DNA of 64,000 nt from Phyllobates terribilis (taxonomy: Eukaryota), in contig NW_027362769.1 of assembly GCF_046119375.1 (NCBI RefSeq), positions 186,496,001 to 186,560,000 of the forward strand, in the 5' to 3' direction. This document shows, one piece after another, positions 1 through 64,000 of the stretch. The number at the start of each line of letters is the position of its first letter. Within the stretch, counting starts at the first letter, position 1. Below the pieces are notes generated by a model. It was not told the DNA's origin and searched no databases. It saw only the letters and a list, made by a program, of their open reading frames with translations. A program made the position numbers and the translations under genes.

Positions 1-1997
1 ACTCAGCCTCATCAGGAGCATGCCCAGGCGTTGTAGGGAGGTCATACAGGCACGTGGAGGCCACACACAATACTGAGCCTCATCTGGAGCATGCCCAGGC
101 GTTGTAGGGAGGTCATACAGGCACGTGGAGGCCACACAATACTCAGCCTCATCAGGAGCATGCCCAGGCGTTGTAGGGAGGTCATACAGGCACGTGGAGG
201 TCACACACAATACTCAGCCTCATCAGGAGCATGCCCAGGCGTTGTAGGGAGGTCATACAGGCACGTGGAGGCCACACACAATACTCAGCCTCATCAGGAG
301 CATGCCCAGGGTTGTAGGGAGGTCATACAGGCACGTGGAGGCCACACACAATACTCAGCCTCATCAGGAGCATGCCCAGGCGTTGTAGGGAGGTCATACA
401 GGCACGTGGAGGCCACACACAATACTCAGCCTCATCAGGAGCATGCCCAGGCATTGTAGGGAGGTCATACAGGCACGTGGAGGTCACACACAATACTCAG
501 CCTCATCAGGAGCATGCCCAGGCGTTGTAGGGAGGTCATACAGGCACGTGGAGGCCACACACAATACTCAGCCTCATCAGGAGCATGCCCAGGCGTTGTA
601 GGGAGGTCATACAGGCACGTGGAGGCCACACACAATACTCAGCCTCATCAGGAGCATGCCCAGGCGTTGTAGGGAGGTCATACAGGCACGTGGAGGCCAC
701 ACACAATACTCAGCCTCATCAGGAGCATGCCCAGGCCTTGTAGGGAGGTCATACAGGCACGTGGAGGCCACACACAATACTCAGCCTCATCAGGAGCATG
801 CCCAGGCGTTGTAGGGAGGTCATACAGGCACGTGGAGGCCACACGCAATACTCAGCCTCATCAGGAGCATGCCCAGGCGTTGTAGGGAGGTCATACAGGC
901 ACGTGGAGGCCACACACAATACTCAGCCTCATCAGGAGCATGCCCAGGCGTTGTAGGGAGGTCATACAGGCACGTGGAGGCCACACACAATACTCAGCCT
1001 CATCAGGAGCATGCCCAGGCGTTGTAGGGAGTTCATACAGGCACGTGGAGTCCACACACAATACTCAGCCTCATCAGGAGCATGCCCAGGCGTTGTAGGG
1101 AGGTCATACAGGCACGTGGAGGCCACACACAATACTCAGCCTCATCAGGAGCATGCCCAGGCGTTGTAGGGAGGTCATACAGGCACGTGGAGGCCACACA
1201 CAATACTCAGCCTCATCAGGAGCATGCCCAGGCGTTGTAGGGAGGTCATACAGGCACGTGGAGGCCACACACAATACTCAGCCTCATCAGGAGCATGCCC
1301 AGGCGTTGTAGGGAGGTCATACAGGCACGTGGAGGCCACACACAATACTCAGCCTCATCAGGAGCATGCCCAGGCGTTGTAGGGAGGTCATACAGGCACG
1401 TGGAGGCCACACGCAATACTCAGCCTCATCAGGAGCATGCCCAGGCGTTGTAGGGAGGTCATACAGGCACATGGAGGCCACACACAATACTCAGCCTCAT
1501 CAGGAGCATGCCCAGGCATTGTAGGGAGGTCATACAGGCACGTGGAGGCCACACACAATACTCAGCCTCATCAGGAGCATGCCCAGGCGTTGTAGGGAGT
1601 TCACACAGGCACGTGGAGTCCACACACAATACTCAGCCTCATCAGGAGCATGCCCAGGCGTTGTAGGGAGGTCATACAGGCACGTGGAGGCCACACACAA
1701 TACTCAGCCTCATCAGGAGCATGCCCAGGCGTTGTAGGGAGGTCATACAGGCACGTGGAGGCCACACACAATACTCAGCCTCATCAGGAGCATGCCCAGG
1801 CGTTGTAGGGAGGTCATACAGGCACGTGGAGGCCACACACAATACTCAGCCTCATCAGGAGCATGTCCAGGCGTTGTAGGGAGGTCATACAGGCACGTGG
1901 AGGCCACACGCAATACTCAGCCTCATCAGGAGCATGCCCAGGCGTTGTAGGGAGGTCATACAGGCACGTGGAGGCCACACACAATACTCAGCGTCAT
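1..1997. repeat. 71-bp tandem array, about 28 copies in the window (truncated on the left)
   Basis: Unit ACTCAGCCTCATCAGGAGCATGCCCAGGCGTTGTAGGGAGGTCATACAGGCACGTGGAGGCCACACACAAT, near-identical copies. Confidence 0.97.
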
Positions 1998-2248
1998 TGT
2001 GACTTGTTTTAAGGACATTACATCACAGTTGGATCAGCCTGTAGTGTGTTTTTCCACTTTAATTTTGGGGGTGACTCCAAATCCAGGCCTCCATTGGTTA
2101 ATAAATGTGATTTCCATTGATGATTTTTGTGTGATTTTGTTGTCAGCACATTCAGCTTTCTACAGAACAAAGTATTCAATGAGAAGATTTCATTCATTCA
2201 CATCTAGGAGGGGGGATTTCATTGTTCCCTTTATGTTTTTGAGCCGTG
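1..2248 (+). mobile_element. Tc1/mariner element, 3' part (copy A; runs off the left edge) with internal 71-bp array
   Basis: The array unit encodes the Tc1 transposase C-terminus LIRSMPRRCREVIQARGGHTQY. 1998-2248 matches 15159-15409 of copy B and ends in TIR ...TTTTTGAGCCGTG followed by TA. Confidence 0.9.
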
Positions 2249-3167
2249 TATTATGGTATTTGTTATTGGCATAGTTTTCAGCAGGGTATTATCATTGGCT
2301 TTATGCTTCTCTTTGGGTTACTGTACCCTATTTGTACTTGTTCCAGTCCGATGAAGTTTGAGGTTTTTATCATTGTCTTGTTTGTGTTTACAATAAAATG
2401 TAACAATATCCTTTTATGTATTTGTGGATTTGGATGCGCTTTCTCTCCTTGTGTATCTTCTTCTGTGTTTTCTTCTCGACTGTGACCGCTCCATGCACGT
2501 CCCTATGGCTGAAAGCGCGCGGCTTCCAGGAGGAGAGAAGTTCATTTCCTCCCGTTCCCTCGCCTTCAGTTAGGCGACCAGGCAGCATTTTAACGCTATA
2601 TATCCGCAGAACAGACTGTCTAGACTCGATACAATTGTGACAAACCTACAGCTGTGAGATGTTTTTCTCCATATAGTGTATGTGCCCCTCCACAGTTATC
2701 TCCAGGATCTCTTCTGACCCCATTCTGCATCCATAGACGTTAATATGGAGTCGTCCTCTGCAGATATAACGGCTCCGCTCTTCTGGGGTTTCTACAAGAT
2801 TTTGAAGGGAAGGCGTCTGTGGGAATTTTTGCCCCTTCCTCCAGAAGATCATTTGTGGGGTCAGACCCTGATGTTGGGGGGAGGCTCACAGTCTCCATTA
2901 TCAGTTTAGCGTGGGGCCGGGGTCCGGGCTCTGTGCGGCTGCTCATGTCCCCCTCCCATGTCTGTATGGAGCTTGTGCACTGTGCGCAGTAATGGGGGGC
3001 AGATAAGGGTCTTCCCCAGACTGTTCCCACAAAGCTGAAGATATAATTGTCCACAATGTCTTGTGCTGAAGATTAAGATTTCCCATCTCTGGAGCTGAGG
3101 GTCCGCGGCCGCCCCCTGATAACAGCCCATAGCATTATCCTCCTCCACCATCTGTACAGCGACACAA

Positions 3168-3590
3168 TGCAGTCGGGGGGTAACGTCCTACTGGAATCAC
3201 CAGACTCCTCCATCAGACGCAGATAGAGAAGTGCGATCCGTCACTGCACAGAACACGTCTCCTCCAGAGTCCAGTAGTGGCGCCTTTAGACCACTCTATC
3301 CGACGCTTGGCATTGTGCTTGGTGATGTACGGCTGCAGGCAGCTGCTCGGCCATGAAGCTCCCGGCGGGGGCGCAGTGCTGATATCAGAGGAGGTCTGGA
3401 CTCTGCAGTTATGGGGTCAGCAGAGTGGCGGGGACTTTTCTGCCCTCTGCTTGTCAGCACTCAGCCCCCCACTCTATAATGTTACAGGGTCTCCACTTTG
3501 TGACTGAGTTGCTGCGGTTCCATACACTTCTCAATAATATCACTCACAGGTGATGGGGAAAGATCCAGGAGGAAGAAATGTCATGGACGG
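3168..3590 (-). mobile_element. Degenerate Tc1-like transposase remnant
   Basis: Recognised by resemblance to decayed Tc1 5' coding sequence (e.g. CCACTCTATCCGACGCTTGGCATTG); no intact ORF or TIRs. Confidence 0.45.
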
Positions 3591-4077
3591 ACTTGTTACC
3601 CCGGTGGCTCCGATTACAGGACCGCGCTGGTATCAGGGAGCTCTGCACCACCGGCCGCTCTGTCACATGCTGGTAATGGTGGCATGTGGGGGGCTGGAGG
3701 TTATACACCAGGGGCAATGGGACTGAAGGCGGCGTCAGAGCTGAATGATTGGGATGTGCGTCCCTGTACTTTTCTCCATACAGAGTATATACTGCTGATA
3801 GCTGTGTACAGTGGTCTCCTAACTGACCATGGGGGCAAGTAGGACCTCGCTCCTCAGCTAATTCCAGTGTGAACTTACAGCCTCATTTCTAGCTATGTGG
3901 GCACAGACCCTGCCGTGGCGGCTGGCAGTGACATTTTCTGGGCTTAGCTGATTATAAAATGGAAAGCTGATAATAACCGGACTCTCTGTTGGACTCTTCT
4001 GCGCGGCGTCCCGACAACCTGTCACTTCTACGCTCTCATTTGTATCTCGCTTTTTCCTGTGACTTCAGCCACATATA

Positions 4078-5588
4078 CAGTTGAAACATAATGTTTAATA
4101 TTTGCCAAATGCCAGAATAATGACAGAGAGAGAAGGTTTAAGGCATTTTTATTACTTACTGCAAAGTCAAAAGTTTCCCTACATTTCATTAGTATTTGGT
4201 TCCATTGCCCTTAACCTGAATGACTTGGGTCAGACGTTTGGGATTTCCTTCCACAGCTTCTCACAATAGTTGGTGGAATTTGGGCTGATTCCTCCTGACA
4301 AAACTGGTGTAACTGATCCAGGTCTGTAGGTCCCCTTGCTCGGCGCTCGCAGCCTTTTCAGCTTTGCCCCATAAATTCTAAATAGGATTGAGATCAGGGC
4401 TTTGTGATGGCCGCTCCAAAACATGGATTTTGTTACCCTTAAGTCACTTTGTTACCATTTTGGCAGTATGCTTCAGGTCATTGTCCATTTGGAAGACCCA
4501 TTTCCGCTCAAGCTTTACATTCCTGGCTGATGTCTTGAGATGTTGCTTCAGTATTGCCACATAATCTTCTTTTCTCATGATGGCATCTATTTTGTGAAGT
4601 GCACCAGTCCCTCCTGCAGCAAAACAACCCCACAACATGATGCTGCCACAGCCATGTTTCACAGTTGGGATGGTGTTCTTAGGCTTCCAAGCTTCTACCT
4701 TTTTCCTCCAAACGATGGTCATTATGCGCAAAAGGTACAATTTTAGTTTCATCAAACCACAGGACATGTCTCCAAAAATTAAGGTCTTTGTTCCTGTGTG
4801 CATTTGCAAACATTAATCTGGCTTTTTTATGTTTCTTTTGGAGTAATGGCTTCTTCCTGGCAGAGTGGCCTTTCAGCCCATGTTGATACAGTACTCGTTT
4901 CACTGTGGACAGTGATACAATCTTACCAGCTTCTGCCATCGTCTTCACAAGGTCTTTTGCTTTTGTCCTTGGGATGATATGCACATGTCGGACCAAAGCA
5001 CGTTCATCTCTGGGACACAGAACCCGTCTCCTTCCTGAGCGGTATGATGGCTGGACATTCCCATCTTGTTTGTATTTGCGTATAATTGTTTGTACAGATG
5101 AACGAGGCACCTTCAGGGATCTTGAAATTGTACCCAAGGATGATCCAGACTTGTGCAAGTCCACAATTCTCTTCCTGATATCTTGGCTGATTTCTTTAGA
5201 CTTTCCCGTGATGCTACACAAAGAAGCAGTGTGTTTCAGGTGTGCATTAAAATACATCCACAGGTGTGTCTCTAATTAACTCAGATGTTGCCAAAAAAAC
5301 TATCAGAAGCTTCCAAACACATGACATCATCATATGGGCCGTCCAGAATTGTTTAAAGGCATAGTAATCTTAGTGTATGGAAACTTTTGACTTTGCAGGA
5401 AGTAATAAAAATGCCTTAAAACCTTCTCTCTCTCTCATTATTCTGGCATTTGGCAAATATTAAACATTATGGTATAATCCTAATTGACCTAAAACGGGAA
5501 AGGTTTATTCTGATTTCATGTCAGATATTGAGAAAAACCTGCAGATGTGTCTTTATATAAAGTGGATGGAAACTGCTGGGTTCAACTG
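4078..5588 (-). mobile_element. Sleeping Beauty-like Tc1 (IR/DR type), defective
   Basis: TA|CAGTTGAA ... TTCAACTG|TA; inner inverted repeats about 4090-4200 vs 5370-5470. Minus-strand (T)GKSKEISQDIRKRIVDLHKSGSSLG...FDETK...KHGCGSIMLWGCF...QMDNDLKH closely resembles SB transposase. Start codon is ACG; frameshifts and stops present. Confidence 0.92.
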
Positions 5589-8500
5589 TATATATAATTA
5601 TAGCAGAATCTGGACCATCCAGGGGTGAAAGCCGTAACAAGGCAGAATGGACGCACGGGATGGACTGTGTTGGTTTTTGAGGTGTTGTCCAATGTAATCT
5701 CACTTTCTATTAACCCTTCGCCTTCAGAGGATCTGATAATCCCGCACATATCCGCAATATAAAGTGAAATGTTGAGACACTTAGTAGCAAATTACGTGGC
5801 CTTTTGTTATGTCTTATAATAATTGGAGTCAGAAGGTTGTGTCATAGGGAGGAAACGCTGCACTTTTTGCATTTAAGTTTGAGGATGAGAAAGAATGATC
5901 CTCATCACCCATCACTCCATCCCGGGAAAGTGCGAATCCCGGGAATTATCCATACACAAAGCAGATGACATCAAGGATGTGCTGTAGTATACGGTCACGA
6001 CAGATCTGAAGCTTTCTTACACTGGACCGAGCACAGAAATACTGATCCCTGGGCACGTACACATTGCTCCGCACACTGCAGCTCTGCACACGGGGATCTG
6101 GTAACACTGCACAGAATGTCCTAGCACCACAGTCCCAAAGTTCACAGTCCATTTACCGACCTCCATAAAAAGTTGCTTTGGGCTAAGTGCACACAACGTC
6201 TTCTTCACGGTGGATTCTGCTGTGAAAACGGCCCGAAAATCCTATCGGAAAACGCTTGAGAGAATGAACCTATCTATACATGTCTATGGAAAAACGACTC
6301 GTTGTTCATATGTTCGTGCTTTTTGAAGTCTGTTAAACACTTCAGGTGTCTAAAGATATTTCACTATGGCACAAGTCAATGAGAAAGCTCAAAATATGCA
6401 CAGAAGACGCCCGGATGTCGTTTAAGGATTTGATATGGTGCTTTCAAAAAAAAAAACGTTATCGGCTAATGAACAGATAACTACAGTAAAGAAGATGTCA
6501 CAAAAACCATGTGAAAATCCTTCAAAAAACTGCCAGCAGCCAAAGCCATCCAATAAATACTCTGGAAACGACGGAAAAAACAACATAAAAGATGACTCTG
6601 GGGGGAAGCACCAGAGTTTCCTGGAGTGTTTCTGCTAGAAAAGCTCGGCAGGTTCGCCTGGGTTTACACGTCGTGTCACACACACAGTTTCTGCTCAGAA
6701 AACTCAGCGAGAAGATGCGGCGTGCACAAAGCCGGAGTTTACGTCTTACTGTCAAATGCATAAAAGGCAAATGATCAAATCCATCCAAAGTCCAAACAGA
6801 TAAGAAAAAGCAAATCACAAGATCATCGGCAGCCTCGGAAATAAGCGAAGGGCTGGAAATGGGCAGAGGGACTAATCCCCTGGGGTCTGCGTGTACTGTG
6901 CTGGGGGCCACAATAAGTGCCGGGCCCTGGAGCCCAAAAAGTCTATGAATATAGACCAATACTATTAAAGACTTGCAATAATTGGGGCCCCGTTGGAGGT
7001 TTTGCACTGGGGCCCATGAGTTTTAAGTCATGCCACTGCGCAGAGACGACTCCTGTATACATTGTATACACCTGTATATTACAGTCCGGTCCTGTGCACC
7101 TCACTACATCCTGCCTCTGGGGCACAGGACGGCCATTACCAGGTGGCACAGGCAGGACGAGCTCAGTGTATATACATATATACATCACCACCATCATAAG
7201 GAAGGCTGAATATGGCCAATAGTATACACGCCCCTGCGCAGGTGGAGCAGATCACCTGCCGGTGGCTCTCGCTGAGGCTCTGGCGACTGTGGCAGCTGCA
7301 TTGTGAGGACGGTAACATTCGGCATTGTTTTCATGTAACACGAGGCAGCGAGACAATGACGGCTCCAGTATCAATATCTCCTAGACAATGCCTGCAGTCA
7401 TTTAAAGGGCAAGTAGTCACCGACTGGATCTCTGGCCCATTGCAGCAACACTTTACCAATTCTTCATCTGCAACATTATAAAAATCCACCGAGCGGATGC
7501 AAAGTTCTTAGGAGCAGAATAACGGAGGCGTCTCTGGCTGCGAGCCCAGCTATATCCTATTACCAGCAGCGGGACGCAGGCGACATCTCTACTCGCAGCT
7601 CCGCTCGTATCACGTACTGAAGAGCGTCACCGTAAATTATAACTATTGACGGGCGGTAAATTCATAATCGCTTTTTTCTCCGGCGCACAATAATCTCCTC
7701 TGGCAAAACGGAAAACCTAATTCTTCCCATTTTTTTTATGATCCATTGTCACAAAAAGAACCTTGGGAGAAAGAGAGGAAAAAAAAAAGACACAAAATCC
7801 ACGTCCACAATAATAACCGGACCACACAACACCCCGGCATTAACCCTTCGTGTGCTCGGGGCAGATGTCTCCAGCCTGCGGATCATGACAGAGGTCACGG
7901 CTTTGGTTACCTGGCTGCTGCATTGTTAGGTATCCACAAGCCTCAGGGCCCCCGGGTCACAATGACGTCCCAGCCCTGCAGAGTTGGGTTACCCCAGGGT
8001 CACCGCACAATGGCATCATGTGATTGCGACCAACGTCCCGGGGGTCTCCCCATAACATAGGGCCCAGTGCGGATGTGTTCACACCCCCCTGCTTACCATT
8101 CTCAGAAGAGAGGTGTGTTCCGGTCATTCTGCGGCGTGGCCCCCATCATCTCGCAGTCCGGCTGGGAATTCTGCATATTCCAGGATGCAGGGAGCATTGT
8201 TCTGCAGATGGTGGTACCTGCTGGGGGTCGCCGTGCCGTACCTCACAATGAGTGTGCGGCGGTGGGTGTGTAGTCGGGGTGTGGGTCGGGGTCCCTGTGT
8301 CTCCTGCAGATGTCTGTTCCTATAGGTGGGGTGCACGTCGTTGCAGGGTGCAGGTGGGGTGCACGTCGTTGCAGGGTGCAGGTGGGCTGCCTCTACCTGG
8401 ATATTGTGTGTGTCAGGCTCCCGGCCGCTTCTTTGTGTGCGGGCTCTGCAGAAGCTGGCTTTGCATTGAGAATAAGCCTGGAGCAGCCCCCTCCTCCTCC

Positions 8501-9209
8501 TCCTCCATCACTGCTCACTCCCCTCCTCCTCCCTCTGCTCTGTCCCTATGAATCAGCTCTGCCCTCCCTCACTTGCTCATCTTCCAGAGAGGGTCCAGCT
8601 ACACTGGCAGCCCTTTTGGTTTCACTGGTGGCCATGGTAACGGGGGGCAGGGAACCATGGCGGGGTCCCTGGGCTGTCACATGAGCTTCCATGAATGACT
8701 GTACCGCATCACCCCTGCAGCAAGGGCCGTGCGGACTACACAGCCCAGATGTAAGGACTGGGGTCAAAGGGGCAGGTGGGGCACATTATTAGTGATATTC
8801 TATAACACCAACACAGTCTGCGGCGCTGTACAAGACAGAAAAGACAGAAAATCCTTTTTATCTATTTTGTCACATTACAACCTGTGTAAATATTTTTGTA
8901 ATCCGATTTGTGTGTGATGTATCAGCACTAAATAGTCTAAGTTAGTGAAGTGAAGTAAGAAAAATCTAGGCATAAATTACATTTATGGGATCAAATAACT
9001 AAAAATTGTCATGTGCATATGTATTCACCCATTTTGCTAAGAAGCCTCTAATAATTTCTGGTGCAAGCAATTCCCTTCCTAAGTCCCATGCTCAGTGACA
9101 GGACGTCCTCCTGTGTGCAATCTAATGTCACATGTCTGTCAGTATATACACTTTACCTTTTCTGTAAGGTCACAGAAGCTGCAACGCCATTAACAAGAGG
9201 CACCACTAA

Positions 9210-9558
9210 CCAAACAACACCATGAAGACCAAGGAGATCTCCAAACACCACCATGAAGACCAAGGAGATCTCCAAACAACACCATGAAGACCAAGGAAAG
9301 CTCCAAACAACACCATGAAGACCAAGGAGATCTCCAAACACCACCATGAAGACCAAGGAGATCTCCAAACACCACCATGAAGACCAAGGAAATCTCCAAA
9401 CAACACCATGAAGACCAAGGAGACCTCCAGACACCACCATGAAGACCAAGGAGATCTCCAGACACCACCATGAAGACCAACGAGATCTCCAAACACCACC
9501 ATGAAGACCAAGGAGATCCCCAAACAGCACCATGAAGACCAAGGAGATCTCCAAACAA
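9210..9558. repeat. 31-bp tandem array (11 copies) amplifying the transposase start codon
   Basis: Unit CAACACCATGAAGACCAAGGAGATCTCCAAA; ATGs at 9222, 9253 ... 9532. Confidence 0.95.
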
Positions 9559-10295
9559 GTCAAGGAAAAAGTTGGAAAAAGTTGTTGAGAAGTACAAATC
9601 AGTGTTGGGTTATAAAAACATCTCCCAATCTCTGATGATCTCTGGAGCACCATCAAATCCATTATCATCAAATGGAAAGAACAAGGTACCACAACAAACC
9701 TGCCAAGAGAAGGTGCCCACCAAAACTCTCAGCCCGGGCAACGAGGGCATTAATCAGAGAGGCAGCGCAGAGGCCAAAGGAAACCCTGATGGAGCTGCAG
9801 AGTTCCCAAGCAGAGACTGGAGTATCTGTCCATATGACTACAATAAGCCGTATACTCCATAGAAGTGGCCTTTCAGGACGAGTGGGCTGAAAAAAAAGCC
9901 TTTACTTATACTCAAAAATTGTAAGGCTCGTTTGGAGCTTGCCATAAGACATGTGGGAGACTCCCCAAATCTATGGAGGAAGGTGCTGTGGTGAGAGGAG
10001 GCCAAAATTGAACTTTTTGGCCACCAAGGTAAACGCTATATATGGCGCCAAACTAACACAGCTCATCACCCCAAGAACACAATCCCCACAGTGGGACATG
10101 GTGGTGGCAGCATCAAGCTGTGGGGAGGTTTTTCAGCAGCAGGGACAGGGAAAATGGTCTGAGTCGAGGGGAAGATGGATGGTTTGAAATACAGGGATAT
10201 TCTTGAGAAAAACCTGTTACAATCTGTCAGTGATTTGACACTGGGACGGAGGTTCACCTTCCAACAAGACAATGACCCAAAGCATACTGCTAAAG

Positions 10296-11399
10296 CAGGG
10301 GTCTCGAACACGTGGCCCTTCAGGCTGCTTCATGCGGCCCGCAGGCACCATAGACCCCGATCGCGGCCCGGTCCATGAGCTGCCGGCAGCTGCGCTTCAG
10401 TTCAGTGTATTGCTGTGCAGAGACCGGCTCTCCGCACAGCAATACCAGTGTCAGCCACCGGCCTATCAGAGGTCAGCAGCTGATCTCTGCGTCCCAGCGC
10501 ATCGGCGCATGACGTCACTGACACGCGCAGATGTCAGTTGCTGACCTCTGATAGGCCGGCGGCTGACACTGGTATTGCTGTGCGGAGAGCCAGTCTCTGC
10601 ACGGCAATACACTGAACTGAAGAGCAGCTGCCGGCAGCTCCTGGACCGAGCTGCAATCGGGGTCTATGGTGCTTGCGGACCACAGGTACAGAAAGGACGC
10701 CGAGGGAACGGAGGACAGGTGAGAAGAATCTTTTTTTTTTCTCTTGTATGTGTAGAACGGCACAAGGGACAGTCCTCCAAGATGGGGACCAGGCTGGGGA
10801 CAGTCCTCCAATATGGTGACCAGGCTGGGGACAGTCGTAAAAAATGGGGACCAGGCTGGAGACCGTCCTAAAAGATGGGGACCAGGCTGGGGACAGTCCT
10901 AAAAGATGGGGACCAGGCTGGGGACAGTCCTAAAACATGGGGACCAGGCTGGGGACATTACAAGAGGGGGACCAGGCTGGGGACATATCTACAATATGGG
11001 GACCGGTATGTGACATTACGACAATATGGGGCCCAGTATGGAATATTATGACAAGATGGGGACAAAGATGGGGGACATTACAAGATGCAGACCAGGGTGG
11101 GGCACATTACTACAAGATTTTGGCAGAAAAACTTCAAAATAAAGCATGAAAAAATATTTTGCCACTAAAAATGCTGCTTTATATATAAACTAAAGTAAAC
11201 AAAAAAGTGCACGTTTTATTATCGCCACATCCATAACGACCCAAGCTATAAAAAATAAAATGGCAAAAATGTTCAAAAGGTGAATAGAAAAAAAAAATGG
11301 TATCACTAAAATGTCACTTTGTCCTGCAAAGAATGCGGCCCCCAAATTAAATTTTTTTCCATGTGTGGCCCATATACCCAGCCGAGTTTGAGACCCCTG
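10296..11399. mobile_element. Non-autonomous hAT (Buster/Charlie type) element, copy 1
   Basis: TIR CAGGGGTCTC(G/A)AAC ... GTTTGAGACCCCTG; perfect 8-bp TSD TGCTAAAG (10288-10295, 11400-11407). Confidence 0.93.
10780..11100. repeat. 31-bp G-rich minisatellite inside hAT copy 1
   Basis: Unit about GATGGGGACCAGGCTGGGGACAGTCCTAAAA, degenerating toward the 3' side. Confidence 0.8.
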
Positions 11400-13426
11400 T
11401 GCTAAAGCAACACTCGAATGGTTTAAGGTGAAACGTGGAAATGTTCTGGTCACAGCTCAGACCTTAAGCCAATGGAGAATCTGTGGTCAGACGTGAAGAT
11501 CGCTGTTCTCCAGAGGAAACATCTAACCTGAAGGAGCTGGAGCAGTTTTGCCTTGAAGAATGGGCAGAAATTCCAGTGGCCAGATGTGGAAAGCTCATAG
11601 AGACTTATCCAAAGCGACTGCAGCTGTAACGGCCGCAAATGGAGCCTCCACAAAGTACAGAGATTAGGGGTGTGAATAGTTATGCACACTGAAGCTTTCC
11701 GTTATTTTGTCCTATTTGTTGTTCATTTCACAATAAAAAGAAAACCAAATTTTCACAGTTGTCGGCATGTTCTTTACGTGAACTGATACAAACCTTCAAA
11801 AAAAAAGTTATATTCCAGAATGTGAGGTAGCAAAAAACGAAAACTGCCAAGGGGGTGAATACCTTTGCAACCCACTGTACATCCAAAATCAGAGACCGAG
11901 GAGTCTTTCTAGCCATAAAAATCAATTCATTTTATTCCAGACTCACTAAAAATGCAACTGCATAAACATTTTTTTAACAATCAGATAAACAGGATGATAT
12001 GGCAAGAAAAGAAAAATGTTCTTACACATAGCTGGGCCAATAAAGAAGATTAAATGCATGGAATATCAAGATTACCCAAAAATTCCCAATGTTTGAAATA
12101 GCCGGAGCCATCATGTGTTTGTCTCACTCTCCACTCCTATTGGCCCCAACATGAGTTTCGCGTGTTGTTGTGAATGCATCCTCAGGAAACAATTCATAAA
12201 CCCCTGAAGAAGCTTTCATAATTACAGGCGAAACGCATGATCTGGGTTTTCAGACCATCTGACTGTCTTTTGGAAAAAAAATGGATAAAAAAAACAGACA
12301 TGCAAATTTAAAGGATCCAACGTTTTCCAGACTTTAATGTGCAATAAAGCAAATTCTTCCAGCTTTCACTTTTCACAGGATGGAGTGCAGCGGACTATGC
12401 TATTTCGATCCTTTAACCCCTTCCTGCTGCAGCCAAACTTCATTTTTGCACTTTCATTTTTTCCTCCCCTTTTTCCAAAAACGCTTTTACTTCTCTATCA
12501 ACCTAGATGTACGAGGGCTTGTTTTCTGTGGGACGAGTTGCAGTTATGAATGACGCCGTTCATTTTACTATTGAAATGTATGGGAAAAAATTCCAAATGC
12601 AGTAAATAGTTAGTAGTTATTGTTTTTGGATTTTGTTTTCACGGCGTTCATTTTGGGATTAGAATGACCTGGTAATACGATTCTCCAGGTCAGTCTGACT
12701 ACAGCGATACCAGACTCGTAAAGTTTGTGTTTTTATTTAGTGGTGAAAAAAAAATTCAGAAATTTGTAAATAAAAATAAAATAATAAATGGATTTGTCAC
12801 CATTTTCTGAGACCTGTGACTTTTATTTTTCCATCAATGGGGCGACGTGAGGGCTTGTTTTTTGAGTGGCGAGTTGACATATTTGTTGATACTATTTGGG
12901 GATACATAGAATATTTTCCTTACTTTTTAATGTGTTTTTTTGCAGACATGCAGTGACCAAAAAACAGCAGTTCTGGCGTTTTGATTTTAGTGCTTTACCG
13001 TACGGGTTAAAGAATTTCATATTTTGCTAGATCGGACTTTTACGGACACGGTGATACCAAAAATGTATTTTTTTGTTAAGTCTTTATTTTTAATGAGGGA
13101 GAAAGGTGTGACTTTAATTTATATATCTATATACACTGCTCAAAAAAATGGAACACTTACACAACAGAATATAACTCCAAGTAAATCAAACTTCTGTGAA
13201 ATCAAACTGTCCACTTAGGAAGCAACACTGATTGACAATCAATCTCACATGCTGTTGTGCAAATGGAATAGACAATAGATGGAAATTATTGGCAATTATC
13301 AAGACCCCCTCAATAAAGGAGTGGTTCTGCAGGTGGGGACCACAGACCACATCTCAGTACCAATGCTTTCTGGCTGATGTTTTGGTCACTTTTGAATGTT
13401 GGTTGTGCTTTCACACTCGTGGTAGC

Positions 13427-14440
13427 ATGAGACGGACTCTACAACCCACAGAAGTTGCTCAGGTAGTGCAGCTCATCCAGGATGGCACATCAATGCGAGC
13501 TGTGGCAAGAAGGTTTGCTGTGTCTGTAAGCGTAGTGTCCAGAGGCTGGAGGCGCTACCAGGAGACAGGCCAGTACACCAGGAGACATGGAGGGGGCCGC
13601 AGGAGGGCAACAACCCAGCAGCAGGACCGCTACCTCCGCCTTTGTGCAAGGAGGAACAGGAGGAGCACTGCCAGAGCCCTGCAAAATGACCTCCAGCAGG
13701 CCACAAATGTGCATGTGTCTGCACAAACGGTTAGAAACCGACTCCATGAGGGTGGTATGAGGGTCCGACGTCCACAGATAGGAGTTGTGCTCACAGCCCA
13801 ACACCGTGCAGGACGCTTGGCATTTGCCACAGAACACCAGGATTGGCAAAGTGGCCACTGGCGCCCTATGCTCTTCACAGATAAAAGCAGGTTCACACTG
13901 AGCACATGTGACAGACGTGACAGAGTCTGGAGACGCCGTGGAGAGCGATCTGCTGCCTGCAGCATGACCGGTTTGGCAGTGGGTCAGTAATGGTGTGGGG
14001 TGGCATTTCTTTGGAGGGCCACACAGCCCTCCATGTGCTCGCCAGAGGTAGCCTGACTGCCATTAGGTACCGAGATGAGATCCTCAGACCCCTTGTGAGA
14101 CCATATGCTGGTGCGGTTGGCCCTGGGTTCCTCCTAATGCAGGACAATGCCAGACCTCATGTGGCTGGAGTGTGTCAGCAGTTCCTGCAAGATGAAGGCA
14201 TTGAAGCTATGGACTGGCCGCCCGTTCCCCAGACCTGAATCCGATTGAGCACATCTGGGACATCATGTCTCGCTCCATCCACCAACGTCACGTTGCACCA
14301 CAGACTGTCCAGGAGTTGGCGGATGCTTTAGTCCAGGTCTGGGAGGAGATCCCACAGGAGACCATCCGCAACCTCATCAGGAGCATGCCCAGGCATTGTA
14401 GGGAGGTCATACAGGCACGTGGAGGCCACACACAATACTC
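13427..14440 (+). pseudogene. Tc1 transposase, frameshifted
   Basis: [20 protein letters not shown]...LFTDKSRF; VWGGISLEG...LMQDNARPH; LIRSMPRHCREVIQARGGHTQY, spread over three frames. Confidence 0.9.
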
Positions 14441-15158
14441 AGCCTCATCAGGAGCATGCCCAGGCGTTGTAGGGAGGTCATACAGGCACGTGGAGGCCAC
14501 ACACAATACTCAGCCTCATCAGGAGCATGCCCAGGCGTTGTAGGGAGGTCATACAGGCACGTGGAGGCCACACACAATACTCAGCCTCATCAGGAGCATG
14601 CCCAGGCATTGTAGGGGGGTCATACAGGCACGTGGAGGCCACACACAATACTCAGCCTCATCAGTAGCATGCCCAGGCGTTGTAGGGGGGTCATACAGGC
14701 ACGTGGAGGCCACACACAATACTCAGCCTCATCAGGAGCATGCCCAGGCGTTGTAGGGAGGTCATACAGGCACGTGGAGGCCACACACAATACTCAGCCT
14801 CATCAGGAGCATGCCCAGGCGTTGTAGGGAGGTCATACAGGCACGTGGAGGCCACACACAATACTCAGCCTCATCAGGAGCATGCCCAGGCGTTGTAGGG
14901 AGGTCATACAGGCACGTGGAGGCCACACACAATACTCAGCCTCATCAGGAGCATGCCCAGGCGTTGTAGGGAGGTCATACAGGCACGTGGAGGCCACACA
15001 CAATACTCAGCCTCATCAGGAGCATGCCCAGGCGTTGTAGGGAGGTCATACAGGCACGTGGAGGCCACACACAATACTCAGCCTCATCAGGAGCATGCCC
15101 AGGCGTTGTAGGGAGGTCATACAGGCACGTGGAGGCAACACACAATACTCACCCTCAT
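14372..15158. repeat. 71-bp tandem array, 11 copies, same unit as 1-1997
   Basis: CCTCAT anchors at 14372 and 15153 are 781 bp apart (11 x 71). Confidence 0.97.
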
Positions 15159-17257
15159 TATGACTAGTTTTAAGGACATTACATCACAGTTGGATCGGCC
15201 TGTATTGTGTTTTTCCACTTTAATTTTGGGGGTGACTCCAAATCCAGGCCTCTATTGGTTAATAAATGTGATTTCCATTGATGATTTTTGTGTGATTTTG
15301 TTGTCAGCACATTCAGCTTTGTACAGAACAAAGTATTCAATGAGAAGATTTCATTCATTCAGATCTAGGAGGGGGGATTTCAGGGGTCCCTTTATTTTTT
15401 TGAGCAGTGTATATTATTTTTCCTTTTTTCAGTCCCCTTTGGGCCTGATCGCTTGTATAATATATTGCAATACAAGTGTAAGATGCCTCTGGGCTTCACA
15501 GGCGTATCAATATGGCAGCCATGGGGGTCTTCAGCAGTCTTTCCTTTTTCTGGCTGCCATGGCAATCTGCCAACACCTTAAATGCCACTGTCAGATTTAC
15601 TGCAGCATTTAAGGGGGTTAACGGCAGCTCTGATTGCTGCTGTTACAGGGAGATGCCGGCTGTGTAACGCAGGTCCTGAGCCAGCACCATACACCCGCAC
15701 CGGACATGTGATGTACATGTCGAGCGGAAATCAGGAAGAGGTTAAAACACTGATCAAAAGGGAAATGTACACAAGTATGGCAAACAGAAGCTCCTCACTG
15801 AACAACAATGTATCCATTTGAACATTTTTTTCTAGATCAGATGGATACATCCAAGACACCATCAAAGCATGGTGGAACAAGCTTCAAAGTGTTAGGATTA
15901 TGTTCAGACTGAAAATCTTCCTGGATTTTACTAATCTATCCTTCCATTTAACAGTACACCCGGACCCTGAAGGTCTGCCAGTGGTAAATGTGCCACCCAA
16001 TCCTCCTCCTGCAGTCTTGTGGGGTCCGATGCCTCCTTGTAAACCCCAGACACTTTTTTGTGGTTTGCCTCTTTCCAGTCAGTGACGGCCCTGGTGCACC
16101 TTGGCCCCTGAGGGATCACCTCGTTTCGCGCTGCTGGGGACTGTGACGCTGCTCATTCTGATGCCCAAACCCTTAACCTTTTGTATCCTTTTTCTATCTT
16201 TTCTATCCCTTCATCTGTCATTTCTCTTTGGTCTTCACAGATTTCATCGGATTCCTTTCAGCAATTCTATAATGATGCATTTGCTTCTGCAGCAGGTGGA
16301 GGATCTATGAGAGGTTCTGTGTCTGATATTATTGCAGACTAGTCCATTAACATTTTTAGAGGGTTGAATACTTTTTCATCACACTTTGCCCAGAATATTT
16401 CTGGATTTGGTTTTCCAGGCGACCTATCACATTATAGGCTGACTTTCTACGTGATATATAGCGCCTTTGCTCCATGACCGGTGCCATAGTTTTCCGGCAC
16501 GTTCCCGCTGTTGTCTTGGGTAAAGCTTGGCTCCGCTTCCTTCCCTCTCATTTCTCCTTCAATATTTCCTCTTTATGGACAAGAGGCGACTTGCTGGTGT
16601 GTCGGGCTGGGTGCACGTCCTCCTCTGACTACTACTCATTAAACCCTTCATCGAGGCTTCCTCCTCCCTTTGTCATCATCTTTGTAGAGTTTCTAGCAGG
16701 GGCTCCACCCTGTAAACTTTCTCCATGACTTTTCTGAGGCTCACACATCCTTTCTCGGACTCATGCTATTATTGAAGAAGTGGGACCTGAGGTCGGACGT
16801 CAGCTCCTCGCACCATAGGCATGGGTCGGCCATTCGGGCAGTGAGAGTCGTCCTTTACTCACCGATTTAGATTCTCGTTTATGACCCCAGACTATGTCCA
16901 GGTCCCGCGGCAGTGCAGACTCTCACCTGATGGCTGGATGAGGGTCTTAAAGTTGCCAAACACATTTACTAACTTTTTTTTGCATCTGTATTTTCACGTG
17001 GTACTAAAAACAAATCGCCGTCTCTGGAATAACTTCTCCTATGAAACTAACACATGCGACCCATATAGTGACCACCGTAAAAAATATAGATCAAGATCAC
17101 TAAATGGTGATAATAAATGATGGTTAAAAAGTGTTATAAAACAAAGACAAAAAGAACTTCCCTAATTGCTGTTTTTTTCCTTCATTCTGCCTATGGGAAA
17201 TTGAGTGTTTCCACATTTCTAGAAAGATCTAAGGCCCCGAATCATCATGGCGTTTAA

Positions 17258-18355
17258 CCCCTTCACCCCCGGGCCATTTTCCCTTTTTGCGCTTTTGTTT
17301 TTTTGCTTCCCTTCTTCCCAGAGCCATAACTCTTTTATTTTTTGGTCAATATGGCCATGTGAGGTCTTATTCTTTTGTGGGACAAGTTGTACTTTTGAAC
17401 GACCCCATTAGTTTTATCATATCATGTAGTGGAAAACAGGAAACAAATTCCATAGTGCGGTGAAATTGCAAAAAAGTGCAATTCCACAGTTTTTTTTTTT
17501 ACAACGTTCACTATATGGTAAAACTGAGCTGCCATTATTATTCTCCAGGTTATTACGAGTTCGTAGACACCAAACATGTACAGGTTCTTTTTTATTTAAG
17601 TAATTAAAAAAAAATCCAAAGTTTGTAAAAAAAAAAAAAAAAGTCTCCATTTTCCAAGACCCGTAGCGTCTCCATTGTTCGGGATCTGGAGCCGGGTGAG
17701 GGCTTATTTTTTGAGCGCCGAGCTGACGTTTTTATTGATACCATTTTGGGGTAGATACGATGTTTTGATCGTCCATTATTACATTTTATTGCAATTTATT
17801 GGCGATCAAAAAAACGTAATTCTGGTGTTTTGATTTTTTTTTCTCCTTACACCGTTTACCGATTGGACTAATTATTTTTTTATATTGATAGATCAGGCGA
17901 TTCTGAACAAGGCGATACCAAATATGTGTAGAGTTGAATTTTTTTATTTTGAATGGGGTGAAAGGGGGGTGATTGAAACTTTTATATATTTTTAAAAACA
18001 TTTTTTTTTTACTTTTCATTTGCTTCATTAGTCTCCATGGGAGACTAGAAGCTGCGATTGTCTGATCGTCTGTGTGTAGCAGAAATGCTCACTGGCTATG
18101 AGCACCGGCCACTGGGTGGCGCTGATCCCAGCAATGACATCCGAAGACCCCAGGTTTCCTGCAAACCCCTAGTTGTCATGCCAACCAATCGGCGACCCGC
18201 GGTCATGTGACACGGGCGCCGATGGGCAGGACTTATGACGTCCTTCCGCTGCAGCCACGGCTGTTAGGGGCACATGATCAGAGCAGCGGTCACACCTGCA
18301 GTAAAGGGAGAAACACGACACGTGCTGTACATGCACGGCGCAAGTCGTGAAGGGG
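17258..18355. mobile_element. piggyBac-like non-autonomous element (TTAA target)
   Basis: TTAA|CCCCTTCA ... TGAAGGGG|TTAA; no ORF. Confidence 0.75.
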
Positions 18356-19074
18356 TTAAGCCATTAGGACATAAAACACCTTCAAATGTCACAAAATTAC
18401 TTTGCAACACGAAGTTGCGACTTTTGGCATTTCTACGCATTCCTGGAACCTTCCCCCAAAATGGGCGGAGCTAAGGAGGCGGGGTCAACACATTCATCAA
18501 AAGTGGCGGCATTCCTTACCCCTGTTCCCATCCCTAACTGGAGTAACGTTTAATAATAATGATTTTTGCTTTTATAGCGCCATCATTATCCGCAGCACTT
18601 TACAATTTTAGAAGGGACTTGTACAGACAATGAAGACATCACAGAATAACCCACAACTGATATACCAGAGGGGCGCGGGTCCGGCTGCTCCAAGCTACAA
18701 TCTATGAGGAATAGGGAGACACAAGAGGTGGATGGAGAATGTAGCACAGAACGCTGCATGATCCGGTCAGCAGCCAGTGTGTGCACAGTACGGACACAGA
18801 GGGCTGGTAAGCGCATGCAGGGTGTGAACACGTGCTACCAGGCTCATGATTTTGAAGACACGTTTCTGGTGAGGTGCACATCACTGATGAGCCACATTCA
18901 TTAAGTGGCACTGGAAAAATGAAGTGGTTTCCCAAAGGAAAAAACAAAAACAAATCCATGCTCCATGAGGCACATGCCCCGCAGTCTGCCTAGACCATAG
19001 ATAGCACCTGCACTTGTGCCACTGCTGTGCTGGGTAGATCCACTTCATTTACAGGGTGCTCCAGTAGAACAAGC

Positions 19075-22000
19075 TGGGCACAATGTATTGGGCACTACAA
19101 TGTACAGGCAATGCAATGTATTGGGCACTACAATATATTGGGCACTACAATGTTCAGGCACTACAATGTATTGGGCACTGCAATGTATTGGGCACTACAA
19201 TGTATTGGGCACTACAATGTATTGGGCACTACAATGTATTGGGCACTACAATGTATTGGGCACTACAATGTACAGGCACAGCAATGTATTGGGCACTACA
19301 ATGTATTGGGCACTGCAATGTACAGGCACTGCAATGTATTGGGTACTGCAATGTATTGGGCACTACAAGGTACGGGCACTACAACGTATTGGGCACTACA
19401 ATGTACAGGCACTACAATGTATTGGGTACTATAAGGTACAGATACTGCAATGTACGGGCTATACAATATATTGGGCACTACAACGTACGGGCACTACAAT
19501 GTATTGGGCACTACAATGTATTGGGCACTACAATGTGTTGGACACTACAATGTATTGGGCACTACAATGTATTGGGCACTACAATGTACAGGTATTGCAC
19601 TGTATTGGGCACTGCAATGTATTGGGTACTGCAATGTATTGGGCACTACAAGGTACGGGCAATACAAGGTACGGCAATACAATGTATTGGGCACTACAAC
19701 GTATTGGGCACTACAATGTACAGGCACTACAATGTATTGGGTACTGCAATGTATTGGGCACTATAAGGTACAGACACTGCAATGTACGTGCTATACAATA
19801 TATTGGGCACTACAACGTACGGGCAATACAATGTATTGGGCACTACAATGTACAGGCACTACAATGTACAGGCACTACAATGTATTGGGTACTGCAATGT
19901 ATTGGGCACTATAAGGTACAGACACTGCAATGTACGGGCTATACAATATATTGGGCACTACAACGTACGGGTAATACAATGTATTGGGCACTACAATGTA
20001 CAGGCACTGCAATGTATTGGGCACTAGAATGTACAGGCACTACAATGTATGGGCACTAGAATGTATGGGCAGTACAATGTACGGGCACTGCAATGTATTG
20101 GGTTCTGCAATGTACAGGTACTACAATGTATGGGCACTGCAATGTATGGGCACTACAATGTATGGGGTACTGCAAGGTACGGGCTCTGCAATGTATTGGG
20201 CACTACAATGTACGGGCAATACAATGTCTTGGGCACTACAATGGACAGGCATTGCAATGTGTTGGGCACTACAATGTACAGGCACGACAATGTATTGGGC
20301 ACTAGAATGTACAGGCACTAGAATGTACAGGCACTAGAACGTACAGGCACTAGAACGTACAGGTACTACAATGTATGGGCACTGCAATGTATGGGCACTA
20401 CAATGTATTGGGCACTACAAGGTACGGGCCCTGCAATGAACGGGCACTACAATGTATTGGGCACTACAATGTATTGGGCACTACAATGTAAGGGCAATAC
20501 AATGTAGAGGTACTGCAATTTATTGGGTACTACAATGTACAGGCACTGCAATGTGTTGGGCACTGCAATGTGTTGGGCACTACAATGTACAGGCATGACA
20601 ATGTATTGGGCACTAGAATGTACGGGCACTACAATGTACGGGTACTACAATGTATTGGGCACTAGAATGTATTGGGCACTACAATCTACAGGTACTGCAC
20701 TGTATTGGGCACTGCAATGTATTGGGTACTACAATGTACAGGCACTACAATGTATTGAGTACTGCAATGTATTGGGCACTATAAGGTACAGACACTGCAA
20801 TGTACGGGCTATACAATATATTGGGCACTACAACGTACAGGCAATGCAATGTATTGGGCACTACAATGTATTGGGCACTATAATGTACGGGCAATACAAT
20901 GTACCAGCACTACAATGTATTGGGCACTACAATGTATTGGGCACTACAATGTACGGGCAATACAATGTACAGGTACTGCAATTTATTGGGTACTACAATG
21001 TACAGGCACTGCAATGTGTTGGGCACTGCAATGTGTTGGGCACTACAATGTACAGGCATGACAATGTATTGGGCACTAGAATGTATGGGCACTAGAATGT
21101 ATGGGCACTACAATGTATTGGGTACTGCAATGTATTGGGCACTACAAGGTACGGGCTCTGCAATGAACGGGCAATACAATGTATTGGGCACTACAATGTA
21201 CGGGCAATACAATGTATTGGGCACTACAATGGACAGGCACTGCATTGCGTTTGGCACTACAATGTACAGGCACTACAATGTATTGGGCACTACAATGTAC
21301 AGGCACTGCAATGTATTGGGCACTAGAATGTACAGGCACTACAATGTATGGGCACTAGAATGTACGGGCAGTACAATGTACGGGCACTGCAATGTATTGG
21401 GTTCTGCAATGTACAGGTACTACAATGTATGGGCACTGCAATGTATTGGGCACTACAATGTATTGGGTACTACAATGTATTGGGCACTACAATGTATTGG
21501 GTACTGCAATGTATTGGGCACTACAAGGTACGGGCTCAGCAATGAACGGGCAATACAATGTATTGGACACTACAATGTACGGGCAATACAATGTATTGGG
21601 CACTACAATGGACAGGCATTGCAATGTGTTGGGCACTAGAATGTACAGGCACTAGAATGTACGGGCAATACAATGTACAGGTACTGCAATTTATTGAGTA
21701 CTACAATGTGTTGGGCACTACAATGTACAGGCATGACAATGTATTGGGCACTAGAATGTATGGGCACTAGAATGTATGGGCACTAGAATGTATGGGCACT
21801 ACAAGGTACGGGCCCTGCAATGAACGGGCACTACAATGTATTGGGCACTACAATGTATTGGGAACTACAATGTACGGGCAATACAATGTAGAGGTACTGC
21901 AATTTATTGGGTACTACAATGTACAGGCATGACAATGTGTTGGGCACTAGAATGTACAGGCATGACAATGTATTGGGCACTAGAATGTACAGGCATGACA

Positions 22001-23233
22001 ATGTATTGGGCACTAGAATGTACGGGCACTACAATGTACGGGTACTACAGTGTATTGGGCACTAGAATGTACAGGCACTACAATGTATGGGCACTAGAAT
22101 GTATTGGGCACTACAATGTACAGGCACTGCAATGTGTTGGGCACTAGAATGTACAGGCATGACAATGTATTGGGCACTAGAATGTACGGGCACTAGAATG
22201 TACGGGTACTACAATGTATTGGGCACTAGAATGTACAGGCACTACAATGTATGGGCACTAGAATGTATTGGGCACTGCAATGTTTGGGCACTAGAATGTA
22301 TTGGGCACTGCAATGTACAGGCAGTACAATGTACGGGCACTGCAATGTACAGGCAGTACAATGTATGGGCACTGCAATGTATTGGGTTCTGCAATGTACA
22401 GGTACTGCAATGTATGGGCACTACAATGTATTGGGCACTGCAATGTATTGGGCACTACAAGGTACGGGCTCAGCAATGAACGGGCAATACAATGTATTGG
22501 GCACTACAATGTACGGGCAATACAATGTATTGGGCACTACAATGGACAGGCACTGCAATGTGTTGGGCACTGCAATGTACAGGCACTACAATGTACAGGC
22601 ACGACAATGTATTGGGCACTAGAATGTACAGGCACTAGAATGTATTGGGCACTACAATGTATTGGGCACTACAATGTACAGGTACTGCAATTTACTGGGT
22701 ACTACAATGTGTTGGGCACTACAATGTACAGGCATGACAATGTATTGGGCACTAGAATGTACAGGCACTAGAATGTACGGGCACTAGAATGTAAGGGCAC
22801 TACAATGTATGGGCACTGCAATGTATTGGGCACTGCAAGGTACAGGCCCTGCAATGTACGGGCAATACAATGTACAGGCACTACAATGTGCAGGCACGAC
22901 AATGTATTGGGCACTAGAATGTACAGGCACTAAAATGTATTTGGCACTGAAATGTACGGGAACTACAATGTATTGGGCACTAGAATGTAAGGGCAATACA
23001 GTGTATTGGGCACTACAATGTACGGGCACTGAAATTTATTGGGTACTACAATGTACAGGCACTGCAATGTGTTGGGCACGACAATGTATTGGGCACTAGA
23101 ATGTACAGGCACTACAATGTACGGGTACTACAATGTATTGGGCACTACAAGGTACGGGCCCTGCAATGTATGGGCACTAGAATGTATTGGGCACTAAAAT
23201 GTATTGGGCACTAAAATGTATTGGGCACTACAA
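19075..23233. repeat. About 4.2-kb minisatellite of 15-17 bp monomers with higher-order structure
   Basis: Monomers GGGCACTACAATGTATT / AGGCACTACAATGTAC and variants; recurring multi-monomer blocks. Confidence 0.96.
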
Positions 23234-23644
23234 TGGCACATTTGGAAGTTTTTTGCAACATCCAATTCATGTTTATATCTGGAAACCACCAGTGAGGCCA
23301 AAATAGTCACTGTGCCTGCAGATTAATTCCTAGAGGGATAGAATTTCCAAAACGGACTAGCTTTCGTGAGTTTTCCACTGTTCCCGCACAGCAAAAGGTG
23401 TAACTTTGCAAAAAAAGGTATCATTTAGGGGAACATACAAGGTTTTGATCACATTTTGGGAGAGAGGATCAGTGACTAAACAATTATGTTTTCTCCCCAG
23501 TCTTCCATGACATTTACCGTATGGGTTAAGTAGCTTAAGGTTTTTATAGATCAGGTTTAATGGATCCAGAGATACCAATATCTGTATTTAGTAGCTTCTA
23601 AATTCTTTGTTTTTACCAAAGGAAAAGCTCAGCTTGAACCTATG

Positions 23645-23845
23645 ATAGTCTGGGCTGTATACCGCAGTACGCAGGTAGCTTGGGCTGTATATCACAGTAC
23701 CGTACGTGGGTAGTCTGGGCTATATACCGCAGTACATGGCTAGTCTGGGCTGTATACACTATATACCGAAGTACGTGGGTAGTCTGGGCTGTATACTGCA
23801 GTAAGTGGCTAGTCTGGGCTGTATACGCCATATACTGCAGTACGT
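23645..23845. repeat. Short degenerate tandem repeat (about 30-40 bp units)
   Basis: About 5 copies of TAGTCTGGGCTGTATA...CAGTAC. Confidence 0.7.
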
Positions 23846-23926
23846 CAGTAGGTCGTGAGTCCCAATCACTGCTGATTGACTGGAGCCGATTCCACGTGGA
23901 GGTTGAGATTGTACAAGAATAGATGG

Positions 23927-23932
23927 TTTAAT
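23927..23932 (-). terminator. Candidate IQCB1 polyadenylation signal ATTAAA
   Basis: Minus-strand ATTAAA about 260 nt past the stop codon; usage not verifiable. Confidence 0.3.
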
Positions 23933-24191
23933 ATAAATGGAAAAAAAAATAAATTAGAAAAGTTCAAACAGGTAATTACAACATAGAGCAATGTACGTCC
24001 CTGGGGCCACATATCAGCAGGAGACAGCCGTGGCGCGGGTGGGCATCACTATTACACACACAGGGGTGCGGACTTCAGTGGACGATTCGTTCCTTCACTT
24101 GTGGGGAATTTTGGATGACAAAATGCATTTAACCATGTAAGAACCAGTAACGGGTTTTGGAGAGGGGCGAGCTCTGCGCGTCGGTGGCAGA

Positions 24192-24424
24192 TTACGGCTG
24201 CTTGCTTCCAGCGATGAATATGATGCCATGTTCCAGGTCAGGGATGTCTCCCAGAAAAGCTTCATCTTCCCCTACAAACTCATCGCTCAGCCTCTTCCAC
24301 CAGGGCCAGCGGCTGCGTTTCAGCATTGTGCTGTGGCTTTGCTTGGCTTTAAGGGCGACTGGGACGGATCGGCTGGTGAAGAAGTCGACGTCCTTCTCAG
24401 TGGCATCTCTCAGACTCGGGGCAC
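24192..24424 (-). CDS. IQCB1: IQCB1 (NPHP5) coding exon 13 (last)
   Basis: Acceptor ctccttgtcttgtag; GAPSLRDATEKDVDFFTSRSVPVALKAKQSH...PWWKRL...FIAGSKQP* matches the IQCB1 C-terminus (APSLKEAE...FLSRSRPVAAKAKQAH...PWWKKL...FIGGTKPP). Confidence 0.95.
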
Positions 24425-24513
24425 CTACAAGACAAGGAGTATGCAGCGCACAGTGAGGATGAGAGCAGGAATTCTGGGACTTGTCGGTGGAGACTAGGAA
24501 GCACTGGCCGTAC

Positions 24514-24670
24514 CCATGAGCATGCTGATGTCGGTGTTGATCTGGGCGAGCAGCGCCTCCCTGCGTACCTCGTGTCGCTGCTGCTGCTTTCTGGACAGCA
24601 GGAATTGGCCGAGTCTCTCCTGCACCTTCCCGTGCAGCTCCTGGCTCTGCACTAGTGACATCTGCTGGGC
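24514..24670 (-). CDS. IQCB1: IQCB1 coding exon 12 (157 nt)
   Basis: AG/GT bounded; AQQMSLVQSQELHGKVQERLGQFLLSRKQQQRHEVRREALLAQINTDISMLM. Confidence 0.93.
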
Positions 24671-24732
24671 CTGAGAGGGATGACACCATCATTGTCCCGC
24701 GGACTCCATAGACGCAGCACTTGCACTACTTA

Positions 24733-24898
24733 GGGTTCATGCAAACATCCGCACTGACTGCTATGCACGGACTGGCTGCAGGTCTCCCGATTCGAGTGTG
24801 ACAGCTTCATATATATCTAAGAAGCTGTGACGCTCGGGTTGGTAACGCTGCGGTCAGTCTGTGCTTAGACCAATTTGCACAGACGCTTGCATGAGCCC
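24733..24898. mobile_element. PIF/Harbinger-type MITE
   Basis: TIR GGGTTCATGCAAAC / GCTTGCATGAGCCC (12 of 14 match), flanked by TTA and TCA. Confidence 0.5.
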
Positions 24899-25383
24899 TC
24901 AGTCACACACTAGTGATTCAGACCGTCTAAGACACTCAGATGCTGTATAGAGGTTAGTCTCTCTATAAGAGCACTGATTATAGGAATGCACTTATATTAG
25001 GAGACCGTATTATCAGTATCACCAGTGTTATGCTATGAGGCCGTGTACATGTCCGAATCTTTCCTCGGACAGAGTCGGTCTATATTAATAATTTTTTTCC
25101 CCTCTTGGACACCACTCATGATCGCCATGAAAGTCAATGAGTCTGTGGAAAACATCGGACTGCACTCGGATGACATCTGAGCACAGTCCGATTTCTTCGG
25201 ACTAACAGAATGGAGACGTTTTTCCCTCCATCTTCTCCTCACTGGATCACACTATGATGGAAGTTTGATCATAGTGCGATTTACATCATCAGCTTGATTC
25301 TCTCTGATGAGACTATCCGGTGTGAACCCAGCCGAAGCGGGACAGCTTATCCCATCACAGCAGTGGTAATAGACAACTCTGAC

Positions 25384-25515
25384 CGGGTGGAGCTGGAGCC
25401 GAGCGTCCGCTTTCTGCTGAAGCCTCTTTCGTTCCTCGTCTGAGAGATCTTGTTTTTTTTTCCAAGGAGATAACGATTCCCGGATTCTTCTACGTTTCTT
25501 TAAAAACCTTAGTGC
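25384..25515 (-). CDS. IQCB1: IQCB1 coding exon 11 (132 nt)
   Basis: AG/GT bounded; ALRFLKKRRRIRESLSPWKKKQDLSDEERKRLQQKADARLQLHP. Confidence 0.93.
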
Positions 25516-25612
25516 CTGTGGAATTAAGAAAAAAAAAAAACTATCACATTTCTTCATGACCCCCAAGACACTTGATAATTTCTTTTGGGAGTTTGGCCTG
25601 TTGCAGACGCAC

Positions 25613-25761
25613 CGCCCTCTGGATGGTGAGCGCAGCCTTGTACCGTCTCAGGCTTTGTCTCCGCAGCAGGAATCGTCTTCTATCTCTGCAGCCCCGCCAG
25701 CGTTTCTGGATTATTAGCGCAGACGTCTCCTGCGTTTCCTGGATGTGTTTGTCCATTTGTC
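25613..25761 (-). CDS. IQCB1: IQCB1 coding exon 10 (149 nt), IQ motifs
   Basis: AG/GT bounded; QMDKHIQETQETSALIIQKRWRGCRDRRRFLLRRQSLRRYKAALTIQRA (IQxxWRG motif). Confidence 0.96.
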
Positions 25762-26193
25762 CTGTGCACGATGGAGGTGATTGTTATTACCATTAACCCC
25801 CTTGAGCTTTCTGCCTCCGTTCACTCTCCACAGAACTTTGCTTTTTGTGCATAAAGATGAACAGAAACTGCAGAACATCTTTCCTGGCTGTCCTTGGCCA
25901 ACGCTGATCTACATATTTTCCAGTCCTTATTTCAACCTAATAACTTTGTATTTTGGGGTCTGATCTGCCCCCATATAACACTTTTATCACTATTCTAAAT
26001 TAATTTGTGACCCACCCCTGCCGCCTTTGATCAGTATTTGATCAGTATTTGTGTGCCAGAACCAAGAGTGTCTCCAAAACACAGAAAAGGTGTCAGTTTT
26101 TCAATGATGGCTCTTCTCCCGGCTTTGGCATACAATCACTGAGGTGTGAATGAGGCTGTACATGCCGGTTGCTTGCTCTGAATCCACTGTTAC

Positions 26194-26336
26194 CTGCATG
26201 GACGATTTCCAGCAGCGTCAGCTGCTTCTCTCTGAACGTCCTCATGGCGCGGAGTCTCTGCAGCTTCAGCCGCTCCCTCAGTGTCTCTTCTTCCTTCTGT
26301 CTCTTCATCTGCTTCATCTCTTGGTCACGTTTGGCT
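26194..26336 (-). CDS. IQCB1: IQCB1 coding exon 9 (143 nt), coiled coil
   Basis: AG/GT bounded; AKRDQEMKQMKRQKEEETLRERLKLQRLRAMRTFREKQLTLLEIVHA. Confidence 0.95.
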
Positions 26337-26470
26337 CTACATTTAGGAAGAAGAAACATTTCAATTTCAGACAATTTTATCTAATTCCATACGTTTTATA
26401 GAATCCATATTGAGTCCCGTGCGGCTGCAGAGCCTGAGAGCGGCGGCACATCCTCACGGTGTCCAAGTAC

Positions 26471-26580
26471 CTAAAGCTCCGCTGTAAGGAGGTCACGGCT
26501 GCCGGCAGCTTCCTTATCCTCCTCCGCGTCTGGAATCCCCTCCACGCGGCCTGGACGGTGCACGCCGCGCGGTGCAGTCT
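26471..26580 (-). CDS. IQCB1: IQCB1 coding exon 8 (110 nt), IQ motif
   Basis: AG/GT bounded; RLHRAACTVQAAWRGFQTRRRIRKLPAAVTSLQRSFR. Confidence 0.96.
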
Positions 26581-27840
26581 CTGCGCACAAAGTTCACAGA
26601 GGAATTCTCAATTTTTGGACAGAAATTCAGGAAATAAAACACTCACGCAAGGTTTAACCACTTAGGGACGCAGAAAATGTTTGTTTTTGTGCTTTTTGTT
26701 CCATAGTATTGCTCTATATAGAAAAGTCAGGATATGACGCCCGGTCTGCGGCCTTCAGCCACCCCCCTTTGCTGTCTTAGCAGCCCATCAGCTGCCCACG
26801 ATTGCATTGCGAGGGTGTGTGGGCTCGATGCGCACCCAGACGTCTTCCTCAGCCGGATAGTGGCGATAAGTGCTGCTATCCATGACTGACAGCAGCATTT
26901 AAGCAGCAGTGATGCTGCCAGCTATGTAATATGGCCGGTACCTGCACGGTGTGGCGGGGGCTCAGCTCCACAGATCCTGACATGCTCCAAAACATCATAC
27001 TACGTCATGGAGCATTAAGCCGATGCAGCCCAGCACGCTTATGATCAGATTACGATTTTTCACATGCGTTGCTTTTTTTTTCTGGTCTCTTGGCAGTAAA
27101 ATAGTTGTAGACAAAAAGCAGGTTTTGGTGGCTTTTGTGCTGCTTTTCAGGATCTCAATGTTTCGTTTTGCTTCTACAAGCATGAAAAATGCATGGTGTT
27201 CGGCCACCGATGCAACACATGGGAAATCATAAAATAATTTTTTGGGGGAAAAAAAGGGCAATTTGATCAAATTATTTATGTGAAAATTTTTTTGTTATGT
27301 CTGAAAAAATATTGACTATTTTAAACAAAAAAATTTCCTGAAAAAAAAAAAATACACAATTGCAAAATGTAAGAACAGCGGTGAGTATAGTTTACCTAAC
27401 AATGGCAGGGCATTGAGTAGGTCGGGCATAGTTTACTTTTTCACATATCATAAATTTAACTCAACTGTACTAATACCAACATCCCTGCTCATGGGAAGAC
27501 ACAACAACATTATTTAAACTTGGGAAAAAAATCACAAAAATAAATGGGTTTCACATCCTGCTGTATCTGATTTTTTTTCACTAAAAATGCTGCAAAAACT
27601 GATGGCAATGGTTTTTTTGCACTTACTCAATGCTTTCTGTGGGTGAAAAAACACTGCAAAAATGCTGAAAGAAAGGACATGCTGCAGTTTTTTTTTTTAA
27701 AGCAGCAGTTTTCCCAATTCAGTCAGGAAAAAAAATTGCAATTTTTTTTTTTACTGCCAAGAGATCAGGTTTTGGCTGCAGAAAAAAAGCAACATGTGAA
27801 CATAGCCTGACGGCTGCAGATCAGTTGATGACCGTTGTAC

Positions 27841-27950
27841 CTGCAGCTCCTCCTGCTGGCAAGAGCTGGAATACAGAATGTCCAAGAGGCGGCTGAGTTC
27901 CTGGCCAAAGCCCTTCCCGGTCCATTGCTTACTCAAAAGAGACCTGAGAC
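27841..27950 (-). CDS. IQCB1: IQCB1 coding exon 7 (110 nt)
   Basis: AG/GT bounded; GLRSLLSKQWTGKGFGQELSRLLDILYSSSCQQEELQ. Confidence 0.94.
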
Positions 27951-28440
27951 CTGCGTGTAAATACATAATTAATGAGTGTGAGGAATAAGACCTGTGATAC
28001 GTCATGAAGAGCTGGAGAACGCAGCAGCCAACGAGCGCATAACTCTCTTCTTAAAGGAGAACGTCCAACTAGCACATTTGTCTAATGTAGAGATGTATTA
28101 CAATAATTCACTCTTAAGTTCTCCTTTAATGACAGGATCACGTGCTCCCTGCCCTTTGTGTCAGCACAGTGAGATTTATTCTCCATTTGTAACTTTGCTG
28201 TTAATGAAGTTAATAATTATTGTACAATGGGGGAGGGGAGGGGTCCTAGGACTCGGCTGTAGCCTCCATACATGAAATGATAGTGGGTGAACCTTTCACA
28301 TAATGAGACCCTGATAAGTTACGCTGCACAACCAGAGAGCGCTGCTGTATTCACTTCTGTCTCTATTTTCCATACAGTATCTTTATGGAAATGGAGCAGC
28401 AGCAAATATGAGGGAAAGCACACCAAGTAAGTACACTAAT

Positions 28441-30515
28441 GGCATTATACTCCAGAGCTGCGCTCACTATTCTGCTGGTGCAGTCACTGTGTACATACAT
28501 TACATTACTGATCCTGAGTTACATCATGTGTTATACTCCAGAGCTGCACTCACTATTCTGAGTTACCTCCTGTATTATACTCCAGAGCTGCACTCACTAT
28601 TCTGCTGGTGCAGTCACTGTGTACATACATTACATTACTGATCCTGAGTTACCTCCTGTATTATACTCCAGAGCTGCACTCACTATTCTGCTGGTGGAGT
28701 CACTGTGTACATACATTACATTACTGATCCTGAGTTACATCCTGTATTATACTCCAGAGCTGCACTCACTATTCTGCTGGTGCAGTCACTGTGTACATAC
28801 ATTACATTACTGATCCTGAGTTACCTCCTGTATTATACTCCAGAGCTGCACTCACTATTCTGCTGGTGGAGTCACTGTGTACATACATTACATTACTGAT
28901 CCCGAGTTACATCCTGTATTATACTCCAGAGCTGCACTCACTATTCTGCTGGTGCAGTCACTGTGTACATACATTACATTACTGATCCTGAGTTACCTCC
29001 TGTATTATACTCCAGAGCTGCACTCACTATTCTGCTGGTGGAGTCACTGTGTACATACATTACATTACTGATCCTGAGTTACATCCTGTATTATACTCCA
29101 GAGCTGCACTCACTATTCTGCTGGTGCAGTCACTGTGTACATACATTACATTACTGATCCCGAGTTACATCCTGTATTATACTCCAGAGCTGCAATCACT
29201 ATTCTGCTGGTGCAGTCACTGTGTACATACATTACATTACTGATCCCGAGTTACATCCTGTATTATACTCCAGAGCTGCACTCACTATTCTGCTGGTGCA
29301 GTCACTGTGTACATACATTGCTGATCCTGAGTTACATCCTGTATTATACTCCAGAGCTGCACTCACTATTCTGCTGGTGCAGTCTCTGTGTACATACATT
29401 ACATTACTGATCCTGAGTTACCTCCTGTATTATACTCCAGAGCTGCACTCACTATTCTGCTGGTGGAGTCACTGTGTACATACATTACATTACTGATCCT
29501 GAGTTACATCCTGTATTTTACTCCAGAGCTGCACTCACTATTCTGCTGGTGCAGTCACTGTGTACATACATTACATTACTGATCCTGAGTTACATCCTGT
29601 ATTATACTCCAGAGCTGCACTCACTATTCTGCTGGTGAAGTCACTGTGTACATACATTACATTACTGATCCTGAGTTACATCCTGTATTATACTCCAGAG
29701 CTGCACTCACTATTCTGCTGGTGCAGTCACTGTGTACATACATTACATTACTGATCCTGAGTTACATCCTGTATTAGACTCCAGAGCTGCACTCACTATT
29801 CTGCTGGTGCAGTCACTGTGTACATACATTACATTACTGATCCTGAGTTACCTCCTGTATTATACTCCAGAGCTGCACTCACTATTCTGCTGGTGCAGTC
29901 ACTGTGTAAATACATTACATCACTGATCCTGAGTTACCTCCTGTATTATACTCCAGAGCTGCACTCACTATTCTGCTGGTGTAGTCACTGTGTACATACA
30001 TTACATTACTGATCCTGAGTTACATCCTGTATTATACTCCAGAGCTGCACTCACTATTCTGCTGGTGCAGTCACTGTGTAAATACATTACATCACTGATC
30101 CTGAGTTACCTCCTGTATTATACTCCAGAGCTGCACTCACTATTCTGCTGGTGTAGTCACTGTGTACATACATTACATTACTGATCCTGAGTTACATCCT
30201 GTATTATACTCCAGAGCTGCACTCACTATTCTGCTGGTGCAGTCACTGTGTACATACATTACATTACTGATCCTGAGTTACATCCTGTATTATACTCCAG
30301 AGCTGCACTCACTATTCTGCTGGTGCAGTCACTGTGTACACACATTACATTACTGATCCTGAGTTACATCCTGTATTATACTCCAGAGCAGCACTCACTA
30401 TTCTGCTGGTGCAGTCACTGTGTACATACATTACATTACTGATCCTGAGTTACCTCCTGTATTATACTCCAGAGCTGCACTCACTGTTCTGCAGTCACTG
30501 AGTACATACATTACC
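28441..30515. repeat. 86-bp tandem array, about 24 copies
   Basis: Unit ATTATACTCCAGAGCTGCACTCACTATTCTGCTGGTGCAGTCACTGTGTACATACATTACATTACTGATCCTGAGTTACATCCTGT; ORF-track starts recur every 86 bp. Confidence 0.97.
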
Positions 30516-31143
30516 TACCCCGCACGGCTCGCGGCTCCTCCAGCATTGCTATAGACGCGGTATCGCTGTAAGACACCACAGAGTAATGGGGGATCGTCCT
30601 ACTTCGGATCTGACACCACATCTGGCAGAGGTTCTGATGCTTCATTTTCCCGCAGTCCCTGGGTGGTAATGAATCCTGTACACAGCACTGTATATAGGGG
30701 GTGTCCAGGCAGCAGGATAATGAGAATATACGGAGCCTGCGATGGACTAAGAGGCCTCCAGACAGCAGACTGCTGACCGCTGCGTTCTCCTACGATCCAT
30801 ACATAATTTATACAGGCGCACTGCCGCGTCCGGAGGAGAACCGCTCCTCAAGGCAGAATCACTGTCCCGGCAGAGAAAAGCAAGAACGCTGCTAATATCT
30901 GTGACATACCTCTGCCCGGGTGCAGCTTATATTAATAGAGCTCTGCAGGATTACAGAAATGTAACAACCTTCTGACAATGACAGCGCCACTCCTGACTAC
31001 AGGGTATGTGTGGTACTGCAGCTCAGTTCCCCTGAAGTGACTCATGCAGAGCTACAATACCTAATACAACCTGTAGACAAGGGTGGCGCTGTGTACATCC
31101 TGGTAACGAGGCCTGTAGGACCCTTGTAGTCTCCATATCCCAC

Positions 31144-31316
31144 CTTTATATCGCGTGCCCACCATCTGCACGATATGAGGACTGGACTCCACCATCTGAA
31201 GCAGCGACCGAGTTGCAGAACTGCCGGTGACGGGATTGGAGGTGGCAGAAAGTTTATAAACCAGTTCGTCCAGGATCGGGTGCAGCGTCACGTCTGGAAT
31301 CTGACGGAGGACGGAG
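31144..31316 (-). CDS. IQCB1: IQCB1 coding exon 6 (173 nt)
   Basis: AG/GT bounded; SVLRQIPDVTLHPILDELVYKLSATSNPVTGSSATRSLLQMVESSPHIVQMVGTRYK. Confidence 0.92.
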
Positions 31317-31754
31317 CTGCCGGTGACAAGAGAGGAGGACGCCCCGTCAGGTTCTAGTAGATGGATGCCGTCGCATACACGGGTACAGAGGCTGTCGCAG
31401 AATTTAGCAGTAATTCCACACCAGGTCCATCCTCCAGGGGGCACTCTGCTCCTTTCCTCAGATGCCGAACCTCGTCACAGGGATCTGCCCCATCATCTAA
31501 AGTAAGTGATCAGCTTGTCGTCTGTCCAAAAGTGCATCCTGGGGTCAGCTACTTCTCAGGTAAGTGACGCACCCGGCCGCCCACGAGGGAGAAAAACAAA
31601 ACACGGGATTCAGCAGACCAGACCGCCTTCTTCCATCGCTCCATGGTCCATTTCTGATGCTTATGTGCCCATTATAAGCACATTTAGCAGTGAACAGCAT
31701 GGACACCGGTCTGCAAGGTGTGATGCTCTACATGGCCAGATACCTATTTATTAG

Positions 31755-34252
31755 ACTGCGACGCTCTGCCTGTCCCGACACCCTTCTATCACAGCTGCAA
31801 CGCTCTGCCTGTCCCGACACCATTCTATCACAGCTGAGACGCTCTGCGTGTCCCGACACCCTTCTATCACAGCTGCAACGCTCTGCCTGTCCCGACACCC
31901 TTCTATCACAGCTGAGACGCTCTGCCTGTCCCGACAGCCTTCTATCACAGCTGCAACGCTCTGCCTGTCCCGACAGCCTTCTATCACAGCTGCAACGCTC
32001 TGCCTGTCCCGACACCCTTCTATCACAGCTGAGACGCTCTGCCTGTCCCGACAGCCTTCTATCACAGCTGCAACGCTCTGCCTGTCCCGACAGCCTTCTA
32101 TCACAGCTGCAACGCTCTGCCTGTCCCGACACCCTTCTATCACAGCTGAGACGCTCTGCCTGTCCCGACACCCTTCTATCACAGCTGAGACGCTCTGCCT
32201 GTCCCGACAGCCTTCTATCACAGCTGCGACGCTCTGCCTGTCCTGACACCCTTCTATCACAGCTGAGACGCTCTGCCTGTCCCGACACCCTTCTATCACA
32301 GCTGCGACGCTCTGCCTGTCCAGACACCCTTCTATCACAGCTGCGACGCTCTGCCTGTCCCGACACCCTTCTATCACAGCTGCGACGCTCTGCCTGTCCC
32401 GACACCCTTCTATCACAGCTGAGAAGCTCTGCCTGTCCCGACAGCCTTCTATCACAGCTGCGACGCTCTGCCTGTCCCGACAGCCTTCTATCACAGCTGA
32501 GACGCTCTGCCTGTCCCGACAGCCTTCTATCACAGCTGCGACGCTCTGCCTGTCCCGACAGCCTTCTATCACAGCTGCGACGCTCTGCCTGTCCCGACAG
32601 CCTTCTATCACAGCTGCGACGCTCTGCCTGTCCCGACAGCCTTCTATCACAGCTGCGACGCTCTGCCTGTCCCGACAGCCTTCTATCACAGCTGAGACGC
32701 TCTGCCTGTCCCGACAGCCTTCTATCACAGCTGCAACGCTCTGCCTGTCCCGACAGCCTTCTATCACAGCTGCAACGCTCTGCCTGTCCCGACAGCCTTC
32801 TATCACAGCTGCGACGCTCTGCCTGTCCCGACAGCCTTCTATCACAGCTACGACGCTCTGCCTGTCCCGACACCCTTCTATCACAGCTGAGACGCTCTGC
32901 CTGTCCCGACACCCTTCTATCACAGCTGAGACGCTCTGCCTGTCCCGACAGCCTTCTATCACAGCTGAGACGCTCTGCCTGTCCCGACAGCCTTCTATCA
33001 CAGATGCGACGCTCTGCCTGTCCCGACAGCCTTCTATCACAGCTGCGACGCTCTGCGTGTCCCGACACTATTCTATCACAGCTGAGACGCTCTGCGTGTC
33101 CCGACAGCCTTCTATCACAGCTGCGACGCTCTGCCTGTCCCGACAGCCTTCTATCACAGCTACGACGCTCTGCCTGTCCCGACAGCCTTCTATCACAGCT
33201 GCGACGCTCTGCCTGTCCCGACACTATTCTATCACAGCTGCGACGCTCTGCCTGTCCCGACAGCCTTCTATCACAGCTGCGACGCTCTGCCTGTCCCGAC
33301 AGCCTTCTATCACAGCTACGACGCTCTGCCTGTCCCGACAGCCTTCTATCACAGCTGCGACGCTCTGCCTGTCCCGACACCCTTCTATCACAGCTACGAC
33401 GCTCTGCCTGTCCCGACACCCTTCTATCACAGCTACGACGCTCTGCCTGTCCCGACAGCCTTCTATCACAGCTACGACGCTCTGCCTGTCCCGACAGCCT
33501 TCTATCACAGCTACGACGCTCTGCCTGTCCCGACAGCCTTCTATCACAGCTGCGATGCTCTGCCTGTCCCGACAGCCTTCTATCACAGCTGCAACGCACT
33601 GCCTGTCCCGACACCATTCTATCACAGCTGAGACGCTCTGCGTGTCCCGACACCATTCTATCACAGCTGCAACGCACTGCCTGTCCCGACACCATTCTAT
33701 CACAGCTGAGACGCTCTGCGTGTCCCGACACCATTCTATCACAGCTGAGACGCTCTGCGTGTCCCGACACCATTCTATCACAGCTGCTACGCTCTGCCTG
33801 TCCCGACACCATTCTATCACAGCTGCAACGCACTGCCTGTCCCGACACCATTCTATCACAGCTGCTACGCTCTGCCTGTCCCGACACCATTCTATCACAG
33901 CTGCAACGCTCTGCCTGTCCCGACACCATTCTATCACAGCTGCTACGCACTGCCTGTCCCGACACCCTTCTATCACAGCTGCGACGCTCTGCCTGTCCCG
34001 ACAGCCTTCTATCACAGCTGCGACGCTCTGCCTGTCCCGACAGCCTTCTATCACAGCTACGACGCTCTGCCTGTCCCGACAGCCTTCTATCACAGCTACG
34101 ACGCTCTGCCTGTCCCGACAGCCTTCTATCACAGCTGCTACGCTCTGCCTGTCCCGACAGCCTTCTATCACAGCTGCTACGCTCTGCCTGTCCCGACAGC
34201 CTTCTATCACAGCTGCTACGCTCTGCCTGTCCAGACACTATTCTATCACAGC
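31755..34252. repeat. 39-bp tandem array, about 64 copies
   Basis: Unit CGCTCTGCCTGTCCCGACAGCCTTCTATCACAGCTGCGA. Confidence 0.97.
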
Positions 34253-34637
34253 CAGCAGTACATTTATCAGTAATTTGGGGGTACACCACTCTTCCATCCG
34301 TATCGGACTAGATGGGCTATCCTGTCCCCAGTTCTCTGGTTGTCCTTTCTTGGGCCACTTTTGATAAACACTGTACATCGGGAAGACCCAACAAGACCCG
34401 CCGATGGAGATGCTCTGACCCAGTCATCTGGACATCATTATTTGGCCAGTCAGTGTCAAGACCAGACTGATCAATTGCTGATAATACATCTTCCCCAATC
34501 ACTGACAGGCACCATTATCACCAGATAATCAAGGTATTAATGTTATGCCTTATCAGCGACCACTGCAGGTATGATGCTGTGGGTAGAGTGGATTCTGATC
34601 ACGCATTTGGCTGCGAAGAGTCCAACGCCGCCATACA

Positions 34638-34941
34638 CCTCCTCCCTCTGTACCCGTCTATCATTGTTAGTTTACTGTAAGTGATATCTGTATCTGGTAT
34701 GTAACCCCTTCTCATGTACAGCGCCATGGAATCAATGGCGCTATATAAATAATAATAATATACAATGTATCTGTAGAATGTAAGCCCCCAGGGGCAGGGT
34801 CCTCCTCCCTCTGTACCCGTCTATCATTGTTAGTTTACTGTAAGTGATATCTGTATCTGGTATGTAACCCCTTCTCATGTACAGCGCCATGGAATCAATG
34901 GCGCTATATAAATAAATAATAAAATAATAATAATAATAAAT
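34638..34941 (+). mobile_element. Two adjacent copies of an L2-clade LINE/SINE 3' tail
   Basis: About 120 bp repeated at a 163-bp offset; each copy has stem-loop AGCGCCAT-GGAATCA-ATGGCGCT followed by an (AAT)n tail. Confidence 0.55.
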
Positions 34942-35428
34942 ACACACTGGAGGGTGGTCAGCTGAATGCTGATGGACGATCGGCCAAAGCAGCAATGTCT
35001 GCGGGTCCAGCAGTCCTGTGTAATCCTGTGTGATCTCTGGGAGATCAATGCAATCAGCAGCCAAGCACCAGCGACATCTCTCCCAATGATCAGTCGGCCA
35101 GTGCCCCCCGCCACACATTAGACCATCGGCTGGCGTCAGTCTAATGTGTACCAGGGCGTTAGCGTGTGTCTCCCGGACCACCGTAAGCACCTCGACCACG
35201 TTCACCTCGCCAATGGCTTGCCCCCCCCATCCATGGGCAGCCACCCCCCCGGTCTGCCTCCTCCCCGGTCAGCCCCACCTTCCCATCCACGGTCAGCCCC
35301 CCCAATCTGTCCTCTACCCAGTCCACGGTCAGCCCCCCCACGCTCTCCCTGCTCGTATCAGACCTCCTCAGTCACCAGGTTGATATAATTAAGCGATTTC
35401 TAGCGTTGCGTAGAATGGATTACTCTAC

Positions 35429-35528
35429 CTGTTGGCGCGCAGGATGGCCTGCAGAACAGACATGACAGCCGTGCCGCTCTCCACATCATCCGTCATCAGT
35501 AGCTGTAAGAAATGCTCCTGTCTGAAAA
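35429..35528 (-). CDS. IQCB1: IQCB1 coding exon 5 (100 nt)
   Basis: AG/GT bounded; VFRQEHFLQLLMTDDVESGTAVMSVLQAILRANS. Confidence 0.93.
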
Positions 35529-35713
35529 CTGCAGATAAATACCAAGGATTCAGTTATCACCAGAGGTGGAGACGAGGACGCTGCGTGTACGAGCAGAGGT
35601 CTGAGAAGTGTGGAAAATGATGCAAACCAACGGAAGCAGTAACGGGCGACATCTACATCTCTACAGACACCTGGCGTAAAGCAAGGCTTTGACACCGGCC
35701 GCGTGCCACTTAC

Positions 35714-35807
35714 CGAGCTCAGCCAACAGCATGTGACCACTGGACAAGCAGCACAGGGAATCCATCACCAGCCTGAAGCCCCGCAGCAGCTCCCCGCTCT
35801 CTTCCTC
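35714..35807 (-). CDS. IQCB1: IQCB1 coding exon 4 (94 nt)
   Basis: EEESGELLRGFRLVMDSLCCLSSGHMLLAEL; donor GTAAGT; phases fit both neighbours. Confidence 0.9.
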
Positions 35808-36264
35808 CTTCCAGGGAAAGACATTACATGAAGTCACATATCCCGAGCTCACGGGACACCGGTATACACGTCCAGAGAGCGCCATCTATGGGTGAATGTA
35901 CAAATCTGCCTCCTACAGCTGCACAACATGAATTAGTCTCTACATCATTGAGGTTCAGTCATTTCCTTCTGAATATCAGGGGTGAACAACCTCTTTATTT
36001 TGTCTGAGAGCCTCAGTGTGAGACCAAGGTACCTGAGAGGGGTACTGCTGTCACACTGGTATGTCATAAGTGTCAGATAGGTGCGGCTTTCACCGACTTC
36101 TACCCATCAGGATAATTGGGGTCACCTGCTCACCCATTTGGCACTTTACAGAGGAGGAGACCCTGCACGTGACCCAGCGAAACATTGGACAAATCTCAAA
36201 CTATAGAGGGAGGAAGCGGCGCACAGATGACAGCGCTGCAACTCATCTAGTGCTGACCGAGGGT

Positions 36265-37755
36265 ATGCACTAAACAGCAGCGGGCAGCACGTGATGCACT
36301 AAACAGCAGCGGGCAGCACATGATGCACTAAACAGCAGCGGGCAGCACGTGACGCACTAAACAGCAGCGGGCAGCACGTGACGCACTAAACAGCAGCGGG
36401 CAGCACGTGAGGCACTAAACAGCAGCGGGCAGCACGTGAGGCACTAAACAGCAGCGGGCAGCACGTGAGGCACTAAACAGCAGCGGGCAGCACGTGAGGC
36501 ACTAAACAGCAGCGGGCAGCACGTGAGGCACTAAACAGCAGCGGGCAGCACGTGACGCACTAAACAGCAGCGGGCAGCACGTGACGCACTAAACAGCAGC
36601 GGGCAGCACGTGACGCACTAAACAGCAGCGGGCAGCACGTGACGCACTAAACAGCAGCGGGCAGCACGTGAGGCACTAAACAGCAGCGGGCAGCACGTGA
36701 TGCACTAAACAGCAGCGGGCAGCACGTGATGCACTAAACAGCAGCGGGCAGCACGTGATGCACTAAACAGCAGCGGGCAGCACGTGATGCACTAAACAGC
36801 AGCGGGCAGCACGTGATGCACTAAACAGCAGCGGGCAGCACGTGACGCACTAAACAGCAGCGGGCAGCACGTGACGCACTAAACAGCAGCGGGCAGCACG
36901 TGACGCACTAAACAGCAGCGGGCAGCACGTGACGCACTAAACAGCAGCGGGCAGCACGTGACGCACTAAACAGCAGCGGGCAGCACGTGACGCACTAAAC
37001 AGCAGCGGGCAGCACGTGACGCACTAAACAGCAGCGGGCAGCACGTGACGCACTAAACAGCAGCGGGCAGCACGTGACGCACTAAACAGCAGCGGGCAGC
37101 ACGTGATGCACTAAACAGCAGCGGGCAGCACGTGATGCACTAAACAGCAGCGGGCAGCACGTGATGCACTAAACAGCAGCGGGCAGCACGTGATGCACTA
37201 AACAGCAGCGGGCAGCACGTGATGCACTAAACAGCAGCGGGCAGCACGTGATGCACTAAACAGCAGCGGGCAGCACGTGATGCACTAAACAGCAGCGGGC
37301 AGCACGTGACGCACTAAACAGCAGCGGGCAGCACGTGACGCACTAAACAGCAGCGGGCAGCACGTGACGCACTAAACAGCAGCGGGCAGCACGTGACGCA
37401 CTAAACAGCAGCGGGCAGCACGTGATGCACTAAACAGCAGCGGGCAGCACGTGATGCACTAAACAGCAGCGGGCAGCACGTGATGCACTAAACAGCAGCG
37501 GGCAGCACGTGACGCACTAAACAGCAGCGGGCAGCACGTGACGCACTAAACAGCAGCGGGCAGCACGTGACGCACTAAACAGCAGCGGGCAGCACGTGAC
37601 GCACTAAACAGCAGCGGGCAGCACGTGACGCACTAAACAGCAGCGGGCGGCACGTGACGCACTAAACAGCAGCGGGCGGCACGTGACGCACTAAACAGCA
37701 GCGGGCGGCACGTGACGCACTAAACAGCAGCGGGCGGCACGTGATGCACTAAACA
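36265..37755. repeat. 29-bp tandem array, about 51 copies, nearly all with a CACGTG E-box
   Basis: Unit GCACTAAACAGCAGCGGGCAGCACGTGA(C/T/G). Confidence 0.97.
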
Positions 37756-37795
37756 AGCCTTCAGTCAGCTGCTGTCTGGACAAGACCTTATCTAC

Positions 37796-37925
37796 CTTGA
37801 CAGAGCGCACAAATCTCGCTTGGATCCGTCTTCCCAGCACTAACATGTTCAGGGCGGCAGATGGCAGCAACTTAGAATAAAAGTCATCAGCATCGATCTT
37901 AGGATCCAAACCAACGCAGCACTTA
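37796..37925 (-). CDS. IQCB1: IQCB1 coding exon 3 (130 nt)
   Basis: AG/GT bounded; KCCVGLDPKIDADDFYSKLLPSAALNMLVLGRRIQARFVRSVK. Confidence 0.96.
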
Positions 37926-38029
37926 CTAGAAGACGAAGGAAAGGGTTAATTAAATGACCGTAGAGAAGAGCCAATTACGCACATCGATCGATCTGACGCA
38001 GATCCAGCCAGGGATCAAAGGAGACACTA

Positions 38030-39215
38030 ACAGGGGCCCGACGGAGGAGGAGACGCTAACAGGGGCCCGACGGAGGAGGAGACGCTAACAGGGGCCCGAC
38101 GGAGGAGGAGACGCTAACAGGGGCCCGACGGAGGAGGAGGCGCTAACAGGGGCCCGACGGAGGAGGAGGCGCTAACAGGGGCCCGACGGAGGAGGAGGCG
38201 CTAACAGGGGCCTGACTGAGGAGGAGGCGCTAACAGGGGCCCGACTGAGGAGGAGGCGCTAACAGGGGCCCGACGGAGGAGGAGGCGCCAAGAGGGGACC
38301 CGACGGAGGAGGAGACGCCAAGAGGGGACCCGACGGAGGAGGAGACGCCAAGAGGGGACCCGACGGAGGAGGAGACGCCAAGAGGGGACCCGACGGAGGA
38401 GGCGACGCCAAGAGGGGACCCGACGGAGGAGGCGACGCCAAGAGGGGACCCGACGGAGGAGGAGACGCCAAGAGGGGACCCGACGGAGGAGGAGACGCCA
38501 AGAGGGGACCCGACGGAGGAGGAGACGCCAAGAGGGGACCCGACGGAGGAGGAGACGCCAAGAGGGGACCCGACGGAGGAGGAGACGCCAACAGGGGGCC
38601 CGACGGAGGAGGAGACGCCAAGAGGGGACCCGACGGAGGAGGAGACGCCAAGAGGGGACCCGACGGAGGAGGAGACGCCAACAGGGGCCCGACGGAGGAG
38701 GAGACGCCAACAGGGGGCCCGACGGAGGAGGAGACGCCAACAGGGGGCCCGACGGAGGAGGAGACGCCAACAGGGGGCCCGACGGAGGAGGAGACGCCAA
38801 CAGGGGGCCCGACGGAGGAGGAGACGCCAACAGGGGGCCCGACGGAGGAGGAGACGCCAACAGGGGGCCCGACGGAGGAGGAGACGCCAACAGGGGGCCC
38901 GACGGAGGAGGAGACGCCAACAGGGGGCCCGACGGAGGAGGAGACGCCAACAGGGGGCCCGACGGAGGAGGAGACGCCAACAGGGGGCCCGACGGAGGAG
39001 GAGACGCCAACAGGGGGCCCGACGGAGGAGGAGACGCCAACAGGGGGCCCGACGGAGGAGGAGACGCCAACAGGGGGCCCGACGGAGGAGGAGACGCCAA
39101 CAGGGGGCCCGACGGAGGAGGAGACGCCAACAGGGGGCCCGACGGAGGAGGAGACGCCAACAGGGGCCCGACGGAGGAGGAGACGCCAACAGGGGCCCGA
39201 CTGAGGAGGAGCCGA
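38030..39215. repeat. 29-30 bp tandem array, about 40 copies
   Basis: Unit GACGGAGGAGGAGACGCCAACAGGGGGCCC, in three variant blocks. Confidence 0.96.
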
Positions 39216-39298
39216 CCTGATTCAATTAACTCCTCTCCTGAAGCCTCCGGTCCTGTCTAAGATATAGCGGATCGCTTGTGCACTTAAGTCTCCATTAC

Positions 39299-39458
39299 CT
39301 CAGGACATCGGCCAGAGCAGCGGCCGTCATCCAGCCACCATGGACCCGGCTGTAATCCTGCTTCAGAACCAGAACACAATATTGGACCAGGCCGTAACTA
39401 TAGGAATCCTCCTTCAGTTTCTGCAGCTCTTCACGTCCAGACGCCGCACTCAGTATAT
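39299..39458 (-). CDS. IQCB1: IQCB1 coding exon 2 (160 nt)
   Basis: AG/GT bounded; ILSAASGREELQKLKEDSYSYGLVQYCVLVLKQDYSRVHGGWMTAAALADVL (human QYCLLVLSQDYSRIQGGW). Confidence 0.96.
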
Positions 39459-39499
39459 CTCGAGACAGAGACAAAGAAGTGGATATCAGAGAAGGAGTT

Positions 39500-40617
39500 A
39501 GTAATGGCGGGTCCTGGCGTCCTTGGCCCAGTCAGTAATGGCGAGTCCTGGCGCCCGCAGCCCAGTCAGTAATGGCGGGTCCTGGCGCCCGCGGCCCAGT
39601 CAGTAATGGCGGGTCCTGGCGTTCGCGGACCAGTCAGTAAAGGCAGGTCCTGGCGCTCGCGGACCAGTCAGGTATGGCGGGTCCTGGCGCTCGCGGCCTA
39701 GTCAGGTATGGCGGGTTCTGGCGCTCGCGGCCCAGTCAGGTATGGCGGGTCCTGGCGCTCGCGGCCCAGTCAGGTATGGCGGGTCCTGGCGCTCGTGGCC
39801 CAGTCAGCAATGGCGGGTCCTGGCGCTCGCGGCCCAGTCAGCAATGGCGGGTCCTGGCGCTCGCGGCCCAGTCAGCAATGGCGGGTCCTGGCGCTCGCGG
39901 CCCAGTCAGCAATGGCGGGTCCTGGCGCTCGCGGCCCAGTCAGCAATGGCGGGTCCTGGCGCTCGCGGCCCAGTCAGCAATGGCGGGTCCTGGCGCTCGC
40001 GGCCCAGTCAGCAAAGGCGGGTCCTGGCGCTCGCGGCCCAGTCAGCAATGGCGGGTCCTGGCGCTCGCGGCCCAGTCAGCAATGGCGGGTCCTGGCGCTC
40101 GCGGCCCAGTCAGCAATGGCGGGTCCTGGCGCTCGCGGCCCAGTCAGCAATGGCGGGTCCTGGCGCTCGCGGCCCAGTCAGCAATGGCGGGTCCTGGCGC
40201 TCGCGGCCCAGTCAGCAATGGCGGGTCCTGGCGCTCGCGGCCCAGTCAGCAATGGCGGGTCCTGGCGCTCACGGCCCAGTCAGCAATGGCGGGTCCTGGC
40301 GCTCGCGGCCCAGTCAGCAATGGCGGGTCCTGTTGCTCGCGGCCCAGTCAGGTATGGCGGGTCCTGGCGCTCGCGGCCCAGTCAGGTATGGCGGGTCCTG
40401 GCGCTCGCGGCCCAGTCAGGCATGGCAGGTCCTGGCGCCCGTGGCCAGTCAGTAATGGCGGGTCCTGGCACTCGCGGCCCAGTCAGTAATGGCAGGTCCT
40501 GGTGCCCGCAGTCTAGTCAGGTATGGCAGGTCCTGGCACCCGCGGCCCAGTCAGTAATGGTGGGTCCCGGATCTCGTGCCCAGTCAGTAATGGCGGGTCT
40601 TGGCGCTCGCGGCTCAC
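39500..40617. repeat. 34-bp GC-rich tandem array, about 33 copies
   Basis: Unit GGCGGGTCCTGGCGCTCGCGGCCCAGTCAGCAAT. Confidence 0.96.
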
Positions 40618-40720
40618 CTCTCAGGGTCAGCAGCAGGATCGGGTCTGAGCCGGTGCTGCTCTCAGTCAGCTTAGCCGCCAGCTCCAGGATCCGGGGGTCC
40701 ACAGCCTGCTCCGCGCTCAT
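40618..40720 (-). CDS. IQCB1: IQCB1 coding exon 1 (ATG at 40720; acceptor 3 nt upstream)
   Basis: tcttctctgacgcag|GAG ATG; MSAEQAVDPRILELAAKLTESSTGSDPILLLTLR (human DPRILSIAAEV); donor GTGAGC. Confidence 0.93.
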
Positions 40721-40897
40721 CTCCTGCGTCAGAGAAGACAGAACAGATTATAGCGGCACGTTCCATCCTAGCACGATGGCCATCGCAGACAACGAAGTGT
40801 TAGCAATGTTCTAAGAAACAGGTGCATCTCACTAAATTAGAATATCATCAAAAAGTTAATTTATTTCAGTTCTTCAATACAAAAAGTGAAACTCCTA

Positions 40898-41949
40898 TAT
40901 TATATAGAGTCATTACACACAGAGGGATCTATTATATAGTCATTACACACAGAGGGATCTATTAGATAGAGTCATTACACACAGAGTGATCTATTATATA
41001 GAGTCATTACACGCAGAGGAATCTATTATATAGAGTCATTACACGCAGAGGGATCTATTATATAGAGTCATTACACACAGAGTGATCTATTATATAGAGT
41101 CATTACACACAGAGGGATCTATTATATAGAGTCATTACACACAGAGGGATCTATTATATAGAGTCATTACACACAGAGGGGTCTATTATATAGAGTCATT
41201 ACACACAGAGGGATCTATTATATAGTCATTACACACAGAGGGATCTATTAGATAGAGTCATTACACACAGAGTGATCTATTATATAGAGTCATTACACGC
41301 AGAGGAATCTATTATATAGAGTCATTACACGCAGAGGGATCTATTATATAGAGTCATTACACGCAGAGGGATCTATTATATAGAGTCATTACACACAGAG
41401 GGATCTATTATATAGAGTCATTACACAGAGGGATCTATTATATAGAGTCATTACACACAGAGGGATCTATTATATAGAGTCATTACACACAGAGCGATCT
41501 ATTATATAGAGTCATTACACACAGAGCGATCTATTATATAGAGTAATTACACACAGAGCGATCTATTATATAGAGTCATTACACACAGAGGGATCTATTA
41601 TATAGAGTCATTACACACAGAGGGATCTATTATATAGAGTCATTACACACAGAGGGATCTATTATATAGAGTCATTACACACAGAGGGATCTATTATATA
41701 GAGTCATTACACACAGAGGGATCTATTATATAGAGTCATTACACACAGAGTGATCTATTATATAGAGTCATTACACACAGAGGGATCTATTATATAGAGT
41801 CATTACACGCAGAGGGATCTATTATATAGAGTCTTTACACGCAGAGGGATCTATTATATAGTCATTACACACAGAGGGATCTATTATATAGAGTCATTAC
41901 ACACAGAGGGATCTATTATATAGAGTCATTACACACAGAGGGATCTATT
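40898..41949. repeat. 32-bp array in the left inverted repeat, about 33 copies
   Basis: Unit TATTATATAGAGTCATTACACACAGAGGGATC. Confidence 0.96.
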
Positions 41950-42079
41950 TCACGTGGTTATTTCTGTTAATGTTAATGATTATGGCTTACAGCCAATGAA
42001 AACACAAAAGTCATTATCTCAGTAAATTAGAATACTTTATAACAGCAGCTTGTCGTCCTCCTGAAATGTCTGTTCAGTA

Positions 42080-42710
42080 AATGCCCTCAATACTTGGTCG
42101 GCTCCTTTTGCATCAATTACTGCATCAATGCGGCAATGTGGCATGGAGGGATCAGCCTGTGGCATGGAGGGATCAGCCTGTGGCATGGAGGGATCAGCCT
42201 GTGGATCAGCCTGTGGCATGGAGGGATCAGCCTGTGGCCCTGCTGAGGGGTTATGGAAGCCCAGGTGGCTTTGATAGCAGCCTTCAGCTCGTCTGCATTG
42301 TTGGGTCTGGTGTCCCTCATCTTCCTCTTGACAATACCCCATAGATTCTCTATAATAGATCCTCTATGGGGTTAAGGTCAGGCGAGTTTGCTGCCAATCA
42401 AGCACAGTGATACTGTTGTGTGTAAACCAGGTATTGGTACTTTTGGCCGTGTGGACAGGGGCCAAGTCCTGCTGGAGAATGACATTTCCATCTCCATAAA
42501 GCTTGTCGGCAGAGGGAAGCATGAAGGGCTGTAAAATGTCCTGGTAGACGGCGGCGCTGACTTTGGTCTTGATAAAACACAGTGGACCTCCACCAGCAGA
42601 TGACATGGCCCCCCAAACCATCACTGATTGTGGAGACTTCACACTAGACCCCCAGCTGCTTGGATTGTGGCCTCTCCACTCTTCCTCCAGACTCTGGGAC
42701 CTTGTGGAGT
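42080..42710 (-). pseudogene. C-terminal half of a Tc1 transposase, decayed
   Basis: PQSVMVWGAMSSAG...QQDLAPVHTAKST...MRDTRPNNADELKAAIKATWASIT; contains a small 21-bp tandem amplification at about 42138-42235. Confidence 0.85.
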
Positions 42711-42922
42711 GTGTCAGTGACTGCCTTCTGGACATCTGTCAAGTCAGCAGTCTTCCCCATGATTGTGGAGCCTACTGAAACAGACTAAGGGACCTTTTTA
42801 AACGCTTAGGAAGCCTTTTCAGGTGTTTTTTGTTAATTATTCTAATTTACTGAGATAATGACTTTTGTGTTTTCATTGGCTGTAAGCCATAATCATCAAC
42901 ATTAACAGAAATAAACACGTGA

Positions 42923-44702
42923 AATAGATCCCTCTGCGTGTAATAACTCTATATAATAGATCCCTCTGCGTGTAATGACTCTATATAATAGATCCCTCTG
43001 CGTGTAATGACTCTATATAATAGATCCCTCTGCGTGTAATGACTCTATATAATAGATCCCTCTGCGTGTAATGACTCTATATAATAGATCCCTCTGCGTG
43101 TAATGACTCTATATAATAGATCCCTCTGCGTGTAATGACTCTATATAATAGATCCCTCTGCGTGTAATGACTCTATATAATAGATCCCTCTGCGTGTAAT
43201 GACTCTATATAATAGATCCCTCTGCGTGTAATGACTCTATATAATAGATCTCTCTGCGTGTAATGACTCTATATAATAGATCCCTCTGCGTGTAATGACT
43301 CTATATAATAGATCCCTCTGCGTGTAATGACTCTATATAATAGATCCCTCTGCGTGTAATGACTCTATATAATAGATCCCTCTGCGTGTAATGACTCTAT
43401 ATAATAGATCCCTCTGCGTGTAATGACTCTATATAATAGATCTCTCTGCGTGTAATGACTCTATATAATAGATCCCTCTGCGTGTAATGACTCTATATAA
43501 TAGATCCCTCTGCGTGTAATGACTCTATATAATAGATCCCTCTGCGTGTAATGACTCTATATAATAGATCCCTCTGCGTGTAATGACTCTATATAATAGA
43601 TCCCTCTGCGTGTAATGACTCTATATAATAGATCCCTCTGCGTGTAATGACTCTATATAATAGATCCCTCTGCGTGTAATGACTCTATATAATAGATCCC
43701 TCTGCGTGTAATGACTCTATATAATAGATCCCTCTGAGTGTAATGACTATATAATAGATCACTCCGCGTGTAATGACTCTATATAATAGATCACTCTGCG
43801 TGTAATGACTCTATATAATAGATCGCTCTGTGTGTAATGACTCTATATAATAGATCGCTCTGTGTGTAATGACTCTATATAATAGATCCCTCTGTGTGTA
43901 ATGACTCTATATAATAGATCCCTCTGTGTGTAATGACTCTATATAATAGATCCCTCTGTGTGTAATGACTCTATATAACAGATCCCTCTGTGTGTAATGA
44001 CTCTATATAATAGATCCCTCTGTGTGTAATGACTCTATATAATAGATCCCTCTGTGTGTAATGACTCTATATAATAGATCCCTCTGTGTGTAATGACTCT
44101 ATATAATAGATCCCTGTGTGTAATGACTCTATATAATAGATCACTCTGTGTGTAATGAGTCTATATAATAGATCACTCTGTGTAATGAGTCTATATAATA
44201 GATCACTCTGTGTGTAATGACTCTATATAATAGATCCCTCTGTGTGTAATGACTCTATATAATAGATCCCTCTGTGTGTAATGACTCTATATAATAGATC
44301 CCTCTGTGTGTAATGACTATATAATAGATCACTCTGCGTGTAATGACTATATAATAGATCCCTCTGTGTGTAATGACTATATAATAGATCCCTCTGTGTG
44401 TAATGACTCTATATAATAGATCCCTCTGTGTGTAATGACTCTATATAATAGATCCCTCTGCGTGTAATGACTATATAATAGATCACTCTGCGTGTAATGA
44501 CTATATAATAGATCCCTCTGTGTGTAATGACTCTATATAATAGATCCCTCTGTGTGTAATGACTCTATATAATAGATCCCTCTGTGTGTAATGACTCTAT
44601 ATAATAGATCCCTCTGTGTGTAATGACTCTATATAATAGATCACTCTGTGTGTAATGATTCTATATAATAGATCCCTCTGTGTGTAATGACTCTATATAA
44701 TA
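42923..44702. repeat. 32-bp array in the right inverted repeat, about 56 copies, reverse complement of 40898-41949
   Basis: Unit AATAGATCCCTCTG(C/T)GTGTAATGACTCTATAT. Confidence 0.96.
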
Positions 44703-44753
44703 TAGGAGCTTCACTTTTTGTATTGAAGAACTGAAATAAATGACCGTTTAGAT

Positions 44754-46741
44754 CAGGGGTCTCAAACACGCGGCCCGCCCCTCCGACTGCTTCATGCGGC
44801 CCGCAGGCACATAGACCCCATAACGATCGCGGCTCTCTCCAGCAGCCGCCTCCATCAGTGCCGTAGTGCAGTGTATTGCTGCGCAGAGACTAGCTCTCTG
44901 CACAGCAATACCAGTGTCAGCCGCCAGCCTATCAGAGGCCAGCAGCTGACATCTGCGTCCCATCGCAGCGGCGTATGACATCACTGCCATGCGCAGAGGT
45001 CAGCTGCTGGCCTCTGATAGGCCGGCGGCTGACACTGGTATTGCTGTGCAGAGAGCCGGTCTCTGCGCAGCAATACACTGCACTACGGCACTGATGGAGG
45101 CGGCTGTTGGAGAGAGCCGCGATAGTTACGGGGTCTGTGCCTGCGGGCCACAGGTGCAGGAAGGACGCCGAGGGAACGGAGGACAGGTGAGAACAATCTT
45201 TTTTTTTTTTTCTGTCATGTCTATGTGAAATACCTGGGGAGGGAACCTGTGCACAGTATATGGGGGGGGAGGGAACCTGTGCACAGTATATGGGGGGGGG
45301 AGGGAACCTGTGCACAGTATATGGGAGGGGGGAGGGAACCTGTGCACAGTATATGGGGGGGGGGGGAGGGAACCTGTGCACAGTATATGGGGGGGGGAGG
45401 GAACCTGTGCACAGTATATGGGGGGGAGGGAACCTGTGCACAGTATATGGGGGGGGGGAACCTGTGCACAGTATATGGGGGGGGGAACCTGTGCACAGTA
45501 TATGGGGGGGGGAACCTGTGCACAGTATATGGGGGGGGGAGGGAACCTGTGCACAGTATATGGGGGGGGAGGGAACCTGTGCACAGTATATGGGGGGGGA
45601 ACCTGTGCACAGTATATGAGGGGGGGGGGGTGGAGGGAACCTGTGCACAGTATATGGGGGGGGAAGGGAACCTGTGCATAGTATATGGGGGGGACGACCT
45701 GTGCACAGTATATGGGGGGGGAGGGAACCTGTGCACAGTATATGGGGGGGGGGAGGGAACCTGTGCACAGTATATGGGGGGGGAGGGAACCTGTGCACAG
45801 TATATGGGGGGGGAGGGAACCTGTGCACAGTATATGGGGGGGGAGGGAACCTGTGCACAGTATATGGGGGGGGGAACCTGTGCACAGTATATGGGGGGGG
45901 GAACCTGTGCACAGTATATGGGGAGGAGGAGGATACCTGTGCACAGTATATGGGGGGTACCTGTGCGCAGTATATGGGGGGGTGACCTGTGCACAGTATA
46001 TGTTGGAGGGGGGGGTGACCTGTGCACAGTATATGGGGGGTATGACGTGTGCACAGTATATGGTGGGGTGACCTGTGCACAGTATATGGTGGGGTGACCT
46101 GTGCACAGTATATGGGGGGGGTGACCTGTGCACAGTATATGGGGGGGTGACCTGTATACAGTATATGGGAGGGTGACCTGTATACAGTATATGGGGGGGT
46201 GACCTGTGCACAGTATATGGGGGGGGTGACCTGTGTGCAGTATATGGGGGGGGGGTGACCTGTGTGCAGTATATGGGGGGGGTGGACCTGTATGGGGGAC
46301 GTGTCTGCAATATGGCGACCTGGATGGAGGACGTGTCTGCAATATGGCGACCTGGATGGGGGAAATGTCTGCAATATGGGGACCTGGATGGGGGACGTGT
46401 CTGCAATATGGGGACCTGGATGGGGGATGTGTCTGCAATATGGGGACCTGGATGGGGGATGTGTCTGCAATATGGGGACCTGGATGGGGGATGTGTCTGC
46501 AATATGGGGACCTGGATGGGGGATGTGTCTGCAATATGGGGACCTGGATTGGGGATGTGTCTGCAATATGGGGACCTGGATGGGGGACGTGTCCACAATA
46601 TGAGGACCTGTTCAAAAGGTGTATAGAAAAAAAAAATGGTATCACTAAAAATGTCACTTTGTCCTGCAAATAATGCGGCCCCCCAAATTAAATGCTTTTT
46701 CCGTGTGTGGCCCATATACCCAGCTGAGTTTGAGACCCCTG
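44754..46741. mobile_element. Non-autonomous hAT (Buster/Charlie type) element, copy 2
   Basis: CAGGGGTCTCAAAC ... GTTTGAGACCCCTG; perfect TSD GTTTAGAT (44746-44753, 46742-46749); shares sub-terminal sequence with 10296-11399. Confidence 0.94.
45235..46610. repeat. G-rich minisatellites inside hAT copy 2
   Basis: GGGAACCTGTGCACAGTATATG(G)n units to about 46290, then a 32-bp unit GGGGACCTGGATGGGGGATGTGTCTGCAATAT. Confidence 0.93.
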
Positions 46742-47081
46742 GTTTAGATATCCTTATGTAGTGAGAAGCTCCTGTACTTTGTGTGTCAGCTTCCCACCAT
46801 TCTGACGATCTCTGCTCGCGGTCTGCCCGATCCCTTGTTATCATCCCGCCGCCGCCTGTCCTGACATTTCTTACACTCCTCTGTGAACCTGCGCTGCGGA
46901 CTGATACATTGTATCAAAAGGAGGAATCAGAAGAATAAACTCCAGGGCAAAAAAAATGCCCACTGGTGATGGGGAGACTCTAAAGGGTTAAGGACCAAGC
47001 CAGGCAGGCTACCAGGGGTTAATGAAACCAGTAATGGCCGCCGCCGCCCCGTCCCCAGGTCCCGCCCCCGCCCGCACTCAC

Positions 47082-47130
47082 GGAGCAGTTGCTCTGTCCT
47101 CTCAGACCGACTGCCTAAGATGAATTTTAT
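47082..47130 (-). other. IQCB1: Putative non-coding first exon of IQCB1 (5' end uncertain)
   Basis: Consensus donor CCG|GTGAGT at 47081 on the minus strand; the ATG exon has an acceptor, so an upstream UTR exon is required. Confidence 0.5.
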
Positions 47131-47133
47131 CAA

Positions 47134-47146
47134 GTCGCTAAGCAAC
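47134..47146. promoter_or_regulatory. RFX X-box
   Basis: GTCGCTAAGCAAC fits GTYRCY-N-RGYAAC; it lies beside the inferred start of a ciliary transition-zone gene. Confidence 0.55.
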
Positions 47147-47341
47147 CGGATACAACTCCAGTCAGGCGGCTGCTCTTAGCTAGGCCTCAGCCGCGCTGCA
47201 TCCTGGGAAATGAAGTGATTGGCTGTCACTGAGCTGGTGACTGAAGTAACCGACAGAGGGCGCCTATTTCTGCAGCGCTGCACGAGCAGCAGCCGTTTTC
47301 ATGGAGTGACAATCGCTGGTCTGCGGAGGGCGGTAACCGGG

Positions 47342-47352
47342 AAGATGGCGGC
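47342..47352 (+). promoter_or_regulatory. YY1 motif
   Basis: AAGATGGCGGC consensus within the CpG island. Confidence 0.45.
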
Positions 47353-47594
47353 GACTGTGAGGACACGGCTATGACACCAGCTGAGCCTCCTTGTTTTCTA
47401 CAGATCGCATCTACAGGGGGAAACAGAAAGGCGGAGTTAACACGTGACGCCACAACATGATAGCGAATCAGGTTAGTCAGCGCTGCTGAGGGACCAATGA
47501 CCGTCGTCTGTGGGGCAGGCTCCGCCCCGCGGTGTCTGCCGTGCGGTGTAACCGGCTGTCTGAGGGCAGATGGTTGGTGCCGGTGTCCGCGACC

Positions 47595-47697
47595 ATGAAT
47601 GGCGCCGTCTGCTCTCTGTTCGACACCAAGGAACGAGTGCTGAAGCTCGGGGAAAGCTTCGAGAAGCAGCCGCGCTGCGGATTCCACACCATCAGAT
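47595..47697 (+). CDS. EAF2: EAF2 (ELL-associated factor 2) coding exon 1
   Basis: Kozak GACCATGA; MNGAVCSLFDTKERVLKLGESFEKQPRCGFHTIR; donor T|GTGAGG. ERVLKLGESFEKQPRC and the IQCB1 neighbour favour EAF2 over EAF1. Confidence 0.95.
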
Positions 47698-47739
47698 GTG
47701 AGGAGGGAGCGGACAGCTGCTACCGGCTGTGGGGGAGGA

Positions 47740-49345
47740 AGAGGCCCGGGAGAGCTGTCACCGGGGGAAAGGAGGAGGGGGCCCGGGAGAGCTGTCACCG
47801 GGGGAAGGGAGGAGGGGGTCCGGGAGAGCTGTCACCGGGGGAAAGGAGGAGGGGGCCCGGGAGAGCTGTCACCGGGGGAAAGGAGGAGGGGGCCCGGGAG
47901 AGCTGTCACCGGGGGAAAGGAGGAGGGGGCCCGGGAGAGCTGTCACCGGGGGAAAGGAGGAGGGGGCCCGGGAGAGCTGTCACCGGGGGAAAGGAGGAGG
48001 GGGCCCGGGAGAGCTGTCACCGGTGGAAGGGAGGAGGGGGTCCGGGAGAGCTGTCACCGGGGGAAAGGAGGAGGGGGCCCGGGAGAGCTGTCACCGGGGG
48101 AAAGGAGGAGGGGGCCCGGGAGAGCTGTCACCGGGGGAAAGGAGGAGGGGGCCCGGGAGAGCTGTCACCGGGGGAAAGGAGGAGGGGGCCCGGGAGAGCT
48201 GTCACCGGTGGAAGGGAGGAGGGGGTCCGGGAGAGCTGTCACCGGGGGAAGGGAGGAGGGGGTCCGGGAGAGCTGTCACCGGGGGAAAGGAGGAGGGGGC
48301 CCGGGAGAGCTGTCACCGGGGGAAAGGAGGAGGGGGCCCGGGAGAGCTGTCACCGGGGGAAAGGAGGAGGGGGCCCGGGAGAGCTGTCACCGGGGGAAGG
48401 GAGGAGGGGGCCCGGGAGAGCTGTCACCGGGGGAAAGGAGGAGGGGGCCCGGGAGAGCTGTCACCGAGGGAAAGGAGGAGGGGGCCCGGGAGAGCTGTCA
48501 CCGGTGGAAGGGAGGAGGGGGTCCGGGAGAGCTGTCACCGGGGGAAAGGAGGAGGGGGCCCGGGAGAGCTGTCACCGGGGGAAAGGAGGAGGGGGCCCGG
48601 GAGAGCTGTCACCGGTGGAAGGGAGGAGGGGGTCCGGGAGAGCTGTCACCGGGGGAAGGGAGGAGGGGGTCCGGGAGAGCTGTCACCGGGGGAAGGTAGG
48701 AGGGGGTCCGGGAGAGCTGTCACCGGTGGAAGGGAGGAGGTGGTCCGGGAGAGCTGTCACCGGGGGAAGGGAGGAGGGGGCCCGGGAGCACTGTCACCGG
48801 GGGAAGGGGGGTGAGGAGCGGGCCCGGGAGCGCTGTCACCGGGTGAGGAGGGGGCCCGGGAGCGCTGTCACTGGGTGAATGGGGGTGAGGAGGGTGCCCG
48901 GGAGAGCTGTCACCGGGGGAAGGGAGGAGGGTGCCCGGGAGAGCTGTCACCGGGGGAAGGGAGGAGGGGGCCCGGGAGCGCTGTCACCGGGGGAAGGGAG
49001 GAGGGGGCCCGGGAGCGCTGTCACCGGGGGAAGGGAGGAGGGGGCCCGGGAGCGCTGTCACCGGGGGAAGGGAGGAGGGGGCCCGGGAGCGCTGTCACCG
49101 GGGGAAGGGGGGTGAGGAGCGGGCCCGGGAGCGCTGTCACCGGGTGAGGAGGAGGCCCGGGAGCGCTGTCACTGGGTGAATGGGGGTGAGGAGGGGGCCC
49201 TTGAGTGCTGTCACCGGGGGAAGGGGGGTGAGGAGGGGGCCCGGGAGTGCTGTCACCGGGGGAAGGGGGGTGAGGAGGGGGCCGGGAGCGTTGTCATCGG
49301 GGGAAGGGGTGAGAGGAGGGGGTCCGGGAGCGCTATCACCGGTCA
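47740..49345. repeat. 37-bp G-rich tandem array, about 43 copies
   Basis: Unit GGGGGCCCGGGAGAGCTGTCACCGGGGGAAAGGAGGA; G-quadruplex-prone. Confidence 0.96.
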
Positions 49346-51099
49346 CCAACCTTTTCTTCCCTTCCCCCAGGTTTTCTGACAAGTAAATAGTTGAAAACTT
49401 TTAGATATTTTCTCTAATAACCCCCCACGACAGCACACAGGAGGATGTAACCCCACCCTAATAGGGACAGGAAATACGAAGAGGTTTAAATAGCCCCCCG
49501 CCACATCCTCCCTCCAGTGTTATTTCCTGTCCCTGTCAGGGATGAAGAGGTCATCCCCGGTGTGCTGGGCCGATGACAGGCACTGGGGGAAAGCTACTAG
49601 CTGGGCAGCGGAGGATCGAGCGGTCTTTACCTCTCCTCCGCACGGCACTGCTCCCATCTCCTCCGGATTCGGGACCCCCTCCTGCAGTCCGTGCTCTCGG
49701 GCAAGGTCTGCAGGATCTTCTGACCGGAGGCCTCTGAGCTCTCCGGTCCATCTCCTCCCCCTCTCCCCCTCTGGATGCGTGGGCGATGCCTGCTCCCGGA
49801 TGTGGAGCGCACGCAGCGGCGCCGGAAGTGACGCCGGGCGGTGGATGATGACGTCACTTCCGGCAGTTTGCGTTCCACTGTGAACCGCATCAAAAAGCTA
49901 TGGGTGAAGAAGAGCGGAATGCCGCCGGTGATCAGAAATCTTCACCTGGACACCGGGGGAGGAGCCCTCTAAACAGAGGGAGGCGCTGGTCCGGTCACCC
50001 ATAAAAGGAGCCCTGGACAGGAAGACATCTACAGGTAGGACAAAACCATGGCTGTTGAAGCTTCTCGCTCTGCATCTGTAGAGCCCAGCGCCGGTCCGGT
50101 CCCAGTAAGTATGGCACTGGTAGTCCATCTCCCAGATGCAGGAAATAGTGATTATAGCTCCCCTCTCCTTCTCCCCTCTCTTGTAGGGGGACAAGGAACC
50201 TGCATCTGGAGAAAAAGTTAAACCGTCACGCAGATGTCCCATCTGTACAAAAAAACGATCGTCCTACCATAGAAAGCCCCTATGCAAGGACTGTACGGAG
50301 AAGATTATCAGGCAGGAACAACCTTCCTTAATGGAGGAGATAAAGGGGATTGTACGTCAGGAGATCAAATGCTTCTTAGCCTTGGTCACTTTCCCTACGC
50401 CCTCACCTTGTCAAGGTTCTACATCTACTCCCTCAGCAGCCAAAAAGAGGAAGATTAGCCCGCCAGAGGGTGGGGAGGAAGACTCTCAAGAGGAGATGTA
50501 TATCTCGGAAGATCTTCCAGAGGAAGGTGAACTAAATCCAACCCCTGATAACTCCCAACGAGAGAGATATTATTTTCCATCAGATAGTTTGGAGGAACTC
50601 CACATGGCAGTAAGGAGAACTATGGAGGTCGAGGAAGAAAAAGTGCCCCAAACAGTACAGGATCAGATGTTTGGGGGGCTACGTTCCAGGAAAAAAATTG
50701 GTGTTCCCTATACACCAGAGTATTAGGGACTTAGTCTTAGAAGAGTGGGAATCTCCAGAAAAGAGATTAAATACCCCTACAGAGTTAAGGGATAGATTTC
50801 CTGTAGACAATGAGACGGCAGAATGCTGGTCTGAAGTCCCAAGAGTGGATATCCAAATTGCACAAGTAGCAAAGAAAACCACACTGCCCTTTGAAGATTC
50901 CTCTCAATTAAAAGACCCCTTGGAACGCAAAATGGAGGGACTACTCAGAAAATCCTGGGAGACCTCGGCAACACTATTAAGCACCAACGCAGTATCTACG
51001 GGCGTAGCTCGATCAATGGCTCGTTGGCTAGATCAACTGGAGGAACACCTAGTTTCAGGGACCCCCAGAGAAGACATCTTGGCATCCCTACCGCTTCTA

Positions 51100-52667
51100 C
51101 AGTCATGGCCAAAAGTATTGAGAATGAGACAAATAGTAATTTTTCCAAAGTTTACTGCTTCATTTTTTGTAATGGCAATTTGCATATACTCCTGAATGTC
51201 AGAGTGATCAGCTTAACAGCAATTACTGTACTTGCAAAGTCAATATTTGCCCAGAAAATGAACTTTAACCCCCAAAACACATTTCACCATCATTGCAGTC
51301 CTGCCTTAAAAGGAGCAGCTAACATCGTTTTAGTGATTGATCCATTAACACAGGTGTGGGTGTTGATGAGGACAGGGCTGGCGATCAATCAGTCATGATT
51401 AAGTAAGAATGACATCACTGGACACTTTAAAAGGAGGCTGGTTCTTGGTATCATTGTTTCTCTTCAGTTAACCATGGTTATCTCTAAAGAAACACGTGCA
51501 GCCATCATTGCACTGCACAAAAATGGCCTAACAGGGAAGAGTATCGCAGCTACAAAGATTGCACCTCAGTCAACAATCTATTGCATCATCAAGAACTTCA
51601 AGGAGAGTGCTTCCATTGTTTTCAAAAAGGCTCCAGGGCGCCCAAGAAAGACCAGCAAGCGCCAGGACCGTATCTTAAAACTGTTTCAGCTGCGGGATCG
51701 GACTACCAGCAGTGCCGAGCTTGCTCAGGAACGGCAGCAGGCTGGTGTGAGTGCTTCTGCACGCACTGTGAGGCGGAGACTCTTTGAGCAAGGGCTGGTT
51801 TCAAGGAGGGCAGCAAAGAAGCCACTTCTCTCCAGAAAAAACATCAGGGACCGACTGATATTCTGCAAAAGGTACAGGGAGTGGACTGCTGAGGACTGGG
51901 GCAAAGTCATTTTCTCTGATGAATCCCCTTTTCGATTGTTTGGGACATCTGGAAAACAGCTTATTCGGAGAAGAAGAGGTGAGCGCTACCACCAGTCTTG
52001 TCTCATGCCAACTGTAAAGCATCCTGAAACCATTCATGTGTGGGGTTGCTTCTCAGCCAAGGGAATCGGCTCACTCACAGTCTTGCCTAAAAACACAGCC
52101 ATGAATAAAGAATGGTACCAGAATGTCCTCCAAGAGCAACTTCTCCCAACCGTCCAAGAGCAGTTTGGCGCCCAGCAATGCCTTTTCCAGCATGATGGAG
52201 CACCTTGCCATAAAGCAAAGGTGATAACTAAATGGCTCATGGAACAAAACATAGAGATTTTGGGTCCATGGCCTGGAAACTCCCCAGATCTTAATCCCAT
52301 TGAGAACTTGGGGTCAATCATCAAGAGACGGGTGGACAAACAAAAACCAACAAATTCTGGCAAAATGCAAGCATTGATTATGCAAGAATGGACTGCTATT
52401 AGTCAGGATTTGGTCCAAAAGTTGATTGAGAGCATGCCAGGGAGAATTACAGAGGTCTTGAAGAAGAAGGGGCAACACTGCAAATATTGACTTGCTGCAT
52501 TAACTCATTCTAACTGTCAATATAACCTATTGGTCCTCATAATATGATTGTAATTATATTTCTGTATGTGATATAAACATCAGACAAACACTAATAAAAA
52601 CCAGAGGCCAGCAGATCATGTGAAAATATAATTTTGGTGTCATTCTCCAAACTTTTGGCCATGACTG
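51100..52667 (+). mobile_element. Tc1/mariner DD35E (Traveler-type) element, full length, inserted in DIRS gag
   Basis: TA|CAGTCATGGCCAAAAGT ... ACTTTTGGCCATGACTG|TA; removing it restores gag LPLLQKATGFL. Confidence 0.95.
51474..52490 (+). CDS. Tc1 transposase, uninterrupted 338 aa, DD35E
   Basis: GRPR motif; FSDES, FQHDGAPCH, PGNSPDLNPIEN; 35 residues between the second D and the E. Confidence 0.93.
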   Translation: MVISKETRAAIIALHKNGLTGKSIAATKIAPQSTIYCIIKNFKESASIVFKKAPGRPRKTSKRQDRILKLFQLRDRTTSSAELAQERQQAGVSASARTVRRRLFEQGLVSRRAAKKPLLSRKNIRDRLIFCKRYREWTAEDWGKVIFSDESPFRLFGTSGKQLIRRRRGERYHQSCLMPTVKHPETIHVWGCFSAKGIGSLTVLPKNTAMNKEWYQNVLQEQLLPTVQEQFGAQQCLFQHDGAPCHKAKVITKWLMEQNIEILGPWPGNSPDLNPIENLGSIIKRRVDKQKPTNSGKMQALIMQEWTAISQDLVQKLIESMPGRITEVLKKKGQHCKY

Positions 52668-53054
52668 TACAGAAGGCTACAGGGTTTTTAGCAGACGCCT
52701 CTGCAGAATCCGTGAGTGGCGGCAAGAGCATCTGCGCTATCAAACTCTGTAAGAAGGGCCCTATGGTTGAAATCCTGGAATGGCGACGTGGCATCAAAAA
52801 TGAAGTTGTGTTCCATCCCCTTTAAGGGGAAATACATGTTCGGGCCAGCCCTAGATGATCTTCTAGAGAAGGACTCAGACAAGAAGAAGGCCCTCCTGGA
52901 ACCTAGGAATGTGAGGAAGAGGCCTTTTCGTCCCTCCCAAGAGCAGACCCCTCAATATAGGGGTAAAGGCAAAACAGGACGATGGAGCTACCCAAAAGGT
53001 AGAGGAGGCAAAAATCTTTTTCTCTCCCAAAACCAACGTCCGAACAGACCATGA

Positions 53055-54900
53055 CGTCAGGACAGTCGGGGGCCGCATCTCGAATTTTCTCCCTCAGTGG
53101 AAAGAAATCTGCTCAGACCCATGGGTCCTGAGGGTTGTCGAGTTCGGAGTACAAATAAATTTCTCCTCCTATCCTCCAGAGAGGATAAGGTTAACACCGC
53201 TCTCCTCTGAGTCGTCAGGCCACCCCGATATCCGGTCTTTCAGACCTATTGTCCTCAGGGGTGATATCCCTGGTTCCTACAAGGGAGATAGGCACAGGAC
53301 ATTATTCCAGACTCTTCCTAATAAAAAAAACAAATGGCTCACACCGAGTTATAATCAATCTAAGGCCACTGAATCAGTATGTCCACTACCAATGATTCAA
53401 GATGGAATCCATCAGGTCGACGGTCCCCCTGATAGGACAGGACCATGTCATGGCCACAATCGACCTCCAGGATGCATATTACCACATCCCCATACATCCA
53501 CTTCACAGGAGGTTCCTAAGATTCGCAGTGGCTCAGGGGGATCAACTAGTCCACTATCAATTCAATGTTCTCCCATTTGGAATTTCATCAGCCCCGCAAA
53601 TATTTACAAAAGTCATGGCGAAATCATGGCTTATATCAGGGGTCAGAACATTTCAATAGTACCATACCTCGACGACCTGTTATTAATTGGGCCCTCAGTA
53701 CCAGTACTCCGAGAACATCTACAGTTGACCACTCAGATCCTCTCATCTCTGGGCTGATTAGTGAACCAGAAAAAAATGAGAGATGGTTCCCTCCATGACA
53801 AAATAATTTCTAGAAGTACTATTGGATTCCCACAGCCAGATGTCATTCCTGCCCAAACAAAAGACAGGTCATGATGAAAGCAAAAATCGATGTCCTAAGG
53901 AGCAGAAGATCAGTATCATTAAGAGACGCCATGTCGGTCCTCGGGTCTATGACATCCTGTATTCAGATGGTGGCCTCGGCTCAGGCGCATACCCGAACAT
54001 TAAAGACCCACATCCTTACGAATTGGGACGGGTCCCCACGGTCTCTGAACAGGAGAATCCCTATACCACCACGAGTAAGGACTTCTCTATTCTGGTGGCT
54101 GAACGGAAAAAAATCTTAACAGAGGAGTACCATGGATCCAGAATCCGCTGGTAACCATAAAGGTGGATGCCAGCAAGAAGGGATGGGGGGAGCCTTGGTC
54201 TCCCAAGAGCTATTCCAGGGTATATGGACCAAAGAGGTGAGCCAGCGCTTATCAAATTTCAGAGAACTAAAGGCCGTAGAGGAAGTCCTCAGAGCAGCAG
54301 AGCCTCTGGTCCAGAAATCTCACATTCAGATATTTTCAGACAATATCACCACGGTAGCCCACCTTCGTCATCAAGGGGGAACAACATACGAAAGCTTAAA
54401 AGCAATCTCAGCAAGAATGTTCTCCTGGGCCGAAGAACATCTTCTATCCTTGTCGGCTCTTCATATGAAAGGTTCAGTCAATATCCAGGCCGACTTCTTA
54501 AGCAGAACAAAGATTCATCCAGGAGAGTGGAGCCTAAGCCCAGACGTCTTCCAGATGTTAGTCGAGAGATGGGGCTATCCAGAGGTAGATCTCTTCGCCA
54601 GACACCAGAACGCGAAAGTACCTCAATATTTCTCCCTGGATCCAAACGGCCCTTGCCTGGGCGTGGACGCATTCGCTTACAAATGGGAGTTCAAACTAGC
54701 GTATGCCTTTCCCCCACTACCTATCCTTTCAAAAACCTTACAGAAGATAAGGACCGAAGGGACCAGAGTAATCCTAGTGGCCCATCGCTGGCCAAAAAGA
54801 AGTTGGTTCGGAACGTTAACCAGTCTTGAGTGTGGAGACCCCTCTAATCCTTCCTCCCATCAAGGATCTCCTTCTTCAGGGACCGATTCCCCATCCGGAT
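53055..54900 (+). pseudogene. DIRS reverse transcriptase / RNase H / methyltransferase-like ORF, disrupted
   Basis: FKMESIRS...IDLQDAYYHIPI...LPFGISSAPQIFTK...VPYLDD; VDLFARHQNAK...AYAFPP. Confidence 0.9.
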
Positions 54901-55925
54901 CCCGAGAGACTACACCTAACTGCCTGGTTTCTGAATTCCTGATATTAAAAACAAGAGGCCTCTCAGAGAAAGTCATCAAAACTCTCCAGAAGAGCAGGAA
55001 ACCTGTAACGAACACCATTTACCATAAGGTCTGGAAAACCTTCTTAAGGTGGTGTGCACCCACTCGCCCAGACCCTCATAGGGCTGATGTGGCTCAGATT
55101 CTAGACTTTTTACAAGCAGGTCTGGACAAAGGTCTCAGACCTAGTACTCTTAAGGTCCAGGTAGCAGCGTTAAGTTCATACTTCGATCAAAGACTAGCGG
55201 AACATCAGTGGGTGAGAAGATTTATGACAGCAGCCACCCGCATCCACCCTAGAGTAACAGACCTGGTTCCCCCCTGGGACCTTAACATTGTTCTGAAAGG
55301 GTTAACCCTTCCACCCTTTGAGCCCTTATCAACCATAAGACTGGACAGGCTGACCTGGAAAACTGCTTTCCTGGTGACAATAACTAAAGCCAGAAGAGTG
55401 TGTGAACTACAGGCCCTTTAGGTCAATGAACCCTACCTGAGAATCCTGGAAGATCGTCTAATTTTCCAACTTGACCCTTCATTTCTACCTAAGGTGGTCT
55501 CAAATTTCCACAGATCTCAGGAGATAATCCTTCCATCTTTTTGTGACAACCCAAAAGACAAAAAAGAGATGGAATTCCACACTCTGGACGTTCGGAGAAT
55601 AGTACTGCGCTATCTTCAGGAAACAGAAGAAGGAAGGAAAGACAAGAACCTATTTGTCCATACACAAGGTCCAAACAGAGGAAAGAAAGCCGCAAAATCC
55701 ACAATAGCCAACTGGATTAAGGGCGATTACGAAGGCTTACCAGATCCAGGATCTACCTGCTCCAGCAAAGCTCAAGGCCCATTCTACAAGGGCAATATCT
55801 GTCTCCTGGGCTGAAAAAGCCAGCGCATCCATCGAATGGATCTGCAGAGCTGCCACATGGTCCTCAATTCATACTTTCTCCAAACACTGCAGACTAGATC
55901 TAATGTCTGTTGGAGATTTAGCCTT
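54900..55925 (+). pseudogene. DIRS tyrosine recombinase, disrupted
   Basis: FLQAGLDKGLRPSTLKVQVAAL...KARRVCELQAL*...FHTLDVRR...AATWSSIHTFSKHCRLDL (expected catalytic Tyr reads Cys). Confidence 0.88.
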
Positions 55926-56776
55926 CGGAAGGAAGGTCCTTCAGGCTATTCTCCCTCCCTAGTATATCTTTGGTATACCTCCTGTGTGCTGTCGTGGGGG
56001 GTTATTAGAGAAAATAGAATTAGACTTACCGGTAATTCGGTTTCTAATAACCCACCACGACAGCACGGGTTATTCCCTCCCCCTCGCTTGTTTCTACGAC
56101 AGCTTGATCGGTAGAAATAACAATTAATTTGAAGCATCTATACTCTTGTGGTCCTTTGTAATAACACTGGAGGGAGGATGTGGGGGGGCTATTTAAACCT
56201 CTTTGTATTTCCTGTCCCTATTAGGGTGGGGTTTCAACCTCCTGTGAGCTGTCATGGTGGGTTATTAGAAGCCGAATTACCGCTAAGTCTAATTCTATTT
56301 TTTCTTCTCCGCGGAAGATGAATAAACGGCCGGGGAATGGTGGAAATACGAGTCTCCCGGTCACTGTCAGCCTCTGAAACCGCAGGCCCCGGTGTGAGCA
56401 TCATGTGATCGTGGCCAGGAAGCAGCTGTGCGCCCCCTCATGTCTCGCTGCACCTGACAACCCCTGAAATAGCTGCCAGCAGCCACAGACTGCTCACAAC
56501 TGAGGGCTTGTTGCATTTAGCTGGTCCAAACTGTCACATTGTAACAGCACAATCTGCCTCCTGCACTGATACAATGCAACAAACACTCAGCAGTGTGAGC
56601 AGGACTGGGAGATCACAGAGTGGACACAGTATTACTGTGATCCCAGTGCCAGCGGCTCAAAACGACCTGACAGCATATTGTGACCTCTGTCCAGGGGTGC
56701 TTATTCTGCGTCCTCACCCTGTAGCCTCTCCTGCCCATCACTGCAGACTGACATCATGTCCTCTTCTCTTCACCAG

Positions 56777-56871
56777 ATGATTTCAAGCCGGCCTCCATCG
56801 ACACGTCCTGCGAAGGCGACCTGGTGGTGGGGAAAGGGGAGCAGGTGACCATAACCCTCCCCAATCTGGAG
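56777..56871 (+). CDS. EAF2: EAF2 coding exon 2 (95 nt)
   Basis: ctcttctcttcaccag| (Y)[31 protein letters not shown] |gtaaat; phase 1 matches exon 1. Confidence 0.96.
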
Positions 56872-56914
56872 GTAAATGTCCATAGAAGCACCAGATACTG
56901 TGATATATTATATA

Positions 56915-58660
56915 TAGCGGCAGTATTATAGTAGTTATATTCTTGTACATAGGGGGCAGTATTATAGTAGATATATTCTTGTACATAGGGACAGTATTAT
57001 AGTAGCTATATTCTTGTATATAAGGGGCAGTATTATAGTAGTTATATTCTTGTACATAGAGGCAGTATTATAGTAGTTATATTCTTGTATATAAGGGGCA
57101 GTATTATAGTAGTTATATTCTTGTACATAGAGGCAGTATTATAGTAGTTATATTCTTGTAAATAGGGGCAGTATTATAGTGGTTATATTCTTGTACATAG
57201 GGAGCAGTAGTATAGTAGTTATATTCTTGTACATAGGGGCAGTATTACAGTAGTTATATTCTTGTACATAGGGGCAGTATTACAGTAGTTATATTCTTGT
57301 ACATAGGGGCAGTATTACAGTAGTTATATTCTTGTACATAGGGGCAGTATTATAGTAGTTATATTCTTGTACATAGGAGCAGTATTATAGTAGTTATATT
57401 CTTGTAAATAGGGGCAGTATTATAGTAGTTATATTCTTGTACATAGGGGCAGTATTACAGTAGTTATATTCTTGTACATAGGGGCAGTATTATAGTAGTT
57501 ATATTCTTGTACATAGGAGCAGTATTATAGTAGTTCTATTCTTGTAAATAGGGGCAGTATTATAGTAGTTATATTCTTGTACATAGGGGCAGTATTACAG
57601 TAGTTATATTCTTGTACATAGGGGCAGTATTATAGTAGTTATATTCTTGTACATAGGAGCAGTATTATAGTAGTTCTATTCTTGTACATAGGAGCAGTAT
57701 TATAGTAGTTATATTCTTGTACATAGGGGGCAGTATTATAGTAGTTATATTCTTGTACATAGGGGGCAGTATTATAGTAGGTATATTCTTGTACATAGGA
57801 GCAGTATTATAGTAGTTATATTCTTGTATATAGGGGGCAGTATTATAGTAGTTATATTCTTGTACATAGGGGGCAGTATTATAGTAGGTATATTCTTGTA
57901 CATAGGGGGCAGTATTATAGTAGGTATATTCTTGTATATAGGGGGCAGTATTATAGTAGGTATATTCTTGTACATAGGGGGCAGTATTATAGTAGTTATA
58001 TTCTTGTACATAGGGGCAGTATTATAGTAGTTATATTCTTGTACATAGGGGGCAGTATTATAGTAGTTATATTCTTGTACATAGAGGCAGTATTATAGTA
58101 GTTATATTCTTGTAAATAGGGGCACTATTATAGTGGTTATATTCTTGTACATAGGGAGCAGTAGTATAGTAGTTATATTCTTGTACATAGGGGCAGTATT
58201 ATAGTGGTTATATTCTTGTACATAGGGGCAGTATTATAGTAGTTATATTCTTGTACATAGGGGGCAGTATTATAGTAGTTATATTCTTGTATATAGGGGG
58301 CAGTATTATAGTAGTTATATTCTTGTACATAGGGGGCAGTATTATAGTAGTTATATTCTTGTACATAGAGGGCAGTATTATAGTAGTTATATTCTTGTAC
58401 ATAGGGGGCAGTATTATAGTAGTTATATTCTTGTACATAGGGGGCAGTATTATAGTAGTTATATTCTTGTACATAGGGACAGTATTATAGTAGTTATATT
58501 CTTGTACATAGGGCAGTATTATAGTAGTTATATTCTTGTACATAGGGGGCAGTATTATAGTAGTTATACTCTTGTGCGTAGGGGGCAGCATTATAGCAGT
58601 TATACTCTTGTGCGTAGGGGGCAGCATTATAGCAGTTATACTCTTGTGCGTAGGGGGCAG
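56915..58660. repeat. 35-36 bp tandem array, about 48 copies
   Basis: Unit AGTATTATAGTAGTTATATTCTTGTACATAGGGGGC; the last three units are diverged. Confidence 0.96.
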
Positions 58661-59099
58661 CATTAAAGTCAGGGCTGGACATACTGCTGGTGCAATTGGA
58701 CCGAGGCCCAGAGGTGGTGGGGGGCCTTTGCAGCCGCAGGGGCATACTGCCAATAGGAGCAGACCACTCAGCAGCTATGCGGCTACTCAGTCAAGATTAC
58801 ATGTGGGAGAGGGGCCTGATGTCAAGCAGCACGGTGGGCCCCTCTCAGTCCTGCCTGTATCATTCTGACCCAGAGCCAGTGAGAGAGCGGTGCGCAGGAA
58901 TTCAAAAAGGGGGCCGTGTCATTCAGGGAGAGAGAAGCCACCAATGAACTCTTCCCCCACCAGACTGATGAGCGCTTACTGGCTGCAGCCTCTGGCCTCC
59001 TGCATGGCGCCTCCCAATGGTGAGTGTTCACCTGTAGTCAGAGGGCCCAGGACGCACAGCGAGCAGGACTTAGAGTGGGTCTTCTGCTTCTTCAGTTCA

Positions 59100-60037
59100 A
59101 AATTGTACATTCAAACTGAAGGCATCAAAACTATGAATTACCACATGTGGAATTATATACTTAACAAAAAAGTGTGAAACAACTGAAAATATGTCTTATA
59201 TTCTAGGGTCTTCACAGTAGCCACCTTTTGCTTTGATGACTGCTGTGCACACTCTTGGCATTCTCTTGATGAGCTTCAAGAGGTAGTCACCGGAAATGGT
59301 CTTCCAACAATCTTGAAGGAGTTCCCAGAGATGCTCAGCACTTGTTGGCCCTTTTGCCTTCACTCTGCGGTCCAGCTCACCCCAAACCATCTCGATTGGG
59401 TTCAGGTCTGGTGACTGTGGAGGCCAGGTCATCTGGCGTAGCCCCCCCATCACTCTCCTTCTTGGTCAAATAGCCCTTACACAGCCTGGAGGTGTTTGGG
59501 GTCATTGTCCTGTTGAAAAATAAATGATGGTCCAACTAAACGCAAACCGGGTGGAATAGCATGCCGCTGCAAGATGCTGTGGTAGCCATGCTGGTTCAGT
59601 ATGCCTTCAATTTTGAATAAATCCCCAACAGTGTCACCAGCAAAGCCCCCCACACCATCACACCTCCTCCTCCATGCTTCACGATGGGAACCAGGCATGT
59701 AGAGTCCATCCGTTCACCTTTTCTGCGTCGCACAAAGACCCGGTGGCTGGAAACAAAGATCTCAAATTTGGACTCATCAGACCAAAGCACAGATTTCCAC
59801 TGGTCTAATGTCCATTCCTTGTGTTCTTTAGCCCAAACAAGTCTCTTCTGCTTGTTGCCTGTCCTTAGCAGTGGTTTCCTAGCAGCTATTTTACCATGAA
59901 GGCCTGCTGCACAAAGTCTCCTCTTAACAGTTGTTGTAGAGATGTGTCTGCTGCTAGAACTCTGTGTGGCATTTACCTGGTCTCTAATCTGAGCTGCGGT
60001 TAACCTGCGATTTCTGAGGCTGGTGACTCGGATAAAC
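59100..60037 (-). mobile_element. Tc1 element, 3' portion, cut by DIRS element 2
   Basis: KFIRVTSLRNRRLTAAQIR...WSDESKFEIF...KHGGGGVMVWG; QQDNDPKH; WPPQSPDLNPIEMVWGEL; frameshifted. Confidence 0.88.
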
Positions 60038-63000
60038 TTTTTTTTGTCACCCATGACAGCACAACGAGAGAGGGGATCCGCCCTTCAAGGACAGGAAACC
60101 TTCAAGATAAAAAGGGTGGTGCCTCTCTCCGCATCAGTGGTTTCCTGTCCTTGATGGGGGACCTTCCTTCTCTTTGGCGGCGACAGCAAGTCATCTTACC
60201 TGGGTCGGGGCCGGTCGGTGCTGGCCGAGCACAGTCTCTGCTGCGGCCGATCCCGTGGTTCCTGGAAGCGCCGCGGGGGGCACAGACATGTGGTCTCTCC
60301 GCGTGCGGGCGGGGGTTTGCGGCACCTACACAGCGTGGTAGCCGGCAAACCCTTCGTCCCGGATGTGACGTCACGGGGCGCGACCGGAAGTGACGCGGAA
60401 GTCGCACCCCGATGACGCACGCTGGGACCTCTGACCCCCTGATGTAATTTTCGGGGGAAGTACTGGCAGCTACGGGGACGCCGGCCGGTGATCTCCCTGG
60501 CACAATAAGGGTACTTAAGGGTAGATCACCAGCCAGGCAGGGGTGCAGTGCAAATGGCCTCACAGCAGCCCTCCCCACCGCATCAGCAGCAAGAGCAGCA
60601 GTCCATGCTGCAGCAGCCCGAGGAGATGGAGCAGCCTCGGCGCCAGAAGCGCACCCAGGAGCAGCGTCCACCGCAGAGCAAGAGCAGTGGGCGTTCTGGG
60701 GCTCGCAGCACCAAGGATTCAAGATCCAGCCGGCATAGCTCCTGCAGGATCGATGATTCCGCGGTCTTCCGAGGAGAAGTATCGGATACCGTCCTGCCTC
60801 CCCTTCCGGTACCCTGTTTTTATCTACTGGGTGGTGATTGAGCTACGTGAAAGTCGACGTATTAATGTAGACTTTTTTTCTGTTGGTCTCTCTCTCTCTC
60901 CCTCTCCTTCCTCCCTTATATGGTCAGGATGTCCCTAAAAAATGTACGGAGAAATCCAAGTACAGAGTATATGCCCTGTGTGAACGGGGTCTGACTAAAG
61001 ACTGGCCCAAAAGATTATGTATTGAGGAAACAATTTCGGAGGGAACCCCGGATTTCTCTTCAAATCTAAAAACCCTTATTAGGTCTGAGGTAGAAAAATC
61101 ATTTAAGTCATTTTCCCAAGCATCCCAGGCCCATAGGGCAATAACCCCACGCACCCTTTCAGACCCTGAATCCGACGAGGGAATGCTGGATGACTCCACT
61201 GACTCTTCCTCTTCGGATAGCAAGGCAGGCACTGGTCATTGTTTTCCCCTGGAAAGTGTGGATAGCTTAGTAAAAGCCGTCAGGTCCTCAATGGGGTTAG
61301 TTGACCAGAAGTCAAAAAAATCGGTACAGGATATTATGTTCGGCACCTTGGATCGGAAAAAACATAGTTTTCCCGATTAATGATAAGGTGCAGGGACTTA
61401 ACAGGAAGGAGTGGGATAGGTCGGAGAAAAAGGGTCCCCTTCCATCCTCCTTCAAAAGGAAATATCCCTTTAGTGAGGAAGATACCGCTTCCTGGAATAA
61501 AGCCCCGAAGCTGGATGTTGCGGTATCCAAAGCTTCTAGAAAATCTCCTCTCCCTTTTGAAGACACAGGGATGCTGAAGGACCCTCTGGACCGGAAGGTA
61601 GATACCTTCCTTAAGGCTACTTTGGAGTCATCAGTGGGGGCATTGAAACCAGCCATAGCAGCAACCTGTACCGCAAGATCCCTTATGATTTGGTTGGACA
61701 GGTTAGAAGACCATGTTAAGAACAACGAGTCACAGGACTCCATTCTGGCCCCTCTACCAGTATTGAAAGGAGCGGCTGCCTTCTTATCGGACGCCTCTGC
61801 GGATTCTGCCAGATTAGCAGCAAGATCTGCGGCCCTGTCTAATGCTGGCCGTAGAGTGGTCTGGCTAAAATGTTGCCCGGGGGACATACAAACGAAGGGA
61901 AAGCTACGTTCTCTTCCGTGTGAAGGAGATTTTCTTTTCGGTGCCTCTCTTGACACAATTCTGGAGAAAGGTGACAACAAAAAAGGATTTCCTTAATCTT
62001 CCTTCTCCACTTTTAAGCAGTCCTTTCGGAGGAAGAAATTTGGCTGCAGAAGGACGTCCACAGAACAATCTAGATGGGAGGATCGTTCCAGGAAAGGTCA
62101 AGGGTTTTTGTTTGGCGGGCCCTCCCAGGATAGTCGCAAACCGCCAAAATGACACTCTATCCCAGGTGGGAGGGAGGCTCTCTCTCTTCCTCCCAGCCTG
62201 GGAAAGGATCTCTTCCAGCAAGTGGATCCTCAGTTTAGTAAAATCAGGTTTAAAACTGGAATTTCTGAGGAACCCACCAGAGAAATTTATCCTGACTGCC
62301 TTAAGATCCTCTCTACCAGAACAGCGGGCACTGGAGGAAGAGATTTCGCCCCGCATATTCTCAAAACCTATAGCGGAGGTTACGGCTCATCTCAGGGAGG
62401 AGAACAGATTGATCATTCAGTACCTGGACGACTTCCTAATAGTTGTCAAAACTTACGATCACTGCCTGGCCCAAGTGGATCATGTGTGCACCATCTTAAA
62501 AAATTTAGGATGGTTTTTAAACCTAGAAAAATCAAAACTGATCCCGCATACAACTCAAATCTTTTTAGGCCTTACTCTGGATTCGGTTCGACAGGAATGC
62601 CGCCTGCCCAAGCAGAAAAGAGAGAAAATAAAAAAATTTAGTCTCGACAGCCATAACTGACCCAGTAATGACTCTCGGGGGGGCCATGTGTCTGTTGGGG
62701 TCCATCACCTCCTGCATCCCAGCGGTATGCTGGGCCCAATTTCATTCAAGAGAATTGCAATGGGACGTCCTAAAGAACGAAATCATCCTCAGGGGACATC
62801 TGGAGGGCAGGTTAACACTCCCAGAAAATGTAATTCAGTCTCTGTACTGGTGGTTAGAGACAAACACATTCCACACAGGCGTCCCCTGGGTTCCCCAATT
62901 TACCAGAGTGATTACTACGAACGCCAGCCCCAGGGGGTGGGGGGCGCACCTAGACAACCGCCCGATGCAGGGGACTTGGTCAGAGGAGGAGAGTCTGGAG

Positions 63001-64000
63001 TCTTCCAACATGTGGGAACTACGAGCAGTAGAGAAGGCACTAATCAGCTTCTTACCCCTTCTATGAGGACATCACATAAAAATTCTGTCCAACAACCAGG
63101 TCACGGTGGCATATGTAAACCGCCAGGGGGGAACTCGCTCAAAATCACTAATGCAGATTGCGGGGAGGATATTTTCTCTAGTGGATGGAAAAGTTCTCTC
63201 TTTAAAGGCCCTTCATACCAGAGGAGAGGACAACACGAATGCAGACTTTCTAAGTCGCAGGCCATTATTGCAGGTAGAATGGACTCTAAATCACTCAGAC
63301 TTCCGCCAGCTAGTGGCCATGTGGGGGTCTCCAGAGGTCGACCTGTTTGCGACCCGTCAGAACAGCAAGTTAAAAAAGTTCTGCTCCTTGAATCCCACGG
63401 AAAACCCTTTAGTAGTAGACGCCTTCCAGTGCAGATGGGATTTCAGTCTGGCCTATGCCTTTCCCCCAACGTGCCTAATTCCAGCACTGTTGAGGAAGAT
63501 CCGGGAGGATCAGGCTCGATTGGTCCTCATGGCCCCCTTCTGGCCCAAGAGACCATGGTTCTTTTGGCTAAGGAGCATGTCAATCAGGAACCTCTGGATT
63601 CTTCCAGAGATTCCCGACCTTCTTGCTCAAGCTCCTATATTCCATCCTCAGGTGAAAGGATTGCACTTTGCGGCCTGGAACTTGAGAGGTCGTTGCTAGA
63701 GGCTCGGGGTTTCTCATCTAATCTAGTTACTACTCTTCTAGGTAGTAGGAAACCAATCACTACTAAAATCTACAGTAGAGTCTGGAAGAAGTTCTTGTCA
63801 TCTCAGGGATTCTTCCTGGGGGGAGGGGTTCCCATAAAGGCCATTTTGGAATTTCTTCAAAAAGGGCCGGAGAAAGGCCTAGCGGTTAGCACCTTAAAAG
63901 TCCAAATCTCTTCCTTAGGGGCCTTGTATAATTATAATCTGGCCGGTAACAAATAGATTTCCAGGTTCGTGAGGGAATGCAGTAGAGCCAATCCAGCCCC
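60038..64000 (+). mobile_element. DIRS1-type retrotransposon, element 2 (divergent family; runs off the right edge)
   Basis: T-run start then GTCACCCATGACAGCAC; gag (KEWDRSEK...PKLDVAVSKASRKSPLPFEDTGMLKDPLDRK); RT (VGGRLSLFLPAW...IQYLDD, with an internal deletion); RNase H (TNASPRGWGAH); methyltransferase-like (VDLFATRQNSK...AYAFPP); YR start (FLQKGPEKGLAVSTLKVQIS). Confidence 0.92.

What the first reader, a model, noticed from the sequence alone, without database searches (positions are those of the whole stretch)
40819..46774. Foldback-like element: both inverted repeats of a Tc1 expanded into kilobase satellites inside IQCB1 intron 1
Seen: a 32-bp segment of the IR/DR terminal repeat is amplified about 33 times in the left arm (40898-41949) and about 56 times in reverse orientation in the right arm (42923-44702), around a deleted transposase. 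The variant patterns are not mirror images: the inner right arm is a long run of the GCGTGT variant, while the left arm is mostly ACACAC. This suggests separate expansions. With its nested hAT, the element fills about 94% of the inferred 6.4-kb intron. Inference: it resembles Drosophila Foldback elements with modular TIR arrays. It would give IQCB1 pre-mRNA a duplex of more than 1 kb (ADAR or Dicer substrate) and the DNA a cruciform-prone site.
Basis: partly seen in the sequence, partly recalled or inferred. Interest (0 to 1): 0.7.

Follow-up and report, generated by a model that had tools for sequence, protein, structure and literature searches.

The report
Dead Tc1 with minisatellite-swollen inverted arms
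A dead Tc1 transposon in the first intron of a frog-like gene has had the same 32-base piece of each inverted end blown up into kilobase tandem arrays, a real and neat structure but an ordinary product of this very array-prone genome and of a known kind.

Summary
An internally deleted IR/DR-type Tc1 (40819-46774) carries a 32-bp unit 33 times in the left arm (40898-41949) and 56 times, inverted, in the right arm (42923-44702). An 8-bp-TSD hAT-like MITE (44754-46741) is nested in the right end. A spliced RNA contig joins 40723 to 47082, so the element fills 93.7% of a real 6,358-bp intron. The IQCB1 name rests on memory only.

The unit is a native part of the spacer between the outer and inner transposase-binding repeats. 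It is single-copy in other copies of the family (read ends) and in a related Tc1 from another organism. Thousands of distinct short-read contigs made of tandem units occur in three samples of this species and in a second species. 36.7% of this window is minisatellite, and this scan noted similar Tc1-derived arrays elsewhere in this genome. This locus is therefore one case of a genome-wide process.

The arrays are not mirror images and each has large private blocks, but they share derived variants. "Separate expansion" is only partly right. The element is foldback-like in shape only. A roughly 1-kb intronic RNA duplex is predicted; editing, dicing and cruciform formation are untested.

The parts
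40819..40897 (+). Outer part of the left terminal inverted repeat of the Tc1 (starts CAGGTGCATCTCAC). The outer transposase-binding direct repeat lies at 40828-40844. The flanking dinucleotide is AA, where TA is expected.
   Evidence: 778, 530 and 684 contigs in three DNA runs diverge into unrelated AT-rich flanks exactly before 40819. DR motif found. Aligns to the IR of a related Tc1, L001.
40898..41949 (+). Left-arm minisatellite: 33 units of 32 bp (some 30 bp), mostly the ACACAC type. The block A-C-F-G-B recurs 9 units apart.
   Evidence: TRF; unit typing; pattern matches.
41950..42040 (+). Inner part of the left IR, with the inner direct repeat at 42018-42034.
   Evidence: It is 97-98% identical to the right inner IR.
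42041..42831 (-). Internally deleted Tc1 transposase remnant. Pieces: 42839-42700 (5'UTR and first ~20 codons, ATG at 42760), 42646-42213 (catalytic core part) and 42164-42083 (C-terminus). A 21-bp micro-array (42137-42237) sits inside the C-terminal coding part.
   Evidence: ORFs. Weak DDE_3 match, E 7e-4, below Pfam cut-off. 713 Tc1-like transposase fragments at E<=1e-10, best 5.8e-39. blastn blocks against L001 show at least 317 bp missing. TRF.
42832..42922 (-). Inner part of the right IR, with the inner direct repeat at 42838-42854.
42923..44702 (-). Right-arm minisatellite: 56 inverted units. The inner 25 units (42923-43726) are a near-pure ACACGC run, with only one variant seen twice 6 units apart and one end variant. 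The outer 31 units are mixed.
   Evidence: TRF; unit typing.
44703..44753 (-). Outer right IR, proximal piece, ending in the target site (GTTTAGAT, 44746-44753) of the nested element.
   Evidence: Alignment with the left outer IR: 1 mismatch in the inner 41 nt.
44754..46741 (.). Nested non-autonomous hAT-like MITE. It has 14-bp perfect TIRs (CAGGGGTCTCAAAC), an 8-bp TSD, an internal 148-nt hairpin (44810-45139) and its own arrays (27 bp x36 at 45236-46281; 32 bp x10 at 46284-46610).
   Evidence: A second copy at 10296-11399 has the 8-bp TSD TGCTAAAG.
46750..46774 (-). Terminal 25 nt of the right outer IR, degenerate (5 mismatches in the first 28 nt against the left end). It follows the second TSD copy (46742-46749) and is followed by TA.
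40724..47081 (-). Host-gene intron (GT...AG on the minus strand, 6,358 bp) that holds the element. Exon 2 is 40618-40723 (ATG at 40720). Exon 1 ends at 47082. Exon 3 is 39299-39458.
   Evidence: A 1,051-nt contig of run X9 covers 40618-40723. It continues on one side with letters found at 47082-47111 and on the other with letters found at 39429-39458.

Best explanation
This is an old, immobile, internally deleted Tc1 of the IR/DR (Sleeping-Beauty-like) type sitting in intron 1 of a transcribed host gene.

A 32-bp stretch of the spacer between the outer and inner transposase-binding repeats is present once in ordinary family members and is bounded by a 4-bp TATT direct repeat. In both arms it has been turned into a minisatellite by the replication-slippage, unequal-exchange and break-repair processes that build 30-90-bp arrays all over this genome.

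The two arrays most likely began from a shared state. Either the source element already had a short array in both IRs, or units were copied from arm to arm by conversion. They then grew and turned over separately. The right arm's inner 25-unit block is the most recent growth.

The arrays are a passive by-product. Their only likely consequence is a long intramolecular duplex in the pre-mRNA intron.

Shown: the anatomy, the single-copy ancestral state, the many array loci, the non-mirror order, the intron and the predicted pairing. Inferred: the expansion mechanism, the shared start, the order of events and the lack of function.
For: 1. Native IR segment. With each array collapsed to one unit, both frog arms align collinearly with the roughly 200-bp IRs of a related Tc1 in another organism (L001), where the segment is single-copy.

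2. One unit in ordinary copies of this genome. Contigs in all four runs leave the stretch right after one unit plus TATT (places 40933 and 41091). They continue TCAAGTGTTTATTTCTGTTAATG..., which is the family version of the sequence that follows the array here at 41950.

3. A very abundant family. 22,069, 39,188 and 54,774 contigs were laid in three DNA runs, with hundreds of different flanks at 40818.

4. Arrays at many loci. 7,400, 19,809 and 32,605 contigs fit two places of the 9-unit stretch, so they are built of tandem units. One locus with about 24 unit types cannot yield so many. The counts include a second species, organism C.

5. An array-prone genome. 36.7% of the window lies in 17 arrays. 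Introns 2 and 3 of the same gene are largely arrays. Two copies of the hAT-like MITE in the window differ by more than 1 kb of internal array. The transposase remnant itself holds a 21-bp micro-array.

6. Arm-private growth. The B run has only 2-3 mutational events in about 800 bp, while the non-array IR parts of the two arms differ by about 2.4%. The left arm has the ACFGB duplication.

7. Shared derived states between the arms.

8. Immobility. The right end is split by the MITE and is degenerate, the transposase is deleted, and the left TA is lost.

9. Precedent. Variable-copy satellites inside a Xenopus Tc1/mariner MITE (miDNA4) are explained by AT-rich microhomologies (PMC12628747, PMC9659126). 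Foldback shapes can arise in any TE lineage by transposase loss and TIR elongation (Marzo 2008, as cited in PMC4079207).
Against: - No other full copy from this genome could be fetched. Whether array-bearing copies form an inherited subfamily or arise repeatedly is open.
- Contig counts are not copy numbers.
- The shared variants include slippage-prone and possibly hot sites, so p = 0.035 is only suggestive.
- Unit order shows no ancestral collinearity in the mirror sense.
- Array lengths rest on the assembly alone.
- The unit has no hairpin of its own (z about 0), and the flanking microhomology is only 4 bp, so the trigger for expansion is not identified.
Confidence: 0.75

Rival explanations
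1. A true mobile foldback-type subfamily. A Tc1 derivative with long modular arms transposes as such, the arrays help transposase recruitment, and this copy inherited both arrays from a master element.
For: Tandem units of this kind occur at many loci and in two species. Earlier notes of this scan list other Tc1 copies with arrays in both IRs (s1-218061, unchecked). Galileo and Tetris arrays are thought to add transposase-binding sites (PMC4079207).
Against: The DR binding motif occurs only 3 times, all outside the arrays, so the units add no known binding site. From general knowledge of Sleeping Beauty, kilobase spacing between the outer and inner DRs is expected to impair IR/DR transposition. 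The most homogeneous block is private to one arm and younger than the arm divergence. This copy is disabled.
Confidence: 0.1
2. Fully independent expansions in the two arms after insertion, with all shared variants due to recurrent mutation.
For: No mirror collinearity. Large private blocks. Several shared variants are dinucleotide slips that recur easily. The genome makes arrays everywhere.
Against: Both arms carry the same two transversions at unit position 27 and the same A>G at position 22, each in several units. Three shared states among 8 and 10 gives p about 0.035 under uniform placement.
Confidence: 0.1
3. Assembly artefact. The arrays are mis-sized, or the inverted arrangement is a false join in a repeat-rich region.
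For: No read or contig spans either array, and the read-laying tool cannot lay reads in them. Arrays of 1-2 kb are error-prone in assemblies.
Against: Both inner and both outer array boundaries join to the expected IR sequence in the right order and orientation. A short-read contig of the probable source sample crosses the left flank-element junction with 0 differences (record 1). The central remnant is collinear with one element. The variant structure is that of real arrays.
Confidence: 0.05

Closest known systems
miDNA4, a Tc1/mariner MITE of Xenopus tropicalis carrying a satellite (Scalvenzi & Pollet 2014, as described in PMC12628747 and PMC9659126)
   Same: A frog Tc1/mariner-derived non-autonomous element. 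The monomer occurs once or as arrays of variable length in different copies. AT-rich short direct repeats flank the monomer, and expansion is ascribed to replication or repair at microhomologies.
   Different: In miDNA4 the satellite lies inside the MITE body and was proposed to have been captured. Here the unit is a native piece of the IR/DR spacer, it is amplified in both inverted arms, and the flanking microhomology is only 4 bp.
Tetris and Galileo, foldback-like transposons of Drosophila with tandem repeats inside long TIRs (PMC4079207)
   Same: Long inverted arms made mostly of tandem sub-repeats derived from TIR sequence. Repeat number varies between arms and between copies. The transposase is lost. 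The same repeats also form arrays elsewhere in the genome.
   Different: Those elements belong to the Mutator-like or P superfamilies, with 7-10-bp TSDs and units of about 220 bp (Tetris), and Galileo units carry extra transposase-binding sites. Here the element is a Tc1 with a TA target and 32-bp units that lack the binding motif.
Drosophila melanogaster FB (foldback) elements
   Same: Overall architecture: kilobase inverted arms of short tandem repeats around a small middle domain.
   Different: There is no sequence, TSD or transposase relationship. FB arms reach the very termini, whereas here ordinary Tc1 outer IR sequence caps the arrays.
Tc1-like-derived satellite DNA in Rana esculenta (Pontecorvo et al. 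2000, cited in PMC4079207; not read here)
   Same: A frog Tc1-like element linked to tandem repeat DNA.

Membership tests
Tc1/mariner, IR/DR-type Tc1 (Sleeping-Beauty-like) | Roughly 200-bp terminal inverted repeats, each with an outer and an inner copy of a transposase-binding direct repeat | tested here: met
   CTCAsTAAATTAGAATA is found at 40828, 42018 (+) and 42838 (-). The fourth site, in the right outer end, is degenerate. The collapsed arms align with the IRs of a related Tc1.
Tc1/mariner, IR/DR-type Tc1 (Sleeping-Beauty-like) | TA target-site duplication next to CAG... termini | tested here: inconclusive
   The right flank is TA (46775-76) and the left flank is AA (40817-18). The family terminus at 40819 is fixed by hundreds of diverging contigs. 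The relative L001 has TA|CAGGTG.
Tc1/mariner, IR/DR-type Tc1 (Sleeping-Beauty-like) | Tc1-like DDE transposase between the IRs | tested here: met
   The remnant matches 713 Tc1-like transposase fragments at E<=1e-10 (best 5.8e-39, 70% identity). Pfam DDE_3 scores E 7e-4, below the cut-off. It is internally deleted.
Foldback (FB) elements in the strict sense | Long inverted arms built of tandem sub-repeats, with a small or absent middle domain | tested here: met
   With the nested MITE removed, the arms are 1,222 and 1,947 bp of 3,960 bp, and the arrays make up 71.5%.
Foldback (FB) elements in the strict sense | FB/Mutator-type termini, TSD of 8-10 bp and a matching transposase lineage | tested here: not met
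   The termini, the dinucleotide target and the transposase remnant are all Tc1.
Foldback-like TIR arrays that multiply transposase-binding sites (Galileo model) | The repeated unit contains the transposase recognition sequence | tested here: not met
   The DR motif is absent from all 89 units, even with 2 mismatches allowed.
TE-internal satellite of variable copy number (miDNA4-type) | The same monomer is present once in some copies and as arrays in others | tested here: met
   Read ends show single-unit copies, and thousands of contigs consist of tandem units. Counts per copy could not be made.
TE-internal satellite of variable copy number (miDNA4-type) | Short AT-rich direct repeats (5 bp or more) flank the monomer | tested here: inconclusive
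   Only TATT (4 bp) is repeated 32 bp apart in the collapsed IR.
IQCB1 (NPHP5) gene | Exons encode a protein orthologous to IQCB1 | tested here: inconclusive
   The exon 2 and exon 3 translations resemble my recollection of the human IQCB1 N-terminus. Pfam gave nothing, PDB gave nothing, and the Atlas was busy three times. The joined exons were not searched.

The most novel reading that the evidence does not exclude
A Tc1 lineage has independently evolved a foldback architecture whose two arrays are kept alike by arm-to-arm conversion. Because the element sits in a transcribed intron, the host gene produces a hairpin RNA of about 1 kb. That hairpin is edited or diced into small RNAs matching the IR spacer present in every copy of a very abundant Tc1 family. 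This would be a host-driven silencing trigger, like the TIR-derived dsRNA that silences Tc1 in C. elegans (general knowledge).
Probability: 0.08. Interest if true: 0.6.

Novelty: new member of a known kind. Interest (0 to 1): 0.3.

Why it matters
This is a clean, readable example of two things: a piece of a transposon end becoming a minisatellite, and a foldback shape arising in a Tc1, a lineage for which I found no described case in the papers read here. Together with the rest of the window, it shows how much intron growth in this large genome comes from arrays growing inside dead transposons rather than from new insertions alone. The one possibly consequential point is the predicted 1-kb intronic RNA duplex in an expressed gene. 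That can be tested with matched DNA, RNA and small-RNA data. No evidence here shows that the duplex does anything.

Tried and rejected
As the tool advised, only the left junction plus 9 units was laid. No run with raw long reads was offered, so array lengths stay unconfirmed.
- Mirror collinearity of unit order: local and global unit alignments score no better than shuffles. The non-mirror order scored higher (z 2.6-4.6). I discount this because shuffling destroys the run structure and because such an order has no simple physical meaning.
- Hairpin-driven slippage: three tandem units fold no better than shuffles on either strand.
- Fetching other copies. The best protein relatives are only 60-72% identical and mostly from fish, so this genome is not in that collection. 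One locus (L001) was useful as an outgroup. Another, P0001, had no DNA.
- The arrays hold no long ORF, so they cannot be traced through protein look-ups.
- A metagenome scan for the unit found nothing.
- A summed-depth ratio of unit to TIR as a measure of units per arm was rejected. It is unclear whether contigs that fit several places are laid once or several times.
- Gene naming failed by Pfam, PDB and the Atlas. I ran no further search on a side issue.
- The bacterial promoter/terminator scan is irrelevant here.
Full report
**What is there**

Tandem Repeats Finder reports a 32-bp array at 40898-41949 (33.1 copies, 95% matches) and another at 42923-44702 (56.1 copies, 97% matches). Their consensus units are reverse complements of each other. 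The unit matches 77 times in the window at up to 3 mismatches, against 0 expected. All matches lie in these two blocks, on the + strand in the left block and the - strand in the right. The arms pair without gaps for up to 661 nt at 93%.

**The element around the arrays**

The element starts at 40819 (CAGGTGCATCTCAC...) and ends at 46774 (...CTCCTG, followed by TA). The direct-repeat motif CTCAsTAAATTAGAATA occurs at 40828 (outer left), 42018 (inner left) and 42838 (inner right, minus strand), and nowhere else in the window. This is an IR/DR-type Tc1, and each array lies in the spacer between the outer and inner repeat.

Between the inner repeats, on the minus strand, lie pieces of a Tc1 transposase:
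- an MGKTADLTDVQK... start;
- a core piece with ...SVMVWGAMS...QQDLAPVHTAK...;
- a C-terminal piece.

The core piece matches 713 Tc1-like transposase fragments at E<=1e-10 (best 5.8e-39, 70% identity). It matches Pfam DDE_3 only weakly, below the cut-off. Against a related element (L001), the remnant aligns in three blocks and lacks at least 317 bp. A 21-bp micro-array sits inside its C-terminal part.

The right outer end is split by a 1,988-bp hAT-like MITE (44754-46741). This MITE has perfect 14-bp TIRs and an 8-bp duplication, GTTTAGAT, at 44746-53 and 46742-49. These coordinates correct my first indexing by 2 bp. The last 25-28 nt of the right Tc1 end are degenerate, and the left flank reads AA where TA is expected. 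The copy is dead.

**The intron**

A 1,051-nt contig of run X9 covers 40618-40723. It continues on one side with 30 letters that occur only at 47082-47111 and on the other with 30 letters that occur only at 39429-39458. X9 therefore holds spliced RNA. Exon 2 is 40618-40723 and the intron is 40724-47081 (6,358 bp, GT...AG on the minus strand). The element fills 93.7% of it. It is not known whether the X9 animal carries the insertion.

The exon 2 and exon 3 translations resemble my memory of the N-terminus of human IQCB1. No tool confirmed the name: Pfam and PDB gave nothing, and the Atlas was busy.

**Origin of the unit**

When each array is collapsed to one unit, both arms align collinearly with the two roughly 200-bp IRs of a related Tc1 from another organism (L001, NCBI assembly GCA_977066275.1). 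There the homologous stretch occurs once, followed by the same TATTTCAAGTGTTTATTTC. The unit is thus a native part of the IR spacer, not captured DNA.

In the laid reads, contigs from all four runs leave the stretch right after one unit plus TATT. They continue TCAAGTGTTTATTTCTGTTAATG..., the family version of what follows the array here. Ordinary copies in this genome therefore also have one unit.

**How common this is**

- The Tc1 end and unit attract 22,069, 39,188 and 54,774 contigs in three DNA runs. Two runs are samples of the window's species and one is another species.
- Hundreds of different AT-rich flanks begin exactly at 40818.
- 7,400, 19,809 and 32,605 of these contigs fit two places within the 9-unit stretch, which means they consist of tandem units. 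One locus with about 24 unit types cannot produce so many distinct contigs. Arrays of this unit therefore exist at many loci and in at least two species. Contig counts are not copy numbers, and I could not count units per copy.
- Independently, 36.7% of this window lies in 17 arrays of 16-86-bp period.
- Intron 2 of the same gene is 96% a 34-bp array.
- A second copy of the nested MITE family at 10296-11399 (TSD TGCTAAAG) carries about 0.35 kb of internal array, against 1.37 kb in the nested copy.
- Earlier notes of this scan, unchecked by me, list several Tc1-derived arrays in this genome. One is a Tc1 whose two IRs both carry the same minisatellite (s1-218061) and another is a 16.8-kb array inside a Tc1 IR/DR (s1-237611).

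**Separate or shared expansion**

The unit order is not mirrored, and a unit-level alignment is no better than shuffles. Each arm has private growth:
- On the right, the inner 25 units form an ACACGC run with only 2-3 mutational events in about 800 bp.
- On the left, the block A-C-F-G-B recurs 9 units apart.

The non-array IR parts of the two arms differ by about 2.4%, so the right inner run is clearly younger than the arms.

Yet both arms share derived states. ACACGC is derived because the outgroup and the first unit have ACACAC. Both arms also share GTG and GCG at unit position 27, and the same AG and AC dinucleotide losses. Three shared substitution states among 8 and 10 give p about 0.035 under uniform placement. 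This is suggestive, not strong, since hot sites exist. My reading is a shared start followed by separate turnover. The shared start would be either a short array already present in both IRs of the source element, or arm-to-arm conversion.

**Mechanism**

This part is inferred. A first duplication probably occurred between the TATT repeats 32 bp apart. Growth then followed by slippage, unequal sister exchange, or out-of-register synthesis-dependent repair, as proposed for miDNA4 in Xenopus (PMC12628747, PMC9659126) and known for minisatellites in general. The unit has no hairpin of its own.

**Consequences**

Folding the pre-mRNA-sense strand of 40819-44753 gives -2,435 kcal/mol. It has 1,038 base pairs between the two arrays, covering the whole left array, in 19 helices of up to 191 bp. 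A duplex of about 1 kb is therefore predicted. Editing and dicing were not testable, because only contigs were available and they mix all family copies.

In run X9, G replaces A at 40863 in 14% of summed depth, against 0.25-0.65% in the three DNA runs. This is family-wide, on the + strand, and may reflect which copies are expressed. I note it only.

A DNA cruciform is unlikely with a 973-bp spacer. This rests on general knowledge that inverted-repeat fragility falls steeply with spacer length.

**Comparison with known systems**

The shape is that of foldback elements: long arms of tandem sub-repeats around a small middle. The Tetris paper cites the suggestion that such shapes can evolve in any TE lineage through transposase loss and TIR elongation (PMC4079207). 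Membership in FB proper fails on termini, TSD and transposase. The Galileo model of units that add transposase-binding sites also fails, because the DR motif is absent from the units. The closest frog precedent is miDNA4. Tc1-linked satellites in Rana are also cited (PMC4079207). This is a new member of a known kind.

**Verdict**

It is a tidy but ordinary product of an array-prone genome. Interest is 0.3.

Noticed in passing
window 39459-40617 and 38019-39211: Intron 2 of the same gene (1,159 bp between exon 3 at 39299-39458 and exon 2) is 96% a 34-bp minisatellite (39496-40613). The next intron opens with a 1.2-kb 30-bp array. This gene's introns are largely built of arrays.
   Followed up: partly
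window 10296-11399: A second copy of the hAT-like MITE nested in the Tc1 (TIR CAGGGGTCTCAAAC, 8-bp TSD TGCTAAAG). It has the same internal hairpin region but only about 11 units of a 31-bp repeat, and it lacks the 27-bp x36 array of the nested copy. Array content differs by more than 1 kb between the two copies.
   Followed up: partly
window 42137-42237: A 21-bp (and 33-bp) micro-array lies inside the C-terminal coding part of the transposase remnant (PPCHRLI repeats in translation). It is a third small expansion within the same element.
   Followed up: no
window 1-64000: 36.7% of the window lies in 17 tandem arrays of 16-86-bp period. The same 71-bp array occurs at 1-1997 and 14372-15158, and a 4.2-kb 16-bp array lies at 19080-23235.
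   Followed up: no
window 40863 (family-wide, run X9): In the RNA-containing run X9, G replaces A at 40863 in 14% of summed contig depth, against 0.25-0.65% in three DNA runs. At 41020, G is 98% in X9 against 26-29% in the two DNA runs of this species. This could be A-to-I editing of Tc1 end transcripts or biased expression of some copies. Contigs cannot tell which.
   Followed up: no
L001 2482-3932 (NCBI GCA_977066275.1): A related, also defective Tc1 with the same IR/DR layout and TA|CAGGTG ends in another organism's assembly, next to a (TA)95 tract. The best protein relatives of the frog remnant are mostly from cyprinid and other fishes.
   Followed up: partly
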